A stretch of 64,000 nt of DNA from a virus. Lineage: Duplodnaviria; Heunggongvirae; Uroviricota; Caudoviricetes. This document shows positions 1 through 64,000 of this stretch, piece by piece (positions within the stretch are counted from its first letter, which is position 1; every line of letters begins with the position of its first letter). The DNA lies in the IMG/VR virus record IMGVR_UViG_3300037484_000445, positions 323,863-387,862 of that record; one strand, written 5' to 3'. Both the position numbers and the translations under genes were made by a program. The notes below the pieces were generated by a model. The model worked only from the letters and a program-made list of their open reading frames with translations, searched no databases and had not been told where the DNA came from.

Positions 1-1
1 C

Positions 2-1009
2 CTGCGGATCCCTGACAACGGTAAAGAGTACCCCCTTCCTCCAGGATTGGGCACGTTTCCCCTACGCCAGATCGACGACTTCAAGGACCGTGTTCCAGCC
101 AAGTGGGTCGAGCATGGAGGGATCTTTCTGCCTCTCTACCAGAGTGAAGCCCTATGGCTCAGGTTTGCCCCGAGCTCAGTCGATAGACGTGGAATCTACC
201 CCTTTGCCATCAAGGTGGCCGCGGGCAAAGTCAGTGCTGTCACGGGTGATGAATGGACGAGCGGGCTCAAGGCCAAGGACTACATGGTAGCGCCTAAGCA
301 GCCCTGGTTGGATGGCTACGCTGTCGGCGATGGGGTGATTCGGCAATTCGTGGCGGCTCCCCTGGGATCGGGATTCTCGGTGGAAGAGCAGATCACAGGC
401 AAAGCTGAGTTTGGTGGGATCCAGATCGAGGTCTTCCCAATGAAGTGGGAGGTTTTCAAGGAGAAGTTCCCCAAGCACAAGCCCGAAAGCATCCTCAGAA
501 GTGCAAAGTTCCGTGTGAGCGCCCCTTCAGGACAGTCAGTAAATTACAGTTCCGATTCCCTATGCCTCATGGACTGCATGGAGATGGAGCGTAGTGATTC
601 TCGCGGCCTCGACATGAGCTTGGCTGCTGGTGGTCGTATGAAGCAGCAGATCTTCGACGATCCTTACCAGATCAGCGATTGGGACACAAACCACGGGATC
701 CGGTGCTTCGTACACCTAGCCAATAGTGTGCTGTGGCGAGACATCACGCAGACGGATCCACCCCACGTCCCCTTCACGGCACAGAACTATGCTCGTCAAG
801 GCCTCCCCTGGTACGACTACTATTCCGATGGTCCGACCATCGGAGGCACGGAGAAGCTTCAGGGCGTCAAGAGCGTAGCCGAAATAGCGGGATCCAAGGG
901 GATCACGTCCGTCATCCTGCCGAACAACGGAGACATCTCGATCCCAACTGAGAAAATCACTCACGTAGGGACTGAGAAGCGGCCAGGTGTCCGCACCGGC
1001 AACTGGTAA
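2..1009 (+). CDS. Conserved hypothetical protein, 5'-partial
   Basis: Frame is open to the window edge (LRIPDNGKEYPLPPGLGTFPL...). Motifs PLYQSEALW, QPWLDG, IRQFVA and LAAGGRMKQQI recall a widespread uncharacterised family. Confidence 0.8.
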   Translation: MRIPDNGKEYPLPPGLGTFPLRQIDDFKDRVPAKWVEHGGIFLPLYQSEALWLRFAPSSVDRRGIYPFAIKVAAGKVSAVTGDEWTSGLKAKDYMVAPKQPWLDGYAVGDGVIRQFVAAPLGSGFSVEEQITGKAEFGGIQIEVFPMKWEVFKEKFPKHKPESILRSAKFRVSAPSGQSVNYSSDSLCLMDCMEMERSDSRGLDMSLAAGGRMKQQIFDDPYQISDWDTNHGIRCFVHLANSVLWRDITQTDPPHVPFTAQNYARQGLPWYDYYSDGPTIGGTEKLQGVKSVAEIAGSKGITSVILPNNGDISIPTEKITHVGTEKRPGVRTGNW

Positions 1010-1018
1010 GCAGCTCGT

Positions 1019-1045
1019 GAGGGGGACGCCAAAAACGTCCCCCTC
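1019..1045. terminator. Hairpin between convergent genes
   Basis: GAGGGGGACG-CCAAAAA-CGTCCCCCTC, perfect 10-bp stem. Confidence 0.7.
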
Positions 1046-1057
1046 AACGCTCTAGCT

Positions 1058-1624
1058 TTAGAGGTCCTTCACACGGGCGAGGGCTGCAATCGATGTGGCG
1101 AGGGCCGAGATGATCTCATTGTCTCTGGCTACATTCGCTAAGTATTGGTCTTGACTGACTTTATCCTCATAACCCTTCGGTACTTCGGTATCAGCCTTTC
1201 CCAGGTGTTCGTGTCGACGCTCTGTCTGCCAAAGAAGTCGTTCCGAGAGGACTCCTAGGACGTGTTGGATGGGCGGGTCACCTGGCTCTGAAAGATACTT
1301 TGGGTTGATGGCCCCATTCCTAGCCAAGGTGATGAGGTAGAAGATCATGCCACTTACGGCAGATTCCACCGTTTCTCCAGTACAAACGATAGCTCTGTAC
1401 GGGTTTACGGCTATGTAGTAGGGTTTACCGTGGTTATCTTCATCTGAGGTCGGAATGACCCTCTTCACAGCGAATTCAAATTCGTTGTCTCTTACGGGTG
1501 AAGTCTCACAGGAATGTCTAAGGACATACTCCCCTGGATAATCATCCATGTTGTACCATGGGCGCGTACCGTGGGTAAGGATGGGACTATCCGTTGTGCT
1601 AACCGAGTCTTCAGCTGTTTTCAT
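1058..1624 (-). CDS. Hypothetical protein with HicB-like motif
   Basis: 188 aa; YYIAVNPYRAIVCTGETVESAV resembles the HicB-type beta-beta-beta-alpha motif. Confidence 0.65.
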   Translation of the reverse strand: MKTAEDSVSTTDSPILTHGTRPWYNMDDYPGEYVLRHSCETSPVRDNEFEFAVKRVIPTSDEDNHGKPYYIAVNPYRAIVCTGETVESAVSGMIFYLITLARNGAINPKYLSEPGDPPIQHVLGVLSERLLWQTERRHEHLGKADTEVPKGYEDKVSQDQYLANVARDNEIISALATSIAALARVKDL

Positions 1625-1722
1625 ACAATCCTTTCAGCTTTCCGGTAACCCGTGGGCCCGGGAGCTAACTGGGGTTGCACTTCAGGGAGCATAAGTGGAT
1701 TCGTACTGGTGTATTTACTACC

Positions 1723-2079
1723 ATGGCTGAAATGAAGCCCGAAGTCTGGTGCCGCGACGTAAGCGAGTATTTTAGCGCCATCACAGATGCCGTGAGAGTT
1801 CATGGTCTGGGGCAATCGAGTCCCATGAATGACACAAGAACGCTTACCGTTGGCGTAGTCTTTCCTGATAGAACGCTCCGCATCAGGCTGAACCAGATCA
1901 AGGTCCTTGGAGAAACGAAGGAGTGGCACGAAAGCGTTCTAAAGTTGCCTTCAGGAACAATTGTCAAAAGAATTAGCCGCTTCGATGAGCGTAAGTGCCT
2001 AGCAGAATTCAAGCGAAGAACCCTGGAAGCCGTCGAGGAAGGAGAACGCCTCCGAGCTTTAGGCACCACTTACCATTGA
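1723..2079 (+). CDS. Hypothetical protein
   Basis: ATG 9 nt after GGTGTA (1708-1713). Confidence 0.7.
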   Translation: MAEMKPEVWCRDVSEYFSAITDAVRVHGLGQSSPMNDTRTLTVGVVFPDRTLRIRLNQIKVLGETKEWHESVLKLPSGTIVKRISRFDERKCLAEFKRRTLEAVEEGERLRALGTTYH

Positions 2080-2100
2080 CTCTGGTGTATTAGACGGTCC

Positions 2101-2370
2101 ATGAGAACGTTCAAAATTGCTCTCGGGACCAAAGTCAAGGACAAGGTAACAGGGCTCAAGGGCGTGGTCGTAGCACGAACGGAATGGTTGTTCGGATGTC
2201 TACGTTACACGGTCCAACCCCAAAAGCTGAAAGACGGATCCCCTATTGCTATGGAAACCTTCGACGAGGCTGCCCTCGTGGTTCTAGGCACCCTCAAGGG
2301 TTGTACCGTCAAGGGCGATCCCGGCGGGTCTCGTGATGTCCCCAAGCGTGGGCAGACTGTCCGACGATAA
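2101..2370 (+). CDS. Small phage hypothetical protein (SH3-like beta fold)
   Basis: LGTKVKDKVTGLKGVVVARTEWLFGC pattern; GGTGTA 11 nt upstream. Confidence 0.8.
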   Translation: MRTFKIALGTKVKDKVTGLKGVVVARTEWLFGCLRYTVQPQKLKDGSPIAMETFDEAALVVLGTLKGCTVKGDPGGSRDVPKRGQTVRR

Positions 2371-2565
2371 AAGGTCCTGGTTGCCCTCCTCACAGGGGAT
2401 CAAGGCAACATAGTCTCCAGCCCCTACGGTCTTGTGGGGACGTGCTCCTGAGGCTTTCAGGCGGTCTGGCAGGCATTCTAGGCAGAAGGGGTTCTCGGCG
2501 TAGGACATACCACTGACTTTCATTTCTCGGCCACAGAACCTACAACGGTGTATCCGTTCGAGCAT
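2284..2565 (-). CDS. Small Cys-motif hypothetical protein
   Basis: CRFC...CLEC; 3' end overlaps the opposite-strand gene. Confidence 0.45.
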   Translation of the reverse strand: MLERIHRCRFCGREMKVSGMSYAENPFCLECLPDRLKASGARPHKTVGAGDYVALIPCEEGNQDLLSSDSLPTLGDITRPAGIALDGTTLEGA

Positions 2566-2582
2566 AAGATCTCTGGAGTATC

Positions 2583-3011
2583 ATGCTACCCAAGTACCGT
2601 CCACCGACACCACCCGGAACTCTCCTTCGAGAAATCATGCAGGATTTTGGCTTGACCAAGAGCGAGGTTGCAAAAAGTCTCGGTCTTACACGTGGAAAGG
2701 TCGATGGTCTTCTAACAGGGCGAGCAAGAATCACCGCGTCGGATGCCCTCAGATTGGCAAAAGTCCTCAGAACCACACCCGAATTGTGGTTGAACCTCCA
2801 AATGAACGTTGACCTATGGAAAGCCCAGAACGAACTGAAGAAGGGGCTGTCTGGGTTAAAGCCTCTAAAACAGCTGGAACCTACGCAACCCGTCGATATT
2901 ACGGTCGAAGATTGGCGTAAACTCGAGGACATGGCACAGAAACAAGGTATTTCAGCTGATGTTTTGGCCGCTATGATCTTGCATCGTTGCCTTCGAGCGG
3001 TGAAGTTGTGA
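2583..3011 (+). CDS. higA: HigA-family antitoxin (XRE HTH) with C-terminal RHH-like extension
   Basis: PTPPGTLLRE...GLTKSEVAKSLG...ITASDALRLAKVLRTTPELWLNLQ is a typical HigA signature; no higB is adjacent. Confidence 0.85.
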   Translation: MLPKYRPPTPPGTLLREIMQDFGLTKSEVAKSLGLTRGKVDGLLTGRARITASDALRLAKVLRTTPELWLNLQMNVDLWKAQNELKKGLSGLKPLKQLEPTQPVDITVEDWRKLEDMAQKQGISADVLAAMILHRCLRAVKL

Positions 3012-3214
3012 GCTTTTCCGAGGCTCTCATCCTCCTCAAGGCGGGTCGCCAGATCCGTCGTAGAGGTAGGGTCGTTTGGATTCACATTGACAAGTACGGC
3101 CACATTCGAGAGCTGGACTTCGATTTTGGGTTTCCAGATTCAACTCTTTGGGAGCCAACCCACGAAGACCTGCTGGCCGAGGACTGGGAAGTTAGGAAGT
3201 CCGAAGGTACTTAA
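3008..3214 (+). CDS. DUF2829 / Tad2-like anti-defence protein
   Basis: GTG start overlaps the higA stop; SFSEALILLKAGRQIRRRG...WEPTHEDLLAEDWEV matches the DUF2829 end motifs. Confidence 0.75.
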   Translation: MSFSEALILLKAGRQIRRRGRVVWIHIDKYGHIRELDFDFGFPDSTLWEPTHEDLLAEDWEVRKSEGT

Positions 3215-3246
3215 GCTTTTGAGCGTTGCCACCGTATTGGCCCATC

Positions 3247-3540
3247 ATGCCCTACGTCCAAAGCGGAACCTACGCCCCTGGCGAAGTCCCGGAGTATGCC
3301 TTCTGCGAGTCGGTCACAGCCGGTCCTAAGGCTCCCTGGCATATCAGGAAGGTAGCCACAATTCTGAAGCTCACGGGCGGTATAGACTCCTCCAGCTTGT
3401 GCGGGAGCGTACACCCTTCTGGCCCCGAGTGGGGCCACCTCGGGGGCTGGGACGTGAACGTCAAGATCTCCGAGGGTCATCTAACGCACACCTGCCCGGG
3501 ATGCCGTGAGGCCTATCGCAAAATTGGTGAACCCAAGTGA
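3247..3540 (+). CDS. Hypothetical Cys/His-rich protein
   Basis: ATG follows class I promoter TTAAGC(3211)-N18-TATTGG. Confidence 0.7.
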   Translation: MPYVQSGTYAPGEVPEYAFCESVTAGPKAPWHIRKVATILKLTGGIDSSSLCGSVHPSGPEWGHLGGWDVNVKISEGHLTHTCPGCREAYRKIGEPK

Positions 3541-4067
3541 TCATCACTTCAAGCCAACGGGTTTTCCCATTTCACAAGGAATCACGGGTTTTCTTGGACT
3601 CTAAGCGTATTCTCAATCCCAATGAGCCTCCGAAGAAATGGGAGGTTTCTCCTCGAGTCAGTAAGACGGCAACCTCGGCTCCACAGATTTTCCTCTACCC
3701 TAAGACCGTCGAACAGGCGATCTATTCTATGCAGCACGAGATTCACGCCTGTGGCATCATCTTCGATGACGAGCCTATAGTCCCATTATTCCCTTTTGGG
3801 CCGGTCTGGCTTAACACCAACGACGGTATATACTCTTGGGGCGTGGGTGACGCTAAAGAGAAGTTCAAAGGGCAACCCTTTCAAGGAGCCTTCGGACATC
3901 TCTGCCAAGATGGGTGCAAGTTTCACTCAGGGGCATCGAGTAACAGGCCGCCTAGTCTTGAAGGGATTATCATCAAGAGGGCCTGGATCCCTCATCTTAC
4001 ACAATCTCTACAAGCCTTCGTGCAGAAAAATGAACCTTGGCATAACGGGACTGGAGTTTACACCTGA
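3537..4067 (+). CDS. Hypothetical protein
   Basis: 176 aa; GTGA overlap with the previous stop. Confidence 0.65.
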   Translation: MIITSSQRVFPFHKESRVFLDSKRILNPNEPPKKWEVSPRVSKTATSAPQIFLYPKTVEQAIYSMQHEIHACGIIFDDEPIVPLFPFGPVWLNTNDGIYSWGVGDAKEKFKGQPFQGAFGHLCQDGCKFHSGASSNRPPSLEGIIIKRAWIPHLTQSLQAFVQKNEPWHNGTGVYT

Positions 4068-4107
4068 TAGGGCTTAAGATCTTGAGGGGGTCGTTCGTAC
4101 TATCAGC

Positions 4108-4686
4108 ATGACCGACCCCATCTACGTACCCACCAAAGAGCTCCCCGAATCCGTTCGCCATGCCCTCAAAGAGATCGGCTACGGAAAGACGGACATCGGC
4201 CTCAAGGCGTCGGAAACCGTAAGCGTGGGGCAAGGTGGAGGCGACGGTCGTCGGTCCTTCTACGCTATCGTCTCCTTGGACGGCTCAGTGGCTCACAAGG
4301 TCGAGTACGGTAGTTGGGGCGGTGCCAACCCCTTCGAAGCGAAGCGTGTCGACCGCGACCAGCAAAGTCACCCGATCGTCCCCGGGTACGCAGTCATCGT
4401 TGGCTCAGAGGCCAATGGGACCAAGGTCTACTGCACGATGCACGTCCACCCGAGCAACTTCGCTCCCTTGCTCCCTGCCAAAGCCGAGCTCAACGATCAT
4501 CTTCGCGGAATCCTTCGGGTCTTTGCTAGCTACACGAGCGCCGGCCGCAAGAACGAGTGGGAGCGCTCCCCTGAGTCCAAGCCGACCGAAGCTGACTACG
4601 AGACTCTTTTCGGCCTAGGGCTACTCAAGAAGAATGCTTCCGGCGCCGTATCGATCACCACGGCTGGTAAAAATGAGGCGCGGTAG
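4108..4686 (+). CDS. Hypothetical protein, possible C-terminal winged helix
   Basis: 192 aa; class I promoter TTAAGA(4074)-N18-TACTAT-N4-ATG. Confidence 0.8.
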   Translation: MTDPIYVPTKELPESVRHALKEIGYGKTDIGLKASETVSVGQGGGDGRRSFYAIVSLDGSVAHKVEYGSWGGANPFEAKRVDRDQQSHPIVPGYAVIVGSEANGTKVYCTMHVHPSNFAPLLPAKAELNDHLRGILRVFASYTSAGRKNEWERSPESKPTEADYETLFGLGLLKKNASGAVSITTAGKNEAR

Positions 4687-4712
4687 GGCGGCTTGGTGTA
4701 TATACGGATCGC

Positions 4713-4880
4713 ATGGGGCATGAAATAATAGCGATGGCATTTGCTGAACTACGGGGTTCCAAACGTGAACGTATTGCAGGAACCATCTACACGGTTTTTG
4801 CAATTACCCTAGGTTTAGTCATACTCGCCACATCAATCGTCGGGATTTGGTACCTCGGCCATCGTTGGGAGATCTGGTGA
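4713..4880 (+). CDS. Small membrane protein (55 aa, not in ORF track)
   Basis: MGHEIIAMAF...TIYTVFAITLGLVILATSIVGIWYLG; GGTGTA 12 nt upstream. Confidence 0.65.
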   Translation: MGHEIIAMAFAELRGSKRERIAGTIYTVFAITLGLVILATSIVGIWYLGHRWEIW

Positions 4881-4884
4881 GAAC

Positions 4885-5055
4885 ATGGACGACTTGATAG
4901 ACGGCTACACGGAACGCAAAAAGGAAATGAGAGTCAAGGCCGATAAGGCCGCTCGGGCCTTCAAGGTGTTCTTCATCGCAACCCTTGTGCTAGGGTTGAC
5001 TTTGCTGGGTACTGGGCTCTACGTAGCCTGGCATTTTCTATCCAAAGTTTGGTGA
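4885..5055 (+). CDS. Small membrane protein (56 aa, not in ORF track)
   Basis: MDDLIDGYTERKKE...VFFIATLVLGLTLLGTGLYVAWHFL. Confidence 0.65.
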   Translation: MDDLIDGYTERKKEMRVKADKAARAFKVFFIATLVLGLTLLGTGLYVAWHFLSKVW

Positions 5056-5275
5056 GCATTTGGTCCTTGGTGCGATTATCTATCAATCCTTGGACACCCC
5101 GCCCAGTGACCGTGGGCTAGTCGGGTTGCATCCCGATGAAAGTAACCGAGGTTGGTCGCTCGGAAAACCGCACCTGGGACCGGAGGTCCCGTCGGCTTGG
5201 CGGCGTAGGCTGAATCGGCTGAGAGAAATCGTTGACGTCGGAATGGCCACCAAGCACTAATTTTCACCAAACTCC

Positions 5276-5305
5276 TTAATCGCCTGTCTTGAATGTCCGT
5301 ATAGC
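5276..5305 (+). promoter_or_regulatory. Class I promoter upstream of non-coding region with solo CRISPR repeat
   Basis: TTAATC-N18-TATAGC. Confidence 0.6.
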
Positions 5306-5571
5306 CCAATGAAAGGGAGATGATCGCTTCAAAGCACCCTAGTAGCTTGCAGGTGTAACCCCTGCCTACCATCAGGCAAAAGGGAATTCCTGGTCGATTC
5401 GAACGGCCGCGATTGACCTCTGACGGTTGAAGTTCTTACGACAGCACCCTACGAAGGTGTTGAGTTACTAGCGTGCCTTGAGGTGGTCATCACGAAGATA
5501 ATCGCTTCAAAGCACCCAATCGATAGAGGTTCGAGCCCTCCGGGCTTATTCCCAACACGAATTTGAAGGCC

Positions 5572-5607
5572 GTCATCCTATGAACCGAGTCCTTTAGCTC
5601 TTCTCAC
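5572..5607 (+). CRISPR. Solo copy of the IscB array repeat
   Basis: GTCATCCTATGAACCGAGTCCTTTAGCTCTTCTCAC, 34/36 identical to the array consensus (crRNA sense on +). Confidence 0.9.
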
Positions 5608-5763
5608 CTCTGCTGTAGGGTTGGTTCAACAGTCTTCGAAAAGGTTTATTGCCTTTTCGGGAGTTGAAACGTTGCATAATTGTTTTCTCCAACAGAAGGA
5701 GAGAGCCCACCATCCAGGTCATGGCATACCCTGGATGGTGGGCTCTCCGATTAGAAAGACGCC

Positions 5764-6258
5764 ATGAGTGCCGAAGGTTTAGTTCCCGGAATGTCCAAAG
5801 ACGAGGTAGCTGCGAGACTCCAATTACGCATGGAGCGTGACGTATCACCCGAATCTACGGACGAGTTTCAAACCTCCATCGATTCCCTGATCCAAGAGGG
5901 TGAAGCGCTCGCCGCCGTAGGTAAAGTTCTCAAGGGTCTGAATCGAAGATCGGCTCTCAAAGTCCTCATCATCACGGCTATTCGCTATGATCTCTTCGAT
6001 GCCGCTAGAGAAGCTCTAGGTGTGTTGGAACGTCTCCCCAAAGAGGAACCCCCAGAAGTGTCGGACACTGCTGATTACAGCAAGTGTGCCTACTGCCCTA
6101 AGCCGACAACACGGATGCTGACCTCTCCAATGATTGTCGGGTCGAAGGGGATCCCCTTCTGTGCGGATGATCACGACGTGCAACAGACGCCCCAATACAA
6201 GGTCCTCATCGATCCTAAGTTCATAACACTTGGTGTATCACCCGAGGATGGCCAATAA
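5764..6258 (+). CDS. Hypothetical protein with C-terminal Zn-finger-like motif
   Basis: 164 aa; CAYC...CADDH. Confidence 0.7.
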   Translation: MSAEGLVPGMSKDEVAARLQLRMERDVSPESTDEFQTSIDSLIQEGEALAAVGKVLKGLNRRSALKVLIITAIRYDLFDAAREALGVLERLPKEEPPEVSDTADYSKCAYCPKPTTRMLTSPMIVGSKGIPFCADDHDVQQTPQYKVLIDPKFITLGVSPEDGQ

Positions 6259-6610
6259 GTTCGCGTCTGTCGTGTTCCCTCGATACGCCGAAGACGTATC
6301 GACGAAGAAACGCACCCTGTATCATTGCGTCGACACGCCTTGGGATGTTGGCCAGCACCTGATTCTGACGCCGCACCACAACTTCCCCCGCGGCACCCCA
6401 GCCAAAGTCACGAACGTGACTCAGGTGAAGCTCAAGGATCTGAGCGAAGAGGATCTATTGAAGCTCGGTGGCATCACCGCCGAAGAATACTTAGCCCGTT
6501 GGGACGCCGCGTTTCCCGAACACTCTTCCAATACCGATCCCTTGGTGTGGAGGATTGAGTTCAAGTATAACTACTACGAGTCTTTCCTGATACCAGGACC
6601 GAAGCCCTAA
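6248..6610 (+). CDS. ASCH/PUA-like domain protein
   Basis: VKLKDLSEEDLLKLGG...YLARWD...DPLVWRIEF; GGTGTA 10 nt upstream. Confidence 0.7.
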   Translation: MANKFASVVFPRYAEDVSTKKRTLYHCVDTPWDVGQHLILTPHHNFPRGTPAKVTNVTQVKLKDLSEEDLLKLGGITAEEYLARWDAAFPEHSSNTDPLVWRIEFKYNYYESFLIPGPKP

Positions 6611-6680
6611 CCTTTGAGCTGATAGGCCCTCTTTGTAAGGTGCCTGGCTGCAGCTGTTCCTTTTATGCCACCCTCAGGGC

Positions 6681-7403
6681 ATGAGGACCGCTCGGGCCAT
6701 ACTGGTCGACAAAAACCGCCTTAGGGAGCTCTCACGGGAGCTGCAACGAGCCGTCGCCATGAAGACCCGGGGTAGGGAAGGCCCCTTAGGAAAGACCGTC
6801 CTAGTGCCCTCAGCGCCCTACGATATACGGACCGTTGACGGCCGAAGCCGGGACATCTTCATTCGGATGCAGTCGGTAGTGACCCAGAGTCCCTACTACG
6901 CCGTTAGTGGTGGGTTTGGATCAACGGCTTCCGGCAAGCCTACGCTTGTCGTGAACATCAACGGGAGCCTCAATGCTGAGAACCTGTTCAAGTCAGCCAA
7001 CTCGGACAGCTTCCTCATAGCCAACCAGATTTACGACGTCTTGCTCCATGAAGTGACCCATGCGGCCGATATCTTCACCAAGGGCGTCGCCGAATCCCTC
7101 AGCGAGCAAGAGGCCCGGGAAAACCCTAAAGCCTATTACAATCATCCAAGTGAGGTACGTGCCTACCTCCAAGAGATTCTAAGCGAGCTTGAGCACACCT
7201 TCAAAAACTACGAGAAGTTCGTCAAGCTTTTTGGGCCAAGCAAGGGTATCACCGTCATGCTCAACCAGAGTAAGACCTGGCAGGAGATCGAACCGTATCT
7301 AACAGAGAAGAACAAGCGACTCATTATCAAGGCCGTAGCTCAAAGGGTCACCGAAGAAACACCAGCTAAGAGGCTGGTCGCGAGGTATTTGGGGCATCCA
7401 TGA
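6681..7403 (+). CDS. Putative zincin-like metallopeptidase
   Basis: LLHEVTHAAD (HExxH) and a downstream YYNHPSEVRAY. Confidence 0.6.
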   Translation: MRTARAILVDKNRLRELSRELQRAVAMKTRGREGPLGKTVLVPSAPYDIRTVDGRSRDIFIRMQSVVTQSPYYAVSGGFGSTASGKPTLVVNINGSLNAENLFKSANSDSFLIANQIYDVLLHEVTHAADIFTKGVAESLSEQEARENPKAYYNHPSEVRAYLQEILSELEHTFKNYEKFVKLFGPSKGITVMLNQSKTWQEIEPYLTEKNKRLIIKAVAQRVTEETPAKRLVARYLGHP

Positions 7404-7756
7404 GAGGTCTCTTTAGTCTCATTCAGTATTGCCCCGACTTAGGCCGTATGGAATGTGCCAATGTCGGGATTGTCCTTGTCACGCTACCTTACGAGGTTCA
7501 CGTCAAGATGAGCCCGGACAATGAGGTCCCAAAGCAGCGAGGATTCATATTCGATGATGACTTTCTTACTTCGGCAAAGACCGCTATAAGGAACCGTATT
7601 AGCCACGAGGCGGCGTCTTGGTCCGATCCCAAGGAGTTGGAGGTCTTTCGTAGGAAAGAGGGCAACAACCTCGTTCTGACGGTGCCAAAGACCGTTCTTT
7701 TTGAGGATCCCGAGGCAGAGCTCGACAAACTGTACGAAGAGCTGGTGCAGCTCTAG
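7400..7756 (+). CDS. DUF3037-family protein
   Basis: SLIQYCPDLGRMECANVGIVL signature. Confidence 0.75.
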   Translation: MRGLFSLIQYCPDLGRMECANVGIVLVTLPYEVHVKMSPDNEVPKQRGFIFDDDFLTSAKTAIRNRISHEAASWSDPKELEVFRRKEGNNLVLTVPKTVLFEDPEAELDKLYEELVQL

Positions 7757-8241
7757 TCGATCGAGGTCGGTAGCCGCAATTCTGTAACCTGTTCGGCCGT
7801 GAGTTCAGGACTAACGAAGTACGGCTCCAAGGGATGGGTCGAGAAAGCCAACCCCAGCCGAATCGAGATCATTGGCTGTTCCAAGCGTCTGAGGCCGTAG
7901 CTCTGCACTACGCCATAGATCGCTCCTTCATCGGCTGAGATACTTGGGCGGACATTCGCAGGTTCGATCCATCTACCCCTAATGTGGTGAGCTAAGAACT
8001 CGAGGTCCTCTACAACCTTGTTCGCCAGCCCATGGGTTCCTTCACGTAGAGTGGCTTGGTACTCGAGGGTCCGAAGCATAACGGGACGCACACCATAGAC
8101 ACCCAACACAACCCTATCGAGGGCAAGGATCAGGGATTCTTGATTCTCTCCCTTGCTGGCAAACCCCATGCTGGTTTCCACGAATCTGTCGAGATTCTTG
8201 GTGTCCTTTTCGACGAGCCACCACTTGATAGGAATGGTCAC
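7753..8241 (-). CDS. Hypothetical protein
   Basis: GTG start overlaps the upstream TGA; 162 aa. Confidence 0.65.
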   Translation of the reverse strand: MTIPIKWWLVEKDTKNLDRFVETSMGFASKGENQESLILALDRVVLGVYGVRPVMLRTLEYQATLREGTHGLANKVVEDLEFLAHHIRGRWIEPANVRPSISADEGAIYGVVQSYGLRRLEQPMISIRLGLAFSTHPLEPYFVSPELTAEQVTELRLPTSID

Positions 8242-8837
8242 ACAGTATCCTTGAAAAGAGGGGCCAAGGACGAAATGACGTAGCGATCGACGATGACATC
8301 GGCAAGAGCTCCCAAGATGGATGCTTCGTTGGGTTCGAGCTTGACCCAAGTTGCCAAGGCCACACCAGTTTCCGCTGAAACCTTCTCCCACTTCATGATG
8401 ACGTCGGTGCCCTGGAAGGTGATGAACCCTAAATAACGTTCACCCTTGTATCCGCGAGGTCCCTTCCATTTGAAGACCACGTCGATGGTCGTCACAAGAT
8501 ACGCCAGCGAGTCCTCAAAGCACGAGGCTGAATCCCCTTCACAAGTGCAATCTGCCTTTGTGTCTTGTTCTTTCCACGTGATATCATAGGTCCCGCTATC
8601 GGGCAGTTGCAGCAGCTGAACGATGGTATTGGAGCAACTGGCTAGAAGTCTCAACACGCTCGTCAACTTCTTTGTTGAATCGCCGCGGGCGAGGAGGGCC
8701 TTGACGGCGATCTCTTTTTCGGCGGCAAAACGACGTTGAATGGCCTCGTGAATGGTGCCTAGGGTAATGACGTGCAAGGTGGGGTTTCCTGAGGGTGGTG
8801 GGACTTTGGCGTAGCGAAGCATAAACGGCTTGAACAA
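8238..8837 (-). CDS. Hypothetical protein
   Basis: 199 aa; TTG start 12 nt after the minus-strand GGTGTA. Confidence 0.7.
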   Translation of the reverse strand: MFKPFMLRYAKVPPPSGNPTLHVITLGTIHEAIQRRFAAEKEIAVKALLARGDSTKKLTSVLRLLASCSNTIVQLLQLPDSGTYDITWKEQDTKADCTCEGDSASCFEDSLAYLVTTIDVVFKWKGPRGYKGERYLGFITFQGTDVIMKWEKVSAETGVALATWVKLEPNEASILGALADVIVDRYVISSLAPLFKDTV

Positions 8838-8841
8838 GATT

Positions 8842-8855
8842 GGTGTATATACACC
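8842..8855. promoter_or_regulatory. Bidirectional class II motif
   Basis: Perfect palindrome GGTGTATATACACC, with start codons 10 nt (+) and 12 nt (-) downstream. Confidence 0.65.
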
Positions 8856-8857
8856 GA

Positions 8858-9103
8858 ATGGTCAAGCCCGACGAGGTATTTATTATCGACGGCATTACTC
8901 GCCGCCAGATCCTCGAAGATATTGGGGGTATTCTGGGTCTAGACATTTGCCTCAATGATCCACGAGTAACCCGAGAAATGTGCGTCGAGCTGGCCCACGA
9001 ACTTAGCCTAGTCAAACCCGAGGAACGGGATGCTCGCTACTTCATCCTGCTGGGACGTATTGCTAACGCTTCAGGTCTCCATCAGGAGGCGTACACGCCT
9101 TAG
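8858..9103 (+). CDS. Hypothetical protein
   Basis: ATG 10 nt after GGTGTA. Confidence 0.65.
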   Translation: MVKPDEVFIIDGITRRQILEDIGGILGLDICLNDPRVTREMCVELAHELSLVKPEERDARYFILLGRIANASGLHQEAYTP

Positions 9104-9848
9104 GCCATAAGACCTCCGTAGAAAGTCTGAAAACCTTACCTGGAAAGAACTTCTTTAGGGCTTCCGTCCACCCGTTATCATCAAGTATTGAGGCAAACCC
9201 TATGGCTTGTTCGACGGAGTCCAAGTAGACGCGCATAACACCAGCAGCGTCGGACACAGCTACTCTCTCTTCATTCGTTGACGGCTCAGGTATAATAGTT
9301 GCTTGCCCGATCCTGCCCGGCAATGGCCAAGAAAGGGGTTCGTCGAGGGGGTTACATGGGAGGGGGCCCCAATTCACACCCGTCTTATCCCTTATGAGGA
9401 TGTGAGCCTTAGGTAGATCCGGGTCCTTACGATAGTAGTCTGGGAAGAACGTGGAGCCCGTCTTGAGGGTATCGTAATCTTCTCCCCAGATGGCTACTTC
9501 TGCGACAGCCAAGTCCCTGGACTCAATCAGGATCTGGTAGTTGTAAATCGTGTCCCGATAGGCATCAGTGAGAGCGCTATCGATGTCCCGCAACGAACGC
9601 ACTTCATGGTGAGTTCTTAGGGGTCTAAGAGGTTCAAGAATACACGTAACATCATTTCCACGAAGTGCAGTCTCCTCGTACCCAACTTCAATTTGGTACA
9701 GGACCTTCCAAGGAAAGTTGGTCGAATCGAGCACCACTTCATTTAGTTTGAGAAGTGGCCTGGTTTCGGGATCATAGGTAACGGTAACAACTGTTTTCTG
9801 ATCGCGTACGGCAACAACAGGCATCCTAGTAGATACACCAAAGCACAC
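9063..9848 (-). CDS. Hypothetical protein
   Basis: 261-aa ORF in a minus-strand run; start uncertain. Confidence 0.7.
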   Translation of the reverse strand: MCFGVSTRMPVVAVRDQKTVVTVTYDPETRPLLKLNEVVLDSTNFPWKVLYQIEVGYEETALRGNDVTCILEPLRPLRTHHEVRSLRDIDSALTDAYRDTIYNYQILIESRDLAVAEVAIWGEDYDTLKTGSTFFPDYYRKDPDLPKAHILIRDKTGVNWGPLPCNPLDEPLSWPLPGRIGQATIIPEPSTNEERVAVSDAAGVMRVYLDSVEQAIGFASILDDNGWTEALKKFFPGKVFRLSTEVLWPKACTPPDGDLKR

Positions 9849-10096
9849 TAGGTCGAGATTTTAGTCAAGGACGTGAACATCACGGACTGAATGGTACCGT
9901 CCTTGAAGCGTACCTCGGCTGAACGCACCTTCTTTGAGTGCCTCTTTGGGCACTTGCCAGACTTCACGAGGCGTAAGAGTACAACCTCTCGAGTACCATA
10001 GAGATGTGTAGGGCTCCAACGCGCTGTAGTCATTTGGCCCACCAAAGCCCCTGAATCATAAGCCCCCGACCAAACCAAGCTCGGTTGCAAGCTCAA
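9848..10096 (-). CDS. Hypothetical protein
   Basis: Fills the operon gap; start uncertain. Confidence 0.5.
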   Translation of the reverse strand: MSLQPSLVWSGAYDSGALVGQMTTARWSPTHLYGTREVVLLRLVKSGKCPKRHSKKVRSAEVRFKDGTIQSVMFTSLTKIST

Positions 10097-10640
10097 CGTT
10101 CTCAGGGAAGTCGAAGCGTCGCTCGGCTAGACATTCGGCAATGGTTAGATCTGGTTGGACCTTCACTTGTCGATCATAGAGAACCGTGTAGACCGCCGCG
10201 GCCAGGTTGACGCAATGTCGGGTCGGGATGACCACGAACCTATGGCATCTACAGAGGACTGATGGGGGGATCGATCCATCCTCTGGCCCAAAGATGTAGA
10301 GGGGGTTCTCGGGGTGTACGAACGCCGGCAGCGATTCAGAATTGGGCCGTAGCTCGATAGCTACGGGGGTGACAGCGCCGTCTTCATATTGGTCGAAGAA
10401 GTGGTCAAAGTGTCTCAGGTCGACGTCACGAAACCCCTTCATACGCTCTTCACGAGGCAAGCGCTTCTGACCCTTAAGTCCAAGAGTCACCCGATCCCCA
10501 GTGAACCATACTTGGGGCACACCATAACAAGAAGCCGCTCGCATGGCGGCTCCCACGTTGCAGGGGAATTTCGGATTGATAAGGGCTACCGCCGGAGCAA
10601 GCCCAAGCTTCTTTGCATTCTTACCGTAAATGTCAGGCAT
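10056..10640 (-). CDS. SpoU/TrmH-family RNA 2'-O-methyltransferase
   Basis: INPKFPCNVGAAMRAASCYG; YIFGPEDGSI; VIPTRHCVNLAAAVYTVLYD. Confidence 0.88.
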   Translation of the reverse strand: MPDIYGKNAKKLGLAPAVALINPKFPCNVGAAMRAASCYGVPQVWFTGDRVTLGLKGQKRLPREERMKGFRDVDLRHFDHFFDQYEDGAVTPVAIELRPNSESLPAFVHPENPLYIFGPEDGSIPPSVLCRCHRFVVIPTRHCVNLAAAVYTVLYDRQVKVQPDLTIAECLAERRFDFPENVELATELGLVGGL

Positions 10641-11176
10641 TACTTTCGTTCCTCGGGTTCACCACAGAAGAGGCAATCATCGTGGCACTTGTCTTCATCG
10701 TTGTTGTAAACGCACACACGAATTGGACTCTTGTGACAGTCGTGCGGACCTTCAACAAGGTCTGTGTCCGCAGGTAGCTTCAAGGTCTCAGCGACCCATA
10801 GCATTAGCTGTTCGTGGAGTAGATAGTAAGTGGTCTCAGCCTCTTCAACAGCCTCTTTTGCCCGCCGACAGTCGTGGTAAACCTGGGGTAAGTTGCGTAG
10901 GGCAAATTCATCAAACAGGCTAAGCTGAAACTCGAGAGTTTTTCTTAGCCTTTTGGCCAAGCGGATGCCGTGGTCGTCGAAGTAGTCCAAAGCCTTGTGT
11001 AGGGCTTCCTCGAGTGTTTGTGGATTGGCACGCATACCACAATCAGCAAAGACTTTGGCCACAGCTTCGGAGATGATGAAGGTGTGCGTCCAATAGGGCT
11101 TTGTCGGCGGTAGGAACTCCGCTCGCAACTGCCACTTTGGTTCCTGCTCCGTTGGAGGTAAGATGGAGATCGTCAT
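10640..11176 (-). CDS. Hypothetical protein
   Basis: Starts MTISILPP; Cys-rich C-terminus. Confidence 0.7.
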   Translation of the reverse strand: MTISILPPTEQEPKWQLRAEFLPPTKPYWTHTFIISEAVAKVFADCGMRANPQTLEEALHKALDYFDDHGIRLAKRLRKTLEFQLSLFDEFALRNLPQVYHDCRRAKEAVEEAETTYYLLHEQLMLWVAETLKLPADTDLVEGPHDCHKSPIRVCVYNNDEDKCHDDCLFCGEPEERK

Positions 11177-11604
11177 ACTAACTCGATACGCGGCACATGG
11201 GCATCTGGCCAAACACGATGGATCCACGTCTCTAGGGCCAACTCCACACTAACGTCTATGACCTGGAAGCAAGCTGTTTCGAAGATGACCTCAGGGAGGT
11301 GTTGTTCCAGATCACTCTTCTTGATCAAGACGCAAGTGAATAAGGGGCCATCAGACGAGTTCACGTAAGCGTGGGAATAGCAGGGATCCGACTCATCAGG
11401 GTAGACTTCTACTTCAAGAGTTTCTCGAACTAGACCCGCCTTCAATAGCTCCAATCTAGGAACATCTTCTTCCTCAATGAAGCGGCGTTCAAGTTCCTTC
11501 GTCAGGTCCTCAATTTGGATTGGACTCATGAAGTCAACGTGCCCGAAGACTCGACCCTTTTGCCCTGTAGGAAGGGCTAGTTCGAAGCTGATCAGCTTGG
11601 ACAT
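11173..11604 (-). CDS. Hypothetical protein
   Basis: 143 aa, overlaps the next gene. Confidence 0.7.
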   Translation of the reverse strand: MSKLISFELALPTGQKGRVFGHVDFMSPIQIEDLTKELERRFIEEEDVPRLELLKAGLVRETLEVEVYPDESDPCYSHAYVNSSDGPLFTCVLIKKSDLEQHLPEVIFETACFQVIDVSVELALETWIHRVWPDAHVPRIELV

Positions 11605-11608
11605 GTGC

Positions 11609-12358
11609 TTATGAGTGGGTCAAGCTTGGAAGTAGAACCTTTAGGTACTCGGTCAATTTGTCGTAGTCCCAAGCATGAATCAAGCTTGGTCCTTTGGTGA
11701 CATTATCGTCGGAAACCGTGACGCTAGCGCCGTTAGCGGACCAATCGAGGTTGACGACTCGCTTCCGCCAGCCCACCTTGACGAAGCCCTTACACCCAGC
11801 GACCCGAACCTCGTACCACGCGGTACAAAGTTCACAAGTACAGTACTCGTTGGGAATCGGATTGAAGGTGTACTTCCTAGCAGGATCGGCCTTATTGAAG
11901 GCTTCTTTGAACTGATTGAGAGTCTCCGTTTCGATCTCTTGATGCTGACAAGCCTTGTGTCGAAACTTCTCGTCTCTGTAATACCAACGTGCAGTTTGAG
12001 CGTCCTCAAGAGTCCAACCGACACCACAAACCGCACACACAGCATCGGCCTTTGGAGGGTATACGATCGAGGTCGTTAGAGAAGTATCTTCTGGGAGATA
12101 CACCCAGAGGTCCTCGACTACGTCCGGGATACTCTCGACGTGGCGAGAATCGATGGGTAAAGTGCCTTGGATTAGATGGCATTGGCCAAAGGTGTCCACC
12201 TGCCAACGACCTAAGAGCCAAAAAGTCTTGAGACGACGGCGTTCACCCTTCTCATTACTTTTGGCTGCGTTGCCCCGATCAGCCAAAAGACGGTTGAACC
12301 CACTCAATCCGTCTTTGAGGTATTCCTTGATTCCTTCTAGCGTGTCAAATGAGTCCAT
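11609..12358 (-). CDS. Phage hypothetical protein with CxxC motifs
   Basis: ATG 10 nt after GGTGTA; VKVGWRKRVVNLDWS...IHAWDY. Confidence 0.75.
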   Translation of the reverse strand: MDSFDTLEGIKEYLKDGLSGFNRLLADRGNAAKSNEKGERRRLKTFWLLGRWQVDTFGQCHLIQGTLPIDSRHVESIPDVVEDLWVYLPEDTSLTTSIVYPPKADAVCAVCGVGWTLEDAQTARWYYRDEKFRHKACQHQEIETETLNQFKEAFNKADPARKYTFNPIPNEYCTCELCTAWYEVRVAGCKGFVKVGWRKRVVNLDWSANGASVTVSDDNVTKGPSLIHAWDYDKLTEYLKVLLPSLTHS

Positions 12359-12386
12359 GCCCAGTATATACACCGGCTAGACGTTC

Positions 12387-12683
12387 TCAAATCTCTATGA
12401 TGCCCAATAAGCCATGACTTCGCACTTCTGGCGAGTAGATGGCCTGAGGATCGCCCTCCTTAGGAAGGGGCTCGTTGAACTCGAGGGTATAGACGGTGTC
12501 GGTCTGGTCCTCCTCATTTCGCTTGAATGCCGAGTAGCCCACCCAGGCATGGCTACCCCTCATGGCCTGCAGGACAACGAACCCTTCCTCCAAGAGCGCT
12601 CGGGCTCGGGTTTGTATGGCCTCCACCGTATCGAAGTGCTCCGTGGTGTAAGTGCTTCCGTTTTCGCTTGTTTCAGTAGGCAT
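12387..12683 (-). CDS. Hypothetical protein
   Basis: Probable start MPTETS. Confidence 0.55.
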   Translation of the reverse strand: MPTETSENGSTYTTEHFDTVEAIQTRARALLEEGFVVLQAMRGSHAWVGYSAFKRNEEDQTDTVYTLEFNEPLPKEGDPQAIYSPEVRSHGLLGIIEI

Positions 12684-12691
12684 AGGGGTCC

Positions 12692-13063
12692 TTACGGTTT
12701 GACAAGGGTTAGGGTCTTCTTTGGGTAGACGGTCACGAGGCACCAGCCTTCGGACACAACGCCATCGAATGTCCACGAGGCCTTTGTCTCTCGTCCCCGA
12801 CGAGTGGCCATATTACACACCCTTTGCACGTTAGCTGAATGGACTGCAGCGGAAAACTCAATAGGTTCAGAAGCTAGGCGCTCACGAAATTGAGCCCACT
12901 CTACACCCAACACAAACGAATCTGTGTTGGATTGGCCATTAAGTTCTTCGTTGTCTATTTCGAAGGGATCAGTTAGCTCCCACGTCTCAGAAAAATTAAT
13001 GCTAGTCATCGAAGGCACCTCCCATAAGTATTCTGTCCAAGGGCTCAATCGAGGGTACTGCAA
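12692..13063 (-). CDS. Hypothetical protein
   Basis: ORF in minus-strand run; start possibly MTSINF. Confidence 0.6.
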   Translation of the reverse strand: MQYPRLSPWTEYLWEVPSMTSINFSETWELTDPFEIDNEELNGQSNTDSFVLGVEWAQFRERLASEPIEFSAAVHSANVQRVCNMATRRGRETKASWTFDGVVSEGWCLVTVYPKKTLTLVKP

Positions 13064-13424
13064 CCAAAGTAGGCTCCGGCCACAGCATGCTTTGAAGCCG
13101 TTGGATTGTCTCCAAAACCTTTAAAACCGAGTCGACTTTGGTCCGGCCGATATGCCAACCGACCCTTATATTGTCCCAACTGATTTCACTGAAAACGTTC
13201 CGAATACCCTCATCGTCGTAGGACTCATCCAAACACAGCTGAGCAAGCATACTACTAGTGCCGTTGGGGTAGAAAGCGTGAATCGTTAGACCCCAATTTT
13301 CATTCCAAAGTACCTTGATCTCGTAACCCCCTGTTGGAGGGGGTTCGAACAAAGTGAAGTCGATAGTAGCTAATTCGGAACGTGTCACCTTGAACTCCTT
13401 AGAGGTATCGGCGTCCGGAGTCAC
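13002..13424 (-). CDS. Hypothetical protein
   Basis: 140-aa ORF. Confidence 0.6.
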   Translation of the reverse strand: MTPDADTSKEFKVTRSELATIDFTLFEPPPTGGYEIKVLWNENWGLTIHAFYPNGTSSMLAQLCLDESYDDEGIRNVFSEISWDNIRVGWHIGRTKVDSVLKVLETIQRLQSMLWPEPTLVAVPSIEPLDRILMGGAFDD

Positions 13425-14238
13425 GTATCATGGGCATAGCGTCTCGAACTGCTTCAGCATCCTTTCGGCCTTGCTCAAGAGCCTCTTGGATTTCCTCTTT
13501 GGTTAGATGGGGGACATTCTCCAGCTCTTCGGGAGTGAGGCGCTTCAAGGGATCTTGTTGAGTGCTGTATTCCTGTGCTTGACCAGGTGTACACACTCGC
13601 GGTGGCGCTTCAATGTTAGGTCTGGGCATGACCGTTGTGATGACTCGATCGACGGCCGCATGAAGAGTCAACCCTGTCTCCAGGGTGCCCTCAAGATTGA
13701 GGTCATACAACTCGTTTGCTGGTTGGATTAGGAAACTGTGCTCAATCATCCGCATACCACTCGAGGCATCCACATGACTGCCACCAATTAGGCCCCCGCC
13801 GTCTAATGGCCTAACATGAAGACCTGTGATACGTAGCTTCCTGAGAGCTTCCTCGGGTGTCTGAATCTCCGATCCCTGGAAGAGTGTGACTCGAATCCCC
13901 AAACATTCGTGAAAGGCAAGGAAGAGCTCACCGTTGTAGTAGCTCTCCCTTGAGTGCAGCTCTTTGAGAGCCGTATCCAAACAGCACTTAGTCCAGGAAA
14001 GTCGGATGATATCGTTGCGAACAGCCCCCATAAATAAAGGCTTCTCGAACACATAAGTGTCTCGATCCCACGGATCCCCTAGAAACTGAAGGATGATGGG
14101 GTAGCCTATCTCAAGAGGCATAAGAGTAGTGGCCATTGCCATCAGGTCAGCCTGATAGTGCTCCACATTGAAGGTACCCTTCGATATGGATGTCGGAGGG
14201 ATTGACGGAGCGTACAAGTCTTGGGTAATTGGTCTCAT
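13399..14238 (-). CDS. Hypothetical protein
   Basis: 279 aa; ATGA overlap. Confidence 0.7.
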   Translation of the reverse strand: MRPITQDLYAPSIPPTSISKGTFNVEHYQADLMAMATTLMPLEIGYPIILQFLGDPWDRDTYVFEKPLFMGAVRNDIIRLSWTKCCLDTALKELHSRESYYNGELFLAFHECLGIRVTLFQGSEIQTPEEALRKLRITGLHVRPLDGGGLIGGSHVDASSGMRMIEHSFLIQPANELYDLNLEGTLETGLTLHAAVDRVITTVMPRPNIEAPPRVCTPGQAQEYSTQQDPLKRLTPEELENVPHLTKEEIQEALEQGRKDAEAVRDAMPMIRDSGRRYL

Positions 14239-15104
14239 ACGGCTATCTCGAGGGGTGCTGGTTCATTGGGTTGAAACACGCGTTGGCCATCTTCATCGAG
14301 ACGCCAAGTATTCGTAATCTCGTGAAACATCGACGGGTTAGCCCGAAGAAGGAGCATTTGGGCTAGCATTTGGTCGTGACTGGGCACAAAATGTTTGGAT
14401 ACGATGCAATACTCGAAAACACGACGCCCAGCCTCAACCCTAAAGACATTGTGCTGGAATTGGTCGACAATGAGGTAGTCGTAGCCGTCGGCACCGCGGA
14501 CGTGAAACTGGCCGTTTGCGTCGAATTCTCGACGCTGCTCGCTATTGAGGTGTGACCGAAGAAGCTCCCTTGCCCTACTAGTTATGCGGCAATGGGTCTC
14601 TTCGCGCTCCCGTCTTCGATTCTCAACACGAACTAGAAACTCGGGAATTTCTGGGACCTCTTGATCGAACTCTGCACCCGCCAAAGCCAAACAAGTTTGT
14701 TCGACCTGGTAGACTAAATCACGATCCCCTACGTCAATACCCACATGTAATCCCTCGACGTAGGCAAGACCTCCCAGAAGAAGGACGCCGTGACGGTCGA
14801 CCACTTTAACTCCACGATAGTCAACAATCCCATCATAAATGGTTGATTGCCATACTGACCGTAAGACTAGGATCAGCGTCCCGTCGGGGGAGACACCAGA
14901 ACCTTCGCAGATAAGGCCCTGAAGGCGTCTAGGTAGTTCGTCAACGAGTGTAGTTAGGGGTTCGTCGAGGTTGACGCCAATGAACGTCCTTTGACCGCAA
15001 CCGTGGATATCCCAAGCAGGGGGATCCCACTGGTAGCAAGTCGACGGCTCAAAGTCAAAAACGGGGATCTCGCCTGGGTCCAAAGGCTCGATTAGAAGAT
15101 GCAT
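14235..15104 (-). CDS. Hypothetical protein
   Basis: 289 aa. Confidence 0.75.
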   Translation of the reverse strand: MHLLIEPLDPGEIPVFDFEPSTCYQWDPPAWDIHGCGQRTFIGVNLDEPLTTLVDELPRRLQGLICEGSGVSPDGTLILVLRSVWQSTIYDGIVDYRGVKVVDRHGVLLLGGLAYVEGLHVGIDVGDRDLVYQVEQTCLALAGAEFDQEVPEIPEFLVRVENRRREREETHCRITSRARELLRSHLNSEQRREFDANGQFHVRGADGYDYLIVDQFQHNVFRVEAGRRVFEYCIVSKHFVPSHDQMLAQMLLLRANPSMFHEITNTWRLDEDGQRVFQPNEPAPLEIAV

Positions 15105-15105
15105 C

Positions 15106-15804
15106 TCAAGCCCCTTCGGGAGGTACTTCGCACGGAGTCCCTATACCAGCTTCAACTTTGACCACCTGACGCTTTCGGAAGTAGTCGGGCTCCAAAGTGG
15201 TAACTCGTTCAACTTCCAAATCTTCTTCCTCCTCGGCCGAGATGCCGAACTTTTCGCAAAGGGCGAGAAGAGCGATCCCTACGCCGCCAGCCTCTTGCCC
15301 GATGATGCCAGCGGGTCGGGAGTAAACGTACTCGAGGAGCTCCCGAGCCTTCTCGATGGGAAGACCCGCTGCCTGGACAAGCTCCAGGGACTCCTCCAAG
15401 AAGCGGAGGGTCCTTTCGTTCGCACTCAAGGAGGCTTCGCCGAAAGTACGTTGGATCCACTCCGTAATGATCCTCTGACGGTAATCTCGAGTGTCGTGAC
15501 GACACGTATGAAGAGATTCGGTTATGGCCGCCGTCATGGTCACCCGGATCAGGTGGTGTCGGCCTTGAGGCGTCTCCAGCATCTTGGTCAACCGAGCTTC
15601 CACTGGATGCTTGTTTCGACGTGGATCGTGAGCATCGAGTATGCTGATCTCAAAGATCTTGCCGCAATCAGCGCAAGTGAACCAGTAGTTGGAAGGACCT
15701 TGGTTCCCGGCCTCAAGGGGACTCATTTCGATTGAGTGGTTTTGCCCATCGCAATGCCGACGGATCCCCTTCAAGAGTGATATGATCTGGACGTATCGAG
15801 GCAT
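15106..15804 (-). CDS. MazG-like NTP pyrophosphatase-fold protein with N-terminal Zn ribbon
   Basis: ERTLRFLEESLELVQAAG...QEAGGVGIALLAL. Confidence 0.55.
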   Translation of the reverse strand: MPRYVQIISLLKGIRRHCDGQNHSIEMSPLEAGNQGPSNYWFTCADCGKIFEISILDAHDPRRNKHPVEARLTKMLETPQGRHHLIRVTMTAAITESLHTCRHDTRDYRQRIITEWIQRTFGEASLSANERTLRFLEESLELVQAAGLPIEKARELLEYVYSRPAGIIGQEAGGVGIALLALCEKFGISAEEEEDLEVERVTTLEPDYFRKRQVVKVEAGIGTPCEVPPEGA

Positions 15805-15821
15805 AGTGCCTAATACACCAG

Positions 15822-16196
15822 CTACGGGTAGCGCTTTTTCAGGTCGAGCAGACCAAGCTTAGCTGAATTCTTATGAGTGAGCGTGGTCATGTCTAAGCTC
15901 AAGGATTCTCGATGTTTGGTGCATACTAAGTCTTCATCGATAACCAGCCACGTAACGCTAGCTAGATGACTTAGGACCAACGGTCCGAGGTCCTCTTTTT
16001 CCTTGTACATCACCAACCACGCTTCATCACTATCCCACAAGAGCCAAAATCGTTTTCCGCCCTCCCTCTTGGAACCGGCCCTATTCAGAGCATCGATGAC
16101 ACTGGTTAGGTCTTCTGAGGCTAGAAAGGCTTTTTGATACTCGCCTAACAGGTGGTGAATGTTCTCAACACAATCGGGTGGCAGTGTCCAATACAC
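15822..16196 (-). CDS. Hypothetical protein
   Basis: 124 aa; start uncertain. Confidence 0.6.
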   Translation of the reverse strand: MYWTLPPDCVENIHHLLGEYQKAFLASEDLTSVIDALNRAGSKREGGKRFWLLWDSDEAWLVMYKEKEDLGPLVLSHLASVTWLVIDEDLVCTKHRESLSLDMTTLTHKNSAKLGLLDLKKRYP

Positions 16197-16206
16197 CAGA
16201 AGCGGC

Positions 16207-16572
16207 CTAGAGCATCTCGATGGCTAGGGCGACAAGCTTCGAGCCCTTAGGCCAATCAAAGGGTACGTAAGCCTCATCGGAATCATCGTCGTACGTGCCC
16301 TTGATTAGCCCCTCCCGAGCAAGGGACCGCATGACGTCTCCTTGCCAGCCAGAGTTGCCAAAAGGGCGCTTACCCGAGAACCCCTCATCTTCAACCCAAA
16401 GACGCGCCACAAGGGCAATGAGGTACTCTCGGAGGGTGCAAACGCCGATGTCCTTACTATTCACGGTCAGGGCCAATATGTGCTGGCCCAACTCTCGTAC
16501 CATTGGATTCTCGATCTTGTTCTTCCAATGCTCAAGAAGTATGTCAACCGTCATTGAATCCCAAGAGGTCAT
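16207..16572 (-). CDS. Phage hypothetical protein
   Basis: TLREYLIALVARLWVEDEGFSGKRPFGNSGW. Confidence 0.75.
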   Translation of the reverse strand: MTSWDSMTVDILLEHWKNKIENPMVRELGQHILALTVNSKDIGVCTLREYLIALVARLWVEDEGFSGKRPFGNSGWQGDVMRSLAREGLIKGTYDDDSDEAYVPFDWPKGSKLVALAIEML

Positions 16573-16575
16573 GGT

Positions 16576-16839
16576 TTACCTAGAATGTGCTGATACTGTG
16601 TCCTCGATCATCTTGAGCACACAGGCATCTTCGACGGCACAAATCTCGTCACGAGCTCTTCGGGTAACACTGTCAATGATCGACATTTCGGTCATATGCC
16701 GCATGAGTAGGGCTCTTCGAGCTTCAGCCTTAGAAAGCCGTTTAGTGAGCTCTCCATATTCATTCTTGTGCCAACCGCAATTAATATGACGAAGCTGTGC
16801 CTTCACAGCCTTTCGCTTGTCTCGATGCTTGTGTCCCAT
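16576..16839 (-). CDS. Basic hypothetical protein
   Basis: GGTGTA motif upstream. Confidence 0.65.
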   Translation of the reverse strand: MGHKHRDKRKAVKAQLRHINCGWHKNEYGELTKRLSKAEARRALLMRHMTEMSIIDSVTRRARDEICAVEDACVLKMIEDTVSAHSR

Positions 16840-16862
16840 GAAGAGGGCCTACACCGGAAGGG

Positions 16863-17423
16863 TTAAGGCCAGGCACCCACTTTGGCCAGATCAACGGCGG
16901 CCCTCACTTCGGCCATGTTGGTTCCATCGTAGCGAACGACCTGTGGGTGTTTGATGTCTTCGTTCCAAGGGTGGGCCACCGATATGACGACTCCTCTTGG
17001 ACGTACTTCGAGCCAAGGGAGGAAGTAGGGTGGGTAGTCGTCCACAAGAACGCGGCCGTACACGAGGCTTTTCAGCTCAGTGATTGTGTACGATGCATCA
17101 GGTAAGTGCTTGCAACACCAGTTGACTTTCTCAGCCCAAGCTGAGGCATTACGCTTGGAGCATTTGGTCAGGACGTTGAGCTGGTAACCCGTCTCCCGCA
17201 AGTACTCAACCACGTGGAAGCCTAGATCGATCCGTGACAACCCCTCCCAGAACCCTGGTGTGTGTTTGATGAGCTCGCGACGAGCTTCAATGTGAGGAGG
17301 CACACCGTCATAGACTTCATCATAGGTGGTTTCACCTGGTGAATAGAGAGGGAACATTCGACGAGACATCTCGCCATCGAAGTCCGCCGTTGTCCCATCG
17401 AGGTCAATGAGGGCGATTGCCAT
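16863..17423 (-). CDS. 5'(3')-deoxyribonucleotidase (HAD, NT5C-like)
   Basis: IALIDLDGTTADF; PGFWEGL; EKVNWC; VLVDDYP. Confidence 0.85.
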   Translation of the reverse strand: MAIALIDLDGTTADFDGEMSRRMFPLYSPGETTYDEVYDGVPPHIEARRELIKHTPGFWEGLSRIDLGFHVVEYLRETGYQLNVLTKCSKRNASAWAEKVNWCCKHLPDASYTITELKSLVYGRVLVDDYPPYFLPWLEVRPRGVVISVAHPWNEDIKHPQVVRYDGTNMAEVRAAVDLAKVGAWP

Positions 17424-17471
17424 GAAGAGTGACTACACCAAGTCAACCGCTTCGGTGTAGTCATTTGGACC

Positions 17472-18236
17472 ATGAATCTTGATGAGTACAATGATGAAGT
17501 CACACCCAAAAAACCTGAAAAGACGTCATTACTCTTGGAAGCGTTGGATTACCCGCTTGAGGTGGCTCAACTAGATGCCGAGAACGATTATGGCCTAAAG
17601 CCTATCGTTGAATGTGTTGTACCCACCATCCCGATCACGTATGAGGCCGCCAGTGTCTACGAATTCATGGACGATGACACATATCAACGTTTGACTCTTA
17701 ACCTAATAAGGAAGCTCCTAAGCACTGGGCCGTTTTCACTGATAGACATACCGTCCTTCAAAAGATCCGGTATCTACGCTATCTTTTACCATGGTGAGCT
17801 TCCGATCTACACGCCATTACGGTCAGTAGGGTCCACGTGTCCTATCTACATAGGTAAAACGGAAAGTCTATCAACCCGAATACGAGACCACATAAAGACC
17901 ATCAAGTATACCACCTTAGGAATAGAGAACTTCACGTTTCGTTTCGTGAGGCTCGACGACTACGTGGAACAAGCTGAACGCAAGCTTATCGATCTTTTTA
18001 ATCCCGTGTGGAACAAGTTCCTAAAAGGGTTTGGCGAGCGGGCTGGGAATCACCAGACTAGTCGGAGGACAGGGCAACAAGTATCGAAGTGGGATGCTTA
18101 CCACCCAGGACGTAAGACCAACGCCGACGTTCCTCGTGATCTAGCCGAGATTGAGGAGGAATTGAAGGTATGGTTAAGAATCAGTCGTAATTCCTACGAC
18201 AACACGATAGAGCTTCTAGGTCTTCCTCGGCCGTGA
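17472..18236 (+). CDS. Eco29kI-family GIY-YIG endonuclease
   Basis: SGIYAIFYHG...PIYIGK; AERKLIDLFNPVWN...GFG; SKWDAYHPGR; GGTGTA 12 nt upstream. Confidence 0.82.
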   Translation: MNLDEYNDEVTPKKPEKTSLLLEALDYPLEVAQLDAENDYGLKPIVECVVPTIPITYEAASVYEFMDDDTYQRLTLNLIRKLLSTGPFSLIDIPSFKRSGIYAIFYHGELPIYTPLRSVGSTCPIYIGKTESLSTRIRDHIKTIKYTTLGIENFTFRFVRLDDYVEQAERKLIDLFNPVWNKFLKGFGERAGNHQTSRRTGQQVSKWDAYHPGRKTNADVPRDLAEIEEELKVWLRISRNSYDNTIELLGLPRP

Positions 18237-18704
18237 CCTCTTCCAATTGAACGGAATAAACCCATTTTGCTGACCCCAGACAATCCAGGCCATAGTAACC
18301 TCCGAGACTCGACCAGCGTCCTTACCGTTCACAGGATTGACACCCGTAAGTGTCATCAAAGCCCCATGCCAGTTCAAACCAGAATAGTTGACTCGAAGCT
18401 CCTCGAGAATAAGAGGAATGACTCGAGGACCCAAACCGATGATAGCTTGATAGCTTGGATGTAGGGTCATTTCAATCATTGAGGTGATCCGCTCCGTCTC
18501 ATGTTTCCAGATTCGAAGATGCTCTTCAAAAGCCTCTTCAAGCTGGGTCCTACGCACTAGTGACCGGATGCCCCTGAATGCCTTATCGGGGCTTCTAGAC
18601 AGGTAGCTGAGGGACGGATAGGCGGAGCAGATCGCTACATATTCGCGATCCTCTTCCGACCACTGAACTGTATAGGTTGGATGGTTAATCTTAAGGCTCA
18701 TCAT
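18216..18704 (-). CDS. HicB-like domain fused to an unknown helical domain
   Basis: YTVQWSEEDREYVAICSAYPSLSYLSRSPDKAFRGI. Confidence 0.65.
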   Translation of the reverse strand: MMSLKINHPTYTVQWSEEDREYVAICSAYPSLSYLSRSPDKAFRGIRSLVRRTQLEEAFEEHLRIWKHETERITSMIEMTLHPSYQAIIGLGPRVIPLILEELRVNYSGLNWHGALMTLTGVNPVNGKDAGRVSEVTMAWIVWGQQNGFIPFNWKRSRPRKT

Positions 18705-19033
18705 GTTCCGTCCAAGGCAGTCATTACGGCATCGAGGATCTTAGTCGTCTCTGGAAGGTCCTCTACAACGCAAGTCACCATACCCACATCATGAATCACG
18801 ATCATAGCACAAAGGGTTGTGACTTCTTCCAGTGTCGGACTTGCGTTGAGGACCGTTTGGGTCGCCTTGTCCTTGAAAACCAAAACACCTGAATGTTGGG
18901 GTAGATCCCCCAATTGCAGAACGCTACCCTCATTGTCAAGTTCTTCAATTACACCCTCGGTCCAGACGCTAAGTATTGCCTGGACTGCGAGAGTTAGGGA
19001 CTTTGAAGTCTTGCTTGGGATACTTACTTTCAT
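18701..19033 (-). CDS. Hypothetical protein (paralog of next gene)
   Basis: VQAILSVWTEGVIEE...VTCVVED shared with the neighbour. Confidence 0.7.
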   Translation of the reverse strand: MKVSIPSKTSKSLTLAVQAILSVWTEGVIEELDNEGSVLQLGDLPQHSGVLVFKDKATQTVLNASPTLEEVTTLCAMIVIHDVGMVTCVVEDLPETTKILDAVMTALDGT

Positions 19034-19039
19034 GAGCCC

Positions 19040-19411
19040 TCAGGCTTTGGTCAAACACTTCTTCACAGCTTCGAGGATCTGGGCTAGTTCAGGGTCCTTC
19101 TGGTCTTCGACGACGCAGGTTACAACCACTGGATCCTCTCGGATGATCAGGACGTTGACCAGGGCCTTAGCGTGCTTCTCAGTCCAACCGTCGGCCGTCC
19201 AAGCATCTAGTGCCGCTTGTTCCTTGTAGACAAAGATCTCTGAAGCGCTCGCCTCTTCTACAACACCTTTGGGCCAAGTACCGAGAATCGCTTGAACAAC
19301 ACGGGCTCTTGACTCATCGGAGGCGTAGTCACTCAAAAAGTCTGTATCAATTCCGCCTATTTGCATGTATCTCCTCCAAACAACGACTACTTGGATCAGA
19401 GCCTCTTTCAA
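19040..19411 (-). CDS. Hypothetical protein (paralog of previous gene)
   Basis: VQAILGTWPKGVVEE...VTCVVED; probable start MQIGG after GGAGGAG. Confidence 0.7.
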   Translation of the reverse strand: MKEALIQVVVVWRRYMQIGGIDTDFLSDYASDESRARVVQAILGTWPKGVVEEASASEIFVYKEQAALDAWTADGWTEKHAKALVNVLIIREDPVVVTCVVEDQKDPELAQILEAVKKCLTKA

Positions 19412-19611
19412 TACACCAAAAGGTCTAGATCACATCGGTCGGTCGCTAGATAGCCGGTCGAGATTTGACGCTACTTGGAAGACATTGCAACCATTCATGT
19501 TTCGTACTTTTCCAAAATCTTGGTTGCCATGGCCCCCAAAGATCCCATACGGTCCCCAACCAGCCCAGCGAAGGGTATAGACACCATTCGTGTCTAGGAA
19601 GGGAAGTCAGT

Positions 19612-20232
19612 ATGGGACTAGCTCATTTGAACATTTGGGTTCGTAACCGAAATTGTGACTTGCTAACCGATATGTGGCGTACCGACTTGGTGATCCAAGC
19701 CTGCACAGGTACGTATTTGGTCGATGTTTGGCCTGAAGTCATAACACAATTGCAGGCCAGATATCCCACCTACACCATTCTGAGTCATTTCTACCAAGGC
19801 GCCCAACGGATCATGTTGATGCCTCCGGCAGGCACCTTCTTCAATCACATCGAGATAGACATCCCTCCGGGCTGCTACAAGGTGTGGACTCGTTGCTGCC
19901 ATGGGCAAAACGAAGAGACGTCATTGCAGCTGATCTCGCCACGGTGCGGTGAGGAAGCTTGTGTGAATCTCTTGCTGCCAACGCTCAAGATCTGTGCCCA
20001 AGCCATCGTTCACCCGCTCATCGATCACATCGTAGTGCAAGGGGCTTTCCCCGCAGTAGCGGATAGGCTCACCATCCTGAAGGGTGTGATGTACGCAGGC
20101 GACATTGGCAGAGCACTTCTCTTGGAGCAGCTGCAATACCGCCTGTCGGAAGCAGTCGCAAAGGGAGACACGGCTTTGCAGGCTCGTGTCAACGCTGTGA
20201 TAGCAATCGCCGATCAACTACCGGCTTGCTAA
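19612..20232 (+). CDS. Cys-rich hypothetical protein
   Basis: 206 aa; purine-rich RBS; lone plus-strand gene with its own hairpin. Confidence 0.7.
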   Translation: MGLAHLNIWVRNRNCDLLTDMWRTDLVIQACTGTYLVDVWPEVITQLQARYPTYTILSHFYQGAQRIMLMPPAGTFFNHIEIDIPPGCYKVWTRCCHGQNEETSLQLISPRCGEEACVNLLLPTLKICAQAIVHPLIDHIVVQGAFPAVADRLTILKGVMYAGDIGRALLLEQLQYRLSEAVAKGDTALQARVNAVIAIADQLPAC

Positions 20233-20245
20233 GACCCACCTGAGT

Positions 20246-20283
20246 AGTGAGTCCCCGGTTCATCTCGGGATCGGGGACTCACT
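20246..20283. terminator. Hairpin between convergent genes
   Basis: AGTGAGTCCCCG / CGGGGACTCACT, 12-bp stem. Confidence 0.7.
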
Positions 20284-21391
20284 CCGGGATATCTTTTGCG
20301 TCAAAATCCATATAGTTGTAGGGTTTTAGGCCCAAAGGGAGGCTTCGGAGTTTAGGCCTTTCCACTCCAAGAGACTTGGGGCTATCTGCTGTGAAATCCA
20401 CGTCTCGAACCAATTGGACAGCCTCTCGTGCGTTTTTGCCAACATCCTCGATCGATCCCAAGCAGACCATACCGGGGATCATGAAAAGGTAGTGCCTTAT
20501 TAGGGCTTCATAGAAGTCTTTGACGCTTCCACCCTCAGGGACTCCAGCCGTGCCGCCGTCATTGACTTCCACGACCGTCCAGGTCCCGTCGGTCTTCTCG
20601 GCCACATCAACAGCGTAGAAATGGCTCTTGACCTTACCTAGGACGCTGGAGAGCACATTGGGTTCGGGAAGAGCCCACCCATCGTAGTTTCTCTCAGGCC
20701 AATACTTCCCCTCGTAGATGACCTTGTCGTTGAGAACGAAGAATCGGTGCTCATTCGCCAGCGGTAGCTCACTCTTCGGATGCTTCCCGATGATCCGAAG
20801 GTCGACATACTCACGGAAGACGAGGCCGCCAACCAGGTCTTCTTGGCGTTCGACGAAGTTGCCTATCACACGGAGAGTATTCTCCCCGTCGGCCACATCT
20901 GGGATGTAGCAAGCGTCCAGCCATTCGTGCTTACGGCTCTTCACGTAGTCCTTGAGGACTACTCCGCCCGTGAAATCCTTTTGAATGCAACTGGTCAGGA
21001 ACTTAACGTCATCCTTTGACGGCCTGTTGTGTACAGTCCAAGTGGATTTTGGGGTCAAACCCTTAAGCTGCCGGTACCAGTTCGGTAAGTAGTAGCAGTT
21101 CAGGTAGCTCTCTTGACCCGTTACGAGCTCGACGTTGCGTTCTGACAGCGCTTTAGCCATCCGCCCATAGTCTGCCTCGGTGAGGATCCACCCACGGTAG
21201 AGGGCCGTAACGATCCCCGTACTAAAGCCCACCACATTGGGAAGCACCAGGCTCACATCATTGGACTCGATGCCAATGAATCCAACCTGAAAGCCTGCCC
21301 TACGTGCCGCTTCGAACTCCTCGGCAAACGAGGGATCGATCTCTCGGGGTTTCGTGGGGTAGCAAGGGAACAAGACGAACGGAGCGGACAT
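20279..21391 (-). CDS. ATP-grasp domain protein (R2K-like)
   Basis: YRGWIL; VLKDYVKSRKHEW; LVFREYV; FYAVDVA...VVEVNDGG; GGTGTA 10 nt upstream. Confidence 0.8.
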   Translation of the reverse strand: MSAPFVLFPCYPTKPREIDPSFAEEFEAARRAGFQVGFIGIESNDVSLVLPNVVGFSTGIVTALYRGWILTEADYGRMAKALSERNVELVTGQESYLNCYYLPNWYRQLKGLTPKSTWTVHNRPSKDDVKFLTSCIQKDFTGGVVLKDYVKSRKHEWLDACYIPDVADGENTLRVIGNFVERQEDLVGGLVFREYVDLRIIGKHPKSELPLANEHRFFVLNDKVIYEGKYWPERNYDGWALPEPNVLSSVLGKVKSHFYAVDVAEKTDGTWTVVEVNDGGTAGVPEGGSVKDFYEALIRHYLFMIPGMVCLGSIEDVGKNAREAVQLVRDVDFTADSPKSLGVERPKLRSLPLGLKPYNYMDFDAKDIPE

Positions 21392-21398
21392 CTGCGAA

Positions 21399-21863
21399 CT
21401 ATACACCAAGAATCCGCTGGTCCAACCACAAGCAGGTTCGACCAGGGTTCCAACCCTGTCGCTTCATGAAATCAACAACTCCACTAGTAGGGCATGCCCA
21501 AGCGTAAACGTAGCTAACTCCTCGCTCTTTAAGCTCTTCCCGGAGTTGGTCGTAAAGCTTCTGGGCTATTCCCTGTCTTCGACATTCCGGAGCAACGGCC
21601 AAGTAAACCAGACAGGTCTGAGTGGCGTTGGGTAGACGATCGAGGTCCCCCACAAGGGCAAAGATGAACCCGACTAGGGATCCATCAAGCTCAGCCAGAA
21701 ACAACATCCCACCCGTTTGAGATACGGCCTCTTGCGTCTCCTCAAGCGTCATGAACTCGACCTGCGAGCTTACTTTGAGCTCCGGGATCGTCAGACCAAA
21801 TCGATGTAGGTCCAAGGCGTCCGCTGCTTCAGCTCTTCGGATCTCTAGGGTCATTGTCAGCAA
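21399..21863 (-). CDS. GNAT N-acetyltransferase
   Basis: LVYLAVAPECRRQGIAQKL. Confidence 0.85.
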   Translation of the reverse strand: MLTMTLEIRRAEAADALDLHRFGLTIPELKVSSQVEFMTLEETQEAVSQTGGMLFLAELDGSLVGFIFALVGDLDRLPNATQTCLVYLAVAPECRRQGIAQKLYDQLREELKERGVSYVYAWACPTSGVVDFMKRQGWNPGRTCLWLDQRILGV

Positions 21864-21904
21864 GAAAGAAATTGAAGTAGATCATCTGGCCAGTCAGTCA
21901 AATA

Positions 21905-22495
21905 CTAAATACTAATCAAATTAGTTTCAAATTGACAGTTGGAATCTTCAACACCTTCACGCACTTGAACCGCTTCTACCTTCACACCCTCTGGCAAACG
22001 GGTCTCTAAAGAATCTCGGAGACGCATCAGGGCCTTCAAACCAAGATCCGGGTGAGTTAGGACCAAAGCATTGGGCTTCAAGACGAGCTCGGCCTTCTCG
22101 TCCCGGCATAGCACCTGCAGGACCGGTCCCCGCCACCGTGCTAGCTCACGCCGCCGCTGGTCGATAAAGAACTCCTGCCTCTTTATCCGCCAAACATCCT
22201 CGGTGACCCGTTGTGCCGCCGGCTTCCAAGGGCCGATCGAATCCCCGTCCATGTCCTTGACCGTGGGCGTAATCTTGAACTGGCTAAATAGCCAATCGAG
22301 ACAGAACTCGCAAAGGCTAAACCGATACGATGTTCGATCGTCCAGCGCCCCACTTCCGTTTCCAGGCGTAGAACTGTAGCCTCCGGAGACTTCTGCATCC
22401 ACGAGGCCCATAGGACCTGATCCTGCCTCGAGGACAAGGGGCATTCCACAGAAATTGCACTTGTGCTCAGGCACCGGACCCACCCTCGTCTTCAA
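21905..22495 (-). CDS. Hypothetical protein with CxxC motifs
   Basis: CNFCG; FSLCEFCLDWLF. Confidence 0.7.
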   Translation of the reverse strand: MKTRVGPVPEHKCNFCGMPLVLEAGSGPMGLVDAEVSGGYSSTPGNGSGALDDRTSYRFSLCEFCLDWLFSQFKITPTVKDMDGDSIGPWKPAAQRVTEDVWRIKRQEFFIDQRRRELARWRGPVLQVLCRDEKAELVLKPNALVLTHPDLGLKALMRLRDSLETRLPEGVKVEAVQVREGVEDSNCQFETNLISI

Positions 22496-23258
22496 TGTGA
22501 TTCATCGGCTTAGGGCAGATTGCGTGATACCGGCGAACAAGTGAGGCTTGATCTATGTCTCGATAGGTCAAGTTCTCTGGTAAATTCCAGCTGTGTCGTT
22601 TTCTATCGGCTATTTCGTGGGCATCGCAAAACTTCGGCATATCACCGAGGGGGATCGCCAGAGTCAATTCACGCGTAGCAGGTTCACCGCAGACACAACA
22701 CTTTTGGAGGTAGTCGGTTACGACTTCTCGAAGCAAGGACTCAGCGGTATCGGGCATGAGGGGTGATACACCAGATATAGCGTCTAAAGCGTCGAAGAAA
22801 GCTTGATCCTCAGCGGCCTGTTGCTTGTACTTGTAACCCATGAAGAAAATAGACGCTGCCGGTTTCTTCATAGGCATAACCCGAACCTTGCCTATGTTGA
22901 ACAGTCCCTCCGTTGAAGGTGGGGGCTTCCAATCGTTATCAAACTTAGGCCAAGGAGGGATGCTTCCAGGCTCGCGTTCCTCTTGGATCACGAAAGCCTG
23001 ATTGTAGGCAACATTCCCCCTCGTCACGGGATCCACGGCTACTAACTCGTCCCCCATGACCTTGTGAAAGCCAGAGGGGCCAGGTTGGATGTAGACCCGA
23101 CGGAACCTCCAACCCCGATCGGTCAAGGCTTTCTTACGAGCCTCATATGCCTCTCGACCGGCTTTGGCCCTTCGAGCATCCTCGGCAAAGTCCTCAGGGG
23201 TCCAATTCTCGACCCCCAGGCGTCTCATTGGAGGGAACGTGACCTTCTCGTCGGTCAT
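22467..23258 (-). CDS. Hypothetical protein
   Basis: 263 aa. Confidence 0.7.
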   Translation of the reverse strand: MTDEKVTFPPMRRLGVENWTPEDFAEDARRAKAGREAYEARKKALTDRGWRFRRVYIQPGPSGFHKVMGDELVAVDPVTRGNVAYNQAFVIQEEREPGSIPPWPKFDNDWKPPPSTEGLFNIGKVRVMPMKKPAASIFFMGYKYKQQAAEDQAFFDALDAISGVSPLMPDTAESLLREVVTDYLQKCCVCGEPATRELTLAIPLGDMPKFCDAHEIADRKRHSWNLPENLTYRDIDQASLVRRYHAICPKPMNHIEDEGGSGA

Positions 23259-24085
23259 GGAATATCCTTCACAACATCAACCCCAAGCAGGTCAACGATC
23301 TGCTCTAGAGTGAGGTCACATTGTTCGTCGACCCAATCCCCAACGAAGTACAGTTTGCGGCTCCCTTCCATCAACCCAAAGAGGATGGGGTCCTTGCGAG
23401 CAGCTACCTCGGCTTGTGTCTCCGCCCAAGACTTCTTATCCGGATCGTAGTGAAGGACCACGTAGTTGTCGAAGATGCCGAGATTGTCCATGCAAGCTTT
23501 CTTCTCGGCTACGGGAAGCGGGATCATGCGAGTAAAGTTGCGGATCCAGTCCAAGCGGAGGCCCTTAGGGGAAGCCTTGATGAACCGCACTAAGTCCTCT
23601 TCCGTGAGGTATTTTCGACTGCCGATAGATACCAACTGACTCTCGTTACGGCACGTCTCGATGCCTTTCTTCAGCTTCTCGAGGAGCGCCGTCTGACCAC
23701 AATTCTTGGCTTGCACCAAAGCCACTTCATAACCAGCGGCACGCCCTCGAACCACATCGAGCTCTTGAGTGGAGTTGCTCACCGAAGTGAAGAACTCCCT
23801 CACGGTCATCGTTGGCACTGGGGGCTTAGTTTTTAGGGCAAAGAACGAACGCCACGCCGTCACGATCATTGACCCCACCCAATCCCAAAAACCTCTTTTC
23901 CTCTTCCCCCAAGGGTTCTTAGAGATGATGAGTTCTCCTTCAGACTCGTCGTGGAGCATGAAAGAGTCTTCCGTGCCAAAGGAGACGTTGACGGCTCTGG
24001 GTTGATCTTCGAGCGCAAACTTGAGCAAGTTCCGGTCGACACGGAAATTCTCGAATACCTTGAGCTTGTTGTCGGGGGTAATCAT
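23255..24085 (-). CDS. Phage hypothetical protein
   Basis: FDNYVVLHYDP...DPILFG...LYFVGDWVDEQCDLTL. Confidence 0.8.
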   Translation of the reverse strand: MITPDNKLKVFENFRVDRNLLKFALEDQPRAVNVSFGTEDSFMLHDESEGELIISKNPWGKRKRGFWDWVGSMIVTAWRSFFALKTKPPVPTMTVREFFTSVSNSTQELDVVRGRAAGYEVALVQAKNCGQTALLEKLKKGIETCRNESQLVSIGSRKYLTEEDLVRFIKASPKGLRLDWIRNFTRMIPLPVAEKKACMDNLGIFDNYVVLHYDPDKKSWAETQAEVAARKDPILFGLMEGSRKLYFVGDWVDEQCDLTLEQIVDLLGVDVVKDIP

Positions 24086-24645
24086 GACTTGTCCCTGTTA
24101 GCTAAGAACTTCTCCCTACGAGCAGGATCGTGTTGAAGGGCATGGATAACAAGTCCAGCGGTAGCTATCAAGGATGTGCCGAGATCGGTTCGATTGGAGA
24201 TTTCTTGGGAAATCTCTTTGGAGGAGTACCCTCTCCCTTTATGGTCCGTGTAGGTGACGGCGTCTTGATCCGGGACCTTTTTCAAGCATTCCAAGAGGAA
24301 CACGATCCTTTTTTCACGGTCAACCATCACGTCGTCGGGTAAGGCCAAGTCAGGAAAGGCCGAGGTCATCTCCTGTAGTATTTGGTCCACACTCAATGGG
24401 GTCTCACTTAGACTCTGCCAGAGTTGAATAGCGTTCCATCTCTGACTGCACGTGTAGCAATAGAGACTTGAGGCTCGATCACCTTGTGCTAGGAAAATTC
24501 GTGCTGAGGGTATGCTCTCTTTACCCGCCTTATGAAAAGGGCACGCAATCGGTTCTTCCACATCTTCTTCAGTTCTTTCCTGTGATTGAAGAGGTACTTG
24601 GAAGTGCTTCAGGACATCACGAACGGATATGGCTTTGGTGGACAT
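24082..24645 (-). CDS. CHC2-type zinc-finger protein (primase ZBD-like)
   Basis: CPFH...YCYTC. Confidence 0.65.
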   Translation of the reverse strand: MSTKAISVRDVLKHFQVPLQSQERTEEDVEEPIACPFHKAGKESIPSARIFLAQGDRASSLYCYTCSQRWNAIQLWQSLSETPLSVDQILQEMTSAFPDLALPDDVMVDREKRIVFLLECLKKVPDQDAVTYTDHKGRGYSSKEISQEISNRTDLGTSLIATAGLVIHALQHDPARREKFLANRDKS

Positions 24646-24654
24646 AAACTCCTT

Positions 24655-25050
24655 CTAACCGACACTCAGGGGTTCAACCTTGATGACCGATCGACCCATG
24701 GCGTGGTAGTAACCCTCTTTTGCTTCACAGCTCTCACAGACGAAGTGCTTTCCAGCGAGAATTTTAGTATGCCTCAAACCCCACAGCTTGATAGCCGTCA
24801 GGGACGTAAGCTTTCGCTTGTAAGTCTTCATGTAAGGGCGGTACTTGCGGCGTGTCTTGACTTTCTTTGGGGGTCCTAGCTCGGCAACAGCTAGCTTCAG
24901 GGCTTCTTCGACGGTAGCCTCCATAGAAATCCTGCTCTCCAGGGCCATGTTACCCCCACAGACACAAAGAATCGGCATGGCTCCTCTATACACCGATCCT
25001 AAGGGTTGGTGTATAGAGGAGCCATGCATTTCTGTGGCAACCCCTTCCAT
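24655..25050 (-). CDS. Zn-ribbon hypothetical protein
   Basis: CVCGG...CESC; start probably MPILC. Confidence 0.6.
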   Translation of the reverse strand: MEGVATEMHGSSIHQPLGSVYRGAMPILCVCGGNMALESRISMEATVEEALKLAVAELGPPKKVKTRRKYRPYMKTYKRKLTSLTAIKLWGLRHTKILAGKHFVCESCEAKEGYYHAMGRSVIKVEPLSVG

Positions 25051-25134
25051 GACATTCCAATGTACTTACTGCTTGGGGTCCCTTTCCTTGGTCGCCTATG
25101 GTTTTGGTTAAAGACTCGTCGCAGCATGCATCGG

Positions 25135-25305
25135 CTATCGACCCATGTAGAGTGCGTAGCCGCCAAAAGCGACACTCGAAGCAAGGCCTAAGGCAAGTGT
25201 CCAAGGGTTGTGCCAAAAGCCCACAACCCCTATGCTGATAAGCCAAAAGCCCACAACCCCTATGCTGATAAGCCAAAACCCCGTGAAAGTCCAAAACGTC
25301 TTCAT
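25135..25305 (-). CDS. Small membrane protein with internal duplication (56 aa, not in ORF track)
   Basis: AGGAG RBS; MKTFWTFT-GFWLISIGVV-GFWLISIGVV-GFWHNPW... Confidence 0.65.
   Translation of the reverse strand: MKTFWTFTGFWLISIGVVGFWLISIGVVGFWHNPWTLALGLASSVAFGGYALYMGR
25212..25271. repeat. 30-bp perfect tandem duplication
   Basis: GCCAAAAGCCCACAACCCCTATGCTGATAA x2. Confidence 0.95.
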
Positions 25306-25628
25306 GTGTCTCCTAGGGCTAACTTTTCTCTAAAGACTCGCTTTAGATTCCAACAATTGGTACAAAGCTCAGGGTAGTCATCGTCACAACCATCGCATTG
25401 GCCCACACGCTGATTACAGCCGGGACATAGGAACGTCCCACAACAACTGCAACGCTGTTCTACTTTCATTTCCGTGAAGAAAGACCACTTCCCTACGGCT
25501 CCTAGCGTTCCCGGCTCGGTAGAGTGCTCCCAATGGAACTTGGCGGCCCGCCCAACAGCGTCCAAGACCTTCACGTAGACATGCCCTGTGGCGGCTAACT
25601 CGGTTACGACCTCAAGGACAGGATCCAT
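25302..25628 (-). CDS. Hypothetical protein, Cys-rich C-terminus
   Basis: ATG 10 nt after GGTGTA. Confidence 0.7.
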   Translation of the reverse strand: MDPVLEVVTELAATGHVYVKVLDAVGRAAKFHWEHSTEPGTLGAVGKWSFFTEMKVEQRCSCCGTFLCPGCNQRVGQCDGCDDDYPELCTNCWNLKRVFREKLALGDT

Positions 25629-25649
25629 CCCAAGAGAATACACCGAACT

Positions 25650-26024
25650 CTACCCTTGGCTACTCAAGGTCAACTTATCCAAGCACTTCTTGTTGATCCA
25701 GCAACTCATAGTCCAAGCGTTGCGATCATCCTCGCCCCGGCACAAGGTGCCAATGAGTCCACCGGTATCTAAGTACATCGTGTATTTATCACGAACAATG
25801 ACCCCAACAAGGTAACCACCAAAGAGACCAGCCGAACAGTATTGCTGACCTTCCACGAGCTCTTCCGTGGCTGGAATCGGTTCAAGAACAGGCTTGCCAT
25901 CAACGACCTTGAACAGTTTGCACCCCAAGTATTCATGAACTGTAAACCCAAGCGTGATATTTTTGGGGGCGTCAGCAGAAAGCACAGTTAGCGGTACGGA
26001 ACAGGGGATCTTGTCTTCCGGCAT
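25650..26024 (-). CDS. Hypothetical protein
   Basis: ATG 9 nt after GGTGTA. Confidence 0.65.
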   Translation of the reverse strand: MPEDKIPCSVPLTVLSADAPKNITLGFTVHEYLGCKLFKVVDGKPVLEPIPATEELVEGQQYCSAGLFGGYLVGVIVRDKYTMYLDTGGLIGTLCRGEDDRNAWTMSCWINKKCLDKLTLSSQG

Positions 26025-26047
26025 AAGATCCCATACACCAGGCTTCA

Positions 26048-26926
26048 CTAGTTGAGTTCGTAATCCTCGGGCCGTTCAGGCCTTAAATACCAACCAACAT
26101 AGGACGCATCTGAACGGCCTTCGACCGTAAAAACGCGATCCTTGGGGATACCCTCCGGATGCCAGGGACTCTCACGAAGAGTCTTTATGCAACGCATTTG
26201 AACCACACGAAAGACGAATTCGCCTCGTTGTTCCGGGGCATCGCTCAGAACGGTAACTAGCCAGCGTCCTCCGTCCTCGTGGTAAACGTGTCGAACTTCT
26301 GTCATGAAAGGGCCTTCCATCTGCAGCGTAGCACTACAGGGCTTGAGGTCGGATCGCTTCAGCACAATACGCAACGTGGGCTCATACTGAGTCCCCGTCG
26401 TGTCCTTCGGGATGAGACACGGTGGCGGTCTTAGGCCATCGAAAAAGTGATTGGCTTGCAAAACACTATAGTCCTCCAGGCGTGGCGTTGAAGTTCTATG
26501 CCCGGTCGATTCATAGCTCTCTATGACAGCAGCCATCGAAAGCTCAAGGGCAGCCCCCTCCGGTACTGGAATGAGACGTATGAAGCTCTCCTCAGCCGAG
26601 GGTCCACTCCGTGTGTACTGGACCCAGTACTCGGCCCCATCGGTTGACCCCTTAAGCCTCAATAAGGCGTTCATGTGGAGCCACATAGGCCCGAAGTACA
26701 CGACCGGGTTGTCTTCCCAAGGAAATCCCTCTGAAGACTGGTGCGGTCCACTATGGCCCGCCGTCAAGGCACACAAAAGACGTATGCACCCTTCCTCGTC
26801 GTCGTAATCTAAAGCACTAGGGCAAGCGGCACCATGCCGGTCTAAGATCCGTTGGCGATGGGCATCCAGTGCCTCTTGGCTTGGAGTCTCAAGCATTTCT
26901 CGATCAAAACGGTCCTTCTCAGTCAT
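26048..26926 (-). CDS. Hypothetical protein
   Basis: Start MTEKD overlaps the upstream stop. Confidence 0.7.
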   Translation of the reverse strand: MTEKDRFDREMLETPSQEALDAHRQRILDRHGAACPSALDYDDEEGCIRLLCALTAGHSGPHQSSEGFPWEDNPVVYFGPMWLHMNALLRLKGSTDGAEYWVQYTRSGPSAEESFIRLIPVPEGAALELSMAAVIESYESTGHRTSTPRLEDYSVLQANHFFDGLRPPPCLIPKDTTGTQYEPTLRIVLKRSDLKPCSATLQMEGPFMTEVRHVYHEDGGRWLVTVLSDAPEQRGEFVFRVVQMRCIKTLRESPWHPEGIPKDRVFTVEGRSDASYVGWYLRPERPEDYELN

Positions 26927-27551
26927 GACCCTTTGCCTCACCAAATGGCTTCATTCGTTGAAGGTCTCTTGGAGTGAAACCCTCCCTCACTCGGGACCTA
27001 TCTAGAAGCGTCAAGAGGCCCTGTAGGACCGGTTTCTGGAACGCTAAGAAGGTTGCCCCACCAACTCCGCCCTCAAGGGCTTCAAGAGCTATTCGCAAGC
27101 TGTGGGCATACCCAAAGGCATCGTCACCCCGAATGAAGACACCAGGCCAGTCGTCACCGAAGGCCATCACGCCCGTCTCAGCACGCGTCGAGGGTTCGGG
27201 AATGAGGTTCAAATAACAGTCTGGGTACGCTATGTAGGCAGTCTCACAGAAACGTGGGAGAGTACACGTCTTGTTCCCAGACTTAGCAAAACTCTTCCGT
27301 CTATCGTAGCAGTTAGGACAGAGTTCCGGGCTTCCAGGCTTACGCTGGCAATCATCACACTCGAAATAGGCACTCGACAAGAAGCGCTTGGGTAGGTATT
27401 CCAGGCAAATCTGGAGGTCCTTTTTGGTGCTAGTTCCCAAAGGCATTAGGGTCACAATATCGCCAACGGCTGTGACCCTGTAGAGCTTTGATCCTTTACA
27501 GAGCCCGAGTCCTATCTTAAGCCAACCGGGAACAGGTACTTTACCAGGCAT
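26919..27551 (-). CDS. Hypothetical protein with Cys motifs
   Basis: ATG 11 nt after GGTGTA. Confidence 0.7.
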   Translation of the reverse strand: MPGKVPVPGWLKIGLGLCKGSKLYRVTAVGDIVTLMPLGTSTKKDLQICLEYLPKRFLSSAYFECDDCQRKPGSPELCPNCYDRRKSFAKSGNKTCTLPRFCETAYIAYPDCYLNLIPEPSTRAETGVMAFGDDWPGVFIRGDDAFGYAHSLRIALEALEGGVGGATFLAFQKPVLQGLLTLLDRSRVREGFTPRDLQRMKPFGEAKGHD

Positions 27552-27576
27552 CCCCGTGTACATACACCGAAATGGC

Positions 27577-27831
27577 CTATGGTGTTAGACTGCCTTCACG
27601 CTTCTCGGCCGCCTTATTGCAGATGGCCGTGACCTTACTACCGTCCCAACTGCACTCGAGGACGGGAAGACCATCGCAAATCTCATGGCAGGCCCTATTG
27701 AACTTATTCTCGCTGGAGATCAGGCTAGTGAAGGCTGCCGTAACAAAGATGCCAAACAAGATAGCCGCTACCCTCCCAGGGCGCTGGGTCACGAAGCACT
27801 TGAGAGCCATCAACCATTTAGGGGTTTTCAT
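27577..27831 (-). CDS. Small membrane protein
   Basis: Hydrophobic helix followed by a Cys-rich tail. Confidence 0.6.
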   Translation of the reverse strand: MKTPKWLMALKCFVTQRPGRVAAILFGIFVTAAFTSLISSENKFNRACHEICDGLPVLECSWDGSKVTAICNKAAEKREGSLTP

Positions 27832-28469
27832 TAAAGGGCCTTTTTCAGCTCACTACGACGTGCCGCTGCCTCTTCAGGAGTCTCGATTGGAGCGTCCTTC
27901 AACACAAGATTGAGTACAGCGACCACGAAGTCGCTGCTACCGCTGCAATAGACCAGTTTGTCCAACAGATTGCGAATGAACGTGAAGATGCCACTGAAGT
28001 CCTCACGGCTCAGGTATTCGGAGATCTCTTGAGAGAACTTCGGATCTAGCTGAGTGCCCGGAGCTTTCACGAGCTCGCTCAATAGGGCTACAATGGGGGA
28101 TGGGGGATCCTCGTACCAAAGTGTTGGATCCCAAATGTCTTTGCCTGCAAGATGTTTCCCCCACTCCTCCTTGGTGGCTAGCCGGAAGTCCCCGTCGAGA
28201 TACGTGTCGGGATCTTCGTGATTGTCGCTTACGAGACGCCCCTTCCAAACGTAAACCCCCGAGGCAACTCCTTCGCAGCAAGGATCTAGGTAGTCGTCCA
28301 TCATTCCGGCGTCGGAGATGTAGCTAAACCCAGGACCAATGTGGTCCAAGACCAATGCTCTCCCTTCGTGAACGACGACCAACGCCATGTCGTCTGGGCA
28401 GGGGCGACGGTACTTAGGGGGAGCGGGGCCGTCGGATTGGAGTGCTTGAAAGATTTGAGGTTCGGACAT
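27831..28469 (-). CDS. Hypothetical protein
   Basis: 212 aa. Confidence 0.7.
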   Translation of the reverse strand: MSEPQIFQALQSDGPAPPKYRRPCPDDMALVVVHEGRALVLDHIGPGFSYISDAGMMDDYLDPCCEGVASGVYVWKGRLVSDNHEDPDTYLDGDFRLATKEEWGKHLAGKDIWDPTLWYEDPPSPIVALLSELVKAPGTQLDPKFSQEISEYLSREDFSGIFTFIRNLLDKLVYCSGSSDFVVAVLNLVLKDAPIETPEEAAARRSELKKAL

Positions 28470-28909
28470 TAGTTCATCTCAACAAATAGGTGTAAGGCTA
28501 GTTTGCTTGAATCTAGGCCCAAATCAGTCAACAATGGCTCAAGAAGGGCAGTCTCTTCTTTTAGCTTGTCTAAGCTATAGGTGTTTATCTTGTTGGTTCC
28601 GGCATCCATCAGATCGGTCCCAAACACAGTGGTGCCCAGACGTGGCCCCCGATAGATATACACACTCAACCGCTTCAAGGCCTCAACTACAGTGATTTTG
28701 GCTTTATCTGCGTAAGCTATTAAGGTAGGCGACGGTTCCCACTTGTGCTTGTTTGTAATAGCCTGACCACAACATGGACAGTAGGGCTGATCTGTGATTG
28801 TGTGCTTACGGTCTTTAGGACAGGTACGTTCCAAAGCACCTTTGACTTGCAGAAGCTCTTCAGGCATCGCAACCCCAAGAATGACTGTACCGTAGGCAGA
28901 TAAACTCAT
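28469..28909 (-). CDS. Hypothetical protein
   Basis: ATG 11 nt after GGTGTA; CPCC motif. Confidence 0.7.
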   Translation of the reverse strand: MSLSAYGTVILGVAMPEELLQVKGALERTCPKDRKHTITDQPYCPCCGQAITNKHKWEPSPTLIAYADKAKITVVEALKRLSVYIYRGPRLGTTVFGTDLMDAGTNKINTYSLDKLKEETALLEPLLTDLGLDSSKLALHLFVEMN

Positions 28910-28931
28910 GGACAGATGTATACACCGGGGT

Positions 28932-29162
28932 ATGCCGACACCCAAGCAAATGGCGGACTGGTGCGTCAATACCTGCCTGACCTTCGGTACCTCCGTTAGT
29001 ACGGCGTACAAGGTGGCTGGGCTCCTCGCTGAAGCCCTCGAGAACGATGGTCTGGAGGTAGATTCGGAAGAGCTCAAACCCCCGCTAGACGTCAGAGGGA
29101 TCCGCAGGGTACAGACCTCGAGTAACCCGAACTTCGGCGAGCCCTCCCCCGAAAAAGGCTGA
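28932..29162 (+). CDS. Hypothetical protein
   Basis: Divergent partner at a near-palindromic GATGTATACACC. Confidence 0.5.
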   Translation: MPTPKQMADWCVNTCLTFGTSVSTAYKVAGLLAEALENDGLEVDSEELKPPLDVRGIRRVQTSSNPNFGEPSPEKG

Positions 29163-29399
29163 CGGCACGAGGTATGTACGCGGTATGACTATCTGGCTTC
29201 CGTCCTCCAATAGGATGCTCCCATCGGCTCGACCGTGCCCACAACACGACCCCCTAGTGAAGCACCCAGCGGCATTGAGGGCCTCCACCAATCTGGCTAT
29301 GCACTTATCTACCGGCTTTAGAGCCCAACGCCGTATCCCCGTGTGGCTCAAGTCCGCCGCGATCGGGACCAGAATGTCTCGAGTTACTCCTTGGCACAT
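29085..29399 (-). CDS. Phage hypothetical protein (D..I..LV..LN..G..T..SC.GH motif)
   Basis: VDKCIARLVEALNAAGCFTRGSCCGHG. Confidence 0.7.
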   Translation of the reverse strand: MCQGVTRDILVPIAADLSHTGIRRWALKPVDKCIARLVEALNAAGCFTRGSCCGHGRADGSILLEDGSQIVIPRTYLVPSAFFGGGLAEVRVTRGLYPADPSDV

Positions 29400-29908
29400 G
29401 GGGAACTGGTCTCCAACAACGACTTAGTCCGGATTGGCCCAGGCAGTTCCTTGACGGCCAGCTTTTGGCACCACTGCTCTTCGAAGTCCTTGCGGCTTCC
29501 GCCCAGCGTTTCGAAGGCTTCCTGGAACAAATCTCCCAACTTTCGTTCTGGGCCAACCAGCCTCTCAGCCGTTCCACAACGAAACGTGAAGCCCTCGACG
29601 TCCAACCCAGCCGCTTGAGCTCGCATTCGCAGGTCCAAAAGCGCGGGAAGGATGGCTAGATACTCAGGGGCCTTCGGCGATCCCGAATGAATGTAAGCCA
29701 AGGCCATTGACAGCGTTCGCCCTAAGTAAGCCCTTGGGTCAAAGCCAGTTGGGCCAAAAAGACGGTTCAAGAAGTCATCTGCTTCGACTTTTACTGTACT
29801 TCCTTCTGGTATGACGCCCTCGTGACCGATCCACTCCTTGAGCCGTTTGAGCTCCCACCTTCCGAGCCGCGGGTCACGAATGACGAGCTGATACTGCTTC
29901 TTGGCCAT
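29384..29908 (-). CDS. Hypothetical protein
   Basis: 174 aa. Confidence 0.7.
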   Translation of the reverse strand: MAKKQYQLVIRDPRLGRWELKRLKEWIGHEGVIPEGSTVKVEADDFLNRLFGPTGFDPRAYLGRTLSMALAYIHSGSPKAPEYLAILPALLDLRMRAQAAGLDVEGFTFRCGTAERLVGPERKLGDLFQEAFETLGGSRKDFEEQWCQKLAVKELPGPIRTKSLLETSSPCAKE

Positions 29909-29912
29909 AGGG

Positions 29913-30359
29913 CTAGTACAGCTCCGCTTCTTCGATCCGGAACAACGAACAAGCGTCCTTTTCTTGCATATCGTTGAGGGCCATCAATAGAAGCCATGGG
30001 AGATTAGCAACCACGCTCCAAGTTCCCGGAATATGTTGGATTCCATACCAAGCAACGACCTCATCCGTTTTCGACTGGAGCTCTACTTCGTAGTCGATAC
30101 GAGCCCAGAAACAATCAACGGACCGCCCACCGTTGTTGGCGCCAGAGAGCACAGCGAAACGCTTCCAATACGAGATTGATAGCCCGGCCTCTTCCTTGAA
30201 CTCACGGATCATGGCCTGAAGAGAGTCCTCGCCGAGTTCAATATGTCCACCGATGGCATTGAGCTTTCCAGCCATCCACTGAGGTCGAGCCTTACGTATC
30301 AGAGCCACTCGCTGAAGTTGAGGATGAAACAGAAAGCCGGCAACATATTGAGTGGGCAT
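29913..30359 (-). CDS. NUDIX hydrolase
   Basis: GGHIELGEDSLQAMIREFKEEAG Nudix box; GGTGTA 10 nt upstream. Confidence 0.9.
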   Translation of the reverse strand: MPTQYVAGFLFHPQLQRVALIRKARPQWMAGKLNAIGGHIELGEDSLQAMIREFKEEAGLSISYWKRFAVLSGANNGGRSVDCFWARIDYEVELQSKTDEVVAWYGIQHIPGTWSVVANLPWLLLMALNDMQEKDACSLFRIEEAELY

Positions 30360-30388
30360 ACGCCCAACATACACCGAAGGTTGCAGGA

Positions 30389-30547
30389 TTACTGATTCCC
30401 AAGGTTCAGCTTGGCCTTGAGCTCGTTGGCCCGGATACGATCGGCCTTGGTCCAAGGGAACTTGTTCATGACTTCAGCGAGCTCTTTACGCTCTTCTGCG
30501 GTCAGGCCGGAGGGAGCTGAGTCGTAGTCATGCATGGGATTGGTCAT
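30389..30547 (-). CDS. Small protein (52 aa, not in ORF track)
   Basis: Class I promoter TTAACC-N18-TACTAT-N4-ATG. Confidence 0.65.
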   Translation of the reverse strand: MTNPMHDYDSAPSGLTAEERKELAEVMNKFPWTKADRIRANELKAKLNLGNQ

Positions 30548-30577
30548 GAAGATAGTACGAGGGGTGACCCCGAAAGG

Positions 30578-31102
30578 TTAAGGCGAGATCCCCGCATCCC
30601 TGAGGGCCTGAAGGATTTTGGTGGCCTCATCCAAGGTCAAGTGCCTGAATTCAATGCTGATACCAGAACTGGTACTGCCCTCAAATTCTGGAAAAGCCTC
30701 ACGAATCTTCGTGAGCTCAGACTGAGCCGTCCTTCTGGCCTCGTCCTTCGAAGCACTGTGCTTGTCGGCTGCCACGATCTTCTCGTGGCGTTCCTTGACG
30801 GAGTTGACGAGCTTGGCAACGAGATCCTTTGCGTCTCCCTTGAAAGCTTTGGCGGCTACCGTGCCGGTAGACAGGAAAAGACTCTGGAAGTGCCACTTGA
30901 CCTTACCATTTGGAGGACCAAAGCGAAGGTGCTCTTCTGCGACACAAAAGATGGTTTGAGGGTATTTCTTGGCAACTACGGCCACGCCGTCTGAGTTGTG
31001 GTTTAGTTCAGCTGGAACGCCTTGCTTGACGAGTTCTGCAATGACGGCGTCGAGTGTTGCCTTGACCTGCTCCGTGAGTTCTGGGGTGCTGAATTTTGCC
31101 AT
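30578..31102 (-). CDS. Hypothetical protein
   Basis: Class I promoter TTAACC-N18-TACTAA-N4-ATG. Confidence 0.8.
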   Translation of the reverse strand: MAKFSTPELTEQVKATLDAVIAELVKQGVPAELNHNSDGVAVVAKKYPQTIFCVAEEHLRFGPPNGKVKWHFQSLFLSTGTVAAKAFKGDAKDLVAKLVNSVKERHEKIVAADKHSASKDEARRTAQSELTKIREAFPEFEGSTSSGISIEFRHLTLDEATKILQALRDAGISP

Positions 31103-31141
31103 GGTGTTAGTACGAGAAAACGTGACTGGAGGTTAATACCT

Positions 31142-31486
31142 TCACACTCGATTGGATTTCCAAAGATTGGACAGGGCGGTCGAGAAGTCCTGGAACTTAC
31201 GGCGGACACCCACTTGGAAGGGATAGCTACCACGAGGCCCTTTGCCTACCTCGTACCAAAGCCCACGATCCCTCAGAGTGATGGTCTTGATGATACCCTT
31301 GGGGTTGGCCTCATATCGGTACTCTTGGGCATCAACACGACTGTTGCCGATCCGAAAGGCTTGGTCCTCCTGGATTCGAAGGGTCTTTCTGTCGACGATC
31401 TCGATGATGGTGTAGGGAGTACGACCAAGGTCATGGATCCCCGTTGTACCCATTCCAACGACTGGAACAACAACGACGTCTGCCAT
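31142..31486 (-). CDS. Phage hypothetical protein (paralog of 55398-55718)
   Basis: VPVVGMG.T...PYT.IE....KTLRIQED.A; class I promoter. Confidence 0.8.
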   Translation of the reverse strand: MADVVVVPVVGMGTTGIHDLGRTPYTIIEIVDRKTLRIQEDQAFRIGNSRVDAQEYRYEANPKGIIKTITLRDRGLWYEVGKGPRGSYPFQVGVRRKFQDFSTALSNLWKSNRV

Positions 31487-31531
31487 GAGGGTGTATACGG
31501 CCAACAAGAGCTAGAGATTAAGCCCCGACAA

Positions 31532-31909
31532 ATGGACCACTCCTTCTACATCGACCGACTGGTTAGGTTGCTTCGAGCCTTCGATGTAAAGGTCCACCTG
31601 TACGCCTTCAACCTTCCTTGTGCCGGTATGTACCGATCGGAAACCAAAGAGGTGTTCCTCAACGAACCGACAGCCCTCGGCGGACTTCTGACACTGGCCC
31701 ATGAGGCCGGACACTGGCTCGGCTACGAGGGCTACGGCGAGAAGCGGCACTCATACCAACGAGAGAGGCAGGCGTTCGTCTACGGTTGGCAAGTACTGGA
31801 GTTGATTGAGGCAACCAATGTGGTGTCACGTGCCGAGTGGATCAACGCCGAGCGTGCTCGGAGGGCGGCACCAGACGTGGACACGTCGATGGTCGCTTCA
31901 CGGACTTAG
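31532..31909 (+). CDS. ImmA/IrrE-like metallopeptidase
   Basis: TLAHEAGHWLG (HExxH)...RERQA. Confidence 0.7.
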   Translation: MDHSFYIDRLVRLLRAFDVKVHLYAFNLPCAGMYRSETKEVFLNEPTALGGLLTLAHEAGHWLGYEGYGEKRHSYQRERQAFVYGWQVLELIEATNVVSRAEWINAERARRAAPDVDTSMVASRT

Positions 31910-32060
31910 GCGTCTCGTCAGCGTTCTCTAACTTCCGTATGTCTCCCAATGCCTTGCTCGCCCTACGATTAGCTTTCCACGCCACTACGGCCGAAATCAT
32001 GGCTACCAAACCAGCAATTATCTGGCAAATCGACGTGAACACACTAACAGAACTAGTCAT
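31842..32060 (-). CDS. Small membrane protein
   Basis: N-terminal hydrophobic helix; tail overlaps the opposite gene. Confidence 0.45.
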   Translation of the reverse strand: MTSSVSVFTSICQIIAGLVAMISAVVAWKANRRASKALGDIRKLENADETPKSVKRPSTCPRLVPPSEHARR

Positions 32061-32067
32061 ATAACCC

Positions 32068-32829
32068 TTACAGTGTTAACTCGGGATCTACACCAAGGAT
32101 CCGGTCCAACTGACTGATCTCCGGCTCTTCGTCCACCAATAGCTCGGGCATAAGCTCATCAGCGAATGTCATCCCCACCGCCTTGCAATTCTCTATTCGG
32201 ACATCCATGGGCTTCATGCAGAGGATTGCGTGCCCGGGTAGGATCCAAAGAGCGAAGGCGCTCTTGGACAAGGCTATCATGGCATCAAGCCGCCTTGCTA
32301 AGTCGTCCCGGTACGCTAACCCATGGAGCTCCCCACAAAACACGTAGAAGGCGTGGCTCCAAGCGAAACTATTGAAATGAGTTTCGTTTAAGAACCTTTG
32401 ATACTCGGCATGGACAGGGTACCGGACAAAAGGTGCCGGCAAAGTGTTCGAGATAAGGTTCGAAAGCTCTCGAGTGACTCCTCGAACATTAGGGGTGTCC
32501 GCCATAATAGGGGGTTGCATTACCGTATCCCTCAGGCGATCTATGAGGTCGCACCAAAGGGTGTCCCTTAGTTGGTGAAGCCACGTTTCCCCTATCCCTT
32601 GATACAACGGGCCCACTATTACCGCCGCCAACTCATCGTTAAGGCGATCCCCTTGCTCGGGATTCGGCACCCAATGGGTTTGATACGATGTCATGAACGA
32701 CGTCATGAGGGTCTTTATCGCTCCTTCAGCCGCCGCTCGATCCGTCCCTACCGACGTTGCATATCCGAAGTTCTCGTCAGCCAGCTCGTGTAGACGGTCG
32801 ACTTGCTCGTTCGTTAGCGATACTGCCAT
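32068..32829 (-). CDS. Hypothetical protein
   Basis: 253 aa. Confidence 0.7.
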   Translation of the reverse strand: MAVSLTNEQVDRLHELADENFGYATSVGTDRAAAEGAIKTLMTSFMTSYQTHWVPNPEQGDRLNDELAAVIVGPLYQGIGETWLHQLRDTLWCDLIDRLRDTVMQPPIMADTPNVRGVTRELSNLISNTLPAPFVRYPVHAEYQRFLNETHFNSFAWSHAFYVFCGELHGLAYRDDLARRLDAMIALSKSAFALWILPGHAILCMKPMDVRIENCKAVGMTFADELMPELLVDEEPEISQLDRILGVDPELTL

Positions 32830-32848
32830 CTAAATACCCTCTACTCGC

Positions 32849-33439
32849 TCAGGATCCAACAGTGGTCGAGAACGGCTCCCCATTGACCGTCTCGTCCGTG
32901 TAGTAAACCTGTTGGCCACAGCTGACGCAACGGTCCAATCGAACTAGCTTGAAGTCAACATCCCGATAGATCAGAAGAAGTCCGTCCTTGCATGCAGGGC
33001 ACTTAGACTTGTAGGCGCTATCACTCCATCGCTCCAAAGAAGCGTGCGAGACATGCGTGGGCTCGTTAGTCATGTTGGGAACACGGGTTTTAGGGTAGTC
33101 CTCACCAGGACAACGTAGAGGCTTTACCATTGCGGCTGCAAGACAGTGTGTGCAAATTCGAAGTTCCACCCCGTCCTTTGGAAGAGTTAAGGTTCGCTGG
33201 AACCCGTGTTTACTGCACCACTTCCGAGCCTTGAAGTCGGAGATCTTACGAGTCGTATCACGATAGACACCCTCAATGAAGACGGTCGTGAAGATTAGCC
33301 CAATGATTAGCTTTTCCCTAACCGAATAACGAAATGGAGCTCCACACTTGGGGCACGTTCCTGAATCCCTTGGCTTGTCAGTACCACAAGCTTTGCAACG
33401 GGGCGTGGGTAGTAGAAAAAGACTCTCGTAGGGGGCCAT
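32849..33439 (-). CDS. Multi-Zn-ribbon hypothetical protein
   Basis: Several CxxC pairs. Confidence 0.7.
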   Translation of the reverse strand: MAPYESLFLLPTPRCKACGTDKPRDSGTCPKCGAPFRYSVREKLIIGLIFTTVFIEGVYRDTTRKISDFKARKWCSKHGFQRTLTLPKDGVELRICTHCLAAAMVKPLRCPGEDYPKTRVPNMTNEPTHVSHASLERWSDSAYKSKCPACKDGLLLIYRDVDFKLVRLDRCVSCGQQVYYTDETVNGEPFSTTVGS

Positions 33440-33799
33440 CTACGCTTCTTCCCAGCTTGTCATCCTGAACTTGGGATTCTCGCCGCTTTCATAGAGCTCT
33501 ATGGTCAGCGACGACTCGTAGGTCCCGAAGGTCGCTTTGTACGTTGTTTGATTTGACTTGAGCTTGTAATCTACAATATATTGAGTCCAACCGCCTTTCG
33601 TCTCGCACTGGGATTCCTCAATGCTGGAAGGTTCGACCTCAGACCATTGCTTAAGGAACGACAAGAAGGCTGCCTTCGCCTTGTCTCGAAGCTCGTAGGC
33701 CACTTCGGCTTTCTCCGTGTGGACTCCCTGCGCCATAGTGTCCTTTCGGTCCCGAGTAATCATAAAAACGAACCAACGCGGAATGGTAAAGGTCTTCAT
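33440..33799 (-). CDS. Hypothetical protein
   Basis: 119 aa. Confidence 0.7.
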   Translation of the reverse strand: MKTFTIPRWFVFMITRDRKDTMAQGVHTEKAEVAYELRDKAKAAFLSFLKQWSEVEPSSIEESQCETKGGWTQYIVDYKLKSNQTTYKATFGTYESSLTIELYESGENPKFRMTSWEEA

Positions 33800-33814
33800 A
33801 GAAGTCTCTAGTAC

Positions 33815-34036
33815 TCAACACGAACAGATAATCAATTGACCCTTGCAAATAGGGCATCGCTCCATGTCACACCCAGGATGATGTAAACCCCCTGGAGGAG
33901 TGTTACAGTCGTGACAGTTAGAGCTCTCTTCAAGAGGATAAACGACCCTTTCCTGAACTTCCCCTTCATAGTGAGTCAAAGTGCAGCTTACGCCAGGCTT
34001 CATCTCTTGCTTACACGCATTGCAAATTGCTGACAT
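33815..34036 (-). CDS. Small Cys/His-rich protein
   Basis: CHDC...LHHPGCDMERCPICKGQLIICSC. Confidence 0.75.
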   Translation of the reverse strand: MSAICNACKQEMKPGVSCTLTHYEGEVQERVVYPLEESSNCHDCNTPPGGLHHPGCDMERCPICKGQLIICSC

Positions 34037-34051
34037 ACGATCCCTTACAGT

Positions 34052-34285
34052 TCATCTGGTTCGCTTTTCCCAATCGATCACTTCGAGCTTGTCCTTGCGC
34101 TTTTCCCTCAACTTAGGAAGCTTCTCTCCCAAGTAGGTGTTGCGTAGCCGTAGATAAGCCTTACGGCTAGGGTTCAAGGGAGGGTTGTCCATAAGCTCAA
34201 GCTCCTCCTTGTTCGAAGCTATTTCTGCCTCCAAAAGCTCGATGTCAGCATTGATTGCCTTTAGATCTTCTTCGTGTGTAGCCAT
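34052..34285 (-). CDS. Coiled-coil hypothetical protein
   Basis: 77 aa. Confidence 0.65.
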   Translation of the reverse strand: MATHEEDLKAINADIELLEAEIASNKEELELMDNPPLNPSRKAYLRLRNTYLGEKLPKLREKRKDKLEVIDWEKRTR

Positions 34286-34288
34286 GAC

Positions 34289-35674
34289 TCAGTTCCTAGC
34301 CAAGTAGCATGAGGTTTCATCCCATGTGAGAACCTTCCAACCGATCGTCCCCACCCGTTCATGAAACCACTGCTGCACGTCGTAGATCAACTCGGGTACG
34401 ACTTTCCCAGTCCCCAGTCGGTAGAGGTCCAAGACGAGAGCGTGTGGTACTTGAACCCCACGAAACTCGGGCGGCGCCTTGAGGGGTCTCTGCACTCGCC
34501 CCTGAAGTGCCTCTGCTTCCTCACGTACCAGCGTCTGAGCCGTTAGAGCGTCATCCTTGGACAATCCCGCGTTCCGAAACTTCGTGAGCGTCAGAAGGTC
34601 TTGTAGGTCCTCCAGGACCATACCCGGCGTCACCCCTGAGGGATGAACGGGGACGCCCACGACCCCAAGCCCCATCGGCTCGTCGTCCTCTTCATCCCTG
34701 AGCATGAGTCCCGAGATGATCTGAATCATATCCCGGTGGTACTTCATCCAACGAAGCCACCCATGCTCTTGGCCTCCAAGCACAGAAGGCTGCCAGACTA
34801 CCTCGCGATAGCCGTTCACCATCTCAACCCAGACCGCCTCAGCGACCCCGGCGAAGAACTCCTCGAGTTCCTCTTCGGGGACGGCCCCTTCCAAAGCCCT
34901 CAGCCATTGGGTCCCCCAGCCGGTCACGAGTTCGTCCTTGATGCTCTGGCTCAACGGGTGTTCTAGCCGGCGGGACGAAAACGACGACGTCCCACGAATG
35001 AGGTTCCGGATCGACTCTCTATCCAATCCCTCGACTTGAGCCGTCGCCCACTCCTCTCGAGGCCAGGTAGCTAGGTACTTGGCCTCGCTCAGAAGGTCCT
35101 TGCAGTAAGTCCAGTAAGACCTGACCTGCTCTAGAATGTCAATTATCGTCGTTGGCTTACTATCCCAATGCTGGATCCATGTCGACAGCATCGATTGCCA
35201 AACGTCCTCGCGGACCATAGCCACCGCGACCCGAACGTTTCGAACACACCAACTAGGCACGTCCTCAGGCTTAGCGTAGGTCTTGTCGGGAACTCGACCT
35301 CTTCCAAGATCCCCAAGCCCAGATACAATAAGGCGTTCCTCCCAGATCGCTTCCCACAGCTTGTCCCACTCCATATTTCGAGTCACTGGAACGTCGTGAC
35401 ACGGATTCTCACCTTCACCAAGCTCAATTAGGTCCTTCTGTAGCCCCTCAATCCAAAGACGCTTGAACACCCCATCGGTTACGTTCTCGAGGCCACCAGC
35501 GTCATTATAGGTGCCTCGCACGGGGAATGTTCGGGGGAGCCACTTCGATGAGAAGTCACAACATCTCTCGGCCAAGGTTGCTCGCGGGTGCTCCGTCACT
35601 AAAAGGACTCGCACTGGATCCTGATAGGTGATCGGTAGTCCTGATAGCATGCACGTCGTGTTGAAACTTCCCAT
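34289..35674 (-). CDS. Large phage hypothetical protein
   Basis: 461 aa, MGSFNTTCMLSGLPI; GGTGTA 11 nt upstream. Confidence 0.85.
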   Translation of the reverse strand: MGSFNTTCMLSGLPITYQDPVRVLLVTEHPRATLAERCCDFSSKWLPRTFPVRGTYNDAGGLENVTDGVFKRLWIEGLQKDLIELGEGENPCHDVPVTRNMEWDKLWEAIWEERLIVSGLGDLGRGRVPDKTYAKPEDVPSWCVRNVRVAVAMVREDVWQSMLSTWIQHWDSKPTTIIDILEQVRSYWTYCKDLLSEAKYLATWPREEWATAQVEGLDRESIRNLIRGTSSFSSRRLEHPLSQSIKDELVTGWGTQWLRALEGAVPEEELEEFFAGVAEAVWVEMVNGYREVVWQPSVLGGQEHGWLRWMKYHRDMIQIISGLMLRDEEDDEPMGLGVVGVPVHPSGVTPGMVLEDLQDLLTLTKFRNAGLSKDDALTAQTLVREEAEALQGRVQRPLKAPPEFRGVQVPHALVLDLYRLGTGKVVPELIYDVQQWFHERVGTIGWKVLTWDETSCYLARN

Positions 35675-35771
35675 GAAGGGGTATATACACCGGGAGAAGG
35701 CCCCTTTCGATGACCTTCCCCCGATTGGTCTACCCCAAAGTTCCTGGGTTCGTCGGCAGAATCAAGGACCG

Positions 35772-36059
35772 TCACAAATCCTTCGAGCCCAATCGGACTA
35801 GGACTACGTAGACGATCCAATTCAGGCCACTCGACGCCCAACCATCGGCGACCCAACGAAGCACCGGGGGCGCCAACGAGGTGACGCAACTCAAGCCAAT
35901 AAGGGACAGGCCTAAGCCCACCCAGAAGCCCATGCACATCGGGCAACAGAGGAACTTAGACCCGGTACGATTCTCAAAACCCCGTCGGATGGGTGCGAGG
36001 AGCTTGGATTGCGTGATGATGGTCGTCAGACCAACCACGGTCAGAGCCCAGGGCAACAT
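35772..36059 (-). CDS. DUF1360-like membrane protein
   Basis: CPMCMGFWVG flanked by hydrophobic helices. Confidence 0.65.
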   Translation of the reverse strand: MLPWALTVVGLTTIITQSKLLAPIRRGFENRTGSKFLCCPMCMGFWVGLGLSLIGLSCVTSLAPPVLRWVADGWASSGLNWIVYVVLVRLGSKDL

Positions 36060-36194
36060 CAGTCTTCACCACCCGACGGGCACCGTCTGCTACCGGAGCA
36101 GCAACGGCGTAGAAGGTTCACTCTCCAACTGGTCAGCTTGTTCATAGGGTGTCCTTTCGACTACAGCCACCACTACGTCCGGAAGAGCAAAGTA

Positions 36195-36674
36195 TTAAGG
36201 GACCTTCCAGTGGGCCAATATCGAATTGTGCGGCACGCCCTTTTCGTTCTCAATTTGTAGCGGCCCTGGGGCCACCGTCAGGATCGCGTAACTCGAAGTC
36301 GCTTGAATGCTCGCCACCACGGGTACAAGCTCAATCAAGTCACCAACATACCCGGCCTCGAACAAGGGCTTACGGTAGCGACTCTTGAAGATCTGTAGGG
36401 CTTTTAGCTCCCGGCGATCCTTAGCTAGATTGAGGTTCCAGTTACGATCGCAGAAGATCGAAGTCGACTCCCTCATCAAAGCCTCAGCGGCCGACCACGC
36501 AAGCACCACTAAGGTCGCTTCTCTCCCATAGAGAGGGCCTAAGTGGTTGACCATCGCAAGCAGTCCAGCAGCCGTCAAGGGCACGTCTTTGAGGTATTCA
36601 CAATCGAAGCAGTCATCGTACTGCAAACGCTCGTGGACTTCATCAATGATCTGTTGTGTGATGATCAAGGACAT
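36195..36674 (-). CDS. Hypothetical protein
   Basis: Probable start MSLII. Confidence 0.6.
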   Translation of the reverse strand: MSLIITQQIIDEVHERLQYDDCFDCEYLKDVPLTAAGLLAMVNHLGPLYGREATLVVLAWSAAEALMRESTSIFCDRNWNLNLAKDRRELKALQIFKSRYRKPLFEAGYVGDLIELVPVVASIQATSSYAILTVAPGPLQIENEKGVPHNSILAHWKVP

Positions 36675-37015
36675 ACTGACACACCAGGAAATCCAATAAC
36701 CCAATCATCTCGCTTTGGAATGTCCGTCAAGGCTAGGAACGTGGTCGTTCGGTTAGGACCCGAACCGTGCTCCGTTACCTGTGCGATCGAGACGTTTACG
36801 GAATTCCAACCATGCCAGCTCACCCACGCCTTTAGGGTTGGTTTGCCCCGATGCCCTAGAGCTGTCGCCTCCAACCAACTAGGGCGAGCCATGAGTATCT
36901 CGAGCATCTCTGGCGTTGTGTGTGTTTTAGGGCCTGCATGCGCATAGGTCTCGGTGAAGCAACGTAGAGACTGTGCGACTGCCGTCCGAAAACGTCTCAT
37001 CTTCGCTTGAAACAT
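36665..37015 (-). CDS. Hypothetical protein
   Basis: 116 aa. Confidence 0.55.
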   Translation of the reverse strand: MFQAKMRRFRTAVAQSLRCFTETYAHAGPKTHTTPEMLEILMARPSWLEATALGHRGKPTLKAWVSWHGWNSVNVSIAQVTEHGSGPNRTTTFLALTDIPKRDDWVIGFPGVSVCP

Positions 37016-37074
37016 AGCTTAGTTCTCCTCTGTCACCAACTAGGGTGCATCAATGATTTCACCTAGCCGAGACA

Positions 37075-37290
37075 TCAGGGATCCTCGTCATCCTCGTCTT
37101 CAAAGTCATCATTATCGAAGCCATCATCGTCAGGATCTTCGTCCAAATCCTCAACGTCTTCGGTAGTCCAACCTTGGTCCTCTAGGGCCTTCTTATACCC
37201 TTCCACAAGCTTGAAGAGATCATCCTCAGAGTGATCACTATCAGGTACTTCCACGATCCGACGAACTGTAAAAGTTAGTCCTCTTTTCAT
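37075..37290 (-). CDS. Small acidic protein
   Basis: D/E-rich tail; GGTGTA 11 nt upstream. Confidence 0.7.
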   Translation of the reverse strand: MKRGLTFTVRRIVEVPDSDHSEDDLFKLVEGYKKALEDQGWTTEDVEDLDEDPDDDGFDNDDFEDEDDEDP

Positions 37291-37314
37291 GGAAGTACCA
37301 ATACACCAAAGTCC

Positions 37315-37620
37315 CTAACCAGCCTTTTTAGGTGTCTTTTCAGGCCTGTTGTAGCGCATCTCCCAGGGCTGACCCTCAGTGTCCCAATAGGTGATGTACC
37401 AGTTGTCCTGCGGCCGATGAAGGGTCAACTGCTCTACAACCTTGATCAGGAGAGGATAGGGGTAACCACCGTTGAAGTCGGGGCCCTCCTTGGTGTTACA
37501 ACCAAGAGCCTCTTCGATGGCGTTCTCCAAAGTTTCCCTAAGTACCTTGGTTCTCGCGTACACATCGACATAGAGACCGGCATTTCCGATGGGTCGTAGG
37601 GTAACTGAAATGGTCTGCAT
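37315..37620 (-). CDS. Hypothetical protein
   Basis: 101 aa. Confidence 0.65.
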   Translation of the reverse strand: MQTISVTLRPIGNAGLYVDVYARTKVLRETLENAIEEALGCNTKEGPDFNGGYPYPLLIKVVEQLTLHRPQDNWYITYWDTEGQPWEMRYNRPEKTPKKAG

Positions 37621-37623
37621 TGC

Positions 37624-37827
37624 TCAACCTCCATCATTCATGCCATCGCAGTCACAAGGGTCGTAAGGAAATGAAACCACTGTCAACGGGATGACGACCT
37701 CCCAACCTAAGCCCTCAACAAGCTTCTGAATTTCTGATTGAGCCTTATAGATCTCAGATCTTTGGTCAGGATCCCCTTCCTTCACTTCCACCGACTTGCG
37801 AAGTTCTAGAGTCAACACCTGAAGCAT
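37624..37827 (-). CDS. Hypothetical protein
   Basis: 67 aa. Confidence 0.55.
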   Translation of the reverse strand: MLQVLTLELRKSVEVKEGDPDQRSEIYKAQSEIQKLVEGLGWEVVIPLTVVSFPYDPCDCDGMNDGG

Positions 37828-37836
37828 GAGAGACTT

Positions 37837-38724
37837 CTACACCGACGGAAGGCCGTACAGCTTCAAAAGTCGCCCCGGACGAGCTTTCCCATCTTTACCC
37901 AGGATGAAGACGTCATCCGGATCCAACCCAGCCGTTCTAGCATCCGCAGCTATTTCGGACAACACCCGCAAGAACTCCTTCTCAGGGTCCTTCTTTCCCG
38001 GTAGCAAACCTTTGCAAGCAGGACCCTTTGTCATCCTAGGAGCATCCCCCAAGTTCAAAGTGTAGGGTGTCTCGCTGAGGAAGAACTCGATTATTTGCTT
38101 ACACTTATCTCGCCTGAAAGGGTAGGGACGTCCTTCGGGAGCGTAGTACGTTAGGACATCCGAGTTGTGCATCATCGCGATAGCACACTCAGCTAAAGTG
38201 CTGACATATGAGCTCGAAGCGATGTAGCCACGACCGTCCGCTCTGGGGATCTTGCCCTTAGCATCCCTAGGAAGGACACCTCTTGCGTAGTACCAGACGG
38301 CCCGAAGGGATTGGGCACTTACACGATACTTCTTCGCTATGGGTTCGAGAGCAACCAAAAGGTCCTCTTCTCTTGGGCCTTCCGTGGATGCTTTCACGAC
38401 ATGAAGGATTTGTTCTGCTATGTCAGCACCCTGGACCGTCAGCATTACCCGCTGCCAAGGCCCGCCCTCAGTGGTTTTTTCGGCCCACCCAAGCTCTACA
38501 ATCCCGTCATAGTCCCCGATGTCATCCTTGAAGTCTATGAACCCGGAAGCTTCAAAGACTTGGAGCAGAACACCGACGTTATGGGTTAGCCACTGGTCGG
38601 AGATCTCCCTGGTCGGAGGCTTCGCTGCAGGGGATGCCAAAAGGTACCCCCTGGCACAGCTTTCGTAATCAATGAACCCTCCTGGGGTACCGTGGCGGCG
38701 TAGCATACGGGCCAATACGGCCAA
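37837..38724 (-). CDS. Hypothetical protein
   Basis: 295 aa. Confidence 0.75.
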   Translation of the reverse strand: MAVLARMLRRHGTPGGFIDYESCARGYLLASPAAKPPTREISDQWLTHNVGVLLQVFEASGFIDFKDDIGDYDGIVELGWAEKTTEGGPWQRVMLTVQGADIAEQILHVVKASTEGPREEDLLVALEPIAKKYRVSAQSLRAVWYYARGVLPRDAKGKIPRADGRGYIASSSYVSTLAECAIAMMHNSDVLTYYAPEGRPYPFRRDKCKQIIEFFLSETPYTLNLGDAPRMTKGPACKGLLPGKKDPEKEFLRVLSEIAADARTAGLDPDDVFILGKDGKARPGRLLKLYGLPSV

Positions 38725-38743
38725 GAGCCAAATTCCTTAATGG

Positions 38744-39133
38744 TCAGGACCAGTTGATCCGGTTGAGAACGTCACTGACCCGTCGCCCTCGCTCCAACTT
38801 CTCGTTGATGAAGACGGCCCGGTGGACCATCCCGTGACTCACCATGAGGTGTAGGGTCACCTGCTTGGGCTCTACGCCCAATGCTTGTGCCAACTTGCTC
38901 AACAGCTCTGGTTGATCCTGCGAAGTGATGACCAAGTCCTCGTTCCACGTCTCAGGTACCGACGTTGCCTTCCCTGTATTCAAAGCCACTACCTTTTCCA
39001 CTTGGATCAAAGTGGCAGCCGCAGCCGTTGGGGGTATCGTGTCCCAAGACTCTTCCTGTACCGAAGATGCTTCCCGTATTGATGATGCTCTAAAACTTGA
39101 TGGCTTGATTTGGTTTGGGTCCATACCAAGCAA
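38744..39133 (-). CDS. Hypothetical protein
   Basis: 129 aa. Confidence 0.65.
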   Translation of the reverse strand: MLGMDPNQIKPSSFRASSIREASSVQEESWDTIPPTAAAATLIQVEKVVALNTGKATSVPETWNEDLVITSQDQPELLSKLAQALGVEPKQVTLHLMVSHGMVHRAVFINEKLERGRRVSDVLNRINWS

Positions 39134-39155
39134 TACGAACAGAACCGCCTGGTTC

Positions 39156-39347
39156 TTAATGGGGTTCGAAGTCTAGGACTACATGGTCAGACGCCACTTG
39201 ATATCGTAGGCCACGTGGCGGAAGAACCGCGGCTTGATCTCCCTCGAAGCGGGTGTCCGACGTCCTGGGTGACTTGACCAAGATCGCACCAGACGATGCA
39301 AAGATACTTGTTGCCGACATGGATACCCTATTCACGACTACGAACAA
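39156..39347 (-). CDS. Hypothetical protein
   Basis: 63 aa. Confidence 0.45.
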   Translation of the reverse strand: MFVVVNRVSMSATSIFASSGAILVKSPRTSDTRFEGDQAAVLPPRGLRYQVASDHVVLDFEPH

Positions 39348-39370
39348 TCTAGCGTCAAAAGCAAAGTGGA

Positions 39371-39574
39371 TCAGAGATCGGGCTTAGCTTTGGCGGCCCG
39401 CCAAGCATCAACTCTCTTGGCCATCTCTTCGAGAGCTTCTTCTCGTCGAATACTCACCACGGTCGGATTGTAGTTCTCGGAGACATTTGAACAGTCAATG
39501 CGGACAGTACCTTCGTTGACTACTTCGATCTTGAGGCCTATAGCGCAATGAGTTCGATCAATGATGATGTTCAT
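39371..39574 (-). CDS. Hypothetical protein
   Basis: 67 aa. Confidence 0.55.
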   Translation of the reverse strand: MNIIIDRTHCAIGLKIEVVNEGTVRIDCSNVSENYNPTVVSIRREEALEEMAKRVDAWRAAKAKPDL

Positions 39575-40037
39575 AGGCTACAGATACACCAACAATCCCT
39601 CAGGGAGCGACTCAGATCGGTGTATGTTACCCCTCATGGAACCACTGACCATTGAAACCCTACTAAACCAAATACCCTCCAGAATCCGTCTCGGCCGTCA
39701 GCTCATCAAAGAGTACATGTCATCACCCGAGAAGCGAGTGAAGCTGTTCGCTGCCTTGGCTAAATCCGAGATCGAGGAAACAAGCGAAGAGGCTGAACGG
39801 CTCCTCACTGGAATCGCTGACCTCTTGCTCTACAGCGATGGATCAGAGGAGTTCGACAAGGCCTCCCTCAACACGATTATCCAAAAGCTCTCCAAACTCA
39901 TACCCAACCCAAACTTCGGCGATCCTAAGGTCAACGCCTCGATAGATTTGGACCTCAAGGGCCTCGAACGCCTTCGAGAGAGCGCAAATCCACCAGAGAA
40001 GCTGCCTCACGCCGACGGATCGGAGCACCCTTCATGA
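39561..40037 (+). CDS. Hypothetical protein
   Basis: 158 aa; start uncertain. Confidence 0.6.
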   Translation: MMMFIGYRYTNNPSGSDSDRCMLPLMEPLTIETLLNQIPSRIRLGRQLIKEYMSSPEKRVKLFAALAKSEIEETSEEAERLLTGIADLLLYSDGSEEFDKASLNTIIQKLSKLIPNPNFGDPKVNASIDLDLKGLERLRESANPPEKLPHADGSEHPS

Positions 40038-40158
40038 TACAGAGATCCTCCACTACCTCAAGGGCCTCACCTACCGTCATCTTGGTCACCCCCTCCCACG
40101 CTTCCTTAGGGACACGGAAGGATACGGTCACGTAGCCTACTTTTGGTTCTGACATCAC
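39955..40158 (-). CDS. Small hypothetical protein, RHH-like N-terminus
   Basis: VTVSFRVPKEAW. Confidence 0.5.
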   Translation of the reverse strand: MMSEPKVGYVTVSFRVPKEAWEGVTKMTVGEALEVVEDLCIMKGAPIRRREAASLVDLRSLEGVRGP

Positions 40159-40439
40159 TCACCCCTCAAGGACGCAGCCACCCTAGCCCGTGCTTCTTCG
40201 CTGATCTCCAGCTCAACCTCCGTCACCTCGAGTTCAGGGTACGACCAGTCCACATGGTTCTGGAGGAGTACCATCAACCGAGCTCGTGCCTCCTCAGGAG
40301 TGTCACCGCACGCCCAAATAGACTTCTCCTCACTCCAAGGGAAAGGACGGCAAACGGCCGTGTAAGGACCAGCAAGCTGGTCCTTGAAAAGCTTGTCTAC
40401 CGCCGCCGACCGCCGGTACGTAGCTATCTGGAATTTCAT
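40155..40439 (-). CDS. HicB-like protein
   Basis: YTAVCRPF...IWACGDTPEEARARL; GGTGTA 13 nt upstream. Confidence 0.65.
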   Translation of the reverse strand: MKFQIATYRRSAAVDKLFKDQLAGPYTAVCRPFPWSEEKSIWACGDTPEEARARLMVLLQNHVDWSYPELEVTEVELEISEEARARVAASLRGE

Positions 40440-40504
40440 GGCTCCAAGAAGATACACCGAAGACGCCCCTTAACCCTCGCCTCACCAGGCTCGTAATACC
40501 CTTC

Positions 40505-40678
40505 ATGCCATCGGCCGCTCAGTACTTCGCCATCATGTCCCAATACGAACGTTGGTGCGTCTATATGGGCGGAACGGCTTTCACTACATACGAAGACAAC
40601 GGCGAGCAATTCTGTCGAGACCTGAACGAGCTCTGCCGCTCCTGGCATGACCAAGGTTGCCCCGAAAGTGCCCCATGA
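40505..40678 (+). CDS. Small protein (57 aa, not in ORF track)
   Basis: Class I promoter TTAACC(40470)-N18-TAATAC-N5-ATG. Confidence 0.6.
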   Translation: MPSAAQYFAIMSQYERWCVYMGGTAFTTYEDNGEQFCRDLNELCRSWHDQGCPESAP

Positions 40679-41034
40679 AGCTACGTGATCTCCGCCCAGA
40701 CGAAGTGATCTTCACCGTGAATATCACGAACGATTTGGACACCCCCGTCAAAAATACCGTCCACGCCAATGGAGAGTACCTGTCCGTGGACACCATACTC
40801 GAGAGAGTTAGGTCGGGGGACCGATATGCCTGGTTCACAGCTACCGTCACCGCCTCATGGAAGAGCTTGATCGCTCCAGATTGGAAGTGGGGTCTCTCCT
40901 TCGAGAACGGTCAAGCTTTCCTCGCCAGCGATACCTACGAAGGCATGAAGACCAGAGCACTCGAACGCCTGCAGTACGTTCTAGAGGAGAAGTTCAAGAC
41001 CGTCGCCCCGCTCATCGAGAAGGATGCCGGTTGA
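40675..41034 (+). CDS. Hypothetical protein
   Basis: ATGA overlap. Confidence 0.7.
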   Translation: MKLRDLRPDEVIFTVNITNDLDTPVKNTVHANGEYLSVDTILERVRSGDRYAWFTATVTASWKSLIAPDWKWGLSFENGQAFLASDTYEGMKTRALERLQYVLEEKFKTVAPLIEKDAG

Positions 41035-41108
41035 AGGCGGCTAAACGCCCCGCTAAGCCCCGTTCTCACCGGGTCCGTCACACCTGAGTCTAGGAGAGAA
41101 GCCTACGC

Positions 41109-41525
41109 TCAAAATGGCATTTGACCTACTTGCTCGGAGAGTTTTTGCATCTTGATGGCTCCGTAGAGAGCTCCAAATAGAGACTCGGAAATAGTAGGAC
41201 CTCCTCCCACCACAACATTCTGTCCCCCAACAATCTGTAAGGTTGGAGAGGCGTCCTCCGATGCTGTAGTATTCGGAATCAGAGTGCCAAGCGCCCCCTG
41301 ATTAACTTCCCCTAATTGATAGTAGATCGTCCGTTGACGCAAAACAAGCTCAAATCCTAAGTCCAAGTCCTTAGATATCTCATTTATGGCTGGAATTACG
41401 TGATTCCGCAGATCACGTAAGTACATATCATCGAGGATTTTCTCCTTGTGTGTACGTGTTTCTCGTCTTGTTTGCATCTCGTTTCTATCACGTGTCAGGC
41501 GTAGCTTGAGTTCGTCTTTGTTCAT
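41109..41525 (-). CDS. Hypothetical protein
   Basis: 138 aa. Confidence 0.65.
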   Translation of the reverse strand: MNKDELKLRLTRDRNEMQTRRETRTHKEKILDDMYLRDLRNHVIPAINEISKDLDLGFELVLRQRTIYYQLGEVNQGALGTLIPNTTASEDASPTLQIVGGQNVVVGGGPTISESLFGALYGAIKMQKLSEQVGQMPF

Positions 41526-41559
41526 GGCCTAAACCTCTCCAACTTATACACCGAAAGGG

Positions 41560-41808
41560 GTGCCGCCCTACAACTTGAGAGTGAACTTCTTGGCCATGAC
41601 GGTCTCTTTAGACGTCCGTCACGACGTCGAAAACCTTGAGCGGTATGTAGGCTATGACCTGCCCGTTAGAGTTGACCATCGCTTTGAGCGGACCCAGGTT
41701 CGTCTCCGCATGCTGGAACTTCCAACCCCTATTGAACCCCACAGATTCACTGAGAACCCGGATTACTTCCCTGACCTGAAGATCATCGGGATTAAGACCC
41801 TTAGGTGA
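41560..41808 (+). CDS. Hypothetical protein
   Basis: 82 aa; conflicts with a 200-nt antisense overlap. Confidence 0.4.
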   Translation: MPPYNLRVNFLAMTVSLDVRHDVENLERYVGYDLPVRVDHRFERTQVRLRMLELPTPIEPHRFTENPDYFPDLKIIGIKTLR

Positions 41809-42030
41809 TACCTTGGGTGGCACCTCGTCCTTGAGCCGATCAGCTACGTCCTGGGCATAATCAGCTAACCATCCGTTGGTGTACGTCACCTCAGACACTT
41901 GTGAGTCCTGGACTAGCTCTTCGACACTGCCAGCCGGTAAGTGATCCCTCAAAAGCCCATAGAGGAAGCTCACAAGCTTGCTGCTATACGTCACGTTCCC
42001 ACTGCGGTTCTTCAAGGCTTCTTGAGTCAT
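41608..42030 (-). CDS. Phage hypothetical protein
   Basis: SSKLVSFLYGLLRDHLP...NGWLADYA; GGTGTA upstream. Confidence 0.65.
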   Translation of the reverse strand: MTQEALKNRSGNVTYSSKLVSFLYGLLRDHLPAGSVEELVQDSQVSEVTYTNGWLADYAQDVADRLKDEVPPKVSPKGLNPDDLQVREVIRVLSESVGFNRGWKFQHAETNLGPLKAMVNSNGQVIAYIPLKVFDVVTDV

Positions 42031-42071
42031 GTCAAGGGGTATACACCAAGAACCGGTGTATCTAGAACGCT

Positions 42072-42509
42072 ATGAACACCACGGACGGCCAGAAAACAAA
42101 CTTGATAGCTTACCTGAAAGCCGAAAAGGTACGCGTTGTCGAAGAACGTAAGGCCAACCTCGAACTACGAGAAAAGGCAGACCTAGCTTACAATGAAGCT
42201 AAAGTAGCGCTTAGTGTAAGTATGTTCGAGATGACAATGGCAATGAAGGATGCAGGGATCCCTTGGGAGTTGGTGTGGTCGGGGGAGGGCACTATACTCC
42301 TTAGGAACACCAACATTTTGACGATTACGGCTTCCAGAGTAGTAGGGGACCTCGTGAAGAGCTGGGACTTCAATTACTTTGGCGTGTACTTCAAGGATTG
42401 CCTGAACAGTGAGTGGCCCGTTTTGACCAGCTTCTTCGAAGGTAAGACATTGACCCCCGAAAAGTGTCTGCTCCAAGCTCTCAAACCCGTCTTCAATGAC
42501 GTGCTCTAA
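42072..42509 (+). CDS. Hypothetical protein
   Basis: GGTGTA 11 nt upstream. Confidence 0.75.
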   Translation: MNTTDGQKTNLIAYLKAEKVRVVEERKANLELREKADLAYNEAKVALSVSMFEMTMAMKDAGIPWELVWSGEGTILLRNTNILTITASRVVGDLVKSWDFNYFGVYFKDCLNSEWPVLTSFFEGKTLTPEKCLLQALKPVFNDVL

Positions 42510-42942
42510 CCCTATGAACAAAGTGATCTGGGTCAAACATTGTGAACCAGGAAATCCAGCCTACAATAAGAACGAAGGAGACCCTTTCATCGTCATTGGA
42601 AACGAAGGAGAGAATATCTTGTTGGTCACAAGGTCGACAAAGCTGTTCATTCCTATCTTCGAGCTCTTCTCAACGAAAAGCCTCGAAGACGTCTCCAAAA
42701 AGGTCCTGGACCGTATGGAAGCACTAGCCAAAGAATGCCTAACCCTGTGGGGTAGCGACGGAACCATCTTCGGAGTGTTTAGAAACTCGTCTCGAATCCA
42801 AGACGAGAACGATGCTAACCATGTCGTATACGTACTTAGAGTAGGACTAGCCTGCACTACCCTCGAATTCACCCTACCAGAACCACACTTGACCCCAGAA
42901 GAGTGTGTTAAGTTGGGTCTCCCGTCCGGTATTCCCAAGTAA
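42496..42942 (+). CDS. Hypothetical protein
   Basis: 148 aa. Confidence 0.7.
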   Translation: MTCSNPMNKVIWVKHCEPGNPAYNKNEGDPFIVIGNEGENILLVTRSTKLFIPIFELFSTKSLEDVSKKVLDRMEALAKECLTLWGSDGTIFGVFRNSSRIQDENDANHVVYVLRVGLACTTLEFTLPEPHLTPEECVKLGLPSGIPK

Positions 42943-43219
42943 GAAAGGCTTGGGGTGAAGGCCCTACCTCGGATCGCTCCTCGGGCGTTATGCAATAGGT
43001 GACGTCACTCTTCGTCTAAAGCCTTCTTCCCCAACCTTCGGGATAGATGGACCGTAGCCCTCTTGACTCCAGAACGTGCCTTGGCAGCCCCGTGAATGCC
43101 CCGACAGTTGTCGTGATGCCTCATCGCCTCCGAGGATAGAAGCCCGTTGCTCATGCTCGTAGTACCCGCACGATGAACATGCTGACCCGACAAGCTCCTA
43201 CAATCGTCCTTTCTCGAGG

Positions 43220-43414
43220 TCATCGCTTCCTGCCCATGAGCCTACTCACCACACCACGGCCGCCAACTGTCGTGTGATTCACCGTGAGATCCCGAGCTAC
43301 GCCTATCTCTGGTGCCCAACGCTCTCCCCCAAAGGTTGGAACCTCCGGATGCCACCCTTCATCAAAGGTGATGGGCGATGACAAAACTACTGCCTCACGC
43401 TTCTCGTCAGCCAT
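43220..43414 (-). CDS. Hypothetical protein
   Basis: 64 aa. Confidence 0.5.
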   Translation of the reverse strand: MADEKREAVVLSSPITFDEGWHPEVPTFGGERWAPEIGVARDLTVNHTTVGGRGVVSRLMGRKR

Positions 43415-43419
43415 GTAAC

Positions 43420-43665
43420 CTACGAACCTTTGATCTCCTCAACGGATACCGGCGAACCCAATAGGGTTTCACCGCCTATCACAAACCGCTTGTCGGCAAA
43501 TAGATTGGACGCCGCCTCGTAGGCTATGTCGTTAACACTCTCGCCCTGGTTGACCTCAACCTCAAGAACGACCTGTGCCTTGCTCCCAACACGCTTACCT
43601 GAAAAGGCTAGGAATATATTGTAGGTGACTCGGTACCTCATAGGCATGTGATTATTCTCGATCAC
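43420..43665 (-). CDS. Hypothetical protein coupled to iscB
   Basis: GTG start overlaps the iscB TGA. Confidence 0.65.
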   Translation of the reverse strand: MIENNHMPMRYRVTYNIFLAFSGKRVGSKAQVVLEVEVNQGESVNDIAYEAASNLFADKRFVIGGETLLGSPVSVEEIKGS

Positions 43666-45089
43666 AAGTGGACTTCGTACCCACTAGTTCGCTCAACCAA
43701 GGTGAGCTTTCGAAACGTAATGTTGCGATCCTTGTCGGACCCAAAAACCCGGACTTGCATAGAACCCGAGGCCCTAGCCCCAACGACCCTAGCTAGAACA
43801 CCATCGGGAAGTCGAACAATGTCTCCCGTAGAGAAACCATGAGGCCGTTTGCCTAGCTCACCCCTCGACTTCTCAAGCTCACCCTTGGGATAGACTATCT
43901 CGGGCTTTCGTTGCCCTAAGCGTCCAGGGTCACGATAAAACATATGGCGTTTTCTCGGATGGCCTGGGCCAAGTTTGGCCTTAGGGAACCCGTAAGCATC
44001 GGTTTTCACCAGCTTGTGACTGCCACGCCCAATGCTCTTGATGAACAAGATCGGAATGTTCCAATACCGAATACGATCAACCTCACCCACGCAAAGGGCA
44101 TCATAGGCATGACCCTTAGGCACTCCTAGTCGCGTTCGATTCCACTTCGTTCTACCTCCGGTGCCTACAGCAACTTCAACTCCAAAGGTCTTCAGGAGAT
44201 CCCTCAAAGCCCAACGAGTCGAGTTCACAGCAGCGGCGTCCTTCAATGGAGCCTTCATCTGTGCCTTAATTCGGGCTAGGACTTTTGGCTTACCCTTGAG
44301 GAACTCCTCCAAAGGTCGATTGCTCTTCCTCAGATTACAGGGCCTGCAGGCTGTACATAAGTTGCTTACACGATCGCTGCCACCGCGGGACCTAGCCTCG
44401 ATGTGATCTAGCTCCAGAGGTACATCCTTGGCTTCACAATAGGCACACTTGTGTCCCCATTTTAGCAAGACATACTCACGCACTTCATAGCCGAACAAAG
44501 TGCCCTGTTGATACTCAACGCCTTGGATTTCAGCGTTCTCCAACTTTTGAAGGTCGAAGCGTACAAGCTCTTGCACTATGCGTGTAACAGGCACCAACTT
44601 ACTGAGACGTCTAACCCACGTCACGACGTTCTCGAGACGATTCCGAATGCTCGGTGCAAGCCAACCTTCTGGTTTGGCCCTGTGCTTGAACCTTCCACCA
44701 GGGCACTTCTCACGCTGCTTTTGATTACTAGATAGGTTCAACGGCGTCTTTCGCCGAAGACCTCCACAACGGTATCTCAAGTTGGCCGAACGGCGACGTC
44801 GGCGACACGCCGAGCGACTTTTCAGGTTGTCCCTTACCCTAGAACCCTTGTGCTCGATTTCAGCCAGGTATACGGGACGATCGTTGGCGACAACAGCCAC
44901 ACCCGTGTACTTCGATCCCGGATCCAATTTCAAGTCAAGCGGCTGCGTATGCTCTGATGTGAGCTTCTTGAGACGTATCGTGAAAGGCATACGCTTGACT
45001 ACTACGGCTTCACCACTCCGTAGAAGCTTGCGTGCCTTCTGGGGCTTGGCCGGCATCAAAGGCCTGCCTTTATAGTCTAAGCAAAACAC
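43662..45089 (-). CDS. iscB: IscB RNA-guided endonuclease (OMEGA family), CRISPR-associated
   Basis: PLMP domain (VFCLDYKGRPLMP), RuvC-I LKLDPGSKYTG, Arg-rich bridge helix RRRRRSANLRYR, GWLAPS, RuvC-II IVQELVRFD, HNH CAYC...LDHIEARSRGG...N...CN, RuvC-III GHAYDA, C-terminal GFSTGDIV. Canonical start would be GTG at 45089; an alternative in-frame ATG lies at 45470. Confidence 0.97.
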   Translation of the reverse strand: MFCLDYKGRPLMPAKPQKARKLLRSGEAVVVKRMPFTIRLKKLTSEHTQPLDLKLDPGSKYTGVAVVANDRPVYLAEIEHKGSRVRDNLKSRSACRRRRRSANLRYRCGGLRRKTPLNLSSNQKQREKCPGGRFKHRAKPEGWLAPSIRNRLENVVTWVRRLSKLVPVTRIVQELVRFDLQKLENAEIQGVEYQQGTLFGYEVREYVLLKWGHKCAYCEAKDVPLELDHIEARSRGGSDRVSNLCTACRPCNLRKSNRPLEEFLKGKPKVLARIKAQMKAPLKDAAAVNSTRWALRDLLKTFGVEVAVGTGGRTKWNRTRLGVPKGHAYDALCVGEVDRIRYWNIPILFIKSIGRGSHKLVKTDAYGFPKAKLGPGHPRKRHMFYRDPGRLGQRKPEIVYPKGELEKSRGELGKRPHGFSTGDIVRLPDGVLARVVGARASGSMQVRVFGSDKDRNITFRKLTLVERTSGYEVHL

Positions 45090-45096
45090 CCGGTGA

Positions 45097-45470
45097 GGGT
45101 GCCGTGGAGTTTCCTCTACGGCACCCTTCGGGTTTCCCCTGAGATTATCAGGGCAGCCTTGCGGCTGTGACGACGTATCAGGTAGCTGCCCAGTTACGTC
45201 ACCTCTAGGAATTGTATCAGAATGACCTTCAGGACTTGCGTCCGTCTGCTCCGCCCCGTTTCGGGATTGTTGTCTGCTGACAGAGCTTCGAGAGCCCGGA
45301 ACTGAGGAAGCATTCCGGGGTCTTATTGATATCGTTTCTGAGCACGCTTCACGTGGGGACTTGCTCGTACCACGTGATATCCTTGGACACCCTGTTAACG
45401 GATTTTTAGGTCCGTCTGAACCGAATCCTTTAGCTCTTCTCACCTCTCGCAAAGGCGTGTCCGTCTTCAT
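45097..45470 (-). ncRNA. omegaRNA-like scaffold with 5' anti-repeat (tracr-omega RNA)
   Basis: HEARO/omega-type motif CCCCGGAATGCTTCCTCAGTTCCGGGCTCT (45320-45291), CAATTCCTAGAGG, several hairpins (TCACGTGG/CCACGTGA, CAGCC-GCAA-GGCTG, GGGTGCCGT/ACGGCACCC), directly upstream of iscB. Ends are approximate. Confidence 0.85.
45417..45443 (-). ncRNA. Anti-repeat (tracrRNA-like)
   Basis: GTGAGAAGAGCTAAAGGATTCGGTTCA pairs with 27 nt of the minus-strand repeat (one G:U against the consensus). Confidence 0.92.
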
Positions 45471-45482
45471 CTGCAGTCCTTC

Positions 45483-45488
45483 TACACC
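45483..45488 (-). promoter_or_regulatory. Class II motif for the tracr-omega/iscB transcript
   Basis: GGTGTA 12 nt before the in-frame ATG at 45470. Confidence 0.6.
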
Positions 45489-45595
45489 GATCGTGACGTC
45501 ATCCGACAAACTATTTTCAGGTTCGAGAGTTTTATCGAGACCCCCTCGCAAACCTGATTGAATACCGTTGGAATCATTGGGGTCCTGAAGGGAGG

Positions 45596-46271
45596 GTGAG
45601 AAGAGCTAAAGGACTCGGTTCATAAGGTGACGCCGTCCTAATCGAGTTACTCACCAGGGACAAGGCGTGAGAAGAGCTAAAGGACTCGGTTCATAAGGTG
45701 ACACTCGTCCTCGTCGAGACCCCAGTCCTCCTCCTCGTTGTGAGAAGAGCTAAAGGACTCGGTTCATAAGGTGACTGGCCGTTCCGTTGTGATAGATCCA
45801 TTGGTAGATAGGTGAGAAGAGCTAAAGGACTCGGTTCATAAGGTGACTACTCAGTCTCAGTCTGACCCTTGAGGATGGCAGTAGGTGAGGAGAGCTAAAG
45901 GATTCGGTTCATAAGGTGACGGGGCACGACCTATAGCGTGTACTGGTAGGGGTGTGAGGGGAGCTAAAGGACTCGGTTCATAAGGTGACTCGTGCTTCGT
46001 GATCTCCCCGATTGGCGAAGAAGGGTGAGAAGAGCTAAAGGATTCGGTTCATAGGATGACGACCAACCAACGCTGTCATGGCTATCGTGTTGGCAGTGAG
46101 AAGAGCTAAAGGGTCCGGTTCATAAGATGACTGCTCAGTGTCACCACTGTTCTGGCAAGTTTGAGGTGAGAAAAGCTAAAGGATTCGGTTCATAAGGTGA
46201 CGAGTCTCCGACCACTGCGGTTCCAGCTCTTGTAGGTGAGAAGAGCTAAAGGACTCGATTCGTAAGGTGAC
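45596..46271 (-). CRISPR. CRISPR array, 10 repeats / 9 spacers
   Basis: 36-nt repeats start at 45596, 45667, 45740, 45812, 45885, 45954, 46025, 46096, 46166 and 46236; minus-strand consensus GTCACCTTATGAACCGAGTCCTTTAGCTCTTCTCAC; unique spacers of 33-37 nt. Strand inferred from the anti-repeat and promoter. Confidence 0.98.
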
Positions 46272-46300
46272 TGGGTACTGCAACATCTGATGGACTCGAC

Positions 46301-46789
46301 TCATAGGGTGGCCGGGCGAGAGAGCTCAGCCAACTTCCTATACACCGAGAGGTCACCGAAATACCTCGGAGGATACCCGCCCTCCAAAGTACTCCCCACC
46401 AAACCCCGCTCAATCAACCGCCTAAGCGCTTCCTTTACCTCGGCTTCCCGTTGCCCCCTCTCCAGGTCCTCGGCCGCGAATTGGGCCTCTATGGCCTCGC
46501 AATAGCCCTTGTCCTCGTAGTTGTCGTTAGGCGGTTGAATCCGCTCCAAGTACACCCGGTTCGTCCCGTACCAGTCCTCAGCCAAACCCTCCTCCCCCAC
46601 AGGACTCACCAGAACCTGGCCCAATACCCACCGGTCTACCTCGTCAGCAAGTATCCCACGGTCCTTCACCTCTGCCGCCATCACTTCGCCCAACACCCTG
46701 CGGACGTAGCCGATCTCTACGTCCGGACACATCGAATGAGGATTCTCAACCTTGCTCCAAATCAGCTTCAAAATGTCAGGTACTTGCAT
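46301..46789 (-). CDS. Hypothetical protein, possible C-terminal winged helix
   Basis: 162 aa; EVKEALRRLIERGLV. Confidence 0.7.
   Translation of the reverse strand: MQVPDILKLIWSKVENPHSMCPDVEIGYVRRVLGEVMAAEVKDRGILADEVDRWVLGQVLVSPVGEEGLAEDWYGTNRVYLERIQPPNDNYEDKGYCEAIEAQFAAEDLERGQREAEVKEALRRLIERGLVGSTLEGGYPPRYFGDLSVYRKLAELSRPATL
46341..46346 (-). promoter_or_regulatory. Class II motif upstream of the array
   Basis: TCGGTGTATA about 70 nt before the first minus-strand repeat, inside the upstream ORF's 3' end. Confidence 0.55.
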
Positions 46790-46805
46790 GACACACCGAG
46801 ACCTT

Positions 46806-47147
46806 CTAGCTTACCCTATGCCAACGATTTTTGGTCCGGGTAAATCCATTCCCTTTGGAACATGTGATGGACAGGGCGGCACTAACGCTATGTGGGTACT
46901 CGTCGAACCCGAACGTAATCAAACGATCTATGACTCCACGAGTGGTGAGGTATTCGCCTACACGAACGACAGATCGTATCTTAGCTATAATGGTCTTAGG
47001 TTTAGGGGTTTGGTGACGTTTTGGGCGGACCTTGGGTTTACTTTGGGCTTTCAAAAGGTCAAAGGCCTCTTTGAACAGGTCTGCTCCGTATTTGTCTTGG
47101 AGTGAGACTAGTATGTTGGAGAGGGTGGTAGCTTCTAGGTCGGGCAC
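46806..47147 (-). CDS. Basic hypothetical protein, HTH-like
   Basis: 113 aa. Confidence 0.65.
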   Translation of the reverse strand: MPDLEATTLSNILVSLQDKYGADLFKEAFDLLKAQSKPKVRPKRHQTPKPKTIIAKIRSVVRVGEYLTTRGVIDRLITFGFDEYPHSVSAALSITCSKGNGFTRTKNRWHRVS

Positions 47148-47698
47148 TTCTTCTTCCTCCTTAGGACTGGGAAGGTCGGTTTAGGTTTTTCGGGTTCAGG
47201 TAACGCGGGGGCTTTAGGTACCCTACTGACAGGGATCCTACTCTCAGGTAACACCTCAACAGATACTGGGTCTTTCTCAAGTTTTAAGTAGTGGGCCTCC
47301 TTTTCCTTCTCGTAGCTGGCTCTCCGCACTATTCTACCCTCTCTGATCAGGCTTAGAAGACTAGACTTGAGTCTAGTCTTGTTGATTCGGGTACGGCTCA
47401 GGATCCCGCGGAAACCCAAGTACTTGTCCGTAGGTAGGTTGGCTAGAATGATCTCATTCAACACACTTGGGGTCAGGAGGGAATCCCCAACAGGGGTACG
47501 GCAGTAGAGACGGACCCTGCGGGTACCTTGTTTGCTGGTGAAGCACTTCGAGTTACTTGACAGCAAGGTCCCTAAGTAGCCTATTAGGTCCACGGATTTT
47601 ATTGGGTATGGGGAGTCTCGGATCCTGCTGGCGATCACATTTTTCGAGATACATTCTCCGTCTTGGAATATCGAAAGTAGAACTTCTAGTGAATTCAT
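47135..47698 (-). CDS. Tandem winged-helix-like protein
   Basis: 187 aa; two helical HTH-like segments. Confidence 0.6.
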   Translation of the reverse strand: MNSLEVLLSIFQDGECISKNVIASRIRDSPYPIKSVDLIGYLGTLLSSNSKCFTSKQGTRRVRLYCRTPVGDSLLTPSVLNEIILANLPTDKYLGFRGILSRTRINKTRLKSSLLSLIREGRIVRRASYEKEKEAHYLKLEKDPVSVEVLPESRIPVSRVPKAPALPEPEKPKPTFPVLRRKKKCPT

Positions 47699-47713
47699 GC
47701 AAGAAAACCACCC

Positions 47714-48811
47714 TTACTTGTAGTGGACCATAATATCTGGGGAGCACTTGATTTGGTGACTTTGGGCGATGGTCTTACCTTCAAGGTGGAGTCTGAGGGC
47801 TGTCAGGACTCGGAACACGATTCTGTGTTTGGCTGAGGAGGATGGCTCCTCGTTGCGTTCTTTGCGTACCTTGTCTTCTTTGGCCTTACTCTCTAGCTCT
47901 CGCTTGATTACGGCGGATTTACCACCATTTCGATTCAGGTAGTCGAATAGCCGCTTCAGGGGGTCATTCAACTCTTCAGAGACGTTGGGGATAGTAATAC
48001 TGTAGAACGGGTCATACACTCGCTCTGAGTACTTTTTGTACGCGATCAACATGGCTGCCAGGACGCTAGATTCATGAATGATCTGTTTATTTGAGGCTGT
48101 TTTGCTCTTGTACAACCGAGCTAGAAACTCAAGAGCATCCTTGAATTCGTTGAATATGTCTGCGGTGTCTTGATCGGTGTTGGGTTGGTGTTTGTGTTTC
48201 AGCTCAAAGATCAGGCTTAGCGCTGGCCACAAGATACCTCTAGGTGGTAACTTGTCGTAGTCCACATCGATTTTACCGAGCATGCTAGCGTTATCGTACT
48301 TCTTCCTAGGGGTTTGGCCATCTTGACGAGCTATATCCTCTTCGGTCGCGTCAAGCAGTATATCGAAGATGGCATCGGAACCACAAACCAAGCAGGAGAA
48401 GCAGCGGTGCTGGCCGTTAACCAGTTTACCCTCTCGAAAGGTCACTCGGTCACTGGAGTGTCCCCACTGACCTTCTTTGTGAATTTGGACGAACCTCTTT
48501 ACGTTTGAAGCGGTCAGGGGGCGTTGGTTGGTTGCATTTACCTTCAGAGCTCTGAGTATGTTGAGCCTGGAGAAGGAAACTCTGTCCTTAGAGGTTCTTT
48601 TACCCCCGGTAGTGAAGACCAAGGGATCACAGTACTCAAAGGTGGGATTTTCAACCAACCCATCTTTCAAGAGTTTGTAGAGTGTGCCGGTCAGGCCTGG
48701 AAATATGAGATTCCATTCCGAAGCCCCATCGACTTCCCGATCAAACTTTATGGATGCGCCTCCGGTGCATTCGTCAACGGAGATTATCGTGATGGTCGAA
48801 TTCTTGGACAT
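47714..48811 (-). CDS. ParB/Srx-like domain protein
   Basis: NQRPLTASNVKRF...GQW...LVNGQHR. Confidence 0.7.
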   Translation of the reverse strand: MSKNSTITIISVDECTGGASIKFDREVDGASEWNLIFPGLTGTLYKLLKDGLVENPTFEYCDPLVFTTGGKRTSKDRVSFSRLNILRALKVNATNQRPLTASNVKRFVQIHKEGQWGHSSDRVTFREGKLVNGQHRCFSCLVCGSDAIFDILLDATEEDIARQDGQTPRKKYDNASMLGKIDVDYDKLPPRGILWPALSLIFELKHKHQPNTDQDTADIFNEFKDALEFLARLYKSKTASNKQIIHESSVLAAMLIAYKKYSERVYDPFYSITIPNVSEELNDPLKRLFDYLNRNGGKSAVIKRELESKAKEDKVRKERNEEPSSSAKHRIVFRVLTALRLHLEGKTIAQSHQIKCSPDIMVHYK

Positions 48812-48823
48812 AGAGATTCTCCG

Positions 48824-49312
48824 TTACCGGGTCCCGTCGACCATTTTGAGGTAGTTATGGGCGACCGATCGGTCGCTTGATAGTTTGACGTTTTTACCAA
48901 CTCGGACCAAAACCCCGAGTACTACGAGTGGTTTGATCACTCTTCGGATTAGGTCTTTCTTCCCCTCAGCGCGGAGAATAGATTCGATACCGGGCCTGCC
49001 TATTCCAGTTTTGTCATACACTGAGTTGTCGAGTAACCCTCGGATCAATAGACTGGAGTACCTCTTCATCTTTTCTTCAGAAATTCCGTCGTGATGGAAT
49101 GTCAGCCCTTTTGATTGTGACGACAAGTCTTGGTCGGACGGGTCGCAAACCCCTCGTTTGGTGGTAGTAAGGCTTGGGTTTTGACCCCTAGTCGCAGCCA
49201 CCACCTTGGTCAATTCCACCCTAGTTTGACGTAGTTCCTGTACCAGTTCCCCTAGTAAGGGGGGTAGGCTAATCACGGATTTGATAAATTCGAGCAGGTC
49301 TTGATCTCTCAT
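48824..49312 (-). CDS. Hypothetical protein
   Basis: ATG 10 nt after GGTGTA. Confidence 0.65.
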   Translation of the reverse strand: MRDQDLLEFIKSVISLPPLLGELVQELRQTRVELTKVVAATRGQNPSLTTTKRGVCDPSDQDLSSQSKGLTFHHDGISEEKMKRYSSLLIRGLLDNSVYDKTGIGRPGIESILRAEGKKDLIRRVIKPLVVLGVLVRVGKNVKLSSDRSVAHNYLKMVDGTR

Positions 49313-49473
49313 GGAGTTTTTGTACACCAGAGTAGGGCTCGCCAGCCTCGAAAAAATAGACTTAGCGAGGGTAGAATGGCCGCTCGGCCTAACGTGAATG
49401 TGCCAGTTGACACTGGTGAACAGGATGGGCCGTTCAGGCCCCGGGAGGTGATTCCGGTGTACTGTCATCGTAC

Positions 49474-50778
49474 ATGAACGAACTCATCCAACTCTTCGAA
49501 CGCCAGGTCGATTACATTTCACGTCGGGAGGGCCGAGGGCTGCTTCTCGCTGTTCCTCGTCTAATTCAGTTGGTCGCTTCGGAACCTCGCCTTCGTGCAA
49601 TAGCCAAGGATCTGGAGACTGAGTATGAAACTGCCCGCCAAGAGTACCTGACTACTGACACAAGCCTGGCCGAGAGGCTCCTACAACTCTGGCAACAGCA
49701 CGAAGGTTGGTTCACGGCTGCTTGGGATGCAGCCTTGGACGCCAGTGAACATGACGAATCCATGCGGTCACTCGGGCACCCAAGCAGCATCCAGCAACTT
49801 TTGACGAGCGAACGTAACCCGACACTTTCATCCGATGGATACAAGCACGAGCAATCCCTAGTCGAAATGGTCTTGAGCCCAATGGGAATGTGGCTTGCCA
49901 ACGTCAAGAGGCAATGCCAGTCGGACACTGACAAGCAGGAGTTCGACAAGTTTCAGAGCGCATACGACCAGATCAAATTTGACCACGACGTCGCCCAGCG
50001 AATAAGATGTGCGGTTGAGCAAGTCCATGCTGGAGCCGCCTGGAGCCGCCTCGTCCGTTTTGCCCAGTCTTTGATTCCACCGAAGACCGACGATCTTGAG
50101 TCGTACATCGCAACGATCTACGAGCTTAAGGTGGCAAATACTGCGTTGGACATAGACGTAAGATATGAGCACGAGAAGGGTGACTTGGCTTCCTACCGCG
50201 CAACCATTTTCGAAGCCCTCGGCACCTTTCGTGAGGAAATGGTGCTCAGGTTCGGGTTGCACCTTTCCCACCGAGCCCTCGTAATGCGGTTCAAGACGAA
50301 ATGTGAGCGGTTCATGGCTCAGACCCTCTTGGAGCGATGCAAGGACGCGAGTCGGCCCGAAGACATCCTTACTTCCGCGGCCGCCGAGTACCTCTTTGAC
50401 CAAGGGTTGAACCCGCTTTTCAATGCTCCAATCGTGACACTTCGACCCGACTTGTTCGATCCGTCCTTGCCCCATGCCCTCTACATCGAAGCCAAGCAGT
50501 ACAACGATGGCTCCCCCAAGACTAAGGTAGTGAGGGCAACGTGGCAGGTTTGGGACACTTGGAATCAGCTAGATGGTCAGCACAAGGTTCTGGAGGCCTT
50601 CTTGCTTGTCTTTCGTCGCGGAGGTTCACTCTTAACTTTTGACGAGTGCGTCCGGTTGAATGGACGAACCCTCTACCCGATAGTCGTGGACATCGCTCCT
50701 TCCAATGCAAAGGGATCATGTGCCAAGAGCAAGTCCATTCATATCAGTGGCGAAGAGCTGCTTCCTCAGCATGCGTGA
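49474..50778 (+). CDS. Helical protein with C-terminal PD-(D/E)xK-like nuclease domain
   Basis: 434 aa; RPDLF...LYIEAKQY; GGTGTA 12 nt upstream. Confidence 0.7.
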   Translation: MNELIQLFERQVDYISRREGRGLLLAVPRLIQLVASEPRLRAIAKDLETEYETARQEYLTTDTSLAERLLQLWQQHEGWFTAAWDAALDASEHDESMRSLGHPSSIQQLLTSERNPTLSSDGYKHEQSLVEMVLSPMGMWLANVKRQCQSDTDKQEFDKFQSAYDQIKFDHDVAQRIRCAVEQVHAGAAWSRLVRFAQSLIPPKTDDLESYIATIYELKVANTALDIDVRYEHEKGDLASYRATIFEALGTFREEMVLRFGLHLSHRALVMRFKTKCERFMAQTLLERCKDASRPEDILTSAAAEYLFDQGLNPLFNAPIVTLRPDLFDPSLPHALYIEAKQYNDGSPKTKVVRATWQVWDTWNQLDGQHKVLEAFLLVFRRGGSLLTFDECVRLNGRTLYPIVVDIAPSNAKGSCAKSKSIHISGEELLPQHA

Positions 50779-50904
50779 AGAACGCGGTCACAAGCATTCA
50801 GAGCTTGCATTCGACGGGTAGTAGTCTTCGGGGGACATGAGGTCAAAGAAGTCGTCTAGACGTTCGTGAGGAATCTCGACGCGGACTGTAGTCTTCTTAT
50901 CCGG

Positions 50905-51261
50905 TCAATCGTCAGAACTCATCGCTGGCGGCCGCCACTTGAGCTTGAGGGCCTTCTTCATCCACGGTTGAGTGTCAGCCTTGAGTAGCCCATCACCCAC
51001 TCGCTCAATGGCCTTGCATGCGGATAGAGCCGTCTTGTAGTAGCGGGTGTGTTTCCTTACGAGCGACCCGCCGTTGATTGAGTAGAAGTTCAAGAACCCT
51101 CGGTAGCCACGCCTAACCTTGTCAACGTACAGAGTGAGGCTTTGGGGCCAGGTGAGGATGGGGACGCTGCACCCAATAGGTCGGTGGGTCAATGAGGGCG
51201 ACTCCCACTTGTACTTGGTGCCCTTCGGTGGCAGGTACTCAATGCGGTATTCGCGGCTCAT
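50905..51261 (-). CDS. Hypothetical protein
   Basis: Probable start MSREY. Confidence 0.6.
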   Translation of the reverse strand: MSREYRIEYLPPKGTKYKWESPSLTHRPIGCSVPILTWPQSLTLYVDKVRRGYRGFLNFYSINGGSLVRKHTRYYKTALSACKAIERVGDGLLKADTQPWMKKALKLKWRPPAMSSDD

Positions 51262-51271
51262 TGGTAGGTTC

Positions 51272-51478
51272 CTACTCGTCGATCTCGGAGCAAAGCTTCT
51301 TGGACTGGGCACGGGCACGACGCTTATGAATACGGCGAATGGTGTCCTTGGCCCCATTGCGAAGAGCCTTGAAGGCACGTGCGGTGATGCTGTAGAAGTG
51401 GGTAGCTCGGCCGCCGTTGATACAGCCGACTACGTCGAGGTCGCCGGCTTCAATTCGGTTTAGTCCGTAGGGTTTCAT
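51272..51478 (-). CDS. Small basic protein
   Basis: 68 aa. Confidence 0.6.
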   Translation of the reverse strand: MKPYGLNRIEAGDLDVVGCINGGRATHFYSITARAFKALRNGAKDTIRRIHKRRARAQSKKLCSEIDE

Positions 51479-51696
51479 GGCTTTGGGTCCTTCATTCGAT
51501 GAGGTTCTGAGTCATGATAACCATTACGTACCTTCTTCCGCTTTTCTTAAGCCCTTGTGTCAGTGACACCCAGAAGGCCCTCAGACGCTCGGGGTGTCCC
51601 AAGGCTAGAGAGACCCACCCCCTGTGGCCAAAACGTCGTCAGAGACCATCCTCGCTCATCCGAGGGACTATCCCAGGGTTCTCTGAACCCAACCTG

Positions 51697-52257
51697 TCAC
51701 CGCGTAGGGTTGGATTGGTTCTTGCGAACCCACTCCCACACGTCGGGTCCAAAGACAGTGGCCATCGCCGCTTCGTAGACGTAGTGCGGTAGGTCTGAAT
51801 CCTCATTGGTACCCTCGACGTACTCCTTGAGACGATCTTGACAGCTTCGGACAACCCCGGACCAGTCTGGGTTCTCAAGGGGTTTGGGCACATCTCGTAG
51901 TCGGCAAGCATCCACGACTTTCTGGCACCCAGCCAAGTCGAACATACCCATATGGCAATCGTCAGGGGACAGGTTGAGGGCCGTGGCAAGCCAGGCGTAG
52001 GCGGCACCCCGGGACATGGACCCTTCTCTCCAGAGAGGGTCGAAGGCTGCATGGGCAGCCATCTTGGCCTTACGTAGGTCAGCATCGGCAAGACGCCCAA
52101 GAGGCGTCTCAGTGCCAGGATGACACCCTACGTAGGCCTTGCAGGGTGAACAGTGCCAGAACTTCTTGTCGTAGAGATCTCCCCGGTGAGGGTAGATGAC
52201 ATCTCCACCAACAAGTTTCGCAGGGGCTCCGCAGTAGGGGCAAAATAAGTCAGGCAT
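51697..52257 (-). CDS. DUF3268-family zinc-finger protein
   Basis: CPYCG...IYPHR...C..C.AYVGCH...PLGRLAD...AHAAFDPLW...CHMGMFD. Confidence 0.85.
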   Translation of the reverse strand: MPDLFCPYCGAPAKLVGGDVIYPHRGDLYDKKFWHCSPCKAYVGCHPGTETPLGRLADADLRKAKMAAHAAFDPLWREGSMSRGAAYAWLATALNLSPDDCHMGMFDLAGCQKVVDACRLRDVPKPLENPDWSGVVRSCQDRLKEYVEGTNEDSDLPHYVYEAAMATVFGPDVWEWVRKNQSNPTR

Positions 52258-52263
52258 GGTTTT

Positions 52264-52551
52264 CTATCGAATCAAAAAGTAGGTGGTGCCGGCGGGAACA
52301 AGGGTTTGGAATGCGGGGTGGCTCCCAGGTGGGAGTGGTTTTTGGGTGATGGCCTCGACGGACTGGACGGACTGGACCGGCGAAGTATCATAGGATCCCC
52401 TGTTCCTCGTAGAAGACAGGGCAATCCCCATGAGGCCTAAGGCGCGTGTACAGCGCCGTCCTGTCCGTCCCCGTTCCTCGTGGAAGACAGGGCAATCCCC
52501 GTGGGTAGCGGTTAGGGTAGCAATGGCACGGGAGAGTTCGCTGGCTAGCAT
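52264..52551 (-). CDS. Hypothetical protein
   Basis: GGTGTA 12 nt upstream; contains an out-of-frame 28-nt repeat. Confidence 0.55.
   Translation of the reverse strand: MLASELSRAIATLTATHGDCPVFHEERGRTGRRCTRALGLMGIALSSTRNRGSYDTSPVQSVQSVEAITQKPLPPGSHPAFQTLVPAGTTYFLIR
52402..52500. repeat. 28-nt direct repeat pair, period 71
   Basis: GTTCCTCGT(A/G)GAAGACAGGGCAATCCCC at 52402 and 52473. Confidence 0.9.
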
Positions 52552-53312
52552 TGATCTGGGACATACACCAAGAACCCCCTTGAAGCTCTTTGCTCCCTCA
52601 AGGCTATAGACCCTCTTCTAGAACACCCTCTTCGGTACGTAACCAAGGGGAGTAAGAAGTGATTGGGGCTTTTCTGGGAATTGAACAAAAATCTGTTCAA
52701 AAATCAGCGCTCTCAAAAGCTCCGTTTGCCCTCAAAACTTGCGAAGCCTACCCCAGGCCCACGGTTCGTCCTCTCCCTGGAATCAATGGGATGGGGCCGG
52801 CGGGGCGAATTCCAGCGTAGTTGGCAATACTCTGGAGAATTGGGCCAAGGGTCCTAATTTATCCCGGCCGACCGCCTTGTAGTTCTAACACCGCAAGCCG
52901 ACCGCTAATTATGGGAGAGTGTGGGATGAGGCTGTGGGTGTTACACTCCTAGTGTGAAGGTACACGGTTCACACTTTTTGAAAAATACACTGTGTGATTT
53001 TCTGAAAAATGGAGTGTGTGATCCGGAGAGGGCGAGGGCTTCGCCGAAGCCAGCTCGAAGGGGGAGCACACGGCATGCGAAGCCTGCCTGGCTTTATTGA
53101 AAGTGAGGGCCCCCGCTTGGCTACTCGATGGTTCCGAGGGAGAGGCTGAGGGGGGTCAGGACGATCCCCCTCGGGTGTGAGTAGACGGGAGCCCTCGAGA
53201 GCTACTCTACACCGGGGGGCGGTGGACGTAGATCTTTTTCTCGAGGGCCTCCACAAAATAGGGAGACCGCCCAGGTGAGGGGGATACCCGGACGGCCTCG
53301 AATCTGTCAGGG

Positions 53313-53348
53313 GTGAGGAGAGCTAAAGGATTCGATTCATAAAGTGAC
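53313..53348 (-). CRISPR. Solo copy of the IscB array repeat
   Basis: Plus strand GTGAGGAGAGCTAAAGGATTCGATTCATAAAGTGAC, 32/36 identical to consensus, in an intergenic region. Confidence 0.88.
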
Positions 53349-53435
53349 CCTCGAGTCTGACATTGGGGGGATGTTTGCCTGACACTAGCCATTACGGCTG
53401 GGCAAGGCGGGGGATAAGGGCTTCTTCAAAAAGAG

Positions 53436-53729
53436 TCAGCCTGAGATCCTTTTGGCGGCACGCCCCGACCAAGAATCGGCAATGCTGTGGACGCGGACGG
53501 TCACGGCAATCATCTCAGCGAGGGGCTTGCTCAGTAGGGTGTCCCGCAGAGTGGCATCCAAGAGAGTGTCGTGAAGGGCGAGGACGGCCTTGGCTTGGTA
53601 GGGGTAGACCACACGGCCCCGGATGAGTCTGGCACGCTTGGTGGCGGCTTCTAGCTCGGCGAGGAGGGCCTCGTGCTCGGGCTTGGGCGGCAGCATGAAC
53701 GTTCCACTGGCTCTTGGTTCCCCTGTCAT
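53436..53729 (-). CDS. Hypothetical protein
   Basis: Class I promoter at 53785-53756. Confidence 0.6.
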   Translation of the reverse strand: MTGEPRASGTFMLPPKPEHEALLAELEAATKRARLIRGRVVYPYQAKAVLALHDTLLDATLRDTLLSKPLAEMIAVTVRVHSIADSWSGRAAKRISG

Positions 53730-53866
53730 GGTCGTACCCCTTTGGTTGGCCCGGATAGATACGTGGGGAACGAGTGGTCCCTTAATGGGATTATATGAGG
53801 GGTCGGACGGTGGTCCTAATAGCAGGCAAGGCTTAAGGTTCGAGGCACTTTGGCCGTACTATATGC

Positions 53867-53971
53867 ATGGACGAAGCAGATCTTACACCGGAAGAAGAGA
53901 GTCTCCTAGCCGAGCTCGAAGATCAGGACGATTCTGAGGTCGTTGACAAGCGGACCTCAGAAAGGGCTTAA
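53867..53971 (+). CDS. Tiny acidic peptide (34 aa, not in ORF track)
   Basis: Class I promoter then MDEADLTPEEESLLAELEDQDDSEVVDKRTSERA. Confidence 0.5.
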   Translation: MDEADLTPEEESLLAELEDQDDSEVVDKRTSERA

Positions 53972-54004
53972 GCTTTTCGAGGGCCGCCTCGTATCTATTT
54001 ACAG

Positions 54005-54170
54005 AAAGCAGCGGGTCATATGGCCTCACTCGAGAGGACAACCCCGCTGGAATAGGGCCGCTTTGGAGGGGTCTGTCCCGTGATTTTTGGGGGAGTTGAC
54101 AGATCTCCCCGAAGCCGGGCCTACTCCGCCGGGGGTCAGCACCTCTGTGGTGCGAGTTCCCGTCGCTTAT
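54005..54170. ncRNA. Rod-like structured element, copy 1
   Basis: Long imperfect inverted repeat between convergent class I promoters; homologous to 59753-59923. Confidence 0.6.
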
Positions 54171-54208
54171 AGGAGTAGATACGAGGGGAAGGGGCGGAAG
54201 ATTAAGGG

Positions 54209-54547
54209 CTATTTCAAGCCAAACTTCAGGTAGATCCTGTTTGCTTCGTCGTAGGCTTGGCTCAACTCTTTGATGGCCTCTTCCACGGCGTCGATGGCTT
54301 TTTCCAGGAACTCCCCTTGCTGTTCGGGGGCGTACTTGCTCATGCCCTCTAGCTGGGCTACGTCAGGGTCCTGAGCGGCCATCTTCTTGATGGCTTCTAT
54401 GGCTACCTTGGCCTGCCGAACCCGCTTCAGGTTGGAGTCTAGGGCATCTACGGCGGCCACAATCTTCATGAAGTGCGGACCATAGCCACCGCCGGCCGTC
54501 CTTGTTTGCTTGACCCTGGAGACCAACTTTTTGGCTGAAGCGCTCAT
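54209..54547 (-). CDS. Helical hypothetical protein
   Basis: 112 aa. Confidence 0.7.
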   Translation of the reverse strand: MSASAKKLVSRVKQTRTAGGGYGPHFMKIVAAVDALDSNLKRVRQAKVAIEAIKKMAAQDPDVAQLEGMSKYAPEQQGEFLEKAIDAVEEAIKELSQAYDEANRIYLKFGLK

Positions 54548-54573
54548 ATACCCTAGGGGTGGATATAAGAAGG

Positions 54574-54819
54574 TTACTTCTTAGGTGGTTCGTTGGCGAG
54601 GGTAGTGACACGAGCCCAGCCGGCGGCGGTCAAGATGGCCTCATGGTACGGGCCGAAGAGAGTTTTCGTGCAGTGGAGGGTCAAGAAGGCTTGGCGTTCG
54701 AGTGCTTTGGCCGTGCGGAGCTCGCCCTTACGGATCTCCACACGCCTGTTGCCGGTGCCGGCAACAGTACCCGCGAGGGCTTTCAAGAGGGTTTCTTGGG
54801 GGTTGGTCAGCTTGGCCAT
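54574..54819 (-). CDS. Small HTH-like early protein
   Basis: MAKLTNPQ...; class I promoter; similar to 55967-56188. Confidence 0.75.
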   Translation of the reverse strand: MAKLTNPQETLLKALAGTVAGTGNRRVEIRKGELRTAKALERQAFLTLHCTKTLFGPYHEAILTAAGWARVTTLANEPPKK

Positions 54820-55077
54820 GGGATTAGTACGAAGGGGAGGATCAGAAGATTAAGGTCCTTTTGGCTCTATTTTTGAGCGTTCTGCCTTACGACACCGACG
54901 TCCATCGCTACGATCATGATCGAATAGGGGGTGGGGACCTTTCGAACCTGGGGTATACCAGCCTTCGGTGCCACAATGGGGGCATTTCCAGCGTGTTTGA
55001 TGGACCTTGCGGGTCATTTGAAGGCACTTCCGATGAGGAAACCGAGGACTCCGAACGCTATTCCGAGCCAGAAGGGC

Positions 55078-55284
55078 TTAGATCCGATCGTATTCGTAGC
55101 CTTTTTCGTCACTTGTGACCGTGGCATAAGGTAGGTCCTTGACTGTGAGGGTGATGCTCCGGCCGGGCTTGGCATCGAGGAAGGCTACGGCGCTTGCTAC
55201 AGCGGCTTCTCGTGCCTTTGGGAGGTGTTTTTCGGCTCGCCACCGGTTCCAGTCGGCCTTGGGGATCTTTCGTCTCGCTGGCAT
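55078..55284 (-). CDS. Small hypothetical protein
   Basis: 68 aa. Confidence 0.55.
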   Translation of the reverse strand: MPARRKIPKADWNRWRAEKHLPKAREAAVASAVAFLDAKPGRSITLTVKDLPYATVTSDEKGYEYDRI

Positions 55285-55394
55285 GGTCGTCTTTCAGTGA
55301 TGGGTTTGTGGGTCAGCCGTTGTCGGAAGCACTCCCTTCCGGCTTCAAGATCGCTCTCGAGTGCTCCACAGTGAGGGCAGATAGCACTGGTCAT
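55197..55394 (-). CDS. Small CxxC protein
   Basis: CPHC; overlaps the downstream ORF. Confidence 0.45.
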   Translation of the reverse strand: MTSAICPHCGALESDLEAGRECFRQRLTHKPITERRPCQRDERSPRPTGTGGEPKNTSQRHEKPL

Positions 55395-55397
55395 CTT

Positions 55398-55718
55398 TCA
55401 GAAGCTATAGTCGTGATACTTGCGGCGAACGCCTACTTGGAAGCGGGAAGCTTCGGGGACGATCTTGGGGGCCTTTACGCGCCACTCGCCGTTCTTCCGA
55501 AGGGTGATGGTCAAGATCTTGCCGTTTGGGTCGGCTTCGTAGTCGTACGACTGGGTTTCGCTCATGCCGTTAGTATCGGTGCGGGTGGCCTTATCCTCTT
55601 GGATGCGGAGGGTTTTGGGGTTGATGACCTCAATCACCGTGTAGGGGTGGCGATCGGTATAACCGAGACCGGTGACGCCCATACCAACAACCGGGACGAC
55701 AGTTTCTTCGTTTGGCAT
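55398..55718 (-). CDS. Phage hypothetical protein (paralog of 31142-31486)
   Basis: Shared motifs; class I promoter. Confidence 0.8.
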   Translation of the reverse strand: MPNEETVVPVVGMGVTGLGYTDRHPYTVIEVINPKTLRIQEDKATRTDTNGMSETQSYDYEADPNGKILTITLRKNGEWRVKAPKIVPEASRFQVGVRRKYHDYSF

Positions 55719-55749
55719 GAGGATAGATACGGGGTGAAGGCGTGAGAAG

Positions 55750-55959
55750 TTAAGACCTTGGTTCGGGGAGGAAGTCCACTCGAAGGGTGAGGGAGCAATC
55801 GGTGCAAAGGGACGCCCATCTGGCGTTGTAGGAGCCTGGGAGGGCGGTTCGGTACCACTTGACGTAGTGAACGGCCTTTGCCGGTTCTTTACGGCAGCTC
55901 TGGCACGTCTTGGCGAGGGGTGGCTTACGCTTCTGAGGGGGAATGAAACGCCACTTCAT
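55750..55959 (-). CDS. Small Zn-finger-like protein
   Basis: CQSC...CTDC. Confidence 0.6.
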   Translation of the reverse strand: MKWRFIPPQKRKPPLAKTCQSCRKEPAKAVHYVKWYRTALPGSYNARWASLCTDCSLTLRVDFLPEPRS

Positions 55960-55966
55960 GGGGTAG

Positions 55967-56188
55967 TTAGGGCTCGTCAGGATGTTTGACGGCTTCGGCT
56001 TCCCCTTCGGGCGTGGGAACCAAGATCAAAGTGAACTTGTCATCATTAGTGACCTTCACGAGGCCAAGCTCAACGAGCTTCTGAGCCGGCTTGTAGTTCG
56101 TGACGCAGGTGAACTTCCGAAACCCCTTGACGTGGGTGTCGACGATCTCTTTGAGCGTTCGGGCCTGGGCTGCAGTAAGCTTTGCCAT
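55967..56188 (-). CDS. Small HTH-like early protein
   Basis: MAKLTAAQ...KLVELGLV; class I promoter. Confidence 0.75.
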   Translation of the reverse strand: MAKLTAAQARTLKEIVDTHVKGFRKFTCVTNYKPAQKLVELGLVKVTNDDKFTLILVPTPEGEAEAVKHPDEP

Positions 56189-56219
56189 GGGGGTAGATAC
56201 GGGGTTGGGCGTGGGAGAG

Positions 56220-56369
56220 TTAAGGGTTACTCACGGGTTCGACGGGGGAGAGCTCGCAGGTGTGAACGAGCTCGGCATCGACTTCTTCGTCGGTTATGTC
56301 GACCTCATCGACAATTACGATGGCCTCGGGGTCGTCCCACACGTTCGGGTGTAGCACTATTTGGTTCAT
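56220..56369 (-). CDS. Small acidic protein (49 aa, not in ORF track)
   Basis: GGTGTA 10 nt upstream; MNQIVLHPNVWDDPEAIVIVDEVDITDEEVD... Confidence 0.6.
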   Translation of the reverse strand: MNQIVLHPNVWDDPEAIVIVDEVDITDEEVDAELVHTCELSPVEPVSNP

Positions 56370-56402
56370 TGGCCGTACATACACCGACTAGGCCACGTCC
56401 GT

Positions 56403-56566
56403 TCAAAAGCGGAGAGCCCCTCCCGAAAGGAAACGGGAGGGGCTCTATCCTTCAATGTCTCACCACTGAGGAACCAGGTCATGCCTAACCTGAAGCGTAC
56501 CCCTACGCTTAGCAGTGGTGAGATATCGAGTGAGGTATCTGTTGCGGTATATCAACCTCACACACC
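56403..56566 (-). ncRNA. Structured ncRNA with intrinsic terminator
   Basis: Class I promoter 56596-56567, four helices, then a 13-bp hairpin followed by TTTT. Confidence 0.65.
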
Positions 56567-56612
56567 CTAATACGGATGAAGGGGTGGGGGAGTTAAGGGG
56601 GAACGTGCGAGG

Positions 56613-56801
56613 TTAAGAGTCTTCGCTGAGGACCTCTAGTTCTTCAGGAGTGAGGGGCGCATTCGAGATGATGAAGCCAAAGCCGTCTGAGCCTTCAAAG
56701 AGGGGGTCACTATAAAGATGAAGGCCAAAAGGTTTGAGGGCTTTCTCGAGGTTCTCCTTAGAAGGTCCCCGTTTCCAATCCCAATGAATGCTTGAATGCA
56801 T
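56613..56801 (-). CDS. Small phage hypothetical protein
   Basis: GGTGTA motif upstream. Confidence 0.65.
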   Translation of the reverse strand: MHSSIHWDWKRGPSKENLEKALKPFGLHLYSDPLFEGSDGFGFIISNAPLTPEELEVLSEDS

Positions 56802-56962
56802 GTGGGTAGCTTACACCGGGGCGTTGCCGCCATCAGGGCAAAGATCTGGCTTTAAAGTGGATCCGAAAACGTGGCTTTTCGGACTTCGTTTCACGCACAA
56901 GGAATTTAGGTCTAGGTCTTAACCTCTAGCTCCCCCGTCTCGTACTAACCACATACTCCGAT

Positions 56963-57007
56963 AACCAAGAAGCCGGGACCAAGCAACAAGGGCCCGGCTT
57001 CTTGGTT
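56963..57007. terminator. 15-bp perfect hairpin
   Basis: AACCAAGAAGCCGGG / CCCGGCTTCTTGGTT. Confidence 0.7.
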
Positions 57008-57014
57008 TAAGCCT

Positions 57015-57770
57015 TCAGGTACTTCGCGCTCCCATGATCGATTCAAGTATGTCCGTATGGTATGCCCCTACGAGACCAAATCGAGGGTCAAGCACCTTTT
57101 GGATGGGGTAGCCACTCTGTTCAGAATCCCTTGTAGCTCGCTTCCCAAGGCTAGCGGCCTTGGGAAGCGAAAGCTTCATCCCGAGGATTTTAGACCAAGC
57201 CAAGATCGTGTAGAACTCGGGATCAGGCTGTCGATGCTCTTCTAACTGGGTCACCCGCTCTTCGACATTGGCGTGAGCCAGCCTGAGAGCTACTTGTTCG
57301 TCCCGGAGTCGCACAAACTCTCGAGAGATGGCAAGAGCCGTTTCCGCTTGAGCAATCAGAGGGTCGACAGAGAGAGTTATCTGCTGGGCCAAACGTCTCT
57401 CAAGTTCCTTGTGTGCCTTGATCAGCTGAACGGTCAGTTTATTGGCAATAGGTAACTCCGACTTGCTAATCAAGTACTTGGCTTGTTCGACGTTGTAGAG
57501 GGGCATTTGTACAATACGTGTTACAGCACTAGCACTCACTGAAATCCCCGTCGTGGGGACTTCGCCGAATTCATTGAGAAATTCAGTATGTCTGCTAGCT
57601 AGCTCCTCCAATTTGCTACGTTTAGCGTATCCCAGCTTCGAGGCCAATAACTCGCTAGTGATCCGCAGTTCTTGATTTTGGTCAACGTGGAATTCAAAGC
57701 CGTCTACGGGGATTATCTGGTTCATGTCGGCCCGTACACCGAGGGGCCCGAAAGCAAACCTCGTTTTCAC
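57015..57770 (-). CDS. Phage antirepressor-like protein
   Basis: ITSELLASKLGY...YNVEQAKYL; C-terminal DPRFGLVGAY. Confidence 0.7.
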   Translation of the reverse strand: MKTRFAFGPLGVRADMNQIIPVDGFEFHVDQNQELRITSELLASKLGYAKRSKLEELASRHTEFLNEFGEVPTTGISVSASAVTRIVQMPLYNVEQAKYLISKSELPIANKLTVQLIKAHKELERRLAQQITLSVDPLIAQAETALAISREFVRLRDEQVALRLAHANVEERVTQLEEHRQPDPEFYTILAWSKILGMKLSLPKAASLGKRATRDSEQSGYPIQKVLDPRFGLVGAYHTDILESIMGARST

Positions 57771-57818
57771 CCTTAACCTTTCCGTCCTCCCCCTCGTACT
57801 ATCATCATGCTGATTGAA

Positions 57819-57935
57819 GCTCCCCTAACGTAAGAGGTCGATTCCTCAGAGGGAGCGTACCGAGGCCAGCGGACGATAGTAAAGTCTCAGAAGCAATGCC
57901 TTGGTGTTCGGGTTCGATTCCCGGTGGGAGTTTCA
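57819..57935 (+). ncRNA. tRNA-like cloverleaf with enlarged D and anticodon loops
   Basis: Acceptor GCTCCCC/TGGGAGT, T8A9, D stem ACGT/GCGT, stem CCGAGGC/GCCTTGG, T arm TCGGG-TTCGATT-CCCGG; no canonical anticodon loop. Confidence 0.6.
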
Positions 57936-58039
57936 AGCAGCACCGACACCTCGGAAAGACGGGGAGTGTCCACTACCTCAGTGTGGAGGGATAGCAACGC
58001 CTAGTTGCCAGTAAACGTCCGAACCCGAAGCAAGACACC

Positions 58040-58222
58040 ATGTCAAACACCGCCAAAAAGATTGCAGCCTGGAAGCACAACGAGGCTGGTTCGTTCAGCA
58101 CACGGTCCTTCGCTCACGGTTATCGCTCCTACATGCCCAAGAGGGCTCAGAAGGCTAAGCGCAACGTTCGTCGCTTGGCGGACGTGAAAGAAGCTCGCCT
58201 GGCCTGGAAAGAAGTCTACTGA
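58040..58222 (+). CDS. Small basic protein
   Basis: 60 aa. Confidence 0.6.
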   Translation: MSNTAKKIAAWKHNEAGSFSTRSFAHGYRSYMPKRAQKAKRNVRRLADVKEARLAWKEVY

Positions 58223-58224
58223 CC

Positions 58225-58452
58225 ATGCAACTCAAGACCGTCCCAGACTACGACAACAACCACCCAAGGTGCTTCGTGCTGGTCCAGGATGGTATGTACG
58301 GCCCTTGGAAGCTCCGAGACGAGCTAGGCATCATGACCTTTCCAACCCTAGCCAGAGTGTTCCTTACGCTCGGTGGGATGATTGAGTGGGGTCGCTGGTC
58401 GGAAGAGTCCCAAACGTGGATCAGAGACATGAACGAGGGGAAGGGGATTTAG
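58225..58452 (+). CDS. Hypothetical protein
   Basis: 75 aa. Confidence 0.6.
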   Translation: MQLKTVPDYDNNHPRCFVLVQDGMYGPWKLRDELGIMTFPTLARVFLTLGGMIEWGRWSEESQTWIRDMNEGKGI

Positions 58453-58488
58453 CCCTTAACCCCCAAGTCAGCCGGACGTAAAGGAAAT

Positions 58489-58767
58489 ATGGACCAAGCT
58501 GTCACGTTCCCCCTAGGACGCCTCGTCATGACCCCCGGGGCAGAGGCCACGTTCGACGAGAAGACGCGTACAAGGTGCCTCCAACGGCACGCAAAGGGCG
58601 ATTGGGGTGAGGGTCTCGATCCCGAAGACGTAGCGACCAACAACGAAGCCGTTCGAAGCAACGGACGCCTTCTGTCTTGCTACAACATCGAGGACAAGGG
58701 GGATCTCTGGATCATAAGCGAGGCCGACCGTTCAGTTACAACCCTATTGCTCCCGAGCGAGTACTGA
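58489..58767 (+). CDS. Conserved plasmid/phage hypothetical protein
   Basis: FPLGRLVMTPGA...RHAKGDWG...IISEADRSVTTLLLPSEY. Confidence 0.85.
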   Translation: MDQAVTFPLGRLVMTPGAEATFDEKTRTRCLQRHAKGDWGEGLDPEDVATNNEAVRSNGRLLSCYNIEDKGDLWIISEADRSVTTLLLPSEY

Positions 58768-58780
58768 AAGAAGGCCCTTC

Positions 58781-59389
58781 GTGCGAGTCAAAAGTCACCC
58801 GGCATACCCCTTGGCTTGGCCCGAGGGCTGGAAGAGGACCCTTCCAAATAAACGGTCTAGAAATCTACGATACCGAATCTCCTTGAAGCAAGCTCTAAAC
58901 GAGCTCCTAGAAGAGCTTCGTAAGATGGTTGGGAACTTGAAGTATGCTGTCATTAGCAGCAATATCCCTATAAAGAGAGATGGTAACCCCTACATCACAG
59001 GGCATTCCATTAAGCCCAAGGATCCTGGCGTAGCCGTCTACTGGTATGACGTCACTGCCAAGACGGAAAGGGTTATTGCGTGTGATGCTTGGGTAGAGGC
59101 CCGAGAGAACATTCGGGCCCTTGCTTTGGCCCTAAGGGCTCTAAGACAGCTCGAACGTTGTAAGGCCACAGAGATCCTTGATCGGGCCTTCTCTGGGTTT
59201 GCTGCCCTAACGGACGGGCAAGAACCCTGGTGGGTCGTGCTGGGTGTAGAGCAAGGATCTTCCCCAGCAGTTATCAAGGATACCTATCATATTTTGGCCA
59301 AGACTCATCATCCAGATGTTGGCGGAGACCATGTTCAAATGGTCAAAATCAGCAAAGCCTATCAAGAGGCCCTAGAAGGTAACCCTTAA
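58781..59389 (+). CDS. Phage J-domain-containing protein
   Basis: YPLAWPEGWKRT; VISSN; DPGVAVYW; WWVVLGV...LAKTHHPDVGG (HPD). Confidence 0.85.
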   Translation: MRVKSHPAYPLAWPEGWKRTLPNKRSRNLRYRISLKQALNELLEELRKMVGNLKYAVISSNIPIKRDGNPYITGHSIKPKDPGVAVYWYDVTAKTERVIACDAWVEARENIRALALALRALRQLERCKATEILDRAFSGFAALTDGQEPWWVVLGVEQGSSPAVIKDTYHILAKTHHPDVGGDHVQMVKISKAYQEALEGNP

Positions 59390-59420
59390 GATTCGAGGGC
59401 TGGCCCTCGTACTATACATC

Positions 59421-59528
59421 AAGAGCACGAACTACCGGTCCTGGTCCTGGAACTGTTTAGCAGCCTGCACGTGTGAAGCGTAAGGGGATGGCCGGAGTGG
59501 TTCAGAGGTCGCAACTCTAAGTGCTCTT
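59421..59528 (+). ncRNA. Small structured RNA candidate
   Basis: Class I promoter at 59385; closing stem AAGAGCAC/GTGCTCTT; internal hairpins; no ORF. Confidence 0.45.
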
Positions 59529-59560
59529 AACTTCCAACCCACACCTAACGTACTATCATC

Positions 59561-59722
59561 ATGGACACCGAAGACACCTCCTTTGCTCGTAGGATCCAGC
59601 AGATTGCACAGCTTCTGGCCTACAAGCAGGACACTTCGAGCTTCGATCCCCTTGAGGTAGCCGCCGCCAGGATGTATCTGAAGGACCAAGAGACCCACGA
59701 AGAAATCGAAAGTCACCCTTAA
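59561..59722 (+). CDS. Small protein (53 aa, not in ORF track)
   Basis: Class I promoter TTAACT-N18-TACTAT-N4-ATG. Confidence 0.65.
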   Translation: MDTEDTSFARRIQQIAQLLAYKQDTSSFDPLEVAAARMYLKDQETHEEIESHP

Positions 59723-59752
59723 TCTTCGACGCCCACCCTTCGTACTATCACT

Positions 59753-59923
59753 ATAAAGCGAGAGGCTAAGGGCTCCGAAAGGCGGAGCCGGAACGCCCTC
59801 GGGAGGCCCACGGGTTCGGAGGGATCTGCCCACATTTTTGGGATCGTGTGGGCAGATCCCTCCGAAGCGTGCCTTCTCCGCCGGGGGTGTCCTCTCAGTG
59901 AGGCCATGGTACCCGTCGCTTAT
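59753..59923. ncRNA. Rod-like structured element, copy 2
   Basis: 18-bp core stem; convergent class I promoters; homologous to 54005-54170. Confidence 0.6.
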
Positions 59924-59997
59924 GTTAGTAGTACGGTGCGAGGGTCCTAAAGGTTAAGGGCCCTTCACACTAAATTTAGGTCTTGGAGGGAAGATAC

Positions 59998-60243
59998 CTA
60001 AGGAGTTAGTTCTAGATCCCTAGTATCGACGATGACTCGAAAGCCGTCCGACTCCTCTACAACTACTTTGTGAGCTCCGTCCGTACCAACAATGGTGCCC
60101 TTTGCGGTTGAACGGCGGTAAGCTTGAACTTGGGCACCAATTACGAGGGTCGCTTCGTGGGCCACTAGAGCCTCATAGGCCCGCAATTCCCCTTGTTCTC
60201 CACCACCAAAAGCAGCGCTTGAGTATCGATTAGTCGTTGGCAT
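59998..60243 (-). CDS. Small early protein
   Basis: Class I promoter. Confidence 0.7.
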   Translation of the reverse strand: MPTTNRYSSAAFGGGEQGELRAYEALVAHEATLVIGAQVQAYRRSTAKGTIVGTDGAHKVVVEESDGFRVIVDTRDLELTP

Positions 60244-60274
60244 GAAGACTAATACGAGGGGAGGGCCCTAAAGG

Positions 60275-60430
60275 TTAAGAGTTGTCCCTAAATTTTATGA
60301 CTTGGTAGGAGAGAATAACGAAGCCAATGCCCGCCTGAAAGGTTGCGGCCGTTTCCTCGATGTAAGCGATCGTGAGTTCTCCCTTGAGGGTCGCCCGGAT
60401 GTAGTGGATGACGGCTTCGCGGGTGTTCAT
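60275..60430 (-). CDS. Small protein (51 aa, not in ORF track)
   Basis: Class I promoter; its stop TAA forms the next -35 element. Confidence 0.6.
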   Translation of the reverse strand: MNTREAVIHYIRATLKGELTIAYIEETAATFQAGIGFVILSYQVIKFRDNS

Positions 60431-60455
60431 AAGGATAATACGGTCAGAACCCCGT

Positions 60456-60477
60456 GAAGCTTAAGGCCTTAAGCTTC
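60456..60477. promoter_or_regulatory. Back-to-back class I -35 palindrome
   Basis: GAAGCTTAAGGCCTTAAGCTTC, perfect 22-nt palindrome serving divergent genes. Confidence 0.7.
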
Positions 60478-60503
60478 GGCCGTCCTCTTCCGTATCAAGC
60501 TCC

Positions 60504-61442
60504 ATGGCAACACAGTACGCAACGTTCACGAAGGTCGGGTCGAATTGGGCCATCAAAGTTCCGGGAAAAACCAGCGTAGGGTCTCGAGTTACGACCCGCA
60601 AGAGCTCCGGAGAGACCAAGGACGTTGTTGTGACCGACGTCATTTCGTGTTCGAACGGCGTGACCGTGTGCAGCTTCCGTGACGTCGACAGCCCGGCGCC
60701 CAAGGCAGCTACCAAGCAAGCGGCAACCGACAAGTCTCGCCAAGCCCAACGTAACACCCAAAACAGATATCCCAATCGACCCTCTACGCCCCGCAAGGGT
60801 GGCGTTCAGGAGGGTAAGTACCGCTCGGTGAGGGAAGGCGAGGGGGACGACGAGGTCGGCCGCGTATGCTTCCTCAAGCACCAAGGAAACCGTGTTCCCG
60901 TGACCGTCGTCGGTTGGCAGTGCGAGTACGTTCGTGAGGACGGCCTCTCGTTCGGTATGCCCGCCGATGACGGCTGGTTCGTGTCGAGCTACTACCGGGA
61001 CGCTACGCCCGAAGAGGCCGAGGCCCTGACTACCAAGGACACGGCTCAGAAGACTGCACAGCAAGCCAAGATCGACGCCGCCAAGGCCGCCGAGCAAGCT
61101 GCCATGAGTACCGCCCGTGCCCCTCTCGAGGGCCTTGTCTCGTGTGACATGGTCGAGACCCCCGCCGGCAACCGTGACCGTGTCGGCCAGTATGGCGAGC
61201 GGCCCACCGTGACCGTCAGCCGAATCACCATGGAAGACGGGACCGTCGTCTACCTGCAAGAGTCCTACGCCTTCGACGACTATCGCAGCTGCATCTACGC
61301 CACGCCCGAGGTCATCAACCGGCTTCGTGAAGAGCGCTTGATCAAGAGCCCTACGCTCACGAAGGAAGCGGCCGAAGAGTACCTGGCCAAGTACCGCGGG
61401 TGTGTCGGCACGCCCTTCTACGAGTGGTTGGCGGCTCGCTAG
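60504..61442 (+). CDS. Phage early hypothetical protein
   Basis: 312 aa; class I promoter. Confidence 0.85.
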   Translation: MATQYATFTKVGSNWAIKVPGKTSVGSRVTTRKSSGETKDVVVTDVISCSNGVTVCSFRDVDSPAPKAATKQAATDKSRQAQRNTQNRYPNRPSTPRKGGVQEGKYRSVREGEGDDEVGRVCFLKHQGNRVPVTVVGWQCEYVREDGLSFGMPADDGWFVSSYYRDATPEEAEALTTKDTAQKTAQQAKIDAAKAAEQAAMSTARAPLEGLVSCDMVETPAGNRDRVGQYGERPTVTVSRITMEDGTVVYLQESYAFDDYRSCIYATPEVINRLREERLIKSPTLTKEAAEEYLAKYRGCVGTPFYEWLAAR

Positions 61443-62149
61443 TCATCCAAGTCTAGATCTTCGAAGAACTTGGCATCCGAGTCCTCTTCATCGGAGCCGG
61501 GATCTTCGCTCGGACGCTCGGGAACTTCGTTCTCAAGCACGCTATCCGCCGAGGGATCTGGCCTATCCTCTGCCTCATAGTTCAAGGGCATTGGCACGAC
61601 CACGTCAGGGGCACGCTCGGGAAGCTTCGGAGCCGGGAAGTTCCACGTCCCGTCAGCCTCGGCCGCGATACGCCGGTCCTCGGCCATGCTCGTGAGGTCG
61701 TTCGGAATGAACTCTGGTTCTTTGGCCTTGAGATCGCGCTCGAACTCTTCCCCAGCTTGCTCAATTCGTGCAACTAGGCCCGGAGGGTGATTATCAGTGC
61801 TCTCTTGTACCATTGGTGATGAAGGGGGTAGAGTGTTACTGTTTGATACTGTTGGTGATGAGTTACCCTGTGTAGTAACGTTTAGTAATGTTGGTGATGA
61901 AGGGGGTAGAGTGTTACTGTTTGGTACATCACTGGTCACAACAGTAATACTAGGGGAAGTAGGGGGTGTAACAGTAACAATAGTGAGGTATTGTGATAAT
62001 GCGGCCTCGACCACATCAAACATCAACACACCGTCCTGAAAGGCACGTAGGCGTAACGCTCTGTGTAGTTGGTCCGGAATGGTACCTTTGATGGCTTTAC
62101 GGCCCTGGGGGGTGGAATGGGGCTTCTTGGACGGCTTGGTATCAGGCAT
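61439..62149 (-). CDS. RHH-like DNA-binding protein with S/T/P-rich repeat and acidic tail
   Basis: IKGTIPDQLHRALRLRAFQDGVLMFDVVEAALSQYL; GGTGTA 10 nt upstream. Confidence 0.7.
   Translation of the reverse strand: MPDTKPSKKPHSTPQGRKAIKGTIPDQLHRALRLRAFQDGVLMFDVVEAALSQYLTIVTVTPPTSPSITVVTSDVPNSNTLPPSSPTLLNVTTQGNSSPTVSNSNTLPPSSPMVQESTDNHPPGLVARIEQAGEEFERDLKAKEPEFIPNDLTSMAEDRRIAAEADGTWNFPAPKLPERAPDVVVPMPLNYEAEDRPDPSADSVLENEVPERPSEDPGSDEEDSDAKFFEDLDLDD
61813..61923. repeat. 33-nt direct repeats
   Basis: TTGGTGATGAAGGGGGTAGAGTGTTACTGTTTG at 61813 and 61891; partial copy at 61852. Confidence 0.9.
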
Positions 62150-62251
62150 TCCACGCCCATACACCGAAGTCCCCTTAAGGTTCGGCCCCTTCGGCCCGTA
62201 TTGGTCTTGAGAGTTCGAGGTCCGAGAGGCCTCGGTAATTGAAACACCTAC

Positions 62252-62650
62252 ATGTTGATCGCCCAGATCCCAGAAGAAGAGGTTGTCAGTTTGGACGACT
62301 TCTATCCCATCGTCCTGGGCATACAGTTGACGCCCACGCAGCCGAGCAAGAGCGGCCCATTTCGTGCCATTCTAGGCCCTGATTGGTGCTTCTCGCCTAG
62401 GTACACGCCCTATGAGGGGCAGGAGGGGGACCTCTGTGTGCTTGCCCTACAGGACCTCGAGGCCGCACCTGGGGACAAGCTCACGTGGGCCCTCGTTGTG
62501 CGTAAGCTTGGCACACCCCTCAGCCTACACGGCTATGGCCCTACCCTACATGAGGCCATCGAGAGCATATGTGCTGACCTCGAGGACCTAGCTGATGCCA
62601 CATCGTGGCTACAACTACACCTACTCACTTTGGCTAACGCACGTGTGTGA
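62252..62650 (+). CDS. Hypothetical protein with HicB-like motif
   Basis: LHGYGPTLHEAIESI; class I promoter at 62175. Confidence 0.6.
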   Translation: MLIAQIPEEEVVSLDDFYPIVLGIQLTPTQPSKSGPFRAILGPDWCFSPRYTPYEGQEGDLCVLALQDLEAAPGDKLTWALVVRKLGTPLSLHGYGPTLHEAIESICADLEDLADATSWLQLHLLTLANARV

Positions 62651-63034
62651 GGTGTGTATGCGCAACCTAAGAACGACATGTATGATCGTGGTAGCCCATT
62701 CTTCTGGGCATCTAGATACAGTGTCCTATTCTGGGCGATAGTGAGCACACTCACTCTCATTGTGTGTCACATGTGTCAGACATAGATCGTGCCAAGATGT
62801 GTTGGCATGCTTCATGACACACAGGCCGCAGGGCCCGCCGTAAAACAGGCCGGCCCCAGAACCGCTCGATTATCCGTCCGGTTCTCCCCGGACTGTAAAA
62901 ATGGCGTATCCAGTCTATACGTAATATTCTGTGGCAAAAGGGTGAAACTGCCCAAACAAGCCCTAAACAAGGCTGGTGGTGCTACGACAGGGGGCCTTAG
63001 AGATAGAGCTTCTGTCGTGTTAGGTATCAAAATT

Positions 63035-64000
63035 GTGGTCCGGAACAGATTTTTGGTCGAAGTGCCTCAAACGGAGAGGCTGTCCCTTGAGGGTATTCCA
63101 CAGAAACGTTGTTCTCAGTGCGGTAAAGTCCGTCCAAATACGAAGGGCTATTTTGTGGTCGACACTCGAAACAGCAGTGGTTTGGGAGCCAGCTGCAGGT
63201 TTTGTGTGCGGGATAGGGTCAGGAAGTACCTGAAGGATCACGTCAAGAAGTACAGTCTAGAGACTCGGCGTAGAAATCGAGAACGATCCAAAGTCTATAG
63301 GGCCACGAACAAGGATGCGATCCGGACTTCTAGTCTGAATCGGTTTCGAAAGGACCCGGCGAGGTTTTTACTGGCGGAGGCAAAGAGAAGGGCTCGCAAC
63401 AAGGGCTTGAAGTTCACCTTGAAACTCAAGCACGTCAGAGGTCTTGTGGGGGAGCTATGTCCTGTTCTTGGATTTGCCTACAGTTTTCAACGAGGCCGAG
63501 GGTGCAACATCACAAGCGTCGATAGTTCTCCTTCAATCGACCGTTTGGATCCAAAGTTGGGCTACACGCCGGACAACATTGCCGTCATCAGTAATCGAGC
63601 CAACCGGCTAAAGAGTGATGGATCGGCTGAAGAACACGAGGCGTTGGCTTTCCGTATGAGGGCCTTAAACAGCTTTGAGCCTCCGAAAATACTTCCGGAG
63701 GCCGATGGTCGCAGGATTATGAACCAGCTACGGGGTCGGTTAAGTGTGAAAGCCAAGAAGGGTTGCTTGATTGAACTCACCTTGACCCTGGGCGATTTAC
63801 CTGAGGTGCCTGAGGTGTGCCCTTATTTTGGGATCTTCTTGCAGAGGAGTGAACTCCGACCCGGGGACTCATCCTATTCTCTCGATCGTATTGATCCATC
63901 TAAGGGTTATGTGCGGGGGAATGTTGAATTTATCAGCAATCGGGCCAATCGTTTGAAGAGTGATGGGACAGCAGACGAGCACTCGAAAATAGCCGCTTGG
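63035..64000 (+). CDS. Tandem HNH-like endonuclease, 3'-partial (not in ORF track)
   Basis: N-terminal CSQC...CRFC, then two copies of S(I/L)DR(L/I)DP..GY...N...ISNRANRLKSDG; start uncertain. Confidence 0.8.
   Translation, partial: MVRNRFLVEVPQTERLSLEGIPQKRCSQCGKVRPNTKGYFVVDTRNSSGLGASCRFCVRDRVRKYLKDHVKKYSLETRRRNRERSKVYRATNKDAIRTSSLNRFRKDPARFLLAEAKRRARNKGLKFTLKLKHVRGLVGELCPVLGFAYSFQRGRGCNITSVDSSPSIDRLDPKLGYTPDNIAVISNRANRLKSDGSAEEHEALAFRMRALNSFEPPKILPEADGRRIMNQLRGRLSVKAKKGCLIELTLTLGDLPEVPEVCPYFGIFLQRSELRPGDSSYSLDRIDPSKGYVRGNVEFISNRANRLKSDGTADEHSKIAAW

Follow-up and report, generated by a model that had tools for sequence, protein, structure and literature searches.

The IscB-CRISPR locus of the phage genome

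The window, the whole stretch of 64,000 nucleotides that was analysed, comprises bases 323863-387862 of an IMG/VR virus record of 451,925 bp, estimated to be 94% complete. It carries a CRISPR-associated IscB locus, and the following features of this locus are required for the analysis.

43662-45089, minus strand: iscB, 475 aa from the GTG at 45089, with a PLMP motif and RRXRR/RuvC and HNH domains
45090-45443, minus strand: tracr-like omega-RNA scaffold upstream of iscB, the first 27 nt of which (45443-45417) are the anti-repeat
45446-45453 and 45545-45552, minus strand: the two copies of the motif TTTGCGAG
45596-46271, minus strand: CRISPR array with ten repeats of 36 nt, from which the repeat sequence stems

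The translation of iscB contains the PLMP motif, matches the Pfam families RRXRR (8.5e-62) and HNH (9e-11), and shares 44-46% identity with proteins that bear the name “RNA-guided endonuclease IscB”. The anti-repeat was located through the whole-genome repeat scan as a sequence at 45408-45443 complementary to the array repeat. A partial match to HEARO/omega-RNA was obtained for the scaffold at 45291-45321 (E = 0.003, under the gathering score), and the Rfam search of the window gave no match that reached the gathering score. The scaffold is conserved in L016 and L018, which are more distant huge-phage relatives, and there the anti-repeat co-varies with their differing repeats. No cas1 or cas2 was seen near iscB. 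To judge by its sequence, the locus has the layout of the published CRISPR-associated IscB, in which the guide lies 5' of the repeat and the repeat is paired to the anti-repeat; an IscB-CRISPR system is in itself already known.

The motif TTTGCGAG occurs twice in the window phage, in L016 and in L018, just past the last array repeat and directly ahead of the anti-repeat, and could be a processing or start signal of the scaffold. A CGGTGTA motif precedes the anti-repeat by about 40 nt. Variation between strains has a hot spot around the IscB locus: the 25-kb contig of run X3 has 1,280 other letters in place of a 4.1-kb block beside the array (46790-50901), and 25 letters in place of a segment of the array itself (45706-46095). 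Arrays were compared between the window (45596-46271), L022 (15710-16871) and L026 (14425-14814). Spacers common to these strains are 89-97% identical, differing by substitutions, and carry 4-nt and 10-nt indels located exactly at the spacer end that abuts the repeat. These differences hint at drift, or at repeated breakage at that junction; that they are scars of self-cutting is speculative. Drifting array spacers may also mean that the whole system is drifting.

A solitary repeat between a promoter motif and a hairpin

Downstream of a small gene on the same strand, a single repeat is situated at a distance from the array, together with the features listed here.

53436-53729, minus strand: upstream gene of 97 aa from the ORF list; its class I promoter, TTAAGG-N16-CG-TATCTA, starts at 53785
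53389-53417, minus strand: promoter-type motif TTATCC-N15-CG-TAATGG with a 17-nt spacer; predicted start near 53385/53384
53349-53385, minus strand: sequence in the guide position, spanning about 37 nt between the predicted start and the repeat; an IscB would use the repeat-proximal 16-20 nt of it (53349-53368)
53313-53348, minus strand: solitary CRISPR repeat of 36 nt in crRNA sense, which agrees with the consensus at 32/36 positions and with array repeat 5 (45885) at 34/36
53296-53312, minus strand: two inserted C (53312-53311), followed by the 14-nt guide end in a second, imperfect copy (TGACAGATTCGAGG vs TGTCAGACTCGAGG), from alignment to the empty alleles
53254-53299, minus strand: terminator-like 14-bp hairpin (53299-53263), then CCUAUUUUG; predicted for the window and likewise for the empty allele L021

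The whole 452-kb genome was scanned with up to 11 mismatches against a consensus of the four perfect array copies. Besides the array and the anti-repeat at 45408-45443, exactly two dispersed copies were recovered, at 53313-53348 and at 5572-5607, so that the two solitary repeats of the original prediction both exist. Its description of the repeat copy at 53313-53348 was accurate. The copy has four mismatches to the consensus, all of which are transitions; “minus strand” is correct in crRNA sense, being the strand of iscB and the orientation of the array repeats; 7,042 bp separate it from the last array repeat (46271), in agreement with the predicted 7 kb; and the quoted guide is the reverse complement of 53349-53385. 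Shuffled sequence gave no 36-mer match within 3 mismatches, and the repeat is therefore not producible by chance. In the 884-bp spacer region 52552-53435 no second degenerate repeat was found, the next-best local alignment lying within the range of shuffles. The copy is thus a true solitary repeat, and a decayed mini-array was ruled out on the same basis. The all-transition pattern was considered as a sign of selection and rejected, since about 73% of the strain differences in run X1 are transitions (P approximately 0.28).

Regarding the promoter, the class I motif was checked as TTAANN-N16-CG-TANNNN. Genome-wide, TTAANN-N16-CGTA occurs 60 times and its N15 variant, with a 17-nt spacer, 24 times, compared with 2-6 copies each for spacings of 13, 14, 17, 18 and 19. 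An ATG follows the site by 4-6 nt in 12 of the 24 copies of the N15 variant, several of which have TAATGG or TATTGG as the second element. Both the excess over the other spacings and the abutting ATG in half of the copies argue that the 17-nt form is a real promoter subclass, to which, by its motif, the site upstream of the repeat belongs. The class I-like motif proposed earlier is therefore present, with a different spacing: TTATCC (53417-53412) and TAATGG (53394-53389) are separated by N17 rather than N16, which is 1 nt, not 2 nt, under the 18-nt class I spacing. By analogy with leaderless genes, transcription would start near 53385/53384. A scan for sigma-70 promoters and simple terminators found nothing near the site and did not call the 14-bp hairpin either; the window phage uses its own promoter motifs. 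The -35 element is TTATCC in the window phage, L022 and L029, which is degenerate (TTAT for TTAA), and the canonical TTAAGC in L021 and L026. The U-tract of the hairpin is weak. Both the promoter motif and the hairpin are also present in empty alleles, and the repeat is situated between the predicted transcription start and the terminator-like hairpin.

The 97-aa protein was found in 11 cluster members from many samples, and it matched no Pfam family. As the class I promoter of this gene is on the same strand, read-through provides a second possible route for expression of the guide and repeat. A small ORF expressed from the 53389-53417 promoter was rejected, since differences in the length of a C-run shift the frame between strains.

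Pairing with the anti-repeat

The original prediction was to fail if the mismatches abolished pairing with the anti-repeat. Instead, the duplex between the solitary repeat and the anti-repeat is predicted at -44.4 kcal/mol, compared with -45.0 to -52.3 kcal/mol for the ten array repeats and an average of -16.7 kcal/mol for shuffled repeats. Three of the changes are located inside the 27-bp duplex, where they convert a G-U into an A-U pair, produce a G-U pair, and introduce a C-A mismatch; the last weakens the duplex and is also present in array repeats 5 and 6. Pairing is thus retained at two of the three positions and lost at one, which is the chance expectation. It had been pointed out that such a dispersed repeat works only if the scaffold acts in trans. 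This constitutes no additional demand, since all array repeats except the last also require the scaffold in trans.

Occupied and empty alleles in sibling strains

Contigs of four public runs were compared over 45000-54000, and further contigs were collected via the 97-aa protein and members of its cluster. In crRNA sense, the following alleles were recorded.

Empty, L021: CATCC-CCAC-TGTCAGACTCGAGG-CCGTCC, present once
Empty, L022-L025 (including a 457-kb genome): as L021 but CCCAA
Empty, L029-L031: CCCCAC-TGACAGACTCGAGG
Occupied, simple, L026-L028: 38 nt (the repeat and CC) inserted after ...CCCCCCA and before CTGACAGATTCGAGG, without a duplication
Occupied, extended, window: repeat variant and right side as in L026-L028; 15 additional nt, ATGTCAGACTCGAGG, separate ...CCCCCCA from the repeat

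Both the insertion and its polymorphism can be observed directly. The repeat is absent from at least 10 related contigs of other metagenomes (L021-L025, L029-L031, and runs X1 and X5). The 12.7-kb contig of run X1 joins 53310 to 53367 and the contig of run X5 joins 53310 to 53364, the repeat being skipped in each. It is retained in the 25-kb contig of run X3, and the identical repeat variant is present in L026-L028, where the guide is 15 nt shorter than in the window. Comparison of L026 with L029 defines the inserted piece as 38 nt, namely the repeat plus CC. Since both occupied types carry the same four transitions, they derive from one common insertion. The window and L026 share a right-flank haplotype of about 280 nt, with one difference in about 20 variable columns, while their left sides differ and the breakpoint is located at the guide. 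A homing signature in these haplotypes was considered and dropped: the whole region is a recombination mosaic, and the shared haplotype therefore does not distinguish homing from ordinary recombination. L016 and L018 have too little synteny in common with the window to compare conservation of the site. The “distributed guide network” of the original prediction is thus overstated: there are two strain-variable insertions, of which the 53313 copy is absent from most siblings, and both are absent from the 457-kb sibling.

Other solitary repeats in the clade

Two further solitary repeats were compared with the 53313 copy.

5572-5607, plus strand, crRNA sense: solitary repeat (34/36), about 260 nt behind a class I promoter at 5276
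L018:12256-12291: solitary repeat of the 442-kb relative L018

The 5572 repeat has 2 mismatches and is in the opposite orientation to the 53313 copy. A 2-kb JGI contig (L020) carries a repeat identical to it and lacks 134 nt upstream, which results in a different guide. In the 457-kb sibling (L032) and in L033, about 330 nt of other sequence stand in place of the 5572 repeat. Upstream of this repeat there are T-loop-like hairpins (GGTTCGAGCCC, GGTCGATTCGAACGGCC) and a duplicated 17-mer, ATCGCTTCAAAGCACCC (window 5276-5760); a long perfect hairpin downstream, at about 5697-5750, is missing in L020.

In L018, the IscB of which is 60% identical, the solitary repeat lies over the stop codon of a 128-aa gene after iscB, so that its guide position is coding sequence. 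Its 23-nt pairing core is intact and all 6 mismatches are located at the ends, the calculated probability of which is about 0.001-0.02 under uniform decay. No solitary repeat was found in the 21-kb neighbourhoods of L016, L022 and L034. The three independent solitary repeats of the clade (53313, 5572 and L018:12256) are all in crRNA sense relative to local transcription. Such repeats recur in the clade but are accessory.

Guide sequences, their matches and a flanking motif

Compared with the other occupied allele, L026, the window has 15 extra nucleotides at 53349-53363, and the guide on this side shows the same kind of junction change as the array spacers shared between strains. In L026 the 5' guide would be about 22 nt long, behind the canonical -35. 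The repeat-proximal 20 nt of the window guide match the empty allele of L022-L025, including the 457-kb sibling, at 20/20 positions; one mismatch is present in L021, at the distal position 15, and two in L029-L031, at positions 12 and 15. The L026 guide, GGCAAACATCCCCCCA, matches both L029 and the allele of the window perfectly. Any insertion yields a guide that matches the empty allele, and these matches by themselves are therefore no evidence of function. The only other near-match of the guide in its own genome is the downstream duplicate, which differs at 5 of 20 nt (4 of 16 nt) in the window's own genome and L026, including position 7 from the repeat end, and is trailed by CCGTCC, as are the sibling targets.

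The sibling target of the window's own guide is followed by CCGTC and that of the L026 guide by CTGAC (ATGTC in the window); behind the targets of the solo-5 guide in L032 and of the L020 guide in the window stand GTGAC and ACGAC, respectively. NNGWC is thus located behind all four independent sibling targets, and the repeat itself starts with GTCAC. The chance that four random genomic 8-mers share any such three-position pattern is about 0.0014, for a motif that was read after the fact from four sites. Judged from these flanks, NNGWC may be the target-adjacent motif (TAM) of this IscB, or an insertion-site preference.

Searches beyond the sibling alleles returned little. Guides and array spacers gave no significant second match in their own 452-kb genome, where the best 3'-end match of the guide elsewhere is 11 nt and no partial complementarity to any promoter or other site was found. 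Two 13-nt repeat-proximal matches, from array spacer 7 and the solo-5 guide, were considered as self-targets and dropped, the random 13-mer background being 2.9% (P approximately 0.05). GenBank phages contained no match to the array or the intergenic region, and IMG/VR none for the guide 20-mer or the guide-plus-flank 22-mer. Three array spacer ends had no match in IMG/VR, and one had none in the species genomes. Spacer 2 gave 25 matches in Streptomyces and other high-GC genomes, which fall on a GAC/GAG-rich stretch and were treated as chance.

Proposed function and alternative explanations

The anatomy of the locus, with a promoter, a 5' segment of guide length, a pairing-capable repeat and a hairpin, fits a stand-alone crRNA gene with one guide, which uses the scaffold in trans against sibling strains. 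This is our leading explanation, put forward tentatively on the strength of these sequence features, and from it we infer transcription, loading and cleavage, as well as a biological role, in the following manner. One copy of the phage's own repeat, plus CC, entered a small cassette that already existed and consists of a promoter motif and a terminator-like hairpin. The RNA predicted from it, about 130 nt long, would begin with 37 nt of local sequence, continue with the repeat and end at the hairpin. The scaffold, made 8 kb away, starts at its 5' end with the 27-nt anti-repeat; with this the repeat would pair in trans, and the duplex would be loaded into IscB, possibly after trimming, with the repeat-proximal 16-20 nt serving as the guide. 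As the guide is the DNA upstream of the insertion, it matches the uninterrupted sibling allele. The phage's own copy is trailed by the repeat instead of the sibling flank, and the most likely job of the unit would therefore be to cut co-infecting siblings that lack the insertion. Such cutting would exclude the siblings, or would copy the insertion into them on repair from the occupied genome. The NNGWC flank common to the four targets would fit a TAM requirement. Several points stand against a functional guide, namely the TTAT -35, the weak U-tract, the C-A mismatch, the absence of the repeat from most siblings, which is expected if it is neutral or recent, and the changes in shared array spacers, which may reflect drift of the whole system.

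A less probable explanation, although one to be taken seriously, is that the repeat is a neutral scar, having left the array by illegitimate recombination or repair, landed by chance and persisted unused in some lineages. It would account for an occupied allele that is present in a minority of haplotypes, within a population that is a recombination mosaic and in which the window and L026 share only the right-flank haplotype. The 15-nt indel on the guide side between the occupied alleles, which is of the same junction type as those of the array spacers, the degenerate -35 of the window phage, and the lack of any target beyond the sibling alleles in its own genome, GenBank phages and IMG/VR are also in its favour. 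However, several observations are unexpected for a random scar: its location behind the promoter and ahead of the hairpin, the fact that all three solitary repeats are in sense orientation, the intact pairing core in L018 (about 0.001-0.02 under uniform decay), and the common NNGWC flank.

The solitary repeats might also be the smallest RNA-guided homing or guide-capture elements, in which a repeat of 36-38 nt is dropped beside a TAM-flanked sequence, the crRNA completed in trans cuts siblings without the insertion, and repair spreads the repeat; this we regard as unlikely. Quite improbable is a regulatory or processing element, in which the duplex of repeat and scaffold (for example as an RNase III site) would cleave or terminate a local early transcript, or the repeat would titrate the scaffold, with no DNA targeted. 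Its position at the head of a conserved non-coding region of about 830 nt, behind the early gene of 97 aa, and the location of the L018 repeat over the stop codon of a gene in the iscB operon would suit such a role, and a preprint (10.1101/2023.03.03.530964) describes stand-alone repeats that give cr-like regulatory RNAs; nevertheless, the guide has no partial complementarity to any promoter or site in the 452-kb genome (best 3'-end match 11 nt) and sibling strains manage without the repeat. An RNA anti-CRISPR that mimics a host repeat to poison host Cas proteins, a known strategy of solitary repeat units in phage genomes (PMC10651486, PMC11656645), is very improbable, because the repeat is that of the phage's own array and its 21-nt core was absent from all 185,579 species genomes of bacteria and archaea that were searched, and from every other IMG/VR contig.

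Comparison with known systems

The CRISPR-associated IscB known as DelIscB or “CasIscB” (Altae-Tran et al. 2021, cited in PMC12660989) shares several features with the window locus: the IscB measures about 475 aa, the gene is preceded by an omega-RNA-like scaffold that has the anti-repeat at its 5' end, the array is adjacent and runs in the same sense, the guide is located 5' of the repeat, and no cas1/cas2 was seen nearby. DelIscB works with a 16-nt guide, repeat, anti-repeat and scaffold (PMC12660989). One ncRNA locus beside the gene is described for it, whereas the window phage, which is a 452-kb carrier, adds single repeats 7 and 40 kb away that have their own predicted transcription signals and vary between strains. 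[quoted passage not shown]

Virus-borne mini-CRISPR arrays (PMC6858448; review PMC11656645) are likewise minimal CRISPR units with a guide that matches close relatives, for which exclusion of co-infecting relatives was proposed. They contain 1-2 spacers between two or more host-type repeats and borrow host Cas proteins. In contrast, the 53313 unit has one repeat only, of the phage's own type and with a core found in none of the 185,579 species genomes, it would be served by the phage's own IscB and scaffold, and its guide is local sequence instead of an acquired spacer. Racrs, or solitary repeat units (PMC10651486), share with it a single CRISPR repeat outside any array in a phage genome; they mimic host repeats as decoys, whereas the 53313 repeat matches the phage's own array and is absent from the prokaryote genomes searched.

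In the OMEGA elements of IS200/IS605, with IscB or TnpB and their omega RNA, the guide is also the DNA that flanks an inserted RNA gene, the element-free allele being the natural target and the occupied allele being protected. PMC10705468 describes their selfish spread via targeted cleavage and homologous recombination. The 53313 unit differs from these elements in that it has no transposase, transposon ends, nuclease gene or scaffold; it is 38 nt long, and the remaining RNA would be supplied in trans. A homing endonuclease gene of a large phage likewise disrupts, by its insertion, the site that is recognised, and an allele without the gene is cut and may undergo conversion when phages co-infect. 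For the 53313 unit, by comparison, an RNA would guide recognition, and just a repeat would move in the proposed conversion.

No description was found in the literature of dispersed single-repeat units for a phage's own IscB, or of guides made by insertion of a repeat, not a spacer. The locus provides one repeat in one promoter-hairpin cassette with two guides, beside empty sibling alleles, and a candidate TAM that can be read from four sites. These natural occupied and empty alleles make the idea of guides through repeat insertion testable. The locus bears on how guides are acquired in IscB systems without an adaptation module, and on the split of a one-piece omega RNA into crRNA and tracrRNA. 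If the unit is active, a 38-nt insertion arms the phage against close relatives, and insertion of a repeat can give rise to guides; an inactive unit is still a record of repeats leaving the array and of the speed at which such loci turn over between strains. If homing or guide capture were true, the unit would be a living intermediate between transposon logic, in which the guide is the flank, and CRISPR logic, with dispersed repeats and a shared tracr, and in a CRISPR-IscB system without Cas1-Cas2 a new guide would be made by dropping in a repeat, not by inserting a spacer.

The non-coding region downstream

The region 52552-53435 contains about 830 nt without a credible ORF and hardly differs from strain to strain. 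It may encode a long non-coding RNA or serve as a control region; an Rfam search of it gave nothing, and no scaffold-like sequence was found within it. A 24-nt tandem repeat is located at 52975-53022. A CGGTGTA “class II” motif occurs near 53225, and another ahead of the ATG at 52551. The 95-aa ORF at 52264-52551 is a strain indel: contigs in runs X3 and X5 skip 288 bases, from 52265 to 52554, and L022, L026 and L029 pass directly to a DUF3268 gene, without the 95-aa ORF.

Follow-up and report, generated by a model that had tools for sequence, protein, structure and literature searches.

Inverted pairs of structured RNA modules behind predicted convergent promoters at the two borders of an early-gene island in a huge phage

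Small RNAs, antisense pairs and cassettes of a promoter with a hairpin are all known kinds of phage element, and it is the inverted-paralogue layout of the locus described here that is unusual. The bsrG/SR4 and txpA/RatA loci (type I toxin-antitoxin loci borne by Bacillus prophages) are convergent cis-antisense pairs with overlapping 3′ ends. The put RNAs of phage HK022 are present in two copies per genome, are about 70 nt long, consist of two helices and lie directly after early promoters. In T4-type phages, the PeSL cassette is composed of a terminator stem-loop followed by a promoter, spans about 100 bp and is repeated dozens of times, with one cassette to each gene (PMC2839356, PMC4122927); a crossover has been mapped inside a loop of such a cassette (PMC2839356).

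The locus lies in a window of 64,000 nucleotides, the window being the whole stretch of DNA that was analysed. The source phage genome is a single contig of 451,925 bp, whose first 273 bp are repeated at its end, and it carries 48 tRNA genes within about 20 kb plus a tmRNA, while a tRNA/tmRNA scan of the window itself found none. The locus is made up of two elements (e1 and e2), each of which is a palindrome with a predicted promoter at either end. As in the bsrG/SR4-type pairs, the promoters face each other across 150–200 nt, the predicted transcripts are fully complementary, the mRNA of a small ORF is predicted to end inside the overlap, and the setting is that of a phage or prophage. Unlike in those pairs, both partners here are non-coding paralogues, which produces the palindrome, and there is no sequence relationship. 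A type I toxin-antitoxin assignment was rejected, since the ORFs upstream encode acidic, hydrophilic products (MDEADLTPEEE..., MDTEDTSFARR...) and not membrane toxins. What is shared with PeSL is a conserved early promoter plus a stem-loop in a hyperplastic region of small orphan genes, together with insertions and deletions that are bounded by the elements; what differs is that the predicted promoters here fire into the structure, and that there are two elements of paired RNA modules with an invariant stretch of 35 nt. A PeSL cassette was also rejected, the order here being promoter → structure, with two elements (four modules) in 452 kb.

The promoter motif (consensus CTTAAsy-N18-CGTAyTA, also given as CTTAAnnT-N15-CGTAyTA, with an inferred start about 5 nt later) recurs across the right-hand third of the genome. 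When the 452-kb genome was scanned with a two-half-site weight matrix and compared with shuffled genomes, 73 sites were obtained, against 1–6 in the shuffled ones. An ATG stands 5–6 nt past the box in 23 of 32 strict seed sites and 4–7 nt downstream at 29 of 42 strong sites; because of this fixed spacing, the motif is considered to mark the starts of leaderless mRNAs. Downstream of the four boxes of e1 and e2, AGAAAGC, AUAAGCG or AUAAAGC is found in place of AUG, the 5′ ends of the elements being AUA, AGA or ACA, so their products are regarded as non-coding. Moreover, e1 and e2 are the sole places in the 452-kb genome with convergent pairs of the motif, and two inward promoters with the full −35/−10 consensus and spacing are found in all elements, including those of relatives (12 of 12). 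The left promoter of e1 is conserved in L007, L012, L008, L009 and L006 (contigs of related phages), and both boxes of e2 are among the best-scoring in the genome. It is this recurrence of the motif that suggests promoter activity at e1 and e2. The four predicted promoters are the following:

53968..53997, plus strand: left promoter of e1, TTAAGC-N18-TATCTA, weight-matrix score 15.9, inferred start A at 54003
54176..54205, minus strand: right promoter of e1, TTAATC-N18-TATCTA, score 16.9, inferred start 54170
59719..59747, plus strand: left promoter of e2, weight-matrix score 28.3, inferred start about 59753
59929..59957, minus strand: right promoter of e2, weight-matrix score 27.8, inferred start about 59923

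In the preliminary description of this DNA, TTAAGC-N18-TATCTA was read as firing rightward and TTAATC-N18-TATCTA as firing leftward into an ORF-less imperfect palindrome of about 166 nt with a homologue nearby. Both motifs are where they were placed (TTAAGC at 53968–53973 and TATCTA at 53992–53997 on the plus strand; TTAATC at 54205–54200 and TATCTA at 54181–54176 on the minus strand). The arms of the palindrome were likewise recovered, namely the outer arms AAAGCAGCGGG / CCCGTCGCTT, the middle arms CCCCGCTGGAATAGGGCC / GGCCTACTCCGCCGGGG and the core GGAGGGGTCTGTC / GACAGATCTCCCC around the loop ATTTTTGGG. The homologue is e2 (59753–59923), located 5,750 nt from e1 (54003–54170), and the length needs only a small correction, 168 nt being measured between the two inferred start sites. 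The absence of a coding frame also holds: the overlapping ORFs are only 46–52 aa long and unconserved, and any frame is broken by a 1-nt indel that separates the e1 and e2 types.

In terms of folding, the plus-strand RNA of e1 (53995–54180) reaches −86.4 kcal/mol (z = −4.1) and that of e2 reaches −99.9 kcal/mol (z = −5.8), and in each case none of 200 shuffles was as good. The full-length RNA favours a rod in most elements, with its ends paired at p = 0.7–1.0, and in element L006b each arm folds on itself. The element centre is a closed hairpin of 13–21 bp with a loop of 10–14 nt, and the internal loops are unconserved. A run of T4–5 in the loop is retained in 10 of 11 two-armed elements, L009a having only TTT.

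When every arm is aligned in the direction in which it would be transcribed, the elements resolve into pairs of modules placed tail to tail, a module being a promoter plus an RNA of about 75–95 nt. Each arm starts with its promoter, followed by the +1 A, AAGC, a 7-bp helix (P1) enclosing a hairpin (P2) and about 30 nt that run into the palindrome centre. One module type, Family I, is present in both elements; in e1 its order is 5′ AUAAGC, P1, P2 and a 35-nt invariant stretch ending in GAUC. The invariant 35 nt read ACCCCCGGCGGAG(U/A)AGGC...CUUCGGGGAGAUC, and an A-rich loop comes next. The parts of the two elements are as follows:

54003..54075, plus strand: left arm of e1, a diverged inverted copy of Family I, 73 bits; P1 CAGCGGG/CCCGCUG, P2 CCUC/GAGG
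54076..54101, no strand assigned: palindrome centre of e1, a loop with a T5 run on the plus strand (A5 on the minus strand)
54102..54172, minus strand: Family I module of e1, the conserved core and the best covariance-model match, 80.9 bits
59752..59826, plus strand: left arm of e2, the "Family II" module, 59.6 bits; P1 CGAG..GGC/GCC..CUCG, P2 GGCUCCG/CGGAGCC
59855..59925, minus strand: Family I module of e2, e2 subtype (...GGAGAAGGCACGCUUCGG...), 73.4 bits

The covariance model of a single module (R1) detected exactly four modules in the source genome and two per element elsewhere, with scores of 52–81 bits against ≤16 bits for the next-best match. In helix P1, 85.7% of cells are paired and changes on both sides (GC/AU, CG/GC) are seen in 5 of 7 pairs; shuffles have a covariation score of 0.162 against 0.264 for the real helix, a value that none of 500 shuffles attains, and all slid registers are lower. 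As only about five lineages underlie these figures, relatedness inflates them. The two arms of L006b have differing P1 sequences (CGACGGG and CGAGAAG), each of which is compensated internally, and this argues that selection acts on the fold of the module and not solely on pairing between the arms. P2 differs from P1 in that unrelated stems occupy one and the same position: CACC/GGUG, CCUC/GAGG, UCUCUGCC/GGUAGAGA and GGCUCCG/CGGAGCC.

The contigs of relatives were reached through homologues of two neighbouring proteins, a metagenome pattern scan adding two more, and the elements were then located by nhmmer and the covariance model. In this way the covariance-model search that had been suggested at the outset detected modules in six further contigs: two elements in L007, one and a half in L012, two in L009, one in L008, two in L006 (where the locus is inverted) and one in L022. 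The initial picture of a non-coding, structured element driven by predicted promoters therefore stands, its structure being conserved in these six contigs. The stretch ACCCCCGGCGGAGUAGGCCCGGCUUCGGGGAGAUC of Family I is identical in e1, L009a, L008 and L006b, and the adjacent 312-aa protein is only 54–74% identical among the phages that share the invariant 35 nt. The e2 subtype (GGAGAAGGCACGCUUCGG) is conserved in L007, L012, L009, L006 and L022, and the e1 subtype is conserved across lineages too. Judging from this conservation, Family I is the candidate functional core of the locus.

The opposite arm drifts: e1 has a diverged Family I copy there, and e2 a distinct Family II module. Degradation of the central stem is seen in L009a, where the central part of the opposite arm is unpaired. 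In L012b, which lies on a contig of 457 kb, the left promoter and the left arm have given way to 770 bp of other DNA, with the breakpoint at the palindrome centre; the right module and its promoter are still about 95% identical, and the RNA fold there is unremarkable (z = −0.67). That is to say, one arm is dispensable. Since one arm is near-invariant and the other drifts or can be replaced, the rod is not the conserved unit; on sequence grounds it is best regarded as a by-product of an inverted duplication of the module that is still partly complementary. The early suggestion of a structured RNA is thus to be narrowed: the compensatory changes in P1 point to selection at the RNA level, and the unit that is kept is not the rod. 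In addition, the hairpin of the e1 right arm is found on the left arm in L009a, and that of the e1 left arm resembles the one on the right arm of e2. Side hairpins sitting on differing arms and copies indicate that the four modules recombine.

The module is absent from the distant relatives L013–L016 and L024, in which the 312-aa neighbour is 41–46% identical, and also from the short contig L023 (57% identity, partial match). The promoter type is absent from the scanned loci of L013, L015 and L016, and a comparable palindrome from those of L013 and L015. As the distant contigs lack the module, the family appears to be confined to a narrow clade of about five lineages.

Complementarity between the arms nevertheless seems to be partly under selection still. 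Between e2 and L007b (from sibling strains), GGAGGG/CCCUCC has become GGGGAG/CUCCCC by coordinated change on both sides of the central stem. In 9 of 10 elements the plus strand of the window (antisense to Family I) gives the more stable rod, and one-sided changes in the central stem give 14 G.U cells against 6 A.C cells on that strand. From the greater stability and the excess of G.U over A.C, the RNA of the plus strand, opposite to Family I, could be the rod that is selected; an equally good explanation of the G.U excess is that C-to-T drift linked to transcription has affected the arm under less constraint.

Searches for a known family gave the following results. Rfam contained nothing at gathering score for the whole window, and at E ≤ 10 e1 and e2 gave only chance microRNA and snoRNA matches. 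Neither blastn in distant mode against INPHARED phage records nor pattern scans of IMG/VR gave a match, and protein-anchored scans with three neighbour proteins gave 0 matches (phage records and IMG/VR) in collections from which close kin of this phage may be absent. A 21-base Family I pattern had 11 matches in the genomes of bacterial and archaeal species; these were rejected as homologues and are taken as chance matches because they lie in GC-rich coding DNA with unrelated flanks, score only 10–22 bits and belong to no Rfam family. Neither blastn nor R1 found a third copy or a complementary site in the 452-kb genome, and the best duplexes of the invariant stretch with 42 early 5′ ends were no better than those of shuffled queries. 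As for a link with CRISPR or an IscB guide scaffold, the module model had no match there. A retron msr-msd was rejected in view of the neighbours, which are ORFs of 34–112 aa without a Pfam reverse-transcriptase domain, and a MITE- or REP-like palindrome was rejected as well, there being two copies per genome that are syntenic in five lineages and only chance matches in bacteria. Literature searches on convergent promoters, palindromes and non-coding RNA of jumbo phages turned up nothing that describes such an element. Most likely, the family is undescribed in Rfam and in the literature searched.

The position of the elements in the genome is equally regular. Genes on both sides converge on e1 and on e2, and the two elements flank the main point, near 57.8 kb of the window, from which gene orientations diverge. 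The cumulative GC skew has a local minimum at about 46–51 kb of the window, with e1 3–8 kb and e2 9–14 kb to its right; the CRISPR array occupies window positions 45596–46283, with a lone repeat at 53313. On the side of the variable arm, a small acidic ORF with its own predicted promoter always lies upstream, and its stop codon abuts the −35 box. The neighbouring features are:

53867..53971, plus strand: 34-aa acidic ORF with its own predicted promoter at 53833–53861; its stop TAA lies within the −35 TTAA of the left e1 promoter
54209..54547, minus strand: 112-aa gene reading toward e1, with a weak, sub-threshold ZapA-like match
54209..59722, no strand assigned: variable island between e1 and e2, with small early genes and several predicted promoter-driven non-coding RNAs
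59561..59722, plus strand: 53-aa ORF (MDTEDTSF...) with its own predicted promoter at 59527–59555; its stop lies within the −35 box of the left e2 promoter

The C-terminal DDSEV(V/I)DKRTS is common to the 34-aa ORF and the L008 ORF; the 53-aa ORF has 76–88% identity in L009 and L012, and the 112-aa gene is retained in L008, L009 and L012, with a different gene in its place in L006. The island genes lie on the minus strand in the left half and on the plus strand in the right half. The length of the island varies, from 5.7 kb in this phage through 7.1 kb in L007 to 12 kb in L006. The positions of the elements are syntenic in L006, L007, L009 and L012 and the immediate neighbour genes differ, with the insertions, deletions and replacements between relatives bounded by the elements; fixed positions with changing neighbours indicate that the elements are joints of gene exchange.

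As for transcript ends, the terminator scan found no canonical site (hairpin plus T-run) at the centre or ends of e1 or e2; the one nearby match, with a stem of 5 bp, falls within the left promoter of e1, and the region in total has 9 matches against 9.2 expected. In three of the four predicted transcripts of the window, the closing stem is followed by UUUCUGU, UUUAUAGU or UUAUGUUA, and by only UUAUAGGA in the plus-strand transcript of e1. This U-rich tail after the GC-rich closing stem is the complement of the AUAAAG start of the partner. It is plausible that the layout resembles a weak and atypical two-way terminator. In L012 one convergent gene pair has no such element at all, so that the stop would not be obligatory.

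Taking these results together, the explanation that we tentatively prefer, although it falls a little short of being probable, is a convergent and mutually antisense pair of early small-RNA genes, whose fold-back would serve also as a two-way transcript end and as a recombination joint at both borders of the island. Early promoters at both ends of the element would fire inward, the same motif setting the ATG at the start in protein genes of the phage. Family I (about 75–95 nt, on the minus strand of the window) would be the functional RNA, and its inverted paralogue would be free to drift while staying complementary, supplying antisense pairing and a fold-back end. The two transcripts would be perfect antisense partners over about 170 nt, and a transcript that reads through would fold into the rod, with the GC-rich closing stem and the U-rich tail acting as a two-way end that may also protect the 3′ ends of the flanking convergent genes. 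The conserved modules would at the same time be joints for the swapping of neighbouring genes. In this explanation, it is promoter activity, the transcript ends and the antisense or terminator action that we infer. The invariance of the 35 nt exceeds what a terminator or an antisense partner would need, and this counts against the preferred explanation as well. It implies a specific partner and is the chief argument against a role that is purely structural or that of a terminator; no such partner was found in the phage genome, among the early 5′ ends or in bacterial genomes.

That point bears directly on the rival in which the element is only a two-way transcript stop and 3′-end stabiliser, the inward boxes being by-products with little activity. 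Genes do converge on both copies, near which there is no other terminator-like site, and, as in bidirectional intrinsic terminators, a GC stem has A-rich sequence 5′ of it and U-rich sequence 3′ of it, whichever strand is read. Here, unlike in such terminators, about 150 nt of structured RNA are enclosed in the stem, the U tracts are weak, predicted promoters stand at both ends and sequence conservation is far above the need of a terminator; a hairpin does not require the invariant 35 nt, the boxes are fully kept in every element (in e2 with the high scores of 27.8 and 28.3), and there is no canonical site at centres or ends. A plain stop is accordingly quite improbable. A primary role at the DNA level, in which the elements are PeSL-like recombination linkers that bound the hyperplastic early-gene island and allow cassette exchange between co-infecting relatives, is unlikely but has more in its favour: gene content switches at the borders of the elements while these stay put, the island varies in length as given above, side hairpins have been swapped between arms and copies, the L012b breakpoint falls at the palindrome centre, and PeSL crossovers were mapped within the stem-loop (PMC2839356). 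Conserved DNA would be expected to recombine whatever its function, however, and the compensation in P1, the fixed geometry relative to +1 and the 35-nt invariance are left unexplained; the PeSL stem-loop, moreover, lies upstream of the promoter in dozens of copies, whereas here there are two elements and the structure is predicted to be transcribed.

The fold of the rod is one argument for the view that the full-length RNA of about 170 nt is an abundant, nuclease-resistant protein decoy or sponge, which could trap RNA polymerase (as 6S RNA does), an enzyme of the RNase III type or a defence protein with which the host senses RNA (compare, in principle, adenovirus VA RNA). The rod is the minimum-energy fold in most elements, its ends being paired with high probability; folding z-scores run from −4 to −6; one strand is consistently more stable, with G.U pairs contributing; and the invariant stretch suggests a sequence-specific protein contact. 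With 6S RNA (Rfam RF00013) the element shares a length of about 170–180 nt, paired 5′ and 3′ ends and a rod-like shape overall. Yet there is no covariance-model match to 6S RNA or any other Rfam family (for 6S not even at E = 10), the centre is a closed hairpin with no conserved, open-promoter-like bubble, and predicted promoters lie on both strands; the module is kept in L012b without a rod and in L009a with a degraded centre, and the arms of L006b fold individually. The likeness to 6S RNA drawn in the preliminary description was consequently dropped, and the decoy in its general form is rather unlikely. It is very doubtful that the element is an origin of replication, or a site of priming, that is switched on when transcription enters from both sides and forms an R-loop or a cruciform. 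Promoter-dependent origins exist in T4 and T7, and the elements lie within 3–14 kb to the right of the local GC-skew minimum and flank the point where gene orientation diverges; but that minimum is not at the elements and tracks gene orientation, no AT-rich unwinding stretch and no iterons are present, the palindromes contain too many mismatches to extrude readily as cruciforms, one of the arms is dispensable, and within-arm compensation that includes G.U pairs points to RNA. Least probable of all is a cis-acting leader, in which Family I, like HK022 put, would modify its polymerase for run-on into the long leftward gene block. Like put, the module is conserved in sequence and in a two-helix structure, has two copies and is predicted to be promoter-proximal, and that of e1 points into a minus-strand gene block of about 45 kb. 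Unlike put, it is paired with inverted paralogues and has no homology to it, and the e2 copy heads no co-directional operon, facing about 2 kb of opposite-strand genes in every lineage. The next minus-strand gene beyond e1 has its own predicted promoter. With a co-directional operon at e1 only, an antiterminator leader of this kind was rejected.

The antisense small-RNA pair that is preferred here would belong to known kinds of phage element arranged in an unusual way. A bolder interpretation, which is unlikely on present grounds, is a new type of phage RNA locus, in which the inverted paralogous pair deliberately yields a 170-bp dsRNA or two blunt rods with paired ends that bear the invariant 35 nt as a protein-recognition stretch, and would, early in infection, either trap a host defence factor that senses or cuts RNA or time the shut-off of the early island by polymerase collision and antisense.

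To our knowledge, huge phages are known almost solely from metagenomes, and their regulatory RNAs are largely unmapped. The reach of the present family is limited to about five lineages of one clade; within that clade the locus is a defined and testable family of predicted RNAs, which the covariance model separates cleanly (52–81 bits from ≤16 bits). Its layout is that of an inverted duplicate of a small-RNA gene, in which each copy is the antisense of its partner and likely, as predicted, its stop. The 35-nt stretch outlasts the surrounding proteins in conservation, which implies that a specific binding partner may exist. Finally, the elements mark both borders of the early island, and they would be useful for reading the evolution of huge-phage genomes.

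The early promoter of this phage, a recurring motif (CTTAAsy-N18-CGTAyTA) that usually places an ATG at the start site, is limited to about 170–436 kb of the genome (contig G000:C1) and reaches its peak density at 377–385 kb. The end of this contig repeats its first 273 bp, which suggests that the assembly is circular or that the ends are terminally redundant. Besides genome 278803/278872, there is only one divergent pair of early promoters, which would drive a small minus-strand ORF and a conserved 312-aa plus-strand gene:

Window 60436–60497: divergent (back-to-back) early promoter pair, 61 nt apart

In the 457-kb relative (L012), the counterpart of e2, the right-hand of the two palindromic elements bracketing the variable early-gene island, has been altered as follows:

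L012 8631–9401: about 770 bp in place of e2's left-hand promoter and arm

The breakpoint of this replacement is the palindrome centre. The replacement DNA contains a possible minus-strand ORF of 193 aa, which has no match in Pfam, an early promoter on the plus strand that leads into an ORF of just 8 codons, and a decayed remnant of a module (the promoter plus RNA unit that is paired tail to tail in each element).

Repeats in the window:

Window 52398–52503: 71-nt unit, two tandem copies, containing the small palindrome CCCTGTTCC...GACAGGG
Window 61813–61927: 37-nt repeat (TTGGTGATGAAGGGGGTAGAGTGTTACTGTTTGATAC), two copies 78 nt apart, 97% identity

The sibling strain L007 seems to carry a single copy of the 71-nt unit, because the tblastx offset between the window and L007 shifts by 71 nt there, and the unit looks like a strain-variable non-coding repeat. 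Between the two full copies of the 37-nt sequence there is a partial third copy. A lone 36-nt CRISPR repeat copy is located at window 53313–53348, some 650 nt left of e1, the left-hand element, and no link between them was seen.

At several further strong early-promoter sites, such as ...CGTACTAaccacAUACUCCGAUAACC and ...CGTACTAtacatcAAGAGCACGAAC, no start codon comes next:

Strong early promoter copies without a following start codon
Window 56947–57010, plus strand
Window 59414–59520, plus strand
Window 56403–56596, minus strand
Genome 278872, plus strand
Genome 426783, minus strand
Genome 430712, minus strand

Putative promoter-driven non-coding RNAs seem to be unusually abundant in the island between e1 and e2.
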